From assembly GCA_977017645.1 (NCBI GenBank), contig OZ360224.1, positions 151,156,001 through 151,220,000 of the forward strand: a stretch of 64,000 bases of DNA, in the 5' to 3' direction. This document shows, piece after piece, positions 1 through 64,000 of this stretch. Source of the stretch: Torpedo marmorata (Eukaryota). The translations under genes were made by a program, and so were the position numbers. Within the stretch, counting starts at the first letter, position 1. Each line of letters starts with the position of its first letter. The notes under the pieces were generated by a model. That model was not told the DNA's origin. It made no database searches and saw only the letters and a list, made by a program, of their open reading frames with translations.

Positions 1-720
1 GAATAACAAGGGAGATAGAAAAAGGGAGGTGGGAAGAAGCTAGGGAAGGGTAAGGGGTAATAGGATATTGGACAGAAGCTGGGAGAGGTGGAAACACAGG
101 TAGACCAAGAGAACAATGGATGGGAGAGGAGAGTCAAAGAGAAAATGCAAGACCCGTGGGAGGTATAGAAGAGATGAAAAAAGAGCAATCAGAAAGAGAT
201 GGGGGTTACCTAAAATTAGAAAAATTAATGTTAATGCTTTGGGTTTAAGGCTGTCCAGGAGGAATATATGTGTCGTTCCGCAAATTTACACTTAGCTTCA
301 CCCTGGCAATGGATAAGGCTGACGACAGACATGTCTGAATGGGAATGCTGAGAGGAATTGGCCACTGGGAGTTCAAACTTAGACCCACAGACAGAGCACA
401 GGTGTTCAGTGAAACAGTCGCCCAATTTGAATTTGGTCTTATCGACGTAAAGGCAGACACATCAAATACACGGATTGCGGTAGATTAAGTTGAACAATGT
501 GCATGCAAAGCCTGGAAGGTCTATTTGTGAATGAAGTGGGGAAGTGCTTAAGGGGGTGAAAGGGTAGGTTGGGAGAGAAGAACAGCAAAGGATGTCTTGT
601 AGAGACTGATCCCTGCAAAAAGCAGATAGGGGTAGGAAGGGGAAGATGTGGCTGGTGGTGAAAACACGCTGCAGTTGGTGTAAGTGCAAAGAGGATGTGA
701 CAGATTCAGGCTGTGGGGTG
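1..720 (-). mobile_element. Degenerate Penelope-like element, 3' part
   Basis: GDCFTEHLCSV...LPVAN resembles the GIY-YIG C-terminus GDRFAEHL...LPVASHF of the intact PLE at 39290-41032; boundaries approximate. Confidence 0.6.
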
Positions 721-1201
721 CCAAGTGAGGACAATTTTTTAATAAACATGGATTCCCCACGATCATTAGTAAAGCCGGTACCTGTATCTCCTCCATTTCT
801 TAGACATCCACCCTCAACCCACTTCCCCCCAGGAAGATCAAGGACAGAGTCCCTTTGCTCCTCACTTTCCACCCACCAGCCTCCACTTCTGCTAACTTCA
901 ACACAACCCCACCATCATAACATAGTTAAGACTTTCAGTATAAAATCACCGTTCTGCAGTTATATTTAGCATATATTAACAAATGCAAGTAACATCTGGG
1001 AGTTGTCAAAAATTCCTCAATAACAAGTTAACCTGTCATTGTGTTGTGCTTGTCAGTAAACTAACCAATTTTTGTTGTTTGAATGAAATTGATTGGGACT
1101 AAACAAAACTTCAGAAATTGCAACTTACTATCTTTAAGATCACACATGAGCCACAGAAAAGCTACCAATAGAAAAGTTTTAAAGAAGGGGCAAATATGTT
1201 A

Positions 1202-1396
<195 letters not shown>

Positions 1397-1474
1397 TCAT
1401 AATACATCCTCATTGATAAATGGTGAGAATAAATAGTTAAAACAGATCATCAACCCTAGTAACAAATACATGTA

Positions 1475-2853
1475 CAAGTCCTTATCCTTTTATCCAAAAT
1501 CCTTGGGACCGGACACTTTTCGGAATTCGCATTTTTTCGGATTATAGAATTATTTTAATGGTGGTACTTTTAAATACCGTATATTTTGGCGTATAAGTCG
1601 ACCGGCAGATAAGTCGACCCCCCTTTTTCAGCCTCATTTTAATGGTTTTATAGTATATCCGGCGTATAAGTCGACCCCAAAAAATCGCGATGCCTGACAT
1701 GTTGCGCATTGACCGGCGTATAAGTCGACCCCCAATTTTCAGGCTGTCTGGGCCTCCCAGCAACAACCCAAAATTTGTTACAACATCCCAATCGCCAAGT
1801 AACAAAGCTGTAAATTAAGCAAGTACCGGTAAGTAAAAAAACAGTAAAAAAAACCTTTGCTTCTGGCCGGGAAGATGCAGGTGCGGCGACGTCTTTCTCC
1901 TGAGCAGGTGCGGCGACGTCTTTCTCCCGAGCAGGAGCGGCGACGTCTTTCTCCCGAGCAGGAGCGGCGACGTCTTTCTCCCGAGCAGGAGCGGGGAGCT
2001 CGTTCTCCCGGGCAGGAGCGGGGAGCTCGTTCTCCCGGGCAGGAGCGGGGAGCTCGTTCTCCCGGGCAGGAGCGGGGAGCTCGTTCTCCCGGGTAGGAGC
2101 GGGGAGCTCGTTCTCTTGGGTAGGAGCGGTGACCTCGGGCTCTACAATTGTAGAATGTCTGGGTGGTTTATGGCGGCGCCCGGCGGTGGGGAGGTGTCGG
2201 GGAGCAGCGGCGCCGGCGGTGGGGAGGTGCTTCCAGGGTCAACCTATACGCCGAATCGTGTTTTCAGGGGTCGACTTATACGCCGAATCATGTTTTAAGG
2301 GGTCGACTTATACGCCGAATCGGCGTGAACTTGATTTTGAGCTGATTTTAAGGTCTCAAAAGTATATCCGGCGTATAAGTCGACCCCCGTTTTTTCAGAC
2401 ATTTTTGAGGGTCTCAAGGGTCGACTTATACGCCGAAATATATGGTAATTGCACAAAACAAAGACATACTCCAACTAGAAGGGTTTCTGGACGACGGCGT
2501 TGGATGGTGGAGGGTTGCGGCGGCGCTGGATTGGGGGGGTTGCGGTGGCGCTGGACGGGGGTGTTCCCGGTGGCGCTGGACGGGGTTGTTCGTAGCGACG
2601 CTGGACGGTGGGTGTTCGCGGCAGCGCTGAACAAGGGGGGTTCGCGGCGGTGCTGGACGGGAGGGTTGGTGGTAAATAAAGTGAGATAAAGATGCACCAT
2701 AAAATTACTAGCATACTTTTTATTTTTAAGTAAAACATATAGTAAAACTTCAAACATTAACTGGCTCAAACTAAGCTGAACATCTGAAAATATACTGGAA
2801 AAAATGTTCGGTTTTCAGGTTTTCGGAATTTCGGATAAAAGGATAAGCACCTG
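1475..2853. mobile_element. Tigger-like (pogo) MITE hosting a Passer MITE
   Basis: TA-flanked TIRs caagtccttatccttttatcc / ggataaaaggataagcacctg; internal ~25-bp G-rich repeat at 2490-2670. Confidence 0.75.
1577..2445 (+). mobile_element. Non-autonomous Passer-family element, copy 1
   Basis: TA TSD; TIR ccgtatatt(t/c)ggcgtataagtcgac shared with the autonomous element; about 9-10 units of the 27-bp repeat. Confidence 0.9.
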
Positions 2854-3002
2854 TACAACATTAAGAGACAAACTGGATGTAAAACTGCACCTTAAAATTA
2901 TTTTGGCCACCAGAGATGGATTTTCAAAAAAAAACATTAAGGATGATAAATGTGAGAATACAGTGATCAGGTTGCCCAATTTGGGAGACCTTGAAGAGAA
3001 AG

Positions 3003-3824
3003 TATAGTGACTTTTCAATCCAACAAATAGTCACTCGGAGGCTAGGTGAGATATCTGTTCTTGACGCGTTTCAATTAATTTACTAACAAGTCCAATAGGT
3101 TCAAAAACTTTATTTACACACGATGACTTGTAGCAATCTTCAATGACTTAAATATCTTCTTTAACGAAATATAAACAATTCTTTTTTTAAAAATATTTTA
3201 TTTAAAATTTTTAATCACACGATAGTGCATGTTTACAAACTTCAAAATTATCAAAATACATGTGATATATTTTCACCCTGCCCTCCCTCCCTTCTCCCTC
3301 CCTAACCCACCCACCCCTACTATTCTAATAAAATAAAGAGAAAAGAGAAAAAAAAAGAATGTGGCGAACGTCAATGTAAAAGAAAAAACTATACATTAAT
3401 TTTATTGAGGAACAAACAATTCTTGATAACGATGCTTAATAACGTTTCTTTAAAAGGTCTTTAAACTTCCCTTAAAACGATTCTTGATTAAAACCATTCT
3501 TTCTAACGCTTCTTTAAATGGTCAATGAAAGCTATGGCGATCTCACTCACTCTCCTCTAGGTCGCCATATTCTTATAATACTTCTTCTCTGATTAACGCG
3601 CATGCTCCACCGCGCATACTCCACCGCGCATACTCCACCCACTTCCACATTGCGCATGCTCCAGCCACTTCCCCTCTGCGCATGCGCCAGTCGGCACTCC
3701 CACACATGCGCAGAGTACTCAATAGGCCTAGCATGGCCTACTAATCTCCGTAACTTCTCCGAAACCCACTGGATACATCGGAACGCCGCGATGAAGGTAA
3801 GTAACCAAGCCTATGGCTCTTACA
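3003..3824 (-). repeat. 3' LTR of the BEL/Pao element, interrupted by an L1 3' UTR fragment
   Basis: Aligns with 15495-16073 apart from the 3184-3413 insert; starts TGTAAGAG on the minus strand. Confidence 0.88.
3184..3413 (-). mobile_element. L1 family A 3' UTR fragment
   Basis: Matches the 3' ends of other family A copies; TSD aaacaattctt; absent from the other LTR. Confidence 0.8.
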
Positions 3825-5103
3825 CCGGCCCCTAATTATTATAACGAGACGCAATGTCTTAAATAATAATTACACAATCAATTACAAATAACAATAACCA
3901 TATAACATTCATACAATATACAAATCTTCTTTCTTCACAAGACCAGAGTTTACCATAACTCTGGATCAATAAAAGTCTGTAACCTGTGTAGTATACAACA
4001 ACAAAATAAAGTCAGTTTGTATTTATCAGTTATTTTATCTCCAGAATCTTTGAGTTAAAACGTTGACCAGTAAACCTCAAATCTTCCTCAGACAAAATAG
4101 ATAGTTTTTCTTTTGAATTTAACACAAGGTACTTCTTCAGCATGTCGTTTCTCATATGAAGAATTTAAACTCTTAGAACCAGAATTTGAATATTTATCTG
4201 AACCTCTCGATTTTAATAAACTAGTCTCTATAACCTTTCCTGCATTCAATTCTTTCAATAAGAAAGTACTTCTCTCATTATCTTCCAAGAAATTAATAAC
4301 TTGATCTGAAGTGAAAATATCATGTGATACATTGGTACTTCTGTTGTCAACCCTGCTGTGGTAAACTTGAAATTTTTGAATTTGTTCATCTTGCTTGTTA
4401 CATTGCTGCAATGCAATATCACTTTTTTTCTGCATTGTTAATAGCTGAACCTTCAATTTACATTCTTGATAGTTTTCTATAATCAACTGTTTTATGTTAT
4501 TAACCAATAACTTGATCTCTTTCAAAATATTAATCTCTTCCTCCAACCTTTTACATCTTGATAATGCTGAATCTCTTTTTCAATAACTGTATTTATTTCT
4601 TCAGCAGTTATTCTTTTCTTCAGCTTTCTGACTTTGCGAATTTTATTTACAATTAAATCTTTCTGTTTATTGTTTTCATGATTATCCAATATTTCCAATT
4701 CCCCTTTCAACATTTTGTTCTCTGAATTCAATTGCATTAAATTATCATTCACATTCTTCTTTATTCCATCAGCACAATTTTCTGTGTTCTCCAGGTTTAC
4801 ATCATGTTGCAACATTTCTTCATTGACTTTGTCTGCTGCAACATCCGAACTACAAAATCAACTACCAAATTTGTTCTCAGTCACTTCTTTTATTCCTGCC
4901 TCTGATTCAATTACACAGGAATAATCACTAGTATTATTTGCAACATCTTCTAATACTTCATTTTCATCCATTTCTGATGAACATAATTCCTTCAATGTTG
5001 TTTTAAATACCTTTGATTTATTTTCACATTGATCTGTTTTTCTTTGCTTCAAAAGTGACTTTCTTATTCACAGTCTTTTGCTCTTCCCTTAACTCATCAA
5101 CTT

Positions 5104-7132
5104 TCACAACCGAAATCCTGTTATATTTATCGCTAACTGTTCCTGTGCAATATCATTATTTCTTTCCAATGGTCCATTAATTGTCCAACCAAGCTTGGTT
5201 CTAACAGCGCAAGGTCCATTCCCTCTACTCTGTATTACTTCTCGTGGTTCCAAAACCTTTGGTACATCTGAACCAATCAGCATTTCAGAATCAGAATCAG
5301 AATCAGAATTTATTGTCATGAACAAGTCATGAAATTCGGTGTTTTGCGACAGCATCATAGTGCAATTAACATTCATATTAACCATCTTACGACATTACTA
5401 TAAAAAATTATAAATAATAGTGCACGAAAAGTAAGGCAGTGTCTTTGGTTCATTGATTATTCAGGAATCTGATGGCAGCGGGGAAGAATCTGTCCTTGTG
5501 CCGTTGAGTGCTCATCTTTAGGCTCCTGTACCTTTTTCCCAATTGAAGCAGAGTGAAGAGGGTGTGGCCTGGGTGGTGGGGGTCTTTGAGGATAGAGGCT
5601 GCTTTTTTAAGACACCGCCTCATGTAGATGTCCTCGATGGAGTGAAGTTTGGTGCCTGTGATGTCACAGGCCGAGTTAACAACCCTCTGGAGTTTACTCT
5701 TGTCCTGAGAGTTAGCGCCTCCATACCAGGCAGTGATGCAACCAGCCAGAATGCTCTCCACGGTACACCTGTAGAAGTTTACGAGAGTCTTCGGTGACAT
5801 ACCGAATCTCCTCAGACACCTCACAAAGTATAGCCGCTAACGAGCCTTCTTTGTGATTGCATCAACGTGGAGGCTCCAGGACAGATCCTCTGAGATGTTG
5901 ACACCCAGGAATTTGAAGTTCTTGACCCTCTCCACTACTGAGCCCTCGATGAGGACTGGGTCATGTTCCCCTGACTTCCTCCTGAAGTCCACAATCATCT
6001 CCTTGGTTTTGCTGACATTGAGCTCAAGGTTGTTGTCGTTACACCATTCAACGAGCTGATCTATCTCCCTCCTGTACGCTTTCTCATTGCCGTTTGTGAT
6101 TCTGCTGACAACTGTGGTGTCATCGGCAAACTTGTAGATGGCATTGGAATTGTGCCTGGCCACACAGTCATGGGTGTATAACGAGTAGAGCAGTGGACTA
6201 AGCACGCATCCTTGGGCTGCGTCTGTTTTGATAATCAGTGAGGATGAGACGTTGTTTCCAATTCGTACTGACTGTAGTCTTCCGATGAGAAAGTCAAGGA
6301 TCCAGTTGCAGAGTGGGGTACAGAGGCCGAGAGTTTGTAGCTTCTTGACCAGCAATGAGGGAATAATTCTATGGCAGAGTTAACTTCAGGTAAATAAACC
6401 TTCCACAGATAAGACAAATTATGGAAATCATTTTGATGCGGAATGTTTCCTTCGTGCACAGGCATAGTCTTCTCAGTATATAAACTTGGAAGATCACAAA
6501 ATTTTTCATCATCCAATCCAGCAACCTCTAAGCCTGAAACAATGCTGGTTTCAATGACCTTTTCTTGTCCCATGGTTTTCAACATAATTCTTGACCTTCT
6601 TCTTTGAATATTAAGTTTGTTCATTAGTCCTTCCGTGCAAAAAGATGCAGTGCTGCCTGGGTCGAGAATACATATGTATGTACTGTTGCATCCCCTTTCT
6701 TGGTCTTGACTTGTATAGGCACTATTGAAAGTTTGCAGTTATCCATACCGGCCCCAGTAAGACCAATTGTCTGAACCGAGGTTAACATTGTTTTCTGATG
6801 TTTCTTTTGTTTCTGTTTGCTCCTTTTCCAATTCCTTCTTTCTTTGATGGATATGCAGCATTCTAGGTTGCTTCAAGTTGCATATGTTACAGTTAATTTG
6901 CTTCTCGCAGTTTTTACTGATGTGCCCTTTACACAGACAGCTAAAACATATTCCATTCTCCTTTAAGAAAGCGATCTTCTCATTATGTTACTTCTTTTCC
7001 AACCGTAAACACATTTCCAAAGCATGTCCACCTTTACAGAACAAACAACTCTTCTCATTAGTCAAACTTTCCTTTTCCTTATTTACTTTATCTTTTTCTT
7101 TATTTATAACTGACACATTAGTAGCAAAAGTA
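5104..7132 (-). pseudogene. BEL/Pao gag zinc knuckles and aspartic protease, interrupted by Rex1
   Basis: CLFCKGGH, CFSCLCKGHISKNC, FLDPGSTASFC; IEL|[12 protein letters not shown] is split by the LINE insertion. Confidence 0.8.
5283..6362 (-). mobile_element. Rex1/Babar-type LINE, 5'-truncated
   Basis: [18 protein letters not shown]...KFADD; C-terminal HPGHTLF...RFFPAAIR; (ttctga)n tail. Confidence 0.85.
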
Positions 7133-7154
7133 CCGTATTTTTTTTTATTAAATA

Positions 7155-8617
7155 CCGTATATTTCGGCGTATAAGTCGACCCTTGAAACCCTCAAAAATG
7201 TCTCAAAAAACGGGGGTCGACTTATACGCCGGATATACTTTTGAGACCTTAAAATCAGCTCAAAATCGAGTTCACGCCGATTCGGCGTATAAGTCGACCC
7301 CTGAAAACACGATTCGGCGTATAGGTCGACCCCTGAAAACACGATTCGGCGTATAGGTCGACCCTGGAAGCGCCTCCCCACTGCCGGCGCCGCCGCTCCC
7401 CGACACCTCCCCACCGCCGGGCGCCGCCATAAACCACCCACACATTCTACAATTGTAGAGCCCGAGGTCCCCGCTCCTGCCTGGGAGAACGAGCTCCCCG
7501 CTCCTGCCCAGGAGAACAAGCTCCCCGCTCCTGCTCGGGAGAACGAGCTCCCCGCTCCTGCTCGGGAGAACGAGCTCCCCGCTCCTGCTCGGGAGAACGA
7601 GCTCCCCGCTCCTGCCTGGGAGATCGAGCTCCCCGCTCCTGCCTGGGAGAACGAGCTCCCCGCTCCTGCTCGGGAGAACGAGCTCCCCGCTACTGCTCGG
7701 GAGATCGAGCACCCCGCTCCTGCCCGGGAGATCGAGCTCCCCGCTCCTGCTCGGGAGAACGAGCTCCCCGCTACTGCTCGGGAGATCGAGCTCCCCGCTC
7801 CTGCCCGGGAGATCGAGCTCCCCGCTCCTGCTCGGGTGAACGAGCTCCCCGCTACTGCTCGGGAGATCGAGCACCCCGCTACTGCCTGGGAGAACGAGCT
7901 CCCCGCTCCTGCCTGGGAGAACGAGCTCCCGCTACTGCTTGGGAGATCGAGCACCCCGCTCCTGCCCGGGAGAACGAGCTCCCCGCTCCTGCCCGGGAGA
8001 ACGAGCTCCCCGCTACTGCTCGGGAGAACGAGCTCCCCGCTCCTGCCTGGGAGAACGAGCTCCCCGCTACTGCCTGGGAGAACGAGCTCCCCGCTACTGC
8101 CTGGGAGAACGAGCTCCCCGCTACTGCCTGGGAGAACGAGCTCCCCGCTACTGCCTGGGAGAACGAGCTCCCCGCTCCTGCTCGGGAGAACGAGCTCCCC
8201 GCTCCTGCTCGGGAGAACGAGCTCCCCACTACTGCCTGGGAGAACGAGCTCCCCGCTCCTGCCTGGGAGAACGAGCTCCCCGCTCCTGCCTGGGAGAACG
8301 AGCTCCCCGTTCCTGCCTGGGAGAACGAGCTCCCCGCTACTGCTCGGGAGAATGAGTCCCCGCTCCTGCTCGGGAGAAAGACGTCGCCGCACCTGCATCT
8401 TCCCGGCCAGAAGCAAAGGTTTATTTTACTGTTTTTTTTACTTACCGGTACTTGCTTAATTTACAGTCGACTTATACGCCGGTCAATGCGCAACATCTCA
8501 GGCATCGAGATTTTTGGGGTCGACTTATACGCCGGATATACCATAAAACCATTAAAATGAGGCTGAAAAAGGGGGGTCGACTTATACGCCGGTCGACTTA
8601 TACGCCGAAATATACGG
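7155..8617 (-). mobile_element. Non-autonomous Passer-family element, copy 2 (expanded minisatellite)
   Basis: Perfect TIRs and TA TSD; about 34 units of the 27-bp repeat at 7465-8400. Confidence 0.92.
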
Positions 8618-8962
8618 TATTTTATTTAAAATTTTAAATCACAAAATACAAAGAATAAAATATAAAATTATCAAAAATACTTGTGGTACATTGTCACCCC
8701 CCCCCCCACCCTCCCCTCCCCAACCCTCCCAACCCCACTAATCTAATAAAATAGTTAAAAAAAAGGAAGAACTAGAAAAGAAAAAGATATGGTAAGGAGA
8801 ATGTCAATCTAATAAATACATCTATAAACTAATTCTATTATGGAGGTTAGGTAGCCAGTAGATCCAATGTCCAGAGATCTTCAAATCCTTTAGCCAACAA
8901 CTTTCATATAAGGGCTCCATATTTTTAAAAAGAAATAATATTTATTCCGTAAGTTATAAGTA

Positions 8963-11088
8963 CCGTATATTTCGGCGTATAAGTCGACCCTTGAAACCCT
9001 CAAAAATGTCTCAAAAAACGGGGGTCGACTTATACGCCGGATATACTTTTGAGACCTTAAATTCAGCTCAAAATCGAGTTCACGCCGATCCGGCGTATGT
9101 CGACCCCTGAAAACACGATTCGGCGTATAAGTCGACCCCTGAAAACACGATTCGGCGTATAAGTCGACCCCTGAAAACACGATTCGGCGTATAAGTCGAC
9201 CCCTGAAAAACCAAAAAAAAACCCGACTGCAACAAATTTTCATTGACATTTTAATTGAAAACAACAAGACATTTAGAACCCTTCAAAATCACTTTCGCTA
9301 TCATCGTCTGAGGCAAAGATCTCGGCAAGCACATCCGGGGTCTCACTGTTTAAACAGTCATCGTACGGGTCCCAGTCTGTATCTGATGAGGTGGCTTCAG
9401 CTTCGTCGTCAGTGTCCCACAATAAATCATCTTCCGTACCATCAATTGCACAAGAGATACCGCACTTTTTTAAAGATTTTATTATAGTCTCTACTTTCAC
9501 TTTGTCCCATGCCTTGAGCACGAAGTCACACAGCACATCAAGCGATACAGCACGCATTGCCCCGCCTTTTGTAAATGATTTTTCTGCACTCGTCATCCAT
9601 GTATTCCACTCTTCACGCACGTGGTCTTTGAATGGCTTGTTCAAGCAGACATCGAGAGGTTGCAATATAGACGTCAAACCACCCGGGATAACCGCCATGT
9701 GAGTATTATGTTGTGCTAATGTACTTTTAGTCTTCTCAGTTAAGTGGCTACGAAACATATCCCAGACCAGCAAACTCCGTTCCTTGCGTAAACCGCCTGG
9801 CCGCCTGTTCCACACATTGTCTATCCATAGTTTTACACCATTTTCATCCATCCATCCTTTTTCATGAAAATGTACAAAAATACCTGCTGGGAAATTTATT
9901 TTAGGTTTAAGTTTGCGCTTGAAAATTACCATGGGTCTTAACTTTGTCCCGTCGGCCATGCACGATAACACCACAGTAAACCTGGTCCTTTCATGTCCTG
10001 TACTCCTGGTTTGCACAGTTTTCACACCTTTCCATTCCACTGTTCTATTGCCTATCATGTCAAAATTCATGGGGGTTTCGTCCATGTTTCCAATATTTGC
10101 CAATGCAAACTTGTGTTTCTTCCGGTTACCTAAAATAAACTGGTGAAAACTTACAACTTTATGATCAAGATCTTTTGGTAGTTTCTGAGCAATTTTAGTT
10201 TTTTGTCGTAATACCAGATTTTTCCTGTTCATAAAACGGTTGCACCAGCCTACTGAAGCTTCAAAATCATTACTGAGTTCTGGGTGCGATTTTGCCCAGT
10301 TCAGTGCAAATGCTCTTATTTTATTTCGGGTGACTATGTAGCAATCTTGCCTCTGTTCACGTACCCATGCTGCTACATGATTTTCCAACTCTGGCCAACG
10401 AGTGATTCCTCTTCTCATGGAACATTGCCTTTTTGGTATTTTTCTTAAAGTATCTTCTTTCTTCCTCCAATCTCTTACCAACTTCTCATATATATCAAAT
10501 TTTCTTGCAGCAGCACAGTTGTTGGTTTTCTTGGCCATTTCTATTACTTTCAATTTAAAACTCGCCTCATACTTTCGTCGTTTCAATTGAGCCTTCAATG
10601 GAGCCTCCATGATAACAATCACCTCCAGCCAACGCCCAGCAGCTCAATGATCGCGATCGTTGTGGGTCGACCTATACACCGGTCAACGCCCAGCAGCTCA
10701 ATGATCGCGATCGTTATGGGTCGACCTATACGCCGGTCAACGCCCAGCAGCTCAATGATCGCGATCGTTATGGGTCGATCTATACGCCAGTCAACGCCCA
10801 GCAGCTCAATGATCTCGATCGGTGTGGGTCGATCTATACGCCAGTCAACGGCCAGCAGCTCAATCATCGCGTTTTTTGAGGGTCGACCTATACGCCGGTC
10901 AACGCCCAGCAGCTCAATCATCGCGTTTTTTGAGGGTCGACTTATACGCCGGTCAATGCGCAACATCTCAGGCATCGCGTTTTTTGGGGGTCGACTTATA
11001 CGCCGGATATACCATAAAACCATTAAAATGAGGCTGAAAAAGGGGGGTCGACTTATCTGCCGGTCGACTTATACGCCGAAATATACGG
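8963..11088 (-). mobile_element. Autonomous pogo-superfamily (Passer/POGK-like, DD35D) DNA transposon
   Basis: Perfect TIR ccgtatatttcggcgtataagtcgacc; TA duplication inside L1 ORF2 (EKIT|YNLR); single intact transposase ORF. Confidence 0.93.
9273..10610 (-). CDS. Pogo/Passer DD35D transposase (Brinker-type DBD, CENP-B-type HTH, DDE_1), 445 aa from the ATG
   Basis: YEASFKLKVI...AAARKF; FEASVGWCNRFM; NMDET / LVWD / QPLD with 35 residues between the second and third D; no stops. Confidence 0.92.
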   Translation of the reverse strand: MEAPLKAQLKRRKYEASFKLKVIEMAKKTNNCAAARKFDIYEKLVRDWRKKEDTLRKIPKRQCSMRRGITRWPELENHVAAWVREQRQDCYIVTRNKIRAFALNWAKSHPELSNDFEASVGWCNRFMNRKNLVLRQKTKIAQKLPKDLDHKVVSFHQFILGNRKKHKFALANIGNMDETPMNFDMIGNRTVEWKGVKTVQTRSTGHERTRFTVVLSCMADGTKLRPMVIFKRKLKPKINFPAGIFVHFHEKGWMDENGVKLWIDNVWNRRPGGLRKERSLLVWDMFRSHLTEKTKSTLAQHNTHMAVIPGGLTSILQPLDVCLNKPFKDHVREEWNTWMTSAEKSFTKGGAMRAVSLDVLCDFVLKAWDKVKVETIIKSLKKCGISCAIDGTEDDLLWDTDDEAEATSSDTDWDPYDDCLNSETPDVLAEIFASDDDSESDFEGF

Positions 11089-12414
11089 TAATTTTTTCAA
11101 GTGGTATACATGAACGAAGTTCTGCATGCCATCTTTCTAACCCTAAATCAACATCAGATTTCCAAGTAATAGCAATGCATTTCTTTGAAACAGCTAAAGC
11201 AATTCGCAAAAATTCTATTTGATACATATTTAATTTCATCTTAATACTAAATTTTTTAATATCTCCAAACAAAAATATCATAGGATCCATCGGGAATATA
11301 ATCTTAAATATTTTATCTAAAAATTTTTTAACTTTGAACCAAAAATCGTAGACTTTTGGACAAAACCATGTAGAATGTACAAAATAACCTTCCTCTTTAT
11401 TACATCTGAAACATAAACTTGATAATGTCGGGTTAGATTTCTTTAATTTTTTAGGTGTTAAATATAATTGATGAAAAAAATTGTATTGTACTAATCTATA
11501 TCTAACATTAATAATCTTCGTCATACTTAATTTACATAATTCTTTCCAATGATTTTCATCTATTGTTACGTTCAAATCTAATTCCCATTTTAATCTTGAT
11601 TTATGAATTCCTACTTTAGGGATTTTCCTCTGAAACAATTTATACATTTGAGAAATAAATTTGTTTACATCTCCTTTTTAACTAATAATTCTAATTCATT
11701 CTGTCTTGGTAAAATCAAAGCATAACCTAATTTCTCAATCAGAAAAGCTCTAATTTGATAATAAGCAAAAAGTGTATTATCTAATATATTAAATTTATCT
11801 TTCATTCTTTGAAAAGTAATAAATTTCCCAGCTTCAAAACAATCATTTATTTTCTTAATTCCTTTTTGAAACCAAATTTTAAATAATTGATTATTAATAG
11901 TAAATGGAATAAGTCCATTTTGATATAAAGGCATTCTTGAAGAAATCAATCCTTTTCCTCCTATTTCCTTATCCGTCTTATTCCATATTTCTAACAAATG
12001 TTTAAGAATAGGAGAATTTTTCTTTCTTGTTGATATTAATTTAGAATCCCATTTATAAATAACTTCGACTTTGGAATCTTCTCCAATATTATTTAGTTCT
12101 ATTTTAATCCAAGCAGAAGATTTAGTTGAATCAAAAAATTCATTAACAAATTTTAATTGAGCTGCTTTATAATAATTTTGGAAATTAGGAAGTTGTAAAC
12201 CGCCCATTTCATAATTCCAAGTTAATTTTTCCATATCTACTCTTGTTAACTTTCCTTTCCATAAAAAATTTCTAATAATTGAATTTAAATGTTTGAAAAA
12301 TTTTTGAGGAATTTCATAAGGATTTGATTGAAAAAGATATTGAATTCTTGGAAAAACATTCATTTTAATACAATTTACTCTTCCCATTAAAGTTATAGGT
12401 AAATCTTAAAAGTA

Positions 12415-13331
12415 CCGTATTTGATGGCATATAAGACCCCCCTTTTTTTCTCAAAAAATCACCTCAAAAACCACCACGGGTCTTATATGTGAAAGTGACA
12501 TTTTGGTGCCGCCATTTTGGGCACCGAGTGGAGTCCAGGAAGCGGGCCCGCAGCTTCGCAGACCACCTTCCCTCGAGTGGCCGGTGCTTTCCGGAGTCGC
12601 CACCGCTCACTTCCCCTGGTAAGAAGGCTCGCTCTCTCCCTCCTTCCCGCTCACTCGCCCGCTCTCTCCCTCCCGTTCGCTCTCCCCGTCCGCTCGCTCG
12701 CTCTCGCCCGCTCTCCCCGCCCGCTCGCTCGTTCGCTCTCCCCGCCTGCTCGCTCGTTCACTCTCTCCGCCCACCTGTATGCTCTCACCAACAGTACTTT
12801 GAGGGTAGCGCTGGGCCTCGATGATCAGCCTTTGTTCGACGAGCACGGACCCTCAAGCAAATTGAATGAAGCACGGGGGCGGGTGGCAGTGAGTGAGCGG
12901 CCTGTCAAGCTCAGCTCAACAGGCCGCCCGCTCGCTCACTGCCACCCGCACCCGCGCCGCATTCAATCTGTTCGGGGGGCCGTGCGCGTCGAACAAAGGC
13001 TCAGCGTGGAGCCTGATCACCGAGGCCCAGCGCTACCTTCAAAGCAAGCGATCGATTGTCTGCTTCCCGCGACGGTGGGCCTGGGCCCTGCCCGTTGTCT
13101 TGGCTTCTCTCCCTCCCACCCTCACGCGCCCAAAAGTCCCGGCACACCTTTCAATCAATTAGTGTTTGGACGGTGGGGGGGAAGCAGCCTGAGCCTCGGC
13201 GTGCGGCGGGCAGGAGGACGTGTTGCTGCTGTGAAGGTAAATATACTATAACAAATCTTTCCTGAAATCTCACGCTAAAAATGGGGGGGGGTGCCTATAT
13301 GCCAGTGGGTCCTATATGCCGTCAAATACGG
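12415..13331. mobile_element. pogo-type MITE (family 2) inserted in the BEL gag
   Basis: TIR ccgtatttga(t/c)ggcatata; TA TSD; internal (cgct)n tract and a long palindrome. Confidence 0.85.
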
Positions 13332-13333
13332 TA

Positions 13334-15054
13334 CTCCTTTTCAATTTCGGACTAGCCTGTGAGTTAGACGTTCTTACTTCTTTATTCCCCATTGAATTGT
13401 CTCTGATATTTCCATATATTGGAACTGTTTCAATGTACACCTGTCGTTCAAGAAAATTTACCATGTCCTTTAAGGTAGCTCTTTGACCGTAATTTTCTTG
13501 TAAATCACAAGCCAAATTTCTCCATCTATCCCACAACTTGTAAGGTAATTTATCTAAGAAGATTTGCATATTACCAGGCACATCAAGCTCACGAATATTA
13601 TCGATATCTTCCATGGCATTACAACATCCTCTTAAAAAAAAGTATATGCTTGTAGAGCCTTTACATCATTCTGTTTTATTGATGTCCATTTAAGAGCTTT
13701 ATCCATATAAGCTAAAGCAATTCGATGCTTTTGCCAAAATGTTGTTCTAATAAAGACTTAGCTCTGTCTAATCCCCTTTCTGAGGACATATGTTGACAAC
13801 TCTTTACAAATTCTCTTGGCTGTCCCTTTGTGAACATTTCCAAGTAATAAAGACATTCATCAGGGTCTTGGCATTTATTTTCAATATTGCTTCTGAAAGA
13901 TTTCATGAACACTTGGTACTGAAGTGGATCACCATCTTTCTTGGGCAAAGAAGAGAGAGACTGTAACTCAATCAACGATGCAGCAATTTCATTTTGTCTT
14001 CCTATGGATGACAATACATTGCTCTGTTCACCGCCTCTTGTTACAGGTAATGTATCTGGAAACCTCACTGGTGTAGTTTCTCCCATATTTCTGATGCTTG
14101 ACTCGAATGCCAAAGAATCTGCGGCATTTGACCAAACACAAGCCGCAGCTTTGTCTTCAGATGTTACCACTGGTACATGTGACTCGATAACACCATGCTC
14201 TTGAAGGATTTGTCCTTGTATTTGCAAGTCTTGTACCCTTGGTACTAAAATATCTACCCTTTTGGTTGGTTTCTTTTCCTGTGACTCCTTTTTAAAATAT
14301 AACTTATCATCGCACACTTTAGATAATTTACTCTGAGCACCAGATACCATGAGCCTTCTAGTACCTTTTTTTTTACCCTGGCAATAGTAATGTTTGCTTC
14401 CAGCTCTTGCTGCTCCTTTCTCTGCCTTAGCTGCTCCTTCTCTTGCCTTAGCTGCCGCTTTAGCTACTCCTCCTTTTGCCTTAGCTGCTCCTCCTGTCCT
14501 TCTAAAATATGTTTATCCTTAAGCGTTTTTTGTTGCGCAAGAAGAGTGGCCAAGTCATCTTCAACTTTTGTACGTGACGATGCAGAACTGGAAGTATGAG
14601 AAACTCTGGAACTCGAACCAGAACTTTGTTTGATTCTCCTGCTTTCAACATTTAAGACACTGTCACATGCTTGTATTTCATCCTGCATGTTAGATGTTGT
14701 CTTCTTACTTACCTCCTTCACCAATTCGAATTGTACATCCTTTGCATCTTCGTTTTCTTCATCATTTGGTGACACATTTTCAGCCGTTTCCACGTTGCTG
14801 TCTTCATGTTCAGTCGTTGTCTTTTGCAATGAGTTTGCAATGTCTTCATTCCCATCAACCGAAGCCGCCTGTTCTTCCATTGCCAGCTTCAGTCTTGCAA
14901 TGAGAACATTTTTATTTCCACTTGTATCTAGTTTCAGTCGCTTCAATTCTTCTTTGAAATCCACAACCTTCATGTCTTCAATACGTTGTTCCTCAACAGC
15001 AACATCAGCGGCTGCTGCGTCAGCTGCTGCTGCATCAGCGGCTGCTGCTGCCAT
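13334..15054 (-). pseudogene. BEL/Pao gag, 5' part (SAP-like domain, coiled coil, DUF1759-like); broken by stops and frameshifts
   Basis: ORF pieces 14464-15141, 13712-14350 and 13312-13614; frame resumes near 7132 beyond the insertions (KRS|TFATNV). Confidence 0.8.
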
Positions 15055-15494
15055 TTTACTCGTCTTGTTCCACCGTCCTTCGAGCATACACAACACTAGC
15101 CAAATCAACAGTCCCCAATGGACTAGCAGCAGCAAATCCAATCTGTGTTCAAACTTGCCAAAGATACACAGAAGGAGTCCACAGACTTATGCCTACCACT
15201 TCAGATGACTGTAATGTGCTGTTATTCACAAACGAGTTTCCACCACAGCATCCGTCATTAATATCGCTGATTTTCAAGAAATGGTTTCTCCAACGTATTT
15301 ATAGGACACTTTACTATAAGATTTGAAGCTCTGTATCCCTCTCTGGCAGATGGATGTGGATTACAAACTGCCCCTAACTCGAGGCATCTCCAAGATGGCC
15401 ACCATTTTTAAATATCAGTCCAAAGCACAGAGAGCTTATTCTACCTTCTTTCCTTCAATTTTCTGTTCAAACAATAAACTTTCATTGACTAAAA

Positions 15495-16073
15495 TATATT
15501 GACTTTAATCCAACAAATAGTCACTCGGAGGCGAGGTGAGATATCTGTTCTTGACGCGTTTCAATTAATTTACTAACAAGTCCAATAGGTTCAAAAACTT
15601 TATTTACACACGATGACTTGCAGCAATCTTCAATGACTTAAATATCTTCTTTAACGAAATATAAACAATTCTTGATAACGATGCTTAATAACGATTCTTT
15701 AAAACGTCTTTAAACTTCCTTTAAAACGATTCTTGATTAAAACGATTCTTTCTAACGCTCCTTTAAACAGTCAATAAAAGCTATGGCGATCTCACTCACC
15801 CTCCTCTAGGTCGCCATATTCTTATAATACTTCTTCTCTGATTAACGCGCATGCTCCACTGCACATACTCCACCGCGCATACTCCACCCACTTCCACATT
15901 TCGCATGCACCAGCCACTTCCCCACTGCGCATGCGCCAGTCGGCACTCCCGCGCATGCGCAGAGTACTCAATAGGCCTAGCATGGCCTACTAATCTCCGT
16001 AACTCCTCCAAAACCCGCTGGATACATTGGAACGCCGCGATGAAGGTAAGTAACCAAGCCTATGGCTCTTAAA
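15495..16073 (-). repeat. 5' LTR of the BEL/Pao element
   Basis: Roughly 25 differences from the 3' LTR by eye; contains several GCGCATGC motifs. Confidence 0.88.
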
Positions 16074-16217
16074 GAAAGGGTTAAAACTTCTTCTGCAGAA
16101 AATGTTATATTAACAAAGGAACACTAGTCAAATAATATAATCTGAAACTGCAGTGTTTCTCACATATCAACTTTCAAAATAAATCTGCATGGGCAACTCA
16201 ACCATAATTTTAATGTA

Positions 16218-17275
16218 CCGTATATTTCGGCGTATAAGTCGACCGGCAGATAAGTCGATCCCCCTTTTTCAGCCTCATTTTAATGGTTTTATGGTATATC
16301 CGGCGTATAAGTCGACCCCCAAAAATCGCGATGCCTGAGATGTTGCGCATTGACCGGCGTATAAGTCGACCCCCAATTTTCAGGCTGTCTGGGCCTCCCA
16401 GCAACAACCCAAAATTTGTTACAACATCCCAATCGCCAAGTAACAAAGCTGTAAATTAAGCAAGTACCGGTAAGTAAAAAAACCAGTAAAAAAAACCTTT
16501 GCTTCTGGCCGGGAAGATGCAGGTGCGGCGACGTCTTTCTCCTGAGCAGTAGCGGGGAGCTCGTTCTCCCGAGCAGGAGCGGGGACGTCTTTCTCCCGAG
16601 CAGGAGCGGGGAGCTCGTTCTCCCGGGTAGTAGCGGGGAGCTCGTTCTCCCGAGCAGGAGCGGGGACGTCTTTCTCCCGAGCAGGAGCGGGGAGCTCGTT
16701 CTCCCGAGTAGGAGCGGGGAGGTCTTTCTCCCGAGTAGGAGCGGAGACGTCTTTCTCCCGGGCAGGAGCGGGGAGCTCGTTCTCCCGAGTAGGAGCGGGG
16801 AGGTCGTTCTCCCGGGCAGGAGCGGGGAGCTCGTTCTCCCGAGCAGGAGCGGGGACGTCGTTCTCCCGGGCAGGAGCGGGGACGTCGTTCTCCCGAGCAG
16901 GAGCGGTGAGCTCGTTCTCCCGAGCAGGAGCGGGGACGTCTTTCTCCCGGGTAGGAGCGGGGACCTCGGGCTCTACAATTGTAGAATGTCTGGGTGGTTT
17001 ATGGCGGCGCCCGGCGGTGGGGAGGTGTCGGGGAGCGGCGGTGCCGGTGGTGGGGAGGCGCTTCCAGGGTCGACCTATACGCCGAATCGTGTTTTCAGGG
17101 GTCGACTTATACGCCGAATCGTGTTTTCAGGGGTCGACTTATACGCCAAATCGGCGTGAACTCGATTTTGAGCTGATTTTAAGGTCTCAAAAGTATATCC
17201 GGCGTATAAGTCGACCCCGTTTTTTGAGACATTTTTGAGGGTTTCAAGGGTCGACTTATACGCCGAAATATACGG
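16218..17275 (+). mobile_element. Non-autonomous Passer-family element, copy 3
   Basis: Perfect TIRs and TA TSD; about 16 units of the 27-bp repeat. Confidence 0.92.
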
Positions 17276-17339
17276 TAAGTATTCATAACAGCATCTTCCC
17301 TTTCTGTAAAGATGATAGTTCTAACTTGTATGCTGAGTC

Positions 17340-17630
17340 ATATAGAATGGAAACAATAACCACTGACTCAGAGTCAATGCCGATAATCAAGTAACCATTC
17401 ATAGCAATCCTATTTTATTCTCCCAATCTCCCATCAACTCAGCCCAGATATGATCTCTCACAACAATGTTCATTAACCTACAACCTGCAAATCTTTGGGA
17501 AATTGGAGGAAACCCACGTGGTCAAAGGGCGAACATGCAAGCTCCACATAGACAACTCCCAAGGTCAGATTGAACCTGAGACACTGGCACTGAGAGGCAG
17601 CAACTCTACCAACTTGGCCACTGTGCCTAT
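17340..17630 (-). mobile_element. Degenerate SINE (V-SINE-like)
   Basis: ggaggaaacccacg...acatgcaagctccaca resembles the reverse complement of the V-domain; boundaries approximate. Confidence 0.5.
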
Positions 17631-17804
17631 CCCATCTTCTAATCGAAACAGGAAAAACAATCAGAAAATTTGGGTTGGATAGTTAAATTCAGCATTCTTG
17701 GATTGATGCTGAATCTGAGAGATATCCAAAACTGTAGAGACTCATGTGTTTTCATTGGAAAAAATCCGTAATATTAACATAAACATATATATAACCAGTT
17801 ATAA

Positions 17805-18040
17805 AGTGGTTATCACAATGCTATAACAGTGCCAGCGACCTGGTTTCAAATCCAGAGCTGTCTATAAAGAGTTTGTACGTTCTTCCCGTGACCACATGAG
17901 TTTCCTTTGGGTGCTTCTGTTTCCTCCCTTGTTCCAAATATGTACGGGGTCAGTAGGTTAATTGGTCACATGGGTGTATTTGGGCGGCAGTAGCTCGTGG
18001 GCCGGAAGGGCCTGTTACTGTGCTATGTCTCTAAATGTAA
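17805..18040 (+). mobile_element. tRNA-derived V-SINE (HE1-like), degenerate
   Basis: Aligns with the SINE at 46930-47183. Confidence 0.7.
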
Positions 18041-18475
18041 TATTAAGTCTTAATTAAGCAGCACCATTTTTCATCATAGCTGATATAAAAGGTGAACAAA
18101 AACATGCACTGCCAAAATCAATTTGTAAAAAAAAAGTTTAACCGAATCAAATATGTCAAAATATCAAGCATATCGGCAAAACTAATTAAGTGAATATTGC
18201 ATCTTTGAACTTTAAAAAAATTGAAAAAAGGACAAACAAAATTGAAGAAAGCATGCCAGAAAGAAATTCACAAATGTCCCCAACGTATTCATTTTTGTTA
18301 CTTTATCAGATTTAAAACCCAGCAATGCAGAAGAACCTGTTTTAATTGATGAGAATATATCAGCCATACTATAGGCAGCAATGTATTTAAAATAAGGTGT
18401 TAACATATGTGGCATCATCAATTGGTTAAGGTGACAGATGTGTGCACCCACCCTCACACATCTCACCTCTCCATT

Positions 18476-19285
18476 CATAGAACTTAGAAAATTACTGCAC
18501 TGTACAGGCCCTTCGGCCCATGATGTTGTGCTGACCAATATATACCTACCAAATAAAAAACTAAACCGTCCCTACCTCATAACCCCATTTTTCTTTCATC
18601 CATGTGCCTGTCTAAAAGTCTCTTAAATGCCCCTATTGTTCCAGCTTCCACCACCAACCCTGGCAATGCATTCCAGGCACCCACAACTCTCTATGTAAAA
18701 AAAAACGTACCCCTATTGTCTCACCTGAACTTCCCTCCCTTCACTTTGTACAGATGCCCTCTGGTGTTTGCTACTCTCGCCCTGGGAAAAAGGTGCTGGC
18801 TGTCTACCTTATCCATGCCTCTCATAATCTTGTCGACCTCTATTGTCACCTCTCATCCTTCTTTGCTCCAAAGAGAAAAACCCTAGCTCTGCTAACCTTG
18901 CCTCATCAGACATATTTTCCAATCCAGGCAACATCCTGGTAAATCTCCTCTGCACCCTCTCCATAGCTTTCACATCCTTCCTGTAATGAGGTGACCAGAA
19001 CTGAACACAATATTCTAAGTGTGGTCTCACCAGAGATTTATAAAGCTGCAACATTACCTCATGACTACTGAATTCAATTCCCCGACTAATGAAGGCCAAC
19101 ACACCATAAGCCTTCTTAACTATCCTATCAACCTGTGCGGCAACCTTAAGAGATCTATGGATTTGGACCCCAAGGTCCCTTTGTTCTTCCACACTGTTAA
19201 GTATCCTACCATTAACCACATACTCTGCCTTCAAGTTTGACCTTCCAAAAATGCATCATCTCACACTTATCCAGATTGGATTCAT
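18476..19285 (-). mobile_element. CR1 LINE 3' fragment
   Basis: LYKSLVRPHLEYCVQFWSPH...ERVQRRFTRM; (ttctatg)-type tail. Confidence 0.88.
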
Positions 19286-19671
19286 TTCCAATCAAAACAT
19301 AAAACCAGATCACTACTGATCCCGGTACAAATAGTTTCAAATTCACATTCTCCGTTTTCAGGTATAGATGGAATTTCAACAGTACATGTTAGATGAGGAT
19401 TTCATTTTCTTTAATATTAACATTTCAAGCTGGCTCAGGACAAAACAGCTAAAAAATCAATACTGTAAAGCACTCAGAAAAAAGTACAATGGTTTTTCTG
19501 TTTTATCTAACACTATTAGAGATGTAGCAACATTGTAAATGCATTGTGAAACAGTTCATACATAAATTAAGTCTAGCAAATTCTTGCCTCCTCCCCAAAG
19601 TTGCTTTAAAAAATACCCAAATGTTTAAAGGCTGAGTACAAGTTGCTGCAGCAGAATTCACAATTCCTTAC

Positions 19672-19760
19672 CTGTGAATTTGATCTTGTCTGCTTGAACG
19701 AACTGGCGCCAGACCATCAATTTCATCAAAAAAAATGATGGACGGTCGCATTAAGTAAGC
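19672..19760 (-). CDS. ATAD2B: ATAD2B coding exon with Walker B
   Basis: tgcag/gtaagg; AYLMRPSIIFFDEIDGLAPVRSSRQDQIH (AYLMRP is the ATAD2B-type form). Confidence 0.96.
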
Positions 19761-19863
19761 CTGCAAAAGAACAAATTTTGAACTATGCCTACAAATTATA
19801 TTTAAGAATAAGAATTGTGCATACAGTAATAATGGGAAACACGTTGCCACGATTTTTATTTAC

Positions 19864-20038
19864 CTGATCAAACAACAGTCTGAGTTGGCGTTCAGACTCT
19901 CCTACCCACTTGCTAAGACAATCTGCACCTTTCCGCATAAAGAACGAAACCTTCTTGTCTCCTACGCTGCATTCATTCGCCAGGGCTCTTGCTACCAAGG
20001 TTTTGCCTGTTCCAGGAGGTCCATAGAATAAACAACCC
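19864..20038 (-). CDS. ATAD2B: ATAD2B coding exon with Walker A
   Basis: tatag/gtaaat; GCLFYGPPGTGKTLVARALANECSVGDKKVSFFMRKGADCLSKWVGESERQLRLLFDQ. Confidence 0.96.
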
Positions 20039-20573
20039 CTATATCATTCAACAGGAATGAAATTTACAAAATGACATAATTTACATATGTTTTAATTATT
20101 TGTGCACAACTTTTAAATTCCCAAGCGTAAGCATTTCCTATTCCTCCTCTTGTCCAGACCTATTGCAATTATAAACAAATCAAGCAGGCCTAAAATTAAT
20201 GTTAAATCCCAAAGATGGTGTAGAATCTCCTAATGACATGTCTGGGTCTCCAAGGTAGGTTTCAATTCCAGAACATTTTATCTTGGTCTGAAAGTGCAAT
20301 CATTGAACTAAAGTCAACATGTGACTTAATAATTATATTTCTATCACTTTAAAAGAAAACCTTAATATACACTATGTAAAATATCACATCTGGAAGGATT
20401 AACAAACATACCAGGACAGACCATTTCACACAAATAGCTATGATTTCCAGCAAGAAAATAAATAAATCTCTTTTAATTTAAAATATAAATGACTATTTTA
20501 AACAATTATACTTTACCTATAAAAATATGATACTTCAATTCCGTTGAAAAAACAAATATGCACTAAATAAATA

Positions 20574-21627
20574 CCGTATATTTCAGTGTATAAGTCGACT
20601 CGCGGATAAGTCGACCCCCCTTTTCAGCCTCATTTTAATGGTTTTAATGTATATCCGGCGTATAAGTCGACCCCCAATTTTTGGGCTGTCTGGGCCTCCT
20701 AGCAACAACCCAAGATTTGTTACAACACCCCAATCGCCAAGTAACAAAGCTGTAAATTAAGCAAGTAAGTAAAAAAAACAGTAAAAAAAACCTTTGCTTC
20801 TGGCCGGGAAGATGCCAAACGGAGCTGGATTCAAGTCTCCAAGTCGGCGACTCCATTCTCAAAATCGGGTGCGGTGCCGTCCGCATCAAAGAAGTCACCT
20901 CGCTGCCCAAGTGTGCTCGGTGCAGGAACCACGGCTACGTGTCGGCTCCCGGGCAGGAGCAGGGACCTCGGGCCCCCGGGCAGGAGTGGCGACCTCGTTC
21001 TCCCGGGCAGGAGCGGCGACCTCGTTCTCCCGGGCAGGAGCAGCGACCTCGTTCTCCCGAGCAGGAGCGACGACCTCGTTCTCCCGGGCAGAAGCGGCGA
21101 CCTCGTTCTCCTCAGCAGAAGCGGCGACCTCGGCTTACGTGGCAGGAGCGGTGACCTCGTTCTCCCGGCAGGAGCGCGAACGGACTCGGACTACGTGGCA
21201 GGAACGGCAACCTCACCCTACCGGCAGGAGCCTCGGCTTACCGGGCAGGAGCGGCGACCTCAGGCTCCCGGGTAGGAGTAGGGACCTCGGGCTCTACAAT
21301 TGTAGAATGTCTGGGTGGTTTATGGCGGCGCCCGACAGTGGGGAGGTGTCGGGGAGCGGCGGCGCCAGCGGTGGGGAGGTGCTTCCAGGTTCAACCTATA
21401 CGCCGAATCGGATTTTCATAGGTCGACTTATACGCCGAATCGGGTTTTCAAGGGACGACTTATACGCCGAATCGGGTTTTCAAGGGTTGACATACGCCGA
21501 ATCGGCATGGAGCAGTTTTTGAGCTGATTTTAAGGTCTCAAAAGTATATCCGGCGAATCAGTCGACCCCCGTTTTTTGAGAAATTTTTGAGGGTTTCAAG
21601 ACTCGACTTATACGCCGAAATATACGG
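20574..21627 (+). mobile_element. Non-autonomous Passer-family element, copy 4 (divergent subfamily)
   Basis: Near-identical TIRs and TA TSD; diverged repeat array plus extra internal sequence. Confidence 0.88.
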
Positions 21628-22970
21628 TAAATATAAAAAGAGACTAACATTATTTCAACTGGACTTTGTTTTGGAATGTGAAATGTGAACGTTGTAATTT
21701 TTTGATTGTGATTTTGTGAAGCACTTTGTGAAGCCTTTTTCACAATAAAAATATCATACAAATGCAATATGTTGCCGACATTACTGTTAACAAAAGCAGT
21801 CAGATCTCCTTTATATAATCACCAGGAAAACTGAATAACTGATAACACAAACAGCATTTGAATTAGTCCTACTTTCATGTTCTGGTATGTGTATTGTCAA
21901 CTGAAACACTTCTGTTTGAACATACATTATACCTCAAGTCTGAATCGGAATCGAAATCCGAACACCACAGATAACATCCAGTCAATCATATTAAAACAAA
22001 CACAGGCTGGAAAACAACAGACATATTTCTGAACATTTAGGTACTAAAAGAAAGCTAACATCTACTAATAACTTACCAATCTGAGGAACCAGAATTTTTG
22101 CATAGTATAAAATAAATATTTATTTAACCTAATACAATAAATTTTTTGTGAAACGTCATTGACGTACAATTTGATAAAACAGCGTCATTAGCATGCTCAG
22201 TGACATCTCTTATTGTTATGCAGTACCACAAAGATTAATCTACAGTTGTGCACAAAGGTGCTGGAGTAATTCAACAGGTCATGCAGCATCCATAGAAAGC
22301 AAAAGGCAGTTGATATTTCGGACCTTCTTCAGGAGTCCTCTACTTGTGTACTGCATTAGACCCCAGCATCTGCAAATTTCTTGTTTACCTTCATTTGTCT
22401 GTCATCCAGCAGCCAACATGTTGCACAACATGTTGACAAACACAAGAAGTCACCTTAACAGGACGACTTTAATGGAAAGTTAATGTAGGACAGAACCAGT
22501 CTCTTATAACGCAAACAGAAAAGGCTGGTTATCAGAAATTGTTAAATTCAACACCTGGTCCCGAGGGTTACAATGCCCCAAGATGGAATACGAGTTGCTG
22601 TGACATGAGCCCAAAATGGGTTTCATTGGAACAGCAATGGAAGCCAAAGAGGATTCAGAAAGGGATGAATTAAAATTGCGGGCAACTGAAAGCATAATGA
22701 ATGGAGGTGTTCTGCAAACCAGTCACCTGATCTGTGTATGGCTTCTTCAGTGTAGAGGAGGCCACCAAATGCAACATGCTAAACTGGAAGAAGAGCAAAC
22801 ATATTGTTGTTACAGCTGGTCATGGATAATAAAAATGATTGCACAATCCTTTCCTGGACAGGCCCAAGATAGTTGGGTGAACGTGAAGAAGCTCCTTCAT
22901 TATCAACCTCAGATTATGCCTGGTTTATGGAAAGGCCAACCTGTCAAATTTCTAACATTTAAAACACTAC

Positions 22971-23086
22971 CTTGGTGGTTGAATCTTGAATCGTTCAAAT
23001 ACTTCAGGATAGAGTAGAGGAAAAACGACCATTTCTTTAAGAGCTTGAATATGTTGGCTTAGCCCACCGACACTATCAAACCGCAC
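22971..23086 (-). CDS. ATAD2B: ATAD2B coding exon, start of AAA domain 1
   Basis: ttag/gtagtg; VRFDSVGGLSQHIQALKEMVVFPLLYPEVFERFKIQPPR (read manually, absent from the ORF track). Confidence 0.95.
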
Positions 23087-23219
23087 CTAACGAAACATGT
23101 CATAAATATTAAATACATTGTCACAAGGTTGATATAAACCACTTCACTAAACGGTAAATTATACTTTTGATTTACAGCTCAATAAAAGTAGAAAATAAAC
23201 TTGGTTATGATGTAAAAGT

Positions 23220-24047
23220 AAAAACACCAAAATGCTGGAGGAATTACAGGGAGTTCCCGGGTTACGAACGAGATCCGTTCCTACGTCTGTCTTTAAGTCA
23301 AATTTGTAGATAAGTCGGAACAGGTACATACGGTTCTTATTTAGCGTCAGTTAGTCAAATGTTTGTCTTAGTACAGGCAGTCCCCAGGTTATGAACGTCC
23401 GGGTTACGAACAACTCGTACTTACGAACTGGCTGTTCCCCAATTCACGCATGCACATAATTGTGCCCCAATTCGCGCGTGTGCATAAATGTGCATAATGC
23501 GCATGTGCATTGTGCCCCCAAATGGCGCATGCGCATTATGCCCCAATTCGCGCATGCGCATAATGTTACCTCACGAACCCTAAATAAGAACCGTACATAC
23601 CTGTTCCGCCTTATGTACAAATTCAGCTTATGGACAGACCCAGGTAACGGAACTCGTTCGTAACCTGGGGACTGCCTGTACTGTAAAAAAAATAAAGAAA
23701 CAGTTCTTAAAACAGTTTAGAAGAAAAAAAAAGAAAAAATATCATGATTAAAAGTTAACACTTACTCTCGTTCCATCGATGTCTTGCATACCAGAAGGGG
23801 CATTTGTGAGGTAACATTATGCGCATGCGCGAATTGAGGGCGCATGCGCGAATTGGGGGCACAATTTGTTCGTAAGTACGAGTTGTCCGTAAGTCGGATG
23901 TTTGTAACCCGGGGACTCCCTGTATATATATCTTTATCTTTACAATATATCTTTGTCTCCTATAGATGCTGAAAAGACCAGATGAGTTCCTCCAGCATTT
24001 CGGTGTTTTTACTACAATCACAGCATCTGCAGCCTATCGTGTTTCAC
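23220..24047 (+). mobile_element. Short Penelope pLTR-derived insertion hosting Tigger-like MITEs
   Basis: 14-bp TSD tatgatgtaaaagt (23206-23219 and 24048-24061); inverted aatgctggaggaa / ttcctccagcatt ends. Confidence 0.7.
23247..23922. mobile_element. Tigger-like MITE containing a related MITE (23374-23678)
   Basis: TA-flanked TIRs cagggagttcccgggttac / gtaacccggggactccctg; inner element caggcagtccccaggtt; homologous to 45710-46078 in the opposite orientation. Confidence 0.85.
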
Positions 24048-24153
24048 TATGATGTAAAAGTTACTGGCTTTTAGTATATATGAAATCATATAACAGATGC
24101 AAATACAAAGTTTACAAATTGAGCTGTATGGTTAATCAAAATCAACAAATTAT

Positions 24154-25358
24154 CTCCAAGGATGCCTTTATATCAAAATGGACTTATTCCATTTACTATT
24201 AATAATCAATTATTTAAAATTTGGTTTCAAAAAGGAATTAAGAAGATTATTGATTGTTTGAAGCTGGGAAATTTATTACTTTTCAAAGAATAAAAGATAA
24301 ATTTAATATATTAGATAATACACTTTTTGCTTATTATCAAATTAGAGCTTTTTTGATTGAGAAATTAGGTTATGCTTTGATTTTAACAAGACAGAATGAA
24401 TTAGAATTATTAGTTACTAATGGAGATGTTAATAAATTTATTTCTCAAATGTATAAATTGTTTCAGAGGAAAATGCCTAAAGTAGGATTGCATAAATCAA
24501 GATTAAAATGGGAATTAGATTTGAATGTAAGAATAGATGAAAATCATTGGAAAGAATTATGTAAATTAAGTATGACGAAGATTATTAATGTTAGATATAG
24601 ATTAGTACAATACAATTTTTTTCATCAATTATATTTAACACCTAAAAAACTAAAGAAATTTAATCCGACATTATCAGATTTATGTTTTAGATGTAATAAA
24701 GAGGAAGGGTCTTTTGTACATTCTACATGGTTTTGTCCAAAAGTTTATGATTTTTGGTTGAAAGTTAAAAACTTTTTAGATAAAGTATTTAAGATTATAT
24801 TTCCAATGGATCCTATGATATTTTTGTTTGGAGATATTAGAAAATTTAGTATTAAGATGAAATTAAATATGTATCAAATAGAATTTTTGCGAATTGCTTT
24901 AGCTGTTTCAAAGAAATGCATTGCTATTACTTGGAAATCTGATTTAGATTTAGGATTAGAAAGATGGCATGCAGAACTTCGTTCGTGTATACCACTTGAA
25001 AAAATTACTTATAATTTACGTAATAAATATCATTTCTTCTTAAAAATTTGGAGCCCATATATGAAAGCTGTTGGTTTAAGGATTTGAAGATCTCTGGATA
25101 TCGGATCTACTGGCACACTTGACCTCCACAATAGAATTAGTTTATAGATTGGCATTCCCCTTACTCTATCTTTTTCTTCTTCTTTTTCTATTTTCATTTT
25201 ATATTTTTATTTTTTATTAGATTAGTGGGGTTGGGAAGGTTGGGGAGGGGAGGGAGGGAGGGAGGGGGGGGTGAAAATGTATCACAAATAATTTGATAAT
25301 TTTATATTCTATTTTATGTATTTTGTGATTTAAAAATTTTAAATAAAATATTTTTTAA
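24154..25358 (+). mobile_element. L1 family A, 5'-truncated
   Basis: ORF 24254-25087 is the ORF2 C-terminus; TSD aaaatcaacaaattat (24138-24153 and 25359-25374). Confidence 0.9.
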
Positions 25359-25729
25359 AAAATCAACAAATTATAGACACATAATGCAAATAGTTTGACC
25401 AATTATTATACAGTTCCGGTCCAACTCTCAATGGGACAGTGCACAATTTGTGGTTTACTTGAAAAAGTCTTGTGAATGCAAAGGATAATTACTAACTGTG
25501 AGAAAAATTGCTGTTTACAAAGTAAATAATCCGTGGCTGTGGACAGAAACAAAACTAATTTCATCAATTTTAAGTGGAAGCAGCAGCAAAACAAATGCAT
25601 AGCTCTGAAAAGATTGAGATGACTAATGGGTGACAAACAGCATTTAATACAAACAACTGCAAGACAATGAGTCCAAGGAAGAGAATGAAGAATAGAAATA
25701 GAAACTACCTAATTTGAGGCCAAGACACA

Positions 25730-27045
25730 ATATAGAATAGAAACCTGAAGGTACATGGAACATTCCAACACAGAAACAGCTATAGTCTGTGCTGAACTAT
25801 TGTTCTGCTATTACGTGCTCCCATTTTCAGTTCATTTTTAATTGAGTAGGACTGTCACTTTAAGAGAACAAATCAAGCTGCAAGTTTGGGAGTTTGACTG
25901 TGAGCTGGCAGGCTGAAGACAGCGTGTTCCTAAATTGGATACAACTGAAGAGAGAGGAAGTGCAGGTGCAGAGACCATGTGACCAACCGATTAAAGACAC
26001 AGTACTGAGTTTGCTCAGGGGCCATTTTGAGGAGGCAGTGCTGTGGGGCAGTGCTCTTGGAAGTAATACAGTACTGAAGTGGCCTTGTGTGTGGTTATAG
26101 ACAATCTGTCTGATTTCTCCGTGTTACAGGGGAATGAGTAGTGGCCAGTTTAAGGAGTCAGCACTTGGAGAAGCATCCTTTGAAGGGATATTGTGCTGAA
26201 TGTGGCCTTGTGTGGTGATATACAGTTTGTCTGATTTCTCTGTGTTATAGGAGAATGAGAATACCATTCTGTGACCAAAAAAGTGGAGGTCACTTTGATC
26301 GGCTGACCCACGGAAAGGGTTCTGGAAGCTTTGTGAACATCATTCGCTTTGTGTCCCCTGCGCCAAAGAAGAGGGGAGTTTTGGTTGCCACCTGCCTGAA
26401 AAGGACATTGGTCTGGAAGCACCTCGACAAGGATTTTGTGAGTTTATAAACAATCTGTCACCTACTTCGTGAACTTCTGTCGCATCCATCTAAAGCCTGC
26501 GTGTCGCACTAAAGCCTGTGTGTTGTATCGATTTAGAACCTGCGTGTCAACATTGGATTTTCTGAGACTGAACTTTGAACTGCCTTTCGAGAATTGTGCC
26601 TTGAGCTGTAGTGGCTTGGGGTATTCCACACACATACATAAGTATATTCGCGCATAGTTGGGGGGTTAGTAGATAAGTTTAGATAAGTTTAGCTACATTA
26701 GATAAGGTGTTATATTATTGTTAATTAGTAATTAAAAATATTATTTTAAATATAACACTGTCTGGGCTAATTTCTATTGCTGCTGTCTGGTACGTAACAC
26801 TGCCTAGTTCCACTGACCTGCATCCAGTCCATATCCCTCCATAGTGCTCCCATCCATGTACCTGTCCAAATTTTTCTTAAATGTTAAAATTGAGCTCGCA
26901 TTCACCACTTCAACTGGCAGCTCGTTCCACTCTCCCACTACTCTCTGTGTCAAGTTGCCCCTAATGTTCCTTTTAAACTTTTCCCCTTTCACCCTTAACC
27001 CATGTCCTCTGATTTGTAGCTCACCTAATGTCAGTGGAAAAGCAA
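25730..27045 (-). mobile_element. CR1 3' fragment interrupted by a solo LTR
   Basis: LTQRVVGEWNELP...FKKNLDRYM at 26804-26992; 3' UTR resumes before 25809. Confidence 0.75.
25809..26799. repeat. Solo LTR (Gypsy-like)
   Basis: Inverted termini tattacgtgc / gtacgtaaca; 4-bp TSD ctgc. Confidence 0.75.
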
Positions 27046-28060
27046 TAATTCAATGAATGTAAGAAACAGAAAGAGTAGGCCAATAAAAAAAAAAACAGAT
27101 AAGTATAGCTAGAGAGATAACAACTTGTATTTATGTTTCACTTTTATTGAAGTGAAACTTTTTTAATCTGACAAAACGCATCTGAAACGGATAATAACAC
27201 TGCCTCAACAGATATGCACACAGTTCTGATTGCTGAGCACAAGTAACACTGTTCAAACATGGAAAGTACAAAGGCTGTAAAATAAAGGCAGCCAAATTGA
27301 AGACCAAATTAATATTTTGATGACGGTTTTAAAAATCTGGAATTCCTTTCTGAGAAGTTCAAGTTTATTATTATCGTACAACTGTATAACTACAATTGGA
27401 TGAAACAGTGTTCTTCGGTCCTCAGTGTAAAAAAACATGCAAACACATATTTAGACATGGCACACATATTTACAACAATTTATAATGAATGCAGTACATA
27501 TATAAAAATAAATCATTTTTGTTAAATAAATAGTAGAGTCTCAGAGGGATTGTATGAGCAGTTCATCAGTTATCCAGAAGTAGCCAAAGAGATAATTATT
27601 CATGATTCAATTAATAAATAAATTGAGTATTTGCAATATTTCAGAATCAGTTAGAAATTCCAGAATCCTGGGACACAGACTTGAACTTAAATGAGCACGT
27701 CTGGGAAGAGGTGGTGTAAATGTTAAATGGGCTCTCCAGGTTAAAAAGTAGGAGCAAGTGTACAAAATCCAAAAGAAAATGCTGTAGAAATGAGCAATTG
27801 TTGGCAATTAATGATTGGAACTTGCCAGCAGTCTATAGTCATTTTGTACTGTCCTATGATGATCAACTCCATTTTGAAGCCTTTGAAACAATTAAATGTC
27901 ATCAATATGATTTAATTACTTCATGTATTGTATTGTAGCATGTCATCAGGCTACAGCACAATGCATAAAATACCGGTAATTAAATCGCATTGTTGACATT
28001 AAATTGGAAAAATCTATTGTACAATTATATGCACTTTTTAAAGTAAAAACAGAAACTTAC

Positions 28061-28172
28061 TGTTGTATCTAAGTGCATTGGATCTACATCAGCCAGACTG
28101 GCACCAACTTTCACACGTTCCCTCAGAATTTCACTGGTTAAATCTTCCGTTCTTATGTTCATCGGAAGACAC
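28061..28172 (-). CDS. ATAD2B: ATAD2B coding exon
   Basis: aacag/gtaagt; RCLPMNIRTEDLTSEILRERVKVGASLADVDPMHLDTT. Confidence 0.94.
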
Positions 28173-28481
28173 CTGTTCAATAAACACTGAGTTAAAATTT
28201 TTCTGCAAACTTTCAAACTCTACCTGAACTTTTCAAGTTTTACTTCACAACATAGTTTTCATTAAAATAATGTATAGAATGAACATTTTGACTTTTTGTA
28301 TATTAAACAATGACATCAAACACCATCAAATTTAGCACAGAGATACAATTCTCTGTTTTGGCCTAACCTCAGGAGGAAGAATTAGTGTAGAATCAGGGTA
28401 TCATTTTCATTAAATAAGGGAGCCATCCTGCTGTATCTATTTTTTCATATAAATGCAACACGATTCATTGTTATATATCAC

Positions 28482-28583
28482 CTGTTTCTAGCTCTAGCCA
28501 TGCTTTTGGACTTTCTTCTTTCAAAACGCTCTTCATCAGATGATGAGGTGGTGTCACTGCTATGGATTGCATGTTTCTTTCTT
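28482..28583 (-). CDS. ATAD2B: ATAD2B coding exon
   Basis: aaag/gtgata; RKKHAIHSSDTTSSSDEERFERRKSKSMARARN. Confidence 0.92.
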
Positions 28584-28841
28584 CTTTTAAAAACAAAAAG
28601 CAAGTAATAAATTTAGACTCATTTGAGAAAAACAGACTGTGGTGCGACTTGATAGATTGACTACCTATCATTTTCACAAAATCCCTGAAAACGCTCCTAC
28701 TCATCCGCTATCTATGTTGCTAAATACAAAAGTAAAAAAGAATAGTCAGCCCTCCTCACACCTGCTTTCCTTAAAAGCTTAAAACAACAGATTCAATTGC
28801 TAAAAATACAAAATGTTGAATGCATTTTATAATATTTTTAC

Positions 28842-28917
28842 CTGATGTGGCTTCTTCTTGCAGGAGATCTGAGTGTATCAAAGAGTGTGCTTTGTCTTTG
28901 TCTTCGATGAACAGGCT
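28842..28917 (-). CDS. ATAD2B: ATAD2B coding exon
   Basis: tttag/gtaaaa; EPVHRRQRQSTLFDTLRSPARRSHIR; phase consistent with both neighbours. Confidence 0.9.
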
Positions 28918-29429
28918 CTAAAGAAACACATCATTTCCGACATTTAAGCAACTATTAGCTCAGATACAAACACGCCTATCCAGATCAAAACAAATGTTTG
29001 AAGAAGGTCATGAAGTGAGCTGAGGTAAAATTAATAGTAAATACACAAAAGTGCTGAAGAAACTCAGCAGGTCCTGCAGCGACCATAGGAGGCAGATATA
29101 TAACCAACATATAACCAATGGGTCTGGGTCCTTTGAATGTAAGAGCAAAAAGCAGGTGGGCGCCTGAATAAAAAGTGGAGGAAGGAGGCAAAAGGGCCAG
29201 TGGGAGAAGCACAGACCATCAGCCAAGAGGCCATAAGCGGACATAGAAAGGAGGGCAGGAGAGAAAACCTGAGGATTGATTGGGGATGCAGGGTAACTCT
29301 GTGAATGCAGAGCTGAAGGAAAGGATAGAGGGATATGAAAAGAGAGAGAGAGACATTGGATGGGAAGCTGGAGTAAAGGATAGGGAAAGAGAGAGACAGG
29401 GAGAGGGGATAACAAACTAAAGAAGTCAA

Positions 29430-30614
29430 TAATAAAACACGAAAGTCTGCAGACACCATGGTTGAAGTAAAAACACAATGCTGGAGAAACTCAGCAGGTC
29501 AAACAGTGTACTTTATATAGCAAAGATAAAGATACATAACCGACATTTCGGGCTTGAGCCTTCCATCAAGGTATGGAAAAATGTTGGCAGGCGTCCGAAC
29601 AAAAGGTAAGGGGGGAAGGGTGGGGGGAGGAGCACGGTCCCAAAGGCAGGAGGTAATAGGTGGAGAAGGGATGGAGGGCAGAGCAGCAAGCAGGGGGAGG
29701 AGGGATGGCGAGGTGAATAGAGAGGGAAGGGGGTGGAGAGCTGAGGGAAAGAAGACTGGGGGAAGGGAAGGGAGGGATAATGGAGAGTAGGTTAGCAGAA
29801 ACTGGAGAAACCGATGTTTATGCCACCCGGCTGGAGAGTGTCCAGACGGAAAATCAGGTGTTGTTCCTCCAATTTACGGGTGGTCTTGGTGGGATAGTAC
29901 ATGAGGCCATGGACAGACATGTGAGTATGGGAAATGGTTGGTCACTGGGTGGTCCCTGTCACTGATGCAGACAGAACAAAGGTGCTCAGCGAAGCGATCT
30001 CCCAGTCTCCTCCCAGTCTCTCTGACGTAGAGAAGGCCACACAGGGAGCACTGGATGCAGTAAATCACTCCTGCAGATACACATGAAGTGTTGCTTCACT
30101 TGAAAGGCCTGTTTGGGGGAGGGAGGAGGTGTGGGAGCAAGTGCAGCACCTCCTGCGGCCACAGGAGAAGGTGCTTGGGGGAGTGGTGGGGAGGGATATG
30201 CATGAGGGAGTCACGGAGGGAGCGGTTCCTACAGAAGACAGAGAGGGGAAGATGTGTCTGGTAGTGGGATCCTGTTGTAAGTGCCCAAAATTCCAGAGGA
30301 TAATGTGTTGGATGCAGAGGCTGGTGGGGTGGTAGGTGAGGACAAGGGGAATCCTGTGTTTGTTGCATCTAGGGGCCGAGGGGGCCAGGACAGATGAGTG
30401 GGAAATGGAGGAGATGCGGGTAAGGGCTGAGTTGATGGTGATGGAGGGGAAGTCACGTTTCTGGAAGAAGGTGGACATTTCAGATGATCTGGAATGGAAG
30501 ACCTCATCTTGGGAACAGATGCGGCGGAGGGAATAGAATCCTTGCAGGTGTGAGGAAGTGTAGTCGAGGTAGTTGGTGGGTTTGTAAAATATGTCGGTGG
30601 AAAGCTTGTCTCCC
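29430..30614 (-). mobile_element. Penelope-like element nested in an older Penelope
   Basis: TSD aaagaagtcaa (29419-29429 and 30615-30625); IYCIQC...ETGRRLGDRFAEHL; pLTR homologous to 41030-41342. Confidence 0.8.
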
Positions 30615-30836
30615 AAAGAAGTCAAAGTTATGCCAACTGGTTGGAGGGAGCCTAGATGGAATATGAGGTGTTGCACAACCAATTTAGGGTTGGTGTAAGT
30701 TTGGCAGTGCATGAGACCATGGACAGACATGTTGGCATGGGAATAGGGCCGGGAATTGAAATGGGTTTCCACAGGAAGATCCCCACAATTACAGCAGACA
30801 GACCGAAGGCGCTCAACAAAGCGATCTCGCAGTCTA

Positions 30837-31634
30837 CCGTATATACTCATGTAATAGTCGATCCCGTGTAATAGTCGACCTCCCCTTTTATGGCCCAAAA
30901 ATCGCATGTTTTCCGTATGCCCCGTGTAAAAGTTGACCCTCTTATTTTTGGCCCCGAGTGCCCGCCCATCCGAGTTCCCGACGCCCCGACCGCCCACCCA
31001 CTGGAGCTCCCAACACCCCAAATGCAGACCCTTGCCCCGGCTGCCCGCTCACAAGAGCTCCCAACGATCCGGCCACAGACTCTCCCTACCAATGCCCCAA
31101 CCGCAGACCCTTGCCCCAGCTGCCCGCCCATCCGAGCTCCCGACGTCCCGACCACGGATCCTCGCCCCGGCTGCCCGCCCATCCGAGCTCCCGATGCCCC
31201 GATCATGGATGCTCGCCCAGGCCGCCCGCCCACCCACTGGAGCTCCCAATGCCCCGACCGTGGATCCTCGCCCCGGCCACCCGCCCACTGGAGCTCCCGA
31301 CACCCCAACCGCGGACCGTCGCTCTGGCTGCCTGCCCACCATAGCTCCCAACGCCCTGGCCACAGACTGTCTCCTAGGCCCCAGTCGCCCGCCCATCGGA
31401 GCTCCCGACGTCCCGGCCACCTACTTTCTCCTAGGCCCAGGCCACCCGGTCATCCGAGGTCCCGACGCCACGAACACGGACTTACCACCCGGTCCCGGCC
31501 ATCCTAGGTCCCAACGCCTTGAACGACACAGGTACTTACCGCGGTCAAAAGTATGACCTGTGTAAAAGTCGACCCCCCAAATTTGACATGAAAAATCGGT
31601 CCACAAAACTCGAGTATTACATAAGTATATATGG
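30837..31634. mobile_element. pogo-type MITE (family 3) with a GC-rich internal array
   Basis: TIR ccgtatatactcatgtaata / tattacataagtatatatgg; TA TSD inside a PLE. Confidence 0.85.
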
Positions 31635-33777
31635 TATGCCCAGTCTCTCTGATGTGGAGGATGCCACATCGGTAGCACTGGATACAATAGATGACCCCAG
31701 CAGATTCACAAGTGAAGTGTTGTTTCACTTGGAAGGGTTGCTTGGGGCCCTAAATGGTAGTTAGTGAAAGAGGTACAAACGCAAGTGTAGCATTACCTGC
31801 AGTCACTGGGAGGTACCAAGGGGGTAATTGGTGGGAAGGGATGAGTGGACAAGGGAGTCACGGAGGGAACGGAGAGGGGATGAGAGTTGAAGATTTATCT
31901 GGTGGTGGGATCACGTTGTACGTGGCGGAAATTGAGGAGGATGATATGTTGGATGTGGAGGCTGGTGGTGTGTTAGGAAAGGACAAGGGGAATCCTGTCT
32001 TGGTTGCATCTGGGAGCGGAGGGCAGATGTGCGGGAAATGAAGGATATGCAGGTGAGAGCCAAGTTGTTGGCATTAGAGGGGAAGCCACATTTTTTGAAG
32101 GAAGACATCTCAGATGATCTTGCATCGAAAACCTGGTCCTGGGAGCAGATGCAACGGAGACGGAGGAATTGCGAGAAAGGAATAGAATTCTTACAGAGGA
32201 CAGGGTGTGAAGAGATTTAGTCAAAGTAACTGTGGGAGATGGTGGGTTTGTAGAAATGTCTGTACAGAGTTTGTCTTCCAAGATAGAGACAGAGAGATCT
32301 TAGAGCTGGACTAAGTGAATTTGAGGTTGGGGTGGGTGGAAGTTGGAAGCAAAGTGGATAAAGTTGATGAGGTCATAATAGGTGGATGAGGCAGCACCAA
32401 TGTAGTGGAGGAAGAGTTGAGGAGCCTTGACTGTGTAGGCTTGTAGCATGGATTGCTTCACATAGCCAACAAAAAGGCAGGCATACCTGGATCCCACGCA
32501 GTAACCCATGGCTACCCCTTTGACTTGGATAAAGTGGGATGAGTTGAAGGAGAAGGTAATGAGCGTAGGAACAAGTTCTGCCAGGCAGAGGAGGGTGGTA
32601 GTTGAGGGGGACTGGTTGGGTCTGTTGTTGAGAAAGAAACAAAGGGCTTTGAGACCTTTGATATGGGGGATGGAGGTGTATAGAGGTTTCCACCATCCTC
32701 ATTGTGAGGACACCATACTCACAATGTCCAAGGTGAAGATGAGGTGACCAAGTTCAAGGAACTGGAAGTTGTTGGCGATTGAGGGCATGTGAGGCATTGC
32801 AAATACAGGTAGGGAAGGACTGGACAGGGGGACAAAACGGGAGTCATGGTAACAGATATCAGTTCGATAGGGCAGTTTCTTGTTTATGGGCCCAAACAGC
32901 TCTTCCAAGTGAAGCAACACTTCACTTGTGAACTTGCAGGGGTCATCTACTGCATCCGGTGCTCCCGTTGTGGCCTCCTCTACATCAGAGAGACTGGATG
33001 TGGACTGTGAGATCACTTTGTTAAGCACCTTCACTCTGTCCGCTGTAAACAGGGGATCTCCCAGTGGCAACCCATTTCAATTTCCCACCCCATTGCCATG
33101 CCATGGTCTCATGCATGCCAAACTGAGCCCACCTATAAATTGGAGGAACAATACCTCATATTCTGTCTGGGCACCCTCCAAGCAGATGGCTTTAACAGAG
33201 ACTTCTCTGGTTTCTGTTAGCCCCCTCACAACACCCACCCACCCCCCGCGTCTCTCTCGTTCCCTATCCCTATGTCTCCTTTCAGCTCCCCACCTCCTGT
33301 CTCTCTCTCTCTCTTTCCCTATCCCTGGAGGAGACAGTCTGGAGGAGACAGTTCTGCATTCACAGAGCTACCCCCCTCCCCCATCAATTCTCAGGTTTTC
33401 TCTCCTGCTATCCTATGGCCCCTTGGATGTTGCCCTGTGCTCCTCCCCTACTCCTTTTTCCCTCCTCCCCATACCTTTTATTCAGGCACCTGCCTGCTTT
33501 TTGCTCATACCTTGAAGATTTCAGGCTCGAAACGTTGGTTTTATATCTTTGCCTCCTATGGATGCTACAGGACCTCTTGAGTTTCTCCAGCACTTTTGTG
33601 TATTAACTATAATTACAGCATCTGCAGACATTCTTTTTTCACTGCAAAATTAATAGGATGCTTTTTTTCAAGAATAGGTTTGTCCATGCATCTGCTTTAA
33701 GCATTCATTTTTTTCAGTTGGTTGATTTTCACAAAGGTTATGCAAATGTAAAAAAAATTCTGAATTTAATTTTAATT

Positions 33778-34012
33778 TATAATTTAGACATACAGCACAG
33801 TAACAGGTCCCTTCGGCCCACGAGCCCATGCCGCCCAAATACACCCAATTAACCTAAAACCCCCATACCTTTTCAAGGGTGGGAGGAAACCGGAGCACCC
33901 AGAGGAAACCCACGCAGATAGGGGGAGAACGTACAAACTCCTTACAGACAGCGCCGGATTCGAACCCCGGTCACTGGTGTTGCGATAACCGCTACACTAA
34001 CAGTGCCGCCCC
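33778..34012 (-). mobile_element. V-SINE (HE1-like)
   Basis: Reverse complement of the 46930-47183 family, including ggaggaaaccggagcacc. Confidence 0.8.
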
Positions 34013-34214
34013 TCCCATGCCCCCCAAATAGAAGTTACTGCAGAATTCTTAACTACAAACAAATATGCCCTTTCAAGAAACTTTCTGAAATTTCTAAATA
34101 ATTTTGATTAAATCTGGCCACATTCGCATCACTGAAGTTGGAGTCTACCAAATGAAAATGCAAAATTCATTGGAGACCTTTAATAGTACTCCCCAAACTG
34201 CTTTTTCCTTTTAC

Positions 34215-34328
34215 CTATTGGAGGAGCTTGGTATCTTTGTACAGCCTTCCGTTGTCTCAGGTTGTATGGTCTGTCATTTTCTTCAGCCTCTTCTACTTCA
34301 TCTCCATCTTCCTCCTCTTCCTGAGATT
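34215..34328 (-). CDS. ATAD2B: ATAD2B coding exon
   Basis: ttag/gtaaaa; ESQEEEEDGDEVEEAEENDRPYNLRQRKAVQRYQAPPI. Confidence 0.93.
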
Positions 34329-37300
34329 CTAATGAAACAATAAAGATCAAAGTGCATGGAGTTGTTACAACAATTACTGTATTGGGGGCGTGGTGTGATG
34401 GCGTAGGTTGGAGACGTGGGAATACACCTCTCCCTACAGAATTAATCAAAAACTGTACAAAAAAAAACTTTATTTGGTTATTAAAGAAGTTAAGATCATT
34501 TGTTAACTACTGAAGAATGTCTATAAGAAAAGGGAAAGGACAAAAGTCAAAGAAAATAGTGCTTAAAGAAAGTCTAATTCAAGAAGAAGTTCGGCCTACC
34601 TCAGTGATAGAGCTGCGGGATCAGGTTTCTCTCCCTCCCAGGACGACACGGACGAGGACGCCTAAGGTAAATGCAGCACCAGCGCCACCTTCCCGGGGAG
34701 CTGGGGAAGATGGCGCCGGAGCTCGAAGGAAGACTAAGGAACTACAACGGGAGAGTGAACGACCGCGCATGTGCGAAAAAGAACGGGAGCTGTCAACTTA
34801 CGTTGACAGCAAAAGAAGAGTCCTTCAATCATTTCAATATGATGCCGGACAAGAATTGTCATCATCAACGGAATCAGAGGACAAAAGGAGAGAGAAAGAA
34901 ATATATGAAGAAGTGGAGGGAGAAACAGAAGAGATGGAGGGAGAGGATGAAGAATTAAGTGGAGGAGAGGAAACTCAAATACTTCAAGGTAAACAAGAAA
35001 TATCAGTTACTTTTATTCAAGCTATGGATAAATTAACAAAACAAGTGTCAATAATGAATCAACGCATGGAATATAGATTTAATGAAGTTCAGGAAGAAAT
35101 GAAAGACATTAAACATGATATGAAAAAATATACAAATATTGTGGACAAAGTAATATTGAAAGTACAGAAAATTGAAAAGGATGTTAAAGAACATTATGAA
35201 GAAATGGTGGACTGTAAAGATGGAGTGGACAAAGTGGAAGACTCATTTACAGGCTGGGAGCAACAAAGAAATGAACTTTTACAAAAAAATAGATACATTG
35301 GAGAATCATAGTTGGAGAAATAATGTTAAAATTGTGGGATTGCCCGAAGATTATGAAGGGATTAATTCAACTGAATTCTTTCAAAACTAGATTCCAAAAA
35401 TTTTAGGGAGTGAATATTTTCCAAGTGGACTTGAATTAGATAAAGCCCATAGAGATAACAGAAGGAAACCATATCCTGGACAAATGCCACGCTCAGTGTT
35501 AATTAGATGTCTTTGTTACCAGGATAAAGAGAAGATACTGAGATTAGCTGTTCAAAATGCTAGAAAGAACCAGGATCCATTGATGATCAATAAAAATAGG
35601 GGTTTTTTTTATGCTGATCTAAGCGCAGCAATAATTAAAAAACGAAAAGAATTTAACCCACCCAAAGCAATTTTTTTGGAACAAAGGATATAAATTTTCA
35701 TTTAGATATCCTGTGACATTGAAGGTACAGTCTGGAGAGAATCAGTCATTTTTTTATACTGATCATCAAGAAGCTTTGAAGTATGCGAATTCACTCCTAA
35801 ATTTACAGAAAGATCAAGAATTGATTGGGCTACCTCAAGTTATTATGGAACTGACTCAGGACTTGTTTCCAACAAGAGAGAAATTTCAAGTAACTTCAGG
35901 ACAAGAAGATGTAGTTGAAATAGATGATGATCAAGTTAACAGAGAACTTGAAAATGCTGGATTGGGATGGAGAAACGATAGCAAATGTTATGTAAAATCT
36001 GTTTGGAGGGGTGGACGTTGTGTCTTCTCCGCACCTAACCACACGTCACCTTAGTGGCGAGGGCCACTTCCCGAACAGTAGAGGGTGGTAGTACTGGTAT
36101 AAATATACCAGCATTATAATTTTTTTTTCTCTTTCATTTTCTTTTTTAAATATAGTGGGATTTTTAACTTTTTTATTTCTTCCTTTTCTTTCTTTTCTAA
36201 GGAGATGTCAAATATATTACAAATGTGGAAGGGGGGACCAGTCAGTCAGATAGAGAGAGATTTATTAAATATTAGAAATGGCAGATAGTAGATCAATAAA
36301 TGTAGTAAGTATCAATATATATGGGCTAAATAATTCGATTAAAAGGAAGAAAACTTTAGCATATATTGAAAAATTAAAAGTTGATAGAGCTTTTTTTACA
36401 TGAGACACATTTGACAGAAATAGAACATCAGAAGTTGAAAAGAGAATGGGTTGGTCAAGTGGTAGCGTCTTCATTTAATTCTAAAGCAAAAGGAGTTGCT
36501 ATATTAATTAATAAAAAGTTACCTTTTAAAATACAATCTGTGGTTATAGATGTTGCAGGAAGATTTATCTTAATAAATTGTCAAATATATTCAGAAATGT
36601 GGACACTTATGAATATATATGTGCCAAATACGGAAGATGAACAATTTATTCAAGACTCTTTTATGTACTTGTCAGAAGCAAATGATAATATTTAATTGGT
36701 GGAGATTTTAATTGTTGTTTAGATCCAATAATGGATAAAATATCGAAATCAATTATCAGAACTAAAACTGCTAAAAGAATTCTTACTTTGATGAAAGATT
36801 TGAATTTAATAGATATTTGGAGGAAGTTGAATCCAAAAGAAAAAGACTATTCCTTTTATTCTTTTAGATGTGATTCTTATTCTAGAATAGGCATGTTTTT
36901 ATTGTCATCACAATTAGAAGAGAGGGTGACTCAAGCGCAATATAAAGCTAGAATAATCTCTGATCATTCACCTCTTTTAATGTCATGTATAGCACTAGTA
37001 TTAACATTAGATGCCGAAAAGGCTTTTGATAGATTAGAATGGAATTATTTATTTAAAGTGTTAAAAAAAATTGGTTTTGGAACTACATTTATTAATTGGA
37101 TTAAAACTATATATAAAGAACCCTCTGCCAGAGTGGTGACAAATGGACACATTTCTTCAAAATTTTTGTTGACTAGGTCAACTAGACAAGGATGCCCTTT
37201 GTCGCCAGCATTGTTTATTTTAGCAATAGAACATTTAGCAGAATTAATTAGACAAGATATTAAGATTGTAGGTATTAAAGTTGGAAAAGAGGAAAATAAA

Positions 37301-38659
37301 ATTAGTTTATTTGCAGATGATGTATTGAGTAACATGACAAAACCTATTAATTCTTTAACACAATTGACTGTTTTATTGAGAGAATATGGGGAAATATCTG
37401 GTTATAAGATTAATTCTGATAAAAGTGAAATTATGACATTAACACAAGGAGACTATAATAAATGTAAAGAAATTACACGATTAAATGGTCAAATAATGGA
37501 ATTAAATATTTGGGAATAAAAATAGATACAAAATTAGGTAATTTATATAAATTAAATTATTTACCATTATTTAATCATATTAAAAAGGATTGAGTTGGAA
37601 AGATTTACCTATAACTTTAATAGGAAGGGTAAATTGTATCAAAATGAATGTTTTTCCAAGAATTCAATATCTTTTTCAATCAATTCCTTATGAAATTCCT
37701 CGAAAAATCTTTAAGGATTTAAATTTAATTATTAGGAAATATTTGTGGAAGGGAAAGTTGGCCAGAGTAGGTATGGAGAAATTAACTTGGAATTATGAAA
37801 TGGGAGGTTTATAACTTCCCAATTTTCAAAATTATTATAAGGCAGCTCAATTAAAATTCATTAATGAAATGTTTGATTTAGTAAAATCTTCTGCTTGGAT
37901 TAGAATAGAATTAAATAATATAGGAGAGGATTCGAAAGAAGAGGTTATTTATAAATGGAATTCTAAATTATTATTAAGGGGAGGTAAAAATTCTCCTATT
38001 TTAAAACATTTATTAGAAATATGGAATAAAGTTGATAGGGAGATAGGAGGGAAAGGGTTAATTTCTTGTACAACGCCTTTATATCAAAATAAACTTATCC
38101 CATTTATTATTGATAATCAATTGTTTAACATTTGGTTTCAAAAATGGGATTAAAAAAGTGAATGATTGTTTTAAAGCTAGTAAATGTATTACTTTTCAAA
38201 GATTGAAAGAGAAGTTTAATGTATTAAATAAAACACTTTTTGCTTATTATCAAATAAGAACATTTTTAGTTGAAAAGTTAGGTCATAGTTTAATTTTACC
38301 AAGCCAAAGTGAATTGGAATTATTAGTTACTAATGGGGGTATAAATAAATTTATTTCTCAAATGTATAGATTGTTACAGAAAAAATGGCTAAACCAGGAA
38401 TTCATAAATCAAGATTAAAATGGGAATCAGATTTGAATGTAACAATAGATGAAGAACATTGGAAAGAAATATGTAAACAAAGTATGATGAAAATTATTAA
38501 TGTTAGAAAAAGGTTAGTGCAAAACAACTTTTTGCATCAATTATATTTAACGCCTAAGAAACTAAAGAAATTTAATTCGAGATTATCAGACTTATGTTTT
38601 AGATGTAATAGAGAGGAAGGCTCTTTTGTACATTCTTCGTAGCTTTGTCCAAAGATACA

Positions 38660-41342
38660 AATGCTAGAGAAACTCAGCAGGTCAAACAGTGTCTTTTATG
38701 TAGCAACGGTAGAAATACATAACCGACGTTTCGGGCTTGAGCCCTTCATCAAAGTACCCCAACCCCCCTCCTCCTCCCTCCAACCTCCCCCACCCTCCAC
38801 CTCCCCCCTCTGACCACCCCAACCCTCCCCCTCCCCCCTCCACAACACCGATCCCCACTCTCACCCCTACTTGGTTTTTACTATCCCCTCTGACCTTCCC
38901 CTCTCTGAGACGGAGCGTGCGGCCCTCAGTAGAGGACTCACCTTCGTCCCCCTCCGCCAACACCTCAACGAGTTCTGCGCAAGCCGCGATGCCGAACTCT
39001 TCTTCCGTCGCCTCCGCCTCCGGGCTCACTGCCGTGACTGTAACTCTCCACCCCCACCCAAGACCCTTTCTCCCGCTTCAAGCCTTCTTCCTCTTCCTGG
39101 ACACCTCATCCTTGCCAGCTGCTCGCTCTGGACCTTTTTATTTCCAACTGCCGCCGAGACATCAACCGTCTCAACTTCTCCACCCTCCTCTCGTATTCCA
39201 ACCTCACCTCCTCAGAACGCTCTGCCCTCCACTCTCTCCGCAACAATCACAACCTCACCATCAAACCCGCAGACAAGGGCGGTGCAGTTGTGGTCTGGCG
39301 CACTGACCTCTACTTTGCCGAGGCCAGTCGACAGCTCTCAGACACCACCTCCTACCGACCCCTCCCACAGGACCCCACCACTGCACATCAAGCCACTGTC
39401 TCCAACACCATCTCCGTCCTCATCACCTGCGGTCACCTCCCCTCCACGGCCACCAACCTCATTCTCCCCCACCCCCACACTGCCCGTTTCTACCTTCTAC
39501 CCAAAATACACAAACCCAACCATCCGGGCAGACCCATTGTTTCTGCCTGCTCCTGCCCCACCGAACTAGTTTCATCTTACCTTGACTCCATCTTTTCTCC
39601 CCTGGTCCAATCCCTCCCCACCTACATCCGCGACACCTCACATGCCCTCCATCTCCTCAATGACTTCAGATTCCCTGAACCGGACCGCATCATCTTCACC
39701 ATGGATGTCCAATCCCTTTATACCTCTATCCCCCACACAGGTCTGAAAGCACTTCGCTTCTTCCTGGACCAAAGACCCGACCAGTCACCCTCTACCATCA
39801 CCCTCCTCCGCCTGGCAGAACTTGTCCTCACTCTCAATAACTTCTCCTTCAACTCATCCCACTTCCTCCAAATCAAAGGAGTAGCCATGGGTACCCGCAT
39901 GGGTCCCAGCTACGCCTGCCTGTTTGTGGGCTTTGTGGAGCAATCCATGCTGCAAGCCTACACAGGCAAGACCCCTCATCTCTTCCTCTGTTATATCGAC
40001 GACTACAACGGGGCTGCGTCATGCACCCGCGATGAGCTTGTCAACTTCATCCACTTCGCATCCAACTTCCACCACGATCTCAAACTCACCTGGTCCATCT
40101 CCGATAACACTCTCCCCTCCCTGGATCTCTCTGTCTCCATCTCAGGAGACAAGCTTTCCACCGACATTTACTCCAAACCCTCCAACTCCCACAACTATCT
40201 GGACTACACTTCCTCACACCCTGTCCCCTGCAAGGATTCCATCCCCTTCTCTCAATTTCTCCATCTCCGCCGCATCTGTTCCCAAGATGAGGTCTTCCAC
40301 TCCAGATCTTCTGAAATGTCTGCCTTCTTCCACAAACGTGGCTTCCCCTCCACCACCATCAACTCAGCCCTCACCCGCATCTCCTCCATTTCCCGCTCAT
40401 CTGCCCTGGCCCCCTCTGCCCCCAGACGCAACAAACATAGAATCCCCCTCATCCTCACCTACCACTCCACCAGCCTCCGCATCCAACACATTATCCGCCG
40501 GAATTTCCGGCACTTACTACAAGATCCCACCACCAAACACATTTTCCTTATCCTCCCCTGTCGGCCTTCCGCAGGGACCGCTCCCTCCGCGATTCACTCG
40601 TGCACTCATCCCTCCCCACCCATCGCACCCCAGCACCTTCCCCTGTGCCCGAAGGAGGTGCAACACCTGCGCCCACACCTCCCCCCTCACCACGGTCCGG
40701 GGCCCCAAACAGGCCTTTCAAGTGAAACTACACTTCACGTACATCCAGAGAACTTATTTACTACCCTTTGTGGCTTTCTCTACATCGGAGAGACCGGTCG
40801 TAGATTGGGAGATCGCTTTGCTGAGCACCTCCTCTCCGTCCGCAACAACAGCGACCTCCCAGTAGCCAGCCATTTCAATTCCGAGTCACACTCCCACACT
40901 CACATGTCTGTTCATGGCCTTATGTACTATCCCACCCAGACTACCCGCAAATTGGAGGAACAACATCTCATTTTCCGTCTGGGCACTCTCCAGCCAGATG
41001 ACATTAACATTGACTTTTCTGCTTTCCACTAAACCTGCTTGTCGTTTCCTTCCTGTTTTTTTCCACCCACTCAGCCATCCCTCCTCCCCCTCTTTGCTGC
41101 TGTCTCCTCTCTCCTTTCTCCACCTATCATCTCCTGCCTTTGCCACCCCCCTTCCCCATCTCACTCTTTTGTTCGGACGCCTGCCGGCATTTTCTCATAC
41201 TTTGATGAAGGGCTCAAGCCCGAAACGTCGGTTATGTATTTCTACCTTTGCTACAGAAAAGTCACTGTTTGACGTGCTAAGTTTCTCCAGCATTTGTGTT
41301 TTTTACTTCAACCACGGTGTCTACAGATTTTCTTGTTTTACT
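38660..41342 (+). mobile_element. Penelope-like element (RT + GIY-YIG) with an inverted 5' pLTR piece
   Basis: 16-bp TSD tttgtccaaagataca (38644-38659 and 41343-41358); LPKIHK, GRPIVS, DVQSLYTSIP, GVAMG, YIDD, YIGETGR; frameshifts present. Confidence 0.92.
41196..41238 (+). ncRNA. Minimal hammerhead-ribozyme-like motif in the Penelope pLTR
   Basis: catac-tTTGATGA-a-GGGC-tcaa-GCCC-GAAA-cg-TC-ggttatg; identical core inverted at 38715-38756. Confidence 0.6.
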
Positions 41343-41981
41343 TTTGTCCAAAGATACATGCTTTTTGGCTGAAAGTTAAAAGTTTTTAACATAAAGTATT
41401 AAGAATTACACTCCCAATGAATCCTATGATATTTTTGTTTGGAGATATTAAAAGAATTAGTATTAAAATGAGATTAAATATGTATCAAATAGAATTATTG
41501 CGAATTGCTTTAGCTGTTTCAAAGAAATGCATTGCTATTACATGGAAGTATGATGTAGATTTAGGGTAAGAAAGATGGCATGCAGAACTTCGATCATGTA
41601 TACCACTTGAAAAAATTACTTATAATTTACGTAATAAATATAATTTATTTTTGAAAATATGGAGCCCATATATAAAGACTGTGGGTTTAAGGATTTGAGG
41701 ATCTCTCGATATCAGGTCTGACTGGTGAACCTTTGTTCCACAATAAAATTAATGGAGAGTTGTTCTTTTTTAGACTGACATTCTCCAAATTCTTTTCTTT
41801 TTTTCTTTCTTTCTATATTATTAGAGTAGTAGGGGTGGGTGGGTTCGGGAGGGGGAAGGGAGAGAGGGGAGGGTGAAAATATATAACATGTATTCTGATA
41901 ATTTTGTATTTTATAAACAAGTATTATCGTGTGATTTAAAATTTTAAATAAAATATTTTAAAAATAAAAAAAAAACAATTA

Positions 41982-42972
41982 CTGTATTTACTCATGTAAT
42001 CATCAAATTTCTTGGACCACTTTTTCAGGCCAAAAAAAGGGGATAGACTTTTACACGGGTCAAACTTTTGACCTCCTAAGTACCTGCGTCGTTCAAGGCA
42101 TCAGGAGCTCGGATGGCCGGGACCTGGTGATAAGTCCACAGTCAGGGCGTTGGGAGCTTGGATGGGCAGGCGGCCGGGTTGTCGGGTGTTCGACTGGACG
42201 GGCAGCCGGGGCGAGGATCCGCAGTCGGGAGCTCGGATGGGGGGGGAGCGGGCAGTCGGGAGCTCGGATGGGGGGGGAGCGGCCAGGGTGTCAGGAGTTC
42301 GGATGGGCAGACAGCTGAGGCGAGGATAAGCGATCGGGAGCTCGGATGGGCGGACGGCAGGGGCATTAGGAGTTCAGATCCGTGGTCTGGAGCTCGGATG
42401 GGCGGGCGGCCGGGGAGTCGGGAGTTCAGATGGGCGTGCAGCTGGGGCGAGGGCCTGCTGTCGGAAGCTCCGGTGGGCGGACGGGCGGCTTGGACGAGGG
42501 TCCGCTGTCGGGGCGTCAGGAGCTCCAGTGAGCGGGCGGCTGGGTGACAGTCCGCTGTCGGGCTGTCGGGAGCTCAGGTGGGTGGGCGGCCGAGGCGTTG
42601 GGAGCTCCGGCGGGCTGCCGAGGCGTCAGGAGCTCTGGTGGGCGGGCGGCCGAGGCGTCGGGATCTCCAGTGGGCAGGCGGCCGAGGCGTCGGGAGCTCC
42701 GGTGGGCGAGCGGCTGAGGCGTCGGGAGCTTCGGTGGGCAGACGGCCGAGCTGTTGGGAGCTCCGGTGGGTGGGCGGCCGGGGTGCCAGGAGCTCCAGTT
42801 GGCAGGCGGCCAGGGCGAAGGTTCGCTGTCAGGGCATCGGGAGCTCGGATGGGCGGATGGTTGGGGCTGAAAATAGGGGGTCGACGTTTACATGTTTTTT
42901 ACAAAAACACCCGATTTTTGGGCCAAAAAAAAGGGGGGTCCACTATTACACGGTATCGACGAGTATATATGG
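41982..42972. mobile_element. pogo-type MITE (family 3), inverted relative to 30837-31634
   Basis: Termini ctgtatttactcatgtaat / gagtatatatgg; ggagctcggatgggcggg array. Confidence 0.8.
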
Positions 42973-43229
42973 CAAGTTTAAAATGTAATAACCCTTTTTT
43001 ATCATTGAATATCATTTATTTGTTCAAAGTTAACTCACATTCATTATCTCAAGGTACAGATAACTAAAAGCCTGAATGGAATTTGTTTGCCTTTTAAAAT
43101 ACATTTTATATTCTTAAACTTCATTTGTTTGGAGCAGTTTTGTGTCATCGATAAATACAAATAAGGCCCCTAATTATAGTTCACGCTGTATTTTCATTCT
43201 TTCCTTATTGTTACAACAAATGGATATAT

Positions 43230-44060
43230 TAGGCATAAATGGAACGGAAATAAAAAGGAATGGGATAAGGTAGGTAAAGATCTGACAAATGGAATATGGT
43301 GCAGGAAAATTTGAAATTGTCGACTTTGGCAAGAAAAAACAAAGGCATATTAACTAAAGGGTGAGAGAAGAGAGCTTTGAGATGCAGAGTGTTCTGGATG
43401 ACCCAGTGCATAAATATCAGATGGTTTATATTGAGGTACACAAGTAATTCGGAAATCCAACAGAATGTGAGAACTTATTATGAAGCTAATTAAATGCAGA
43501 TATAAGATTTTGTTTCAATTATATAGGGTATTAATGTGACCAAATCTGAAGTACTCGGTATATTGTGGATCTCTTTATTTATAGAAAGATGTTAATGCCT
43601 TAGAAGCAATTCAGAGTAGATTTACTAGACTGTCCTAATACTGTTTTAGGATGCAAGTTGGACAGGACAGGATTATATCCACTGGAGTGTAGAAGGGCAA
43701 GGGGAAATTTGATCACAACTAAAGATCCTGAGAAATCTTGACAGGATGATGTGGAGAGGATGCTTCCTTCTGTGGTAAAATCTAGACACTTTAAAAGTAA
43801 CATTACCAACTTTAGACACAGATATTTTTTTCCTCCCATAAATAATGGGAACTCTCCTCCTTAAAGGACAGTGAAGGCAAAGTCCTTGAAAATATTTAAG
43901 GCAGAAGTAGATAGATATGTGATAAGAAAAAAGGTGAAAGATTACTGCAGGTAAACAAGAATGCAGAGCAGGGGTTATAATTAGATTACCCATGATCTTA
44001 TTTAATAGCAGAGCAAGCTTGAGAGGTCAAAAGGTCCACTCCTGTTCCTAATTCATCTGT
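43230..44060 (+). mobile_element. Highly degenerate CR1-type LINE 3' part
   Basis: Remnants resembling the CR1 RT C-terminus (gactttggcaagaaaaac, tttaaggcagaagtagataga); no ORF. Confidence 0.55.
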
Positions 44061-44637
44061 ACATTCATACATATTGATATCATTTCCAACCTTGGGGATG
44101 CAATTAAATTTAATGTTGTGAAAATATTTCACCTCTCAGAAAATTACAGAAATTTCCTGCACATTTCAAGATTAAAATAGGAAAAGAGAGCCAGAGGGAG
44201 ATGAGCAAAGGAAGCACATTCATAGAGTGCTTAAAGTGAAGAGCATATAAAAGCTGAAGGCCAGTGCATTATATCACCATAGTTTACATCAGGTGCAGTA
44301 TTCAGGCACTAGTTGTCACGTTTCAGTTACGATGTTTCTGTCACATTATTAAAAATCCTGTGGCAATTACTGTTTATCTTGGAAATGAGCCCTAATTGGT
44401 TCACCATCAAATCTCATTGTCAAGTTTGACACCAAGACAGTTAAGTGAGTTATCGATGAATCAAAATCATAAAAATTAGAGATTCTGGATGTTTAAAATC
44501 AAAATAGAAAATGTGCACACAACTCCATTCAAAATATTAACTCTGCTTTTCCTTCCACAGATGCTGCTTGATCTGCTGAGATTTTGCAGCATTTATTATT
44601 TTTATTCAAGTACACATTTATGTTTGATGACCACTAT

Positions 44638-45395
44638 CTAGATCAAGATCCCTTTATTGTCATGTAATAGTACAGAACATGTAATATTACAGAAAATTAA
44701 CTCTGCCTGCCATAAGGCAGACAAAGTCGCCATTAGTGTCACCCGGCACCCTTTACAGTACGAGAGAAAGAGTAAGAGAAGCAAAAGATATTCCCTTCAG
44801 AGTCACTGAGTGTCCGTGGATTTGCCTCCAGAGCTCCCATACTCTCTGCAGCTGCACAGACTCCTGTTCGATCCATCGGCAACCCAAATTCCAGATCCAA
44901 ACCTCTGACATGATCAGGAAGCCTTCAGTGCCTCAGCACCCTCTTGAATCCCGCTTCCGATACCTGGTTTCCATGAGCCAGTATCCAGCAGCCCGAAACC
45001 TGTGTGGGTTCCCCGACCACAAGTCGCCTGTTGGGTTCCTTCAGCCACTGAGCCCCTCGCTGGTCCATCGTGGTGGTCACCGTCCGGTAGAGTCGTCTCC
45101 TCTGCTTCTCAATGGGGAGTGCTCTCTCCCATTTCTGGTGCCCTGCTCCCTGAAGTCTGTAACCCCTAGTGGCCATTGTCGAGCACAGGTGCCATCATCT
45201 TGGGCACAGACCCGTGTTTGCAGGATTTTAGTTTGAAAACACCGTCGGCTCCTCTAACAGGCCATTTAATGTCTGTACGGAAGCGCCGACATTGGGCCCA
45301 GCCGGTTGAACACTTCGGAGCAGCGCTGTGTCTCCGCTCTGCTCTGCCAGGTCCACACCAGCGGCAGCGCTGTCATTACAGCAGCGCTGCCATTT
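44638..45395 (-). mobile_element. Non-coding retroposon with a Rex1-like 3' tail (SINE-like)
   Basis: tttattgtcat plus a short (gatc) repeat end, as in the Rex1 tails at 5310 and 52395; GC-rich body; no RT. Confidence 0.45.
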
Positions 45396-45709
45396 GTTTT
45401 CTAAGGAAACATCTTCAAACTATTCTACTAGTCATTTCACTGCCACTGAAAAAGAATGAATTCCAAGTGATTTTTTGTAAGCAATGACAGAACAGTATCA
45501 TCAGCATGCACTTTTCTGAGTCAATTTGAATCTCTGCACAGCAAAGATATAAGGGTTAGGCTTAAAGCTTCAGTACATGGGATTTCAAATTAAATTACTT
45601 GAGTAAGGCAAATAAAATCTGGAATACTATATAGTTAACAGGGCTCCTCTGCCATGCAATGTTTAACATAATCCAATTAAAAAAATAGTTGATGGGCTGG
45701 AAATATATA

Positions 45710-46078
45710 CAGGGAGTGCCCGGGTTACGAACGTCCGACACGGACAACTCGTACGTATGAACAAATTGTGCCCCCAATTCGCGCATGCGCCCCCAATTCG
45801 CGCATGCGCATAATGTTTCCTCACGAATGCCCCTTCCGGTATGCAAGACATCGATGGAACGAGAGTAAGTGTTAACTTTTAATCATGATCTTTTTTCTTT
45901 TTTTTTCTATCTAAACTGTTTTAAGAACTGTTTCTTTCATGTTTTTTACAGTACTAAGACAAACATTTGACTAACTGACGCTAAATAAGAACCGTATGTA
46001 CCTGTTCCGACTTATCTACAAATTCGACTTAAAGATAGACGTAGGAACGGATCTCATTTGTAACCCGGGGACTCCCTG
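45710..46078. mobile_element. Tigger-like MITE
   Basis: TA TSD; TIR cagggagtgcccgggttac / gtaacccggggactccctg. Confidence 0.87.
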
Positions 46079-46269
46079 TACATTACAAAAATATCAGCTA
46101 CAAATTTAGAACAAAGGTACAAGCAGCCAAACTACCTCAAAGCCCAAGGGTTAAGATGGTACCTCCACTTCATATATGGTGATATCACTTGCCAAGAACA
46201 CATTTACAAAAAATATTGAACATTTTGATTTCTCTTGGAAGGGGTGGCACTGACCCTTCCAAAAGAGAG

Positions 46270-46830
46270 AGAGAGGAACGTCGCTTGGTGCCATGACAAC
46301 AACCTCTCCCACAATGTCAGCAAGACCAAGGAACTGGTTATAGACATCTGGAAGAGGGGCAGAATTCATGGTTCTGAGGTGGAGATGGTAGATAGCTTTC
46401 CAGTGATTTGACCTGGTCCACGCACGTCAAAGCAATGGGTCAAGAAAGAGTACCAGCATCTCTACTTCCTCAGAAGGCTGAGGGAATTTGACATGACACT
46501 TGCATTCCTCAACAACTTCTACTGGTGCATCATGAAAGCAGGGTGCATAACTGCGTGGTACAGGAAATGCTTCACCCAGATCCACCAGAAACTGCAGAGA
46601 GTCATGAATGTGGCTCAGGCCATCATACAGTACATACCCCCATCGACTCCATCTATATAACTCCCTTTGCTTTGGAAAAGCAGACAATATATTAAAAGAC
46701 TCAAGCCTCCCCGACCACACTCCCTTCAGTCCCTCTTGTTATGAAGAAGATTCATAAGTATGAAATCACATACCACCAGATTAAAGCAGTTTCTCTTCCA
46801 CCATTATCAGGCTCCTTATCATACCTCAAA
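46270..46830 (+). mobile_element. Degenerate Rex1/Babar LINE 3' fragment
   Basis: aagaccaaggaactgg, ctctacttcctcagaaggctgagg (LYFLRRLR). Confidence 0.65.
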
Positions 46831-46929
46831 ATAGTAAAATTATGTTGCCTTTGCTCCATACCAACTGATCTCTCTGTGTAGCTCTGCACTTTTGTACTGT
46901 TTTTTACTTGTGTATTATATACAAGATGT

Positions 46930-47183
46930 GGACGGCACGGTTGGCGTAGCGGTTAGCGCAACGCCTTTACAGCGCCAGCGATCAGGACCGGGGTTCGAAT
47001 CCCCCGCTGTCTGTAAGGAGTTTGTACGTTCTCCCCATGTCTGCGTGGGTTTTCCCCGGGGGCTCCGGTTTCCTCCCACCGTTCAAAACGTACCAGGTTT
47101 GTAGGTTAATTGGGTATAAATTGGGCAGCACGGACTCGTGGGCCGAAATGGCCTGTTACCGTGCTGTATGTCTAAATTAAATT
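46930..47183 (+). mobile_element. Full-length tRNA-derived V-SINE (HE1-like)
   Basis: A box tggcgtagcgg, B box ggttcgaatcc, V-domain gctccggtttcctcccac, (taaat)n tail, TSD aagatgt. Confidence 0.85.
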
Positions 47184-47616
47184 AAGATGTCTAAATGGCC
47201 TGCTTGCAAAACAAATTAATTAAAATGAACTTTTCACAACTATTCAGTGTCATAATCTAGCAACAGTAAAACTGGACAAACAAATATTCAGAACTTTATG
47301 CCACAAGCAAACAGAACCTGATGCGATATATTGGTGAAATGCTTTATTCCACAGATTAGCCAAATTCTGGTTTGATCCCTACAGATTCCTAACCTCAGCT
47401 GCACCTCTGTAACAAAGTTTCGTTTTCAGCAATTTCACTTTTTCTATTAAATCATGGTCAAATCCAGTTACACTTGACACTTAGAATGTCCATCTTAGCA
47501 GTTTCTTAATAGGGTAGTGAGCGAAAAGAATGAGATTTTCCACATCATTTCGGTTAAAACAAAGGATGGAAACTATCAAAAAATTAACATAAAAGAAACC
47601 TCAAGGTAAAGAATAC

Positions 47617-47755
47617 CTTCACTTCCTTCTTCTTCCTCCTCCTCCTCTTCTTCATCTCCTTCACTAGTTTCTTCAACATGAATAGGCATTCCATACATGT
47701 TTCTTCTCAATGGTTTTCTTTTCCTCTTCACTCGGGAATACATATCCATGTTTTC
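47617..47755 (-). CDS. ATAD2B: ATAD2B coding exon
   Basis: tttag/gtattc; ENMDMYSRVKRKRKPLRRNMYGMPIHVEETSEGD followed by a poly-E run. Confidence 0.92.
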
Positions 47756-47879
47756 CTAAAATTGAGTTAAACTTGTACATTTCACGTATATTATGTCAAC
47801 ATACCATCATTTAGAAAATAGTTCAAGCACTGAGGTCAAGCAGTAATAAATTACTGCCAGAATAAGCACGCATGATTGT

Positions 47880-50780
47880 GTCATGACCCCCCTTTATCCC
47901 TTAGCAGTAATACCTTCACTCTAATCATCCTCATGTTCTTCACATAGGTGTAGAATTGCATTCGGATTTTCTTTAATCCAACTTGCCAAGGCCTAATCAT
48001 GTTCCCTTCTAGCCCTTATAAGTCCCTTCCTTATGCTCCTTCCTGGCTACCTTATGATTCTCAAGAGCCATGCCTGTGTTTGACTTCTTAAACATTATTT
48101 ATGCTTTCTCTTCATCTTGACTATTTGTTCAACCTCTCTTGTAAACCATGACTCCAGTACCCTATCATCCTTTCCTTCTCTCTGTGGGACAAATCTATCC
48201 AGAACCCCATGCAAGTGGTCCTCAAACAACCTCCACTTTCTGTTGTGCATATCCCTGAGAATATCTGTCCCCAATTAATGCTCCAACGTTCTTGCCTAAT
48301 ACTATTGTAATTAGCCCTTCTCCAATTAAATATTTTCTATATCATAGAACATAGAACACTACAGAACAGTACAGGCCCTTTGGCTCACGATGTTGTGCCG
48401 ACCCATATATTCCTTAAAAGAAAAACTACTAAACCCTCCCTACCCCGTAACCCTCTATTTTTCTTCCTTCCATGTGCCTGTCTAGGAGTCTCTCAAATGC
48501 CCCTAATGTTTCAGCCTCCACCACCAACCCTGGCAAGGCATTCCAGGCACCCACAACTCTCTGCGTAAAAATCTTACCCCTGATGTCTCCCCTAAATTTC
48601 CATCCCTTCACTTTGTAATCATGTCCTCTGGTGTTTGGTATTCCTGCCCTGGGAAACAGGCACTGGCTGTCCACCCTATCTATGCCTCTCATAATCTTAT
48701 AGACCTCTATTAAGTCTCCTCTCATCGTTCTACACTCCAAAGAAAAAAGTCCCAGCTCTGCTAACCTTGCCTCATAAGACTTATTTTCCAATCCACGTAA
48801 CATCCCGATAAATCTCCTCTGCACCCTCTCCATAGCTTCCACATCCTTCCTGTAATGAGGTGACCAGAACTGAACACAATATTCTAAGTGTGGTCTCACC
48901 AGAGATTTGTAGAGTTGCAACATGACCTCTCTACTCCTGAATTCAATCCCCCTATTAATGAATCCCAGCATCCCATAGGCCTTCTTAACTATCCTATCAA
49001 CCTGTGCGGCGACCTTGAGGGATGTATGGATTTGGACCCCAAGGTCCCTCTGTTCATCCACATTCTTAAGTAACCGACCATTAACCCTGCACTCAGCCTT
49101 CTGGTTTGTCCTTCCAAAATGCATCACCTCACACTTATCCGGATTGAACTCCATCTGCCACTTTTCCGCCCAACTCTGCATCTTGTCTATATCGTTTTGT
49201 AACCATCGACAATCTTCAGCTCCATCCACAACTCCTGCAACCTTCGTATTATCCGCAAACTTACTGACCCATCCTTCCGCTTCTTCATCCAGGTCATTTA
49301 TAAAAATCACAAAGAGCAGGGGTCCCAGAACAGATCCTTGCGGTCCTCCACTAGTCACTGACCTCCAGGAAGAATACTTACCTTCCACTACTACTCTCTG
49401 CTTTCTACCTGCAAGCCAATTTTTTATCCACACAGCCAAGGTTCCATGGATCCCATGCCTCAAGACTTTCTGCACGAGTCTCTCATGGGGGACCTTGTCA
49501 AATGCCTTACTAAAATCCACATAGACCACATCTACCGCCTTACCCTCATCAATTTCTTTTATTGCCTTCTCAAAAAACTAATTAGGCTCGTGAGGCATGA
49601 CCTTCCCTTCACAAAGCCATGCTGACTATCCTTGAGTAGATTGTACTTCTCCAAATGCTCATAGATCCTATCCTTAAGATTCCTCTCGAATAGTTTGAAT
49701 ACTACTGACGTAAGACTCACTGGTCTATAATTCCCAGGATTCTCCCTATTACCTTTTTTAAACAAGTGGACTACATTTGCCATTCTCCAATCCTCCGGCA
49801 CCTCCCCTGCGGCCAAAGAGGACTCAAAGATCATGGCTACTGCCCCAGCTACCTCTTCCCTCACTTCCCACAATAACCTGGGGTATATCGCGTCTGGCCC
49901 CGGGGATTTATCAATCTTAATGTTTTTAAGAAGATACACTTCCTCTTCCTTAATCTCAACACTGCCCAGCACACAAGCCTGTTCTATTCTGACCTCACCC
50001 TGATCAAGGTCCTTTCCTTTTGTGAATACTGAAGCAAAGTATTCATTTTGGACCTCCCAACCTCCTCCACCTCCAGGCACATGTTGCCTCCCTTATCCTT
50101 TAGTGGCCCCACCTTCATTCTCGTCTGCTCCTGTTCTTGTCCATGGCTATGCTAAATGTTAGGAAATTGTGGTCACTTTCACTGAACTGCTCGTCCTACT
50201 GAAAGGTCTTTCACCTGACCAGGTTCATTGCCCAGTACTAAAACCAATATGGCCCCCCCCCCCGGTCACCTTGTCTGGAATCATTCTTGGACATACCTAA
50301 CAAATTCTTCCCCATTCAAACTCTTTGTATTAAGGGGTGCCAATCAACATTAGGGAAGTTGAAGTCTCTCGTGACAATAACCCTGCTATTTTTGCTCCTT
50401 TCCAAAATGTGCCTATTTATCTGTTCCTCAGTGTCCCAGTGGCTATTTGAAGTACTCCCAATAGATGGATTGTTCTCTTCCTGTTTCTAACTTCCACCCA
50501 CAGGGACTCAGTAGACGATCGTTCCAGGACATCCTCCCTTCATACAGCTGTGATACTATCCCTGATTAGCAACAACACCTCCCACCCGCCTTATCTTCTT
50601 CCCTATTCCTTTTGAAACATTTGAATCCCGGAACATCAAGCAGCTAATCCTGCCCTTGCATCAGCCAAGTGACTATAATGGCCACACATCATAATTCCAT
50701 GTCCTAAGTTCATCACCCTTATTCTTAATACTTCTTGCATTAAAGTAAACATATTTCAACCCACCCAACTGCCTACATTT
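47880..50780 (-). mobile_element. Older CR1 fragment split by a younger CR1
   Basis: CR1-like EN/linker remnants at about 47880-48340 and 50126-50780; boundaries approximate. Confidence 0.55.
48343..50125 (-). mobile_element. CR1 LINE, 5'-truncated
   Basis: KSPGPD, NYRPVSLTS, DFSKAFD, PQGSVLGP, KFADN (catalytic D to N), LVRPHLEY; (ttctatg)n tail. Confidence 0.9.
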
Positions 50781-51611
50781 ATGTCCTCTCCACTACCTAT
50801 CTTTCCTCAGTTTCCCTGCTTATTGCATCTACCTTCACCCAAATGCTCCATCAATAATCTTCCTCTCTCCTTTGTAACCAAACACAAAGTCAACTACAAT
50901 CCCTCCGTGTCCCCAGCTGAATCAGCTGACTCAGCAAAAATTATAATATTCTCATATGGTTTAACACATCAGATGGTGTATTTAAGTGCTAAAGCATCGT
51001 TAGAACAATAAAAATACGTTAGCTTGCCACGCAGGTATATTCACAGGATCAGTACTGGAGTTTACAATTGCAAGATGAAAGTATAAACCAGAAATATTGA
51101 ACCCAGCATAACAAAACATATTGTAAAATACTATCAGTTTCATTTGATACATGGTATGCAATCACAATGCACAAAATTCATTTGCGATAAAATCTCCATT
51201 TTGTATACATTCAATTTTCTTCTCTCTCTCTCTCTTCCCCCCACTAAAAAAAATAAAGATGTCCAAATTTCCATTTAGTTTTCAGTTCTCAAACTCAAAT
51301 TTCCCTACCTCAAACAAGTCTCAAAAAAAGATTTAAATACAAGCAAATCCATTATGGTTCACTGGCTGCAGGTTTTGTCTTGCATTAATCCAAGTCGACT
51401 GGGAAGGGTGGTAATGAAGATTGAACAAGGGGTAGGGGATGGGCAAGGGCAGATGAGGCAATTTCCAAGTCTTCGGGCATCTCAACTGTGAAGTTGCTTT
51501 AATTGAAGGCTGTAGTTTTCAATTAAAGATAAATGACCAACTTCCTGGAAGCCAATTTTTATATTTTATTTTTACAAATGAAAGCAAGATTGCAGTTGCT
51601 AATTTTGCATA

Positions 51612-52319
51612 CAGTGAAACCCCGATTTTACGCAAATTTGGATATAACGCGATGAGTCATTGGACTCGGGCGTCGGGCTCCCAGCAGGAGCGTGGACCTC
51701 GGGCTCCCGGCAGGAGCGTGGACGTCGGGTTCCCGGGCAGGAGCGGGGACCTAGGGCTCCCGGGCAGGAGCGGGAACCTCGGGCTCCCGGGCAGGAGCGG
51801 GGACCTCGGGCACCGGGCAGGAGCGGGGACCTCGGGAAAGATACGGCAGTTCCAAACACAGACACACACGGGTTTATACTCAGACGCTCCGATACTTCAA
51901 ACACAAGTACTGGATCATTGGGTCAGGTAAGTGTGTTCTCGCATTGCAGACATTCAAAACACTACGACGCAGAAGTGTCTCAACCCAGCGAGGGTTGAGT
52001 TCACCCATCTGCCACTTGTTACTCTGACAGACTACGGGGCAGAATTGCAAGTGCTCTCTCCACGAATGTAGTTCTTGCTACTTCGAAACGCATTTAAACA
52101 TGCTGCTGAGCAGTGTTAAGCTGTGAGCGTTCAGCGTCGCACACTTTATTTGTTTCCTGGCGGCGAAATTACCTTTTCTGGTTTACTAAAAATTAATTTG
52201 TGTTTTAATGTCAACTGTAACAACAACGATTTATTGAAACCCCGACTTAGCCCGACCCCGCTTTTTTCGCGATGATATTCTATGGACCCCAACGATCGTG
52301 TTATAATGGGGCCACGCTG
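51612..52319. mobile_element. Tigger-like MITE carrying a 27-bp GC-rich array
   Basis: TA then cagtgaaaccccgattttacgc; degenerate right TIR gtgttataatggggccacgctg; array at 51662-51836. Confidence 0.65.
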
Positions 52320-52380
52320 TTTTTAACTAAAGAGGCTTGCAAATCGTTCAATTTTCTTCAGTTTATAGAGTGCATCTACA

Positions 52381-53542
52381 TTTAGATTTCAGATTTATTG
52401 TCAGAGTACATACATGACATCACATACAACCCTGAGATTCTTTTTCCTGCGGGCGAGGCAGAATTACCACTTATTGGTAGTGCAAAGAAAAACTACACCG
52501 CGTATACATGTAAACAAATAAAGAAGTGTAAAAAGATAATGAATGTAAACAAACTGACTGTGCAATAAAGAGAGAATAAAAAAGAAAATCAATAAATGTA
52601 ACAAGTAAGAGTCCTTAAATGAGTCTCTGATTGAGTTTGTCATTGAGGAGTCTGATGGTGGAGGGGTAGCAGCTGTTCCTGAACCTGGTGGTGCGAGTCT
52701 TGTGGCACCTATACCTCTTTCCTGATGGCAGCAGCGAGAACAGAGCGTGTGCTGGGTGGTGAGGGTCTCTGATGATTGCTGCTGCTCTCCGACGGCAGCG
52801 TTCCCTGTAGATGTTCTCAATAGTGGGGAGGGTTTTTCCTGTGATGTCCTGGGCTGTGTCCACTACCTTTTGGAGGGCTTTACGCTCAGGGGTATTGATG
52901 TCTCCATACCAGACTGTGATGCAGCCGGACAGCACACTTTCCACCACACATCTGTAGAAATTTGCCAGGGTTTCTGGTGTCATACCAAACCTCCGCAAAC
53001 TCCTGAGGAAGTAGAGGCGCTGACGTGCTTTCTTCATGATGCCATTGGTGTGTTGGATCCAGGAAAGATCCTCCGAGATAGTGACTCCCAAGAACTTAAA
53101 TTTGCTCACCCTCTCCACCTCTGATCCCCCAATGATCACTGGATTGTATACCTCTGGCTTTCCTTTCTTGAAGTCAACAATTAGCTCCTTAGTTTTGGTG
53201 ATATTGAGTGCAAGGTTGTTGTTGGTGCACCATTCAGCCAGGTTTTCAATCTCCATCCTGTATGCTGACTCATCCCCTTCCTTTGTACAACCCACTACCG
53301 TGGTATCGTCGACAAATTTGTAAATGGTGTTACTGTCGTACCGAGCCACACAGTCGTAGGTGTAAAGTGAGTAGAGCAGGGGGCTAAGAACACAGCCCTG
53401 CGGTGCTCCAGTGCTGATGGAGATTGTGGAGGAGATGTTCTTACCAATCTTCACTGATTGTGGTCTGGAGGTGAGGAAATCCATGATCCAATTACACAGT
53501 GGGGTGTTAACTCCCAGGACTTGGAGTTTGCTGATCAGTTTT
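52381..53542 (-). mobile_element. Rex1/Babar LINE, 5'-truncated
   Basis: 289-aa ORF: [29 protein letters not shown]. Confidence 0.88.
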
Positions 53543-53896
53543 AAATAACAAAAGCCAAAAGTAGTGCAATTTTAAACTATCTGTGCAATAAATATTTCAT
53601 TCCAAAGGCAAAAGGCTGAAAATATTGCACACTTAACAGACAAAAATCTATCAGTTTGAAATTTTACTGAGTCTTGTAACTTAAAAGGAACAATAAATCA
53701 GTTTAAGGTGATGTGCATACATAGAGAGTAGTATTTATGGACAGAAAGCAATCTCCATTTTGCTGTCATCGGTTTTAAGTATTCAAAGACATTAAACCAA
53801 CATTTTTTTTTTAAAAAGGGTTTTTTGTGGTTTTTAGTAGAGATCCATTACTCCAATTGAAAAGTCTCCTAATTCATAAAGTATAACAATACTCAC

Positions 53897-54005
53897 AAAC
53901 TCTGTATCTGTCCACATTCTGAGGCGCTCAACTTCCCCGGGTCTTCTGTTTTGTCTAATGTTACTTGTGATATTGTCCATTTCTTGCAAAACAGCTTCTG
54001 CAGTA
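53897..54005 (-). CDS. ATAD2B: ATAD2B coding exon
   Basis: ttcag/gtgagt; (S)TAEAVLQEMDNITSNIRQNRRPGEVERLRMWTDTEF. Confidence 0.93.
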
Positions 54006-54535
54006 CTGAATCAATGAAATAAAATATTAAACCATAATCAGTGATTTTGAAATGTGAATATTTTTATTATGAACACAAGAAAATAATCACAAACAGCCTG
54101 GGATTCAGCCAGACTGTACGAGGAAAATAAATCCAGAAAGTCCAATGTGCCAAAGCTTCTTGTGTGAAGGTGAACGCTGAATGAGATTTGGATTTTGTAG
54201 TTAACAAAGTTCAATGTTGGCAGCACATAATTTATAAAAAAATTTTAAAATGAGATAGGCAGAAGGTACAAGAACCCAAACATCTCTAAACATGCTACGA
54301 ATTAAACAACCTCTGCATTTTATTCCTAGAAGCATTCCAGCTTTATAGGATATTAAAATGTACCAAAATAATTTGTGAAAGTGAATTCAACATTTAGAGG
54401 CTGGCATCATTACCATGGAAAATGCCCCACTTAAGGGTAGCAAACAAGCCACTAAGCCAATTGACTTCAGTCTCTCAGGACACTGGTGAGTTTTAAAGCC
54501 CATAAAGTGGATGAGTCAGAGATACATCTGTAAAG

Positions 54536-57500
54536 AGACTTCCGGTTAGGGTGTGATATGGAGTAGACATCTCTATCACAACTCCATATCTTCAGTATAC
54601 TTTTTCCCGTTTACTTTTTTAAACTTTCAAAGTGGTGTCGAATTGCATATTCTGTAGTTGAAATGGATACAAGAGCTGGAAGGATCGATAAAAGCGGAAA
54701 AAATGGAAAGAAACAAGAAACTCTGCCTAATCCACAGGCAAACCCGACGACTGAGGGCTCCTCCGATGTACTTGAACAAATAAATGAATTTATTGATGCA
54801 GGATTTAAACGTCTAGATGATAGGCTTTTGGCACTGGAAAATCGACTTGTCGTTCTACAGAAGAACAAGGTCAGCGTTTGACCTTAGCAGAATCTAATTT
54901 AAAGAATTTGAACGACTGGGTCTGCCACCTGGAAGACAATAACGAGAGACTAATGGCAAGAATTATCGATTTCGAAAGTCGAAGTAGGCGGCAGACCTGC
55001 GTATTGTAGGCTTGGCTGAAGATACTGAAACTGGTATGTTTACTAAATTTTTCTCTGATTTGTTGGTAACGGTGTTTGGGGACGAGATGTTTCCGACACC
55101 ACCGCTTGACAGAGCACATCGTTCATTATTGCCTAAGCCTAAATCGGGGCAAAAACCATGTTCGGTGGTTATACGCCCAAATCGCTATCAAACGAAGGAA
55201 CTGCTGATCCGTGAAGCCCGTCGTAAAGGTACCCTGCAATACCAAGGCAAAAAATTTAGAATCGTGGAAGATTACTCTCCCAAAGTTATGAAACAGCAGG
55301 TCGTCTACAGGGAAGTTATATCGGAGTTATAACGTGGGTGTAAGCCTTCACTGCTGTTCCCAGCACGTCTTCACATCTCTCTTCCCAACGGGAGCAAGAA
55401 ATGGTTTGGTTCAGTGGAGGACGCTTGGGAGCACACTCGTAACCTTCCCGCTCCAACTCTTGAATGACATTCTCTCTTTTTTTTCTGTTGAATGGCTGCT
55501 TTGAACCGATGATTGAACTTTAATATGTTAAAGGTTCATTCATTTGTTTTTAAGGCTTTCACAGGAAAAGCATTGTTATTGCGAGTTGATTTAATTTGGA
55601 GTGGTTGAAGGAAAAGAATTTGACGCACTTTGATTGTATTTACGATTAAGATTATTCTATCAAAATGGGATTAAAAAAAAATTATATGCTTATGTTTTAG
55701 ATGCAATAGTGAGGAAGGTTCTTTTGTTCATTCTACATGGTTTTGTCCAAAGATTCAAGATTTTTGGTTGAAAGTTAAAAATTTTTTAGATAAAGTATTT
55801 AATATTGTGTTTCCAATGGATCCTATGTTATTTTTATTTGGAGATATTAGAAAATTTAGTATTAAGATGAAATTAAATATGTTTCAAGTAGAATTTTTGT
55901 GAATTGCTTTAGCTGTTTCAAAAAAATGCATTGCTATTACTTGGAAATCTGACTTAGATTTAGGATTAGAAAGATGGCATGCAGAGCTCCGATCGTGTAT
56001 ACCACTGGAAAAAATTACTTATAATTTATGTAATAAATATCATTTTTTCTTGAAAATTTGGAGCCCATATATGAGAGCTGTGGGTTTAAGGATTTGAAGA
56101 TCTCTAGATATCAGATCTGCTGGCACACTTGACCTCCATAATAGAATTAGTTTAGAAGGTATTCCCCTCATTCTATTCTTTTCTTTCTATTCTTTTTTCT
56201 ATTTTACTTTAATTTTTATTTTATTTTATGAGATTAGTGGGGATGGGGGGGTTGGGGAGGGGAGGGAGGGTAAAAATATATCACATGTATTTTGATAATT
56301 TTATATTTTATCTTATGTATTTTGTGATTTAAAAGTTTAAATAAAATAATTTTTTAAAAAATTATATATCCTGTAACACATTTTTTTTAAATACTTCACA
56401 AGAAGTCTTTAATTTTTTTTTGATGCGTACTGTAATTAGACTAAACATGGCTTCTTTTGGTTTGTTATGAACAGCTGCAGGGTAATGTTTATTATTTTGC
56501 TTTAGAGCAGGAACATCTAATCTCTACTGGAAGATAGTGGGTTTCTAGAATTAATTAGCGCGCTGTCAGTCTTTCCGTCAGCCTTAGGGGGGTGGGACTG
56601 GAGAAAAACGGGGGTGGAATCATGGGTGTTTTGCATTGCCATGGTGCTTTATTGTTATGGTTTTTTTGGTTCCAGCTTATGGAGTTGTACTCTCTGGTTT
56701 AATAAGGCCATCTGCAGGCCGGAGGTCGTTGTGCATGCTGCACGAACTTGGCTCTGCGCATGCGCATTGGAATTTCTGAAATTAGTTTTACTGTTAGTGT
56801 ATACTTTTTATAACTGAGTGACCATGGCTCATCCTATTAAATTCCTGAGTTGGAATGTGAAAGGGCTAAATCATCCAGTAAAACGAAGGAAAGTGGCTTC
56901 ACATTTAAAACAACTTAAAGCTGTGATTATATTTTTATAGGAGACACATATACGTGGCAGTGATGTTTCACGCCTGATGTCATGGTGCAAAGGGCAGCAA
57001 TATCATTCTTCCTTTCAAGCTAAATCTAGAGGGGTATCGATCCTTATTAATCAGAATATTCCTTTTAGTATACGTAATGTTTTTTTCGGATTCTAACGGT
57101 CGTTTTGTTATTGTGTCAGGGAAATTACATGATAAAATGGTGGTTTTCGCAAATGTTTATGCTCCCAATGTTGATGATCCGGGGTTTTTTGAAAACTTTT
57201 TTACTTCCTTGCCGGATTTAAGTTTATATTCGCTTATTCTCGGCAAGGATTTCAACTGCTGCTTGGACCCCTATCCTAGATCGTTCATCTTCTAACCCGG
57301 CTACATTAAACAAATCTGCCTCATTAATACATTATTTTCTATTGGATTATGGCATTTCAGATGTTTGGCGCTTTTTTTTAATCCTACTAATAGAGAGTAT
57401 TCTTTTTTTCCCCAAGTTCATCACACTTACTCACGTATTGATTACTTTTTTATTGATAATCATTTAATTTTATTAACTCATTCTTGTGAATACCACAGTA

Positions 57501-60500
57501 TTGTAATATCTGATCACGCCCCTGTTACAATGTCATTGACTCTTCCTAATTATCCTCAAAATAAAAGACACTGGCGCTTTAATTCAGTATTATTATTAAA
57601 TAAGGACTTTGTTAAATTCATGGAAGAACAGATCGTTTTCTTTTTTGATACTAATCTCTCTTCGGAGACCTCTAGTTTAGTTATATGGGATACTTTGAAG
57701 GCTTTTCTTAGGGGGCAAATCATTTTGTATACTGTTAATAAAAAAAGGAAGACTAATAAAGAAAGATCTGAGTTACCGGTAATTAAACAAATTAAACAGT
57801 TAGATAAATAATACGCTCAAACTAAAAACTCAGATGTGTACAAAAAATAGATTGATCTTAAAACTAAATTTGATCTTCTCTCAACATATCCAGCCGAATG
57901 CCAACTTTTGAAATCTAAAAGTCAATTTTACATTCATGGTGATAAATCTGGTAAGTTTTTGGCTAACCAATTGAGAGGATTTGGTGCTAAGCGTCACATT
58001 ACAAAGGTTCGTAAAGATAATGGTATTATCACTTCAGATCATTTGGAGATAAAATATACATTTAAAAGATTCTACTCCAAACTATAGTCCTCTGAATGTA
58101 TGAATGACGGTAATTTGATGAAAAATTTCTTAGACAGATTGAATATCCCCAAGATTTCTTCAGATCGTCAAATCAGACTGGATGAATCTATCTCGCAAGA
58201 GGAAATAACGGTTGCTATTTCCTCATTACAATCTGGAAAGGCCCCTGGACCCAATGGGTATCCTGTGTAACTTTTTAAATTATTTTCTCAATTGCTCACA
58301 CCTCACTTGAATGTGGTGTTTGCAGATTCGTTTAAACAAGTTAAACTTCCAGATTCATTTAATGAGGCTTGCCTATCTTAAATTGCGAAGAAAGGCAAAG
58401 CACAACCGAATGTTCCTCCTATAGACCGATCTCCTTACTGAATGTTGATGCTAAAATTTTGGCTAAAATTTTAGCCAATAGGATGGAAAACATTTTACCG
58501 TCAGTTATTTCTGAAGATCAGACGGGGTTTATTAAAAAACGATATTCCTATTTTAATATACGTCGCTTAATGAATATTATGTATTTGCCCTCCGGGAAAA
58601 CTCTTGAGTGTATTCTTTCATTAATTGCACAAAAAGCTTTTGATCGAATAAAATGGGCATATCTGTTTACAACCCTTGAAAATTTTAACTTTGGTTCTGA
58701 TTTTATTACATGGGTTAAATTATTGTACTCACGGCAATCCGCCACAATTTTTACTAATTTACAACAATCTCAGCCTTTCAATCTGCACGTAGCACTCGTC
58801 AAGGATGCCCGTTAAGTCCTTTATCATTTGATCTGGCGATTGAACCATTGGCAATTACATTTCGTGAGTGCAAGGACATCTTGGGGATACGGAGGAAAGG
58901 GATTGAACATAAGGTCTCTCTTTATGCAGTTGATCTCTTACTTTTCATTTCGGATCCAGTCACCTCCCTCCCCCATATGATGTCATTACTTTCACAATTC
59001 AGTCAATTTTCAGGATATAAATTCAATGGGCATAAAAGTGAACTTCTTCCATTGAACTCTCCTGCAACAATGTATGATGGTTCTCCTTTTAAGATTGTTA
59101 AATATCAATTTATCTATCTTGGTATTACAATTACAAAGAATCATAAACATCTTTTTAAGGAGAATTATCTTGCTATGCTTAAACAAGTGAAGCATTCCCT
59201 GACCCAATGGTCACCTTTGTCTACAACTTTAGTTGGCTGTATAAAATCTATTAAAATGAATATTTTGCCTAAGTTTTTATATCTTTATCAATCTGTTCCA
59301 ATTTTTGCTCCTAAATCGTTTTTTGACTTACTTGACTCGGTTATACTGTCTTACATATGGAAGGGTAAGCATCCTCGCCTTAATAAAGTTCTTCTACAGA
59401 GATCTAAGAAAGATGGTGGAATGGCTCTACCTAACTTTAGATTTTACTACTGGGCAGTCAATATACAGTCTTACGTTTTGGTCCTTTTTTCATAATCATT
59501 TTGACTGCCCATTATGGGTATCAATGGAGCTGAATTCCCCCCGAAATTTTTCTAATTTAGCGCTTCTTGGCTCTTCACTTCCATTTTCAACTAAATTAAT
59601 AGATAATCCAAGTGTTAAATATTCTATGAGAATTTGGGCACAGTTTAGAAAACATTTTGCATTTCATAATTTCTCTCTTTCAAGCCCTACCGTATCCAAT
59701 CACTTTTTTCAACCTTCTTTACATGATGCTATTTTTCAGAGATAGTATAGAGAGGGTATTCGAAGTTTTAAGGATCTGTTCATTGATGGATATTTTGCAT
59801 CATTTGAGCAGCTTTCGGCTAAATTTAACCTGCCCAAATCTCAATTTTTTAGACATTTGCAAGTCCGGCATTTTCTTGAATCACAATTATCTGATTTTCC
59901 AAGAGAGTCTGAATCAAATTTTGTAGATGAATTTTTTATTTTAATGCCTTCTCGTAAAGGTTTAATATCTATTATTTACGAGAAATAATCATGTTTAAAT
60001 CAGACTTCGTTATTTAAATTAAAAATGCTTGGGAACAGGATTTAAATTTGACTATATCGGATGTGGATTGGGTCACAATTCTTAAGTTGGTTAATAGCTC
60101 TTCGTTATGTGCTCACCATTGTTTATTACAATTCAAAGTGGTACACAGAGCACATTTGTCTAAGGTAAATTGTCTAGTTTTTATTCTGATATGAGCCCCT
60201 GTTGTGACAGGTGTAAGAGCGGAGAAGCGTCATTAATTCATAAGTTCTGGACTTGTCTTAGTCGAGAAAAATAATGGAGAGAGGTTTTCCATACTTTGTC
60301 AAAATATTTTAATATAGATTTAATACCAAATCCTTTGGTGGCCCTCTTCGGTACAATGGGAGGGAATGATTCTTCTGTGTCTCTGGTTCAGAGTCATGCT
60401 ATTTCTTTTGCCTCTCTTTTGGCGAGGCGTGCGATTTTACTTAAATGGAAGGATGCTGCCCCGCCTACTCATGATCAGTGGTTGTGTGACATCATGTCTT

Positions 60501-60700
60501 GTTTGAATATGGAAAAGATTCGTTATTCAGTTAATAATTCAGATATAAGATTTCAGACGTTATGGGGGTCATTTATGATTCACTATCTTACTTTATAATT
60601 TCACTTCAATGTAATTAAATTGTCTGATTCGTATCTTTTCCACATTATTTTTTTTTCTACCTTCGTTTTTCTTTTAATATTAATCATATATAGCAGCTGG
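54536..60700 (+). mobile_element. Degenerate near full-length L1 family B (ORF1 about 54663-55467, ORF2 about 56824-60598)
   Basis: 5' gacttccgg; ORF1 LDRAHRSL...FRIVEDYS; ORF2 SWNVKGLN, SDHAP, YRPISLLN, QTGFI, KMNILPKF; many stops; no TSD found. Confidence 0.85.
55688..56355 (+). mobile_element. L1 family A 3' fragment inside the L1 family B spacer
   Basis: Homologous to 24680-25358; TSD aaaaaattatat. Confidence 0.85.
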
Positions 60701-60767
60701 CAACGCTGTTAGGTAGGAGTTTTGAGTTTGACTGCACTGCAACTTCACATTTATTCTATTCTATGGT

Positions 60768-61898
60768 TACTGGGTGGTGTGGATCCTTGATGATTGCTAC
60801 TGCTCTCCGATGGCAGCGTTCCCTGTAGATGTTCTCGATGTTGGGGAGGGTTTTGATGTCCTGGGCTGTGTCCACTACATTTTGCAGGGCTTTACACTCA
60901 GGGGCGTTGGTGTCACCATACCAGACCATGATGCAGCCGGTCAGCACACTTTCCACCACACATCTGTAGAAATTTGCCAGGGCTTCCGCAAACTTCTGAG
61001 GAAGTAAAGGGGCTGACGTGCTTTCTTCACGATGCCATTTGTGCATTGGGTCCAGGAAAGATCCTCCGAGATAGTGACTCCGAAGAACTTAATTTTCTCA
61101 CCCTCTCCACCTCTGATCCCCAAATGATCACTAGATCATACACCTCTGGTTTTTCCTTCCTGAAGTCAACAATCAGCTCCTTGGTTTTGGTGACATTGAG
61201 TGCGAGGTTGTTGTTGGTGCATCATTCAGCCCAAGTTTTCAATCTTCCTCCTGTACGCTGACTCATCGCCGCATTTTATACAACCCACTACCGTGGTATC
61301 GTCAGTGAATTTGTAGATAGTGTTGTTGTCGTACCGAGCTACACGGTCACAGATGTATAGCGAATAGAGCAGGAAGCGAAGAACGCAGCCCTGTGGTGCT
61401 CCGGTACTGATGCAGATTGTGGAGGAGATGTTCTTACCAATTCTCACTGATTGTGGTCTGGAGGTGAGGAAATCCAGGATCCAATTACACAGTGGGGTGT
61501 TGAGTCCCAGGTCTTGGAGTTTGATGATTTATTTTGAGAGCATAATGGTGTTAAATGCCGAACTGTAGTCGATAAAGAGCATCCTGTTGTATGCATCTTT
61601 GCTGTCCAGGTGTTCCAGGGCTTTGTGTAGAGCCAGTGAGATGGCATCCGCCGTAGCCCTGTTGCTACGATAGGTGAATTGGAATGGATCCATGTCGCCG
61701 CTCAGACAGGAGCTGATATGCTTCAACACCAGCCTTCAAAGCACTTCATCACTGTTGATGTGAGTGCCACTGGTCGATAGTCATTGAGGCAGGTTAGCAC
61801 ACTCTTCTTGGGCACCGGTACGATTGACGCCTGTTTGAAACAGGTGGGTAGCACACCCTGCCGGAGTGAGATGTTGAAGATATCTGTGAATACATCCT
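60768..61898 (-). mobile_element. Rex1/Babar LINE internal fragment
   Basis: [32 protein letters not shown]; frameshifted. Confidence 0.85.
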
Positions 61899-62799
61899 TG
61901 CTCATATACTTAAACTGCTTTGTGCTAGAAAATGAATTAGATATTTCAGATATAGCCTATACATGGAAAAATAATTTAACTACTGGAGGAATACAAAATA
62001 CAAACTTGCTAGTCACAATAAATGAATACAAGAACTTAGTTTAGAATCTTTTGATTTAAAACAAGACAATAGATGTACACAAATGCAGAATAAATTTTAC
62101 TATTAAAAAATAGCTTGGTTAGGTTTCACCTGAGTCAGACATCTAAGGATTTTAATTTGACTTTTATTTTCAATCTGAAATCATGGCACTTTCTAATAAT
62201 GTAATTAAAATTCAGAAATGATCAAAAGTTAGAATATGGTTGCAGACATTTCAAATAAAACATGCATGGAACATGGAATGATCTGAAAACACAGGCAAGA
62301 ACGATAAATGCAAGTTTGCTAGCAAAGGACATCATGAGAATTGGGACATGGACAAAGTGAAGTGAAAATGCTAACTGCCCAATATAATAAAGCAAATTAC
62401 TCAATCCAAAATATAGGGTAAAAGCAATATTATAACTCCACTAACAGCAGACTGTCAAGGAAGTCAAATCAACATTTACGATGGCCAAAAGGACACAGAA
62501 AGGATAGCTTTCCAAAGCACTTGGGATAGAGTTAGTTATTGGGATCATCAATTTAAAACAAAGGATTTATATTTGGGATATATATTAGTGACAAAATCAG
62601 CCATCAGAATAGAATTAAGATGATTTAAAATTTTAGCATTCTCTTTTCCACTATATTTTAAAAGTATAGTTCAAAAGGAATTCAAAATCCCTTTCAACAC
62701 TAAAACATCAATATGGTAAAGCTTAAAAGGAAGTAGTTGAAATGATTTTCCCTGCAATTTCTGCCTTTGATTTATATATGAAACTCTAAAATGTATTAC

Positions 62800-62946
62800 C
62801 TGTTCACTAGTTGATCAAACAAAAGGCTTTGGTTGAGAGTTTCAAATTTGTTTCTCCTTGCACGACCACTTCTTCTAACTTCTGAATCACCATTCATGTG
62901 AGAGTGATTCCCATCCTCTTGGGATTCACGTCGACTTCCAGGATTT
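62800..62946 (-). CDS. ATAD2B: ATAD2B coding exon (most 5' exon in window)
   Basis: Flanked by ag/gt; reads NPGSRRESQEDGNHSHMNGDSEVRRSGRARRNKFETLNQSLLFDQLVN, and NQSLLFDQLVN is recognisable ATAD2B sequence; phase matches the next exon. Confidence 0.88.
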
Positions 62947-63384
62947 CTGATAACTTTTTGGATAACAATGCATTATCAACAAGTTTATCATTTTAATTTG
63001 TCTCTTGTAAAAGTAACTATACCTCCTATCCCCAGATATTTTGTGATATAACATATGGGCAGATTGGAATCTGCAGCATTGTTTTATTTAGCTATTTCAC
63101 ATTCAAGACCACTGCTCAAATCTGAATAAATTTAGAGGTCAATTATTGTCGTAAATTTTGATGGATTGGTGTTTAGTCTTTTACATTATTTCAATATTCA
63201 TACCAGATTATCTCAACAGTAGAAAGCAATTACTACTTTCTGCTTAAAATAAATTCAAGTGACTTTGATCCTACTTCTTGTAATTTTACATAAAATATAG
63301 AATCTAGAACGCAAATGTCATAAAATTTTCATGCAAAATTTTCATAACTGAAAAGCAAGGATTGGTGAAACGGCTGTCTGACAA

Positions 63385-63670
63385 CACTAGTGACCCAGGT
63401 TCAGTCCTGATCTCCAGTGCTCTCGGTGTGGAGTTTGCACATTCTCCCTGTGACTGCATGGGTTTCTTCAGACAGACGTGGTTTCCTCCCACATTCCAAA
63501 ACTGTGCAGATCGTTAGGTTAATTGGACGCGGTGTAGAGCCCATCGTGAGAAGATGTAATAGAATCTGGGGTATGTTAATGGAAATGTGGGAATCATAAG
63601 ATGGGTTGGGGTTGGAATAGTATAAAAAATAGGTGCTTGACATTAGGTGCAGACTTGGTGTGCTGTCCCT
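63385..63670 (+). mobile_element. Degenerate V-SINE
   Basis: tgtggagtttgcacattctccctgtg...ggtttcctcccacattccaaa. Confidence 0.6.
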
Positions 63671-64000
63671 CTGGTGACTTCTGGCGTTATTCTACACTAC
63701 CCAAATTAACACCCGTACCTGTCGCTAGTAAAAGCCACTAGATCCATCTTGAGAACTGTAGCGTTTTGGTGGAAATGATTTTCACTTTTCCATTATATAG
63801 TACGATACTGGTCTTCACATTTAAGGAAGGATACTCATATATGGGTACCTGTTCAGAGAAGATTACTAACTGAAAGCCTAGACTGGATAGCTTGTTTTAT
63901 GAAGGAAAGTTAGACAGGCTAGTAACTACAGGAGTTTCAAAAAGTGAAGGGAGACTTGACTGAAACGTTTAAGGACCTGAGGGATCATAAGAATGTTTCC

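Follow-up and report, generated by a model that had tools for sequence, protein, structure and literature searches.

The window analyzed here, a 64,000-nucleotide stretch of the Torpedo marmorata genome, contains a full-length Passer element with an intact transposase gene, together with non-autonomous members of the same family and exons of a host gene (Table 1). The full-length element (8961-11090) is inserted at a TA within the 3′ end of an L1-type LINE, the reading frame of which resumes on either side of it. All three domains of the transposase P0001 (BrkDBD, HTH_Tnp_Tc5, and DDE_1) score above the Pfam cut-off, and the catalytic triad, as read from the translation, is D177/D284/D320, with 35 residues separating the last two (DD35D). 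In the available text of two papers, Passer is described as combining BrkDBD, an HTH, and DD35D in a protein of 400-500 aa, with short terminal inverted repeats (TIRs) and a TA duplication (PMC9976928, PMC7386202); the length, domains, DD35D triad, short TIRs, and TA duplication found here all agree with that description, and by these published features the window element is a Passer (pogo superfamily, DD35D). The core word of the TIR is repeated many times in both subterminal regions (window 8961-9210 and 10620-11090), and these repeats are probably extra binding sites for the transposase.

Table 1. Features of the window discussed in the text
Feature	Position	Strand	Remarks
Non-autonomous family member, 873 bp	1575..2447		ends 93-96% like full element
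Non-autonomous family member, 1,467 bp	7153..8619		GC-rich internal tandem repeat; ends 97%
Full-length Passer element	8961..11090	-	2,130 bp counting both TA target duplications
Terminal inverted repeat, transposase-gene 3′ end	8963..8988	+	26 bp after TA
TND-interacting-type C-terminal motif	9273..9338	-	helix with L428/I431/F432, 9-residue acidic Ser linker, F442-E-G444-F445, stop
Transposase ORF P0001, 445 aa, intact	9273..10610	-	BrkDBD 11-56, HTH_Tnp_Tc5 72-135, DDE_1 209-378
Terminal inverted repeat, transposase-gene 5′ end	11063..11088	-	
Non-autonomous family member, 1,062 bp	16216..17277		ends 97-98%
Host ATAD2-family AAA exon	19864..20037	-	best PDB match ATAD2
Older non-autonomous family member, 1,058 bp	20572..21629		ends 89-93%; next intron upstream

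Five TIR-bounded family members with differing interiors lie between 1575 and 21629, and the AAA exon with further exons of the minus-strand ATAD2-family gene (near 22970-23086, 19671-19770, and about 1220-1380) bounds the two introns that hold them. The earlier note had placed five members in one intron of ATAD2B: the number and the ATAD2 family are as it described, whereas the introns are two. The gene may be the ATAD2B paralog; an Atlas look-up for this gene returned no paralog name. At the genome average, about 0.24 elements would be expected per 64 kb, which rules out the cluster as mere genome average; the genic rate (see below) predicts 0.62 (P 5e-4, post hoc), and because the cluster exceeds even this rate, a further cause is needed, such as a hot spot or local hopping. 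In the non-autonomous members, the gene is replaced by GC-rich tandem arrays with units of ~27 bp (7470-8370, 16450-17000, and 1840-2140).

The Passer family is young and amplified in this genome. Among 25,121 candidates in the 6.22-Gb assembly, 95 were scored, and all 95 are full length with 98-100% identity; 94 of these are free of stops, so that the genome holds at least 94 near-identical open copies. Mean divergence among thirty family copies is 0.56%. Exact matches to the terminal 28-mer number 19,439, rising to 40,047 when up to two mismatches are allowed, and the family amounts to about 20,000 elements. Each of 50 exact family ends is flanked by TA, preceded in 44 cases by an A three bases before it, which agrees with the published Passer target consensus. 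The high copy number and near-identity of copies point to present-day mobility. The copy in the window differs from the other 28 readable copies at four amino acid positions private to it (161, 355, 380, and 407) and may therefore be less active than the family at large.

The C terminus of the transposase is the feature on which our interpretation turns. The stop codon and last 21 codons of the 445-aa ORF (9273-9338, minus strand) encode the protein end VLAEIFASDDDSESDFEGF, and the ORF translation bears out the reading of the earlier note, namely, a helix, an acidic Ser linker, and a terminal FEGF. The TND-interacting motif (TIM) is defined as a helix with F/V/L/I anchors in a disordered region, an acidic Ser/Thr linker of 8-16 residues, and an optional FxGF; every known partner of LEDGF/HRP2 requires the FxGF, whereas other TNDs can do without it (PMC9987994, available text). 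Every sequence feature of this architecture is present in the Passer tail, as the earlier note had maintained, and the tail matches the LEDGF-binding motif of POGZ in position. The AlphaFold model has a moderate-confidence helix from residue 425 (block pLDDT of 68 and 60 over residues 421-440), flanked by low-confidence stretches at 403-419 and 439-445 (pLDDT under 50).

An FxGF lies within the last 40 residues in 78 of 121 proteins, comprising the query and the best 120 of its 1,303 homologs. When tails were anchored on the end of the catalytic domain (114 kept and 7 dropped for want of an anchor), 77 of the 114 contained FxGF, whereas 2000 shuffles gave 0.9 on average and 5 at most; these counts rule out a chance motif. 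Many of the remaining 37 tails end just before the place where the motif is expected, apparently through truncated gene models or decay, and the true number is thus probably no lower than 77. The other parts of the motif are similarly constrained: among the 77 FxGF homologs, the linker is 7-11 residues long in 71 (8-11 in 61 and 7 in 10), a CK2-type S/T-x-x-D/E site is present in the linker in 71, and FxGF lies at most one residue from the protein end in 62. In a 76-row alignment (A2), whose rows were picked mostly because FxGF is present, the helix Leu is found in 62 rows and the Phe in 66, and the acidic stretch upstream is variable. Aligned C termini thus show the helix-acidic-FxGF pattern kept across Passer transposases, and alike in host POGZ, as the earlier note had anticipated. 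Within the ray genome, the last 30 residues are identical in 28 of 29 readable copies and differ at one site in the other, which rules out the tail as a peculiarity of the window copy alone. The same terminal motif is shared by the lab-active stickleback Passer and the active cichlid Passer, and on the partner side, the use of FxGF is reported to be conserved in flies (10.1101/624023, available text). A second conserved spot precedes the helix (residues 414-418, window 9350-9370), where Tyr416 occurs in 58 of 76 rows and Asp418 in 59 of 76; it has no counterpart in POGZ.

POGZ provides the closest comparison. Like Passer, it has a pogo DDE domain followed at the C terminus by a helix, an acidic Ser/Thr linker, and FxGF (PDB accession numbers 6EMP and 2N3A); the two differ in that POGZ is a fixed host gene without transposition activity, whereas the Passer motif sits on a mobile, recently amplified enzyme, and in that binding of POGZ to LEDGF is proven, whereas the Passer tail is known here from sequence. 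We located the host POGZ through its zinc finger and read its last exon; the nearest relative is a catshark protein named POGZ. The host POGZ shares 28% identity with P0001 over 272 residues, and its DDE domain is followed by a terminal Leu-Phe, acidic Ser linker of 8 residues, and FYGF. This tail can be aligned with the POGZ portion of 6EMP, a LEDGF-POGZ structure (E value of 8.6e-5). Against a profile of 78 transposase tails, eight POGZ tails score 10.9-17.3 bits, and four teleost pogzb-type tails and three PSIP1 proteins score -3.3 to 1.0; in each of four POGZ tails tested, 0-1 of 500 shuffles reached the score. Two unrelated repeat ORFs among 23,117 also scored 9.9 and 12.7 bits, and BLASTP between the 40-residue tails of P0001 and POGZ returned no alignment, so the case for homology of the tails is built more on position and pattern than on score. 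In the PDB, no IBD-peptide structure was matched by the entire P0001, by its last 39 residues, or by the family profile, the host POGZ tail being the only query that did so; and POGZ and POGK were not recovered in the homolog search for longer relatives.

In a tree of 123 catalytic cores (a quick, midpoint-rooted reconstruction without named reference Passer, Tigger, or pogoR sequences), POGZ forms a single group with support of 100; its early branches have the motif, and a subgroup of 15 rows, in which the named members are teleost pogzb, lacks it. Among the transposases, the motif is scattered over deep branches; the tree holds 40 full motifs, 7 cases of FxGF only, 43 of none, and 33 tails too short to score. 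With the published derivation of POGZ from Passer (PMC9976928, PMC7386202, available text), inheritance plus losses is the simplest reading of this midpoint-rooted tree. POGZ would thus very likely have received its motif at the time it was domesticated from Passer, and the conservation of the motif throughout the family, in the same position behind the DDE domain, favors the suggestion of the earlier note that it descends from a mobile ancestor. The teleost pogzb-type proteins without the motif (P0260, P0263, P0267, and P0285), set beside the other POGZ proteins that keep it, provide a natural loss for comparison.

The candidate partners are present in the same genome, which holds PSIP1 and a second IBD gene, presumably HDGFL2. 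One exon of the host PSIP1 shows 99% identity to a named electric-ray protein; a copy of the Passer transposon, its tail intact, lies ~750 bp before an IBD exon of PSIP1 (L001:1-750; G000:C2 near 217.385 Mb). Prediction of a complex between residues 310-400 of the ray LEDGF IBD and the last 38 residues of the transposase gave a weak score of 0.38, against 0.01 for the best control, with contact agreement of 83% and a partner pLDDT of 56; in a benchmark that contained no peptides, 51 of 78 solved pairs and 2 of 108 mismatched pairs reached the mark that this prediction passes, but only 5 of these 78 solved pairs did so with a score of 0.60 or under, as did all 4 passing mismatches. Because similar complexes have already been solved, the pass may be memory and indicates likeness only; nor can such a prediction distinguish among members of the TND family. 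Taken with the motif, its conservation, and the POGZ structure, these data argue that the Passer tail is a probable ligand of LEDGF/HDGFL2.

It is also conceivable that the tail is no TND ligand at all and serves self-association or self-inhibition of the transposase on its basic DNA-binding surface, or binds an unrelated host protein, with the use of LEDGF by POGZ arising later. The weakness of the complex prediction is in keeping with this, as are the occurrence of Passers in stramenopiles, according to the available literature, and the conservation of Y416 upstream of the motif. The helix hydrophobics, linker length, Ser/Thr sites, and FxGF, however, all fit a defined motif, the homologous POGZ tail is a solved LEDGF ligand (6EMP), and the pLDDT of under 50 at the tail end of the single-chain model indicates no confident self-docking. 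We regard a function apart from TNDs as rather improbable.

A ligand of LEDGF/HDGFL2 on a transposase bears directly on where Passer inserts. The stickleback Passer is active in human cells, and its published map of 6,107 insertion sites favors genes, rises with expression, and leans to 5′ ends, promoters, and enhancers; no other transposon in the published comparison showed so strong a propensity for genes and regulatory regions (PMC9976928). A preference for regulatory regions is common to transposons without the motif as well, namely, piggyBac, Tol2, TcBuster, and ZB (PMC9976928). The available text of that paper contains no match to "tether" or "host factor" and gives the genic bias without a mechanism, and neither its main text nor that of PMC7386202, so far as available, mentions LEDGF, IBD, or integrase or describes the tail. 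The earlier note had pictured targeting to transcribed gene bodies through H3K36 methylation, a picture that fits poorly with this sole measured Passer profile, biased to 5′ ends, promoters, and enhancers. We expect the target to be active chromatin that extends from promoters to the 5′ portion of genes, and not H3K36me3 gene bodies alone.

The 5′ bias could also be explained if the tail bound a different, promoter-near TND protein, such as TFIIS, ELOA, PNUTS, MED26, or IWS1. Every TND requires the helix and the acidic linker (PMC9987994), the published Passer profile peaks at 5′ ends and promoters, and the complex prediction does not discriminate among family members. Yet FxGF, the best-kept piece of the tail, is described as special to LEDGF/HRP2 (PMC9987994), and LEDGF is itself reported at transcription start sites (TSSs; bioRxiv 2024.06.29.601340) and binds H3K36me2, a mark found near TSSs, as well as H3K36me3 (PMC10570030), all as stated in the available text of these sources. 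A TND partner other than LEDGF/HDGFL2 is, on this evidence, distinctly unlikely. The available text of PMC10570030 also reports that POGZ(1117-1410) lowered the binding of LEDGF to methylated nucleosomes in vitro, a result that counts against tethering.

We counted family ends in a genic sample of the ray genome, consisting of 156 segments of 10 kb (1.56 Mb) from 67 spans chosen in advance. Exons of PSIP1 and of SNF2, HECT, USP, and DEAD genes delimit the spans, and germline expression is assumed for these housekeeping genes; single-exon and short spans are omitted, and padding of up to 7 kb was added to about eleven spans. The sample contains 26 Passer ends versus 10.0 expected, a 2.6-fold enrichment (span bootstrap 1.27-4.19), or 15 elements versus about 5.8 expected (P about 0.001). 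Controls in the same segments were enriched too: a hAT MITE gave 15 versus 6.3 expected (2.4-fold), and two LINEs gave 44 versus 32.4 and 56 versus 38.1 (1.4-1.5-fold), although these controls were picked from words abundant in the sample, so that their enrichments lean high. The ratio of Passer to hAT enrichment is 1.09 (interval 0.48-2.37) and that of Passer to LINE enrichment 1.81 (0.87-3.12). Therefore, the gene-body enrichment anticipated in the earlier note does appear, at 2.6-fold in housekeeping-gene bodies, but since the hAT MITE is equally enriched, the genic excess of Passer need not reflect the motif.

TA density is ruled out as the cause of the genic excess (0.063 vs. 0.062, in a comparison with 80 kb of random DNA); relative to the same 80 kb, the genic segments are about 1.2-1.3-fold richer in preferred target words. 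Seven DEAD-helicase segments account for 8 of the 26 ends, versus 0.45 expected, and the HECT segments, which represent the 3′ ends of long genes, contain 4 versus 2.9 expected; this contrast, which is post hoc and small, fits a 5′ lean. A further 200 kb adjoining POGZ and a second zinc-finger gene holds one family end. The hAT-type MITE used as a control is 373 bp long with 8-bp duplications and has about 25,000 copies (e.g., L186:197-569); a search for its transposase found none.

By the mechanism that we propose, the helix and FxGF of the disordered transposase tail would occupy two pockets of the LEDGF/HDGFL2 IBD, the PWWP domain of the reader, or its partners, would keep the transposase complex on transcribed chromatin, and the tethered enzyme would insert at a nearby TA, giving more insertions in the TA sites of expressed genes. 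Phosphorylation of the linker, of the CK2 type, might tune the binding. Whether such tethering is the cause of the genic bias of Passer we consider evenly balanced. The tail might instead bind LEDGF/HDGFL2 for chromatin retention, stabilization, or donor-site repair, with the genic bias reflecting open chromatin; the equal enrichment of the hAT control and the genic or regulatory bias shared by several transposons without the motif speak for this, as do the stabilization of the FxGF partner JIL-1 by the fly LEDGF homolog JASPer (10.1101/624023, available text) and descriptions, in the accessible literature, of LEDGF and HRP2 as aiding homologous recombination. Against it, a re-tethered IBD is reported to suffice to position HIV integration (bioRxiv 2024.06.29.601340, available text), and the genic bias of Passer is the strongest among the transposons compared. 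Binding for such other purposes seems to us unlikely, if less so than the absence of any TND partner.

Two known systems help place a tether by LEDGF/HDGFL2. HIV-1 integrase, with LEDGF-HRP2, relies on the same host domain that is proposed here as the tether of a DDE-type enzyme, and both enzymes are biased to expressed genes. The integrase grips the IBD with a folded surface and not with an FxGF motif. The two profiles differ in that LEDGF-guided HIV integration is low at TSSs (bioRxiv 2024.06.29.601340, available text), whereas Passer insertions are enriched there (PMC9976928). Drosophila pogo, a precedent within the pogo superfamily, has, as Passer does, a short C-terminal host-binding motif, which in pogo is a PCNA box that binds the replication clamp, whereas the candidate partner of Passer is a chromatin reader (PMC4231638, available text).

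A broader proposal follows from joining these strands, and we place it just short of an even chance: an animal-wide transposon family would long have ridden LEDGF/HDGFL2 into active genes independently of lentiviruses, the POGZ-LEDGF link would be a leftover of this, removal of four residues would make Passer insertion more random, and IBD fusions would retarget it. Host tethers have been named for retroviruses and yeast retrotransposons and for few animal DNA transposons. A 2009 paper on POGZ and LEDGF reportedly speculated that LEDGF might serve DDE proteins more widely, and the idea may thus partly be in print already; a search of accessible full texts, with most subscription papers outside its scope, returned no paper linking the tail of a mobile pogo or Passer to LEDGF or a TND. 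The motif would readily account for the gene bias of Passer, which has so far lacked an explanation, and this account is testable with an existing human-cell tool and a published map. If true, the LEDGF-binding motif of POGZ, a neurodevelopmental disease gene, traces to a transposon targeting device, and Passer vectors gain a handle by which they could be made safer or redirected.

Lastly, the homologs include a 987-aa skink protein (P0244) in which a SCAN domain is combined with an entire Passer transposase, the terminal motif being retained; it is possibly another domestication, or a fused gene model.
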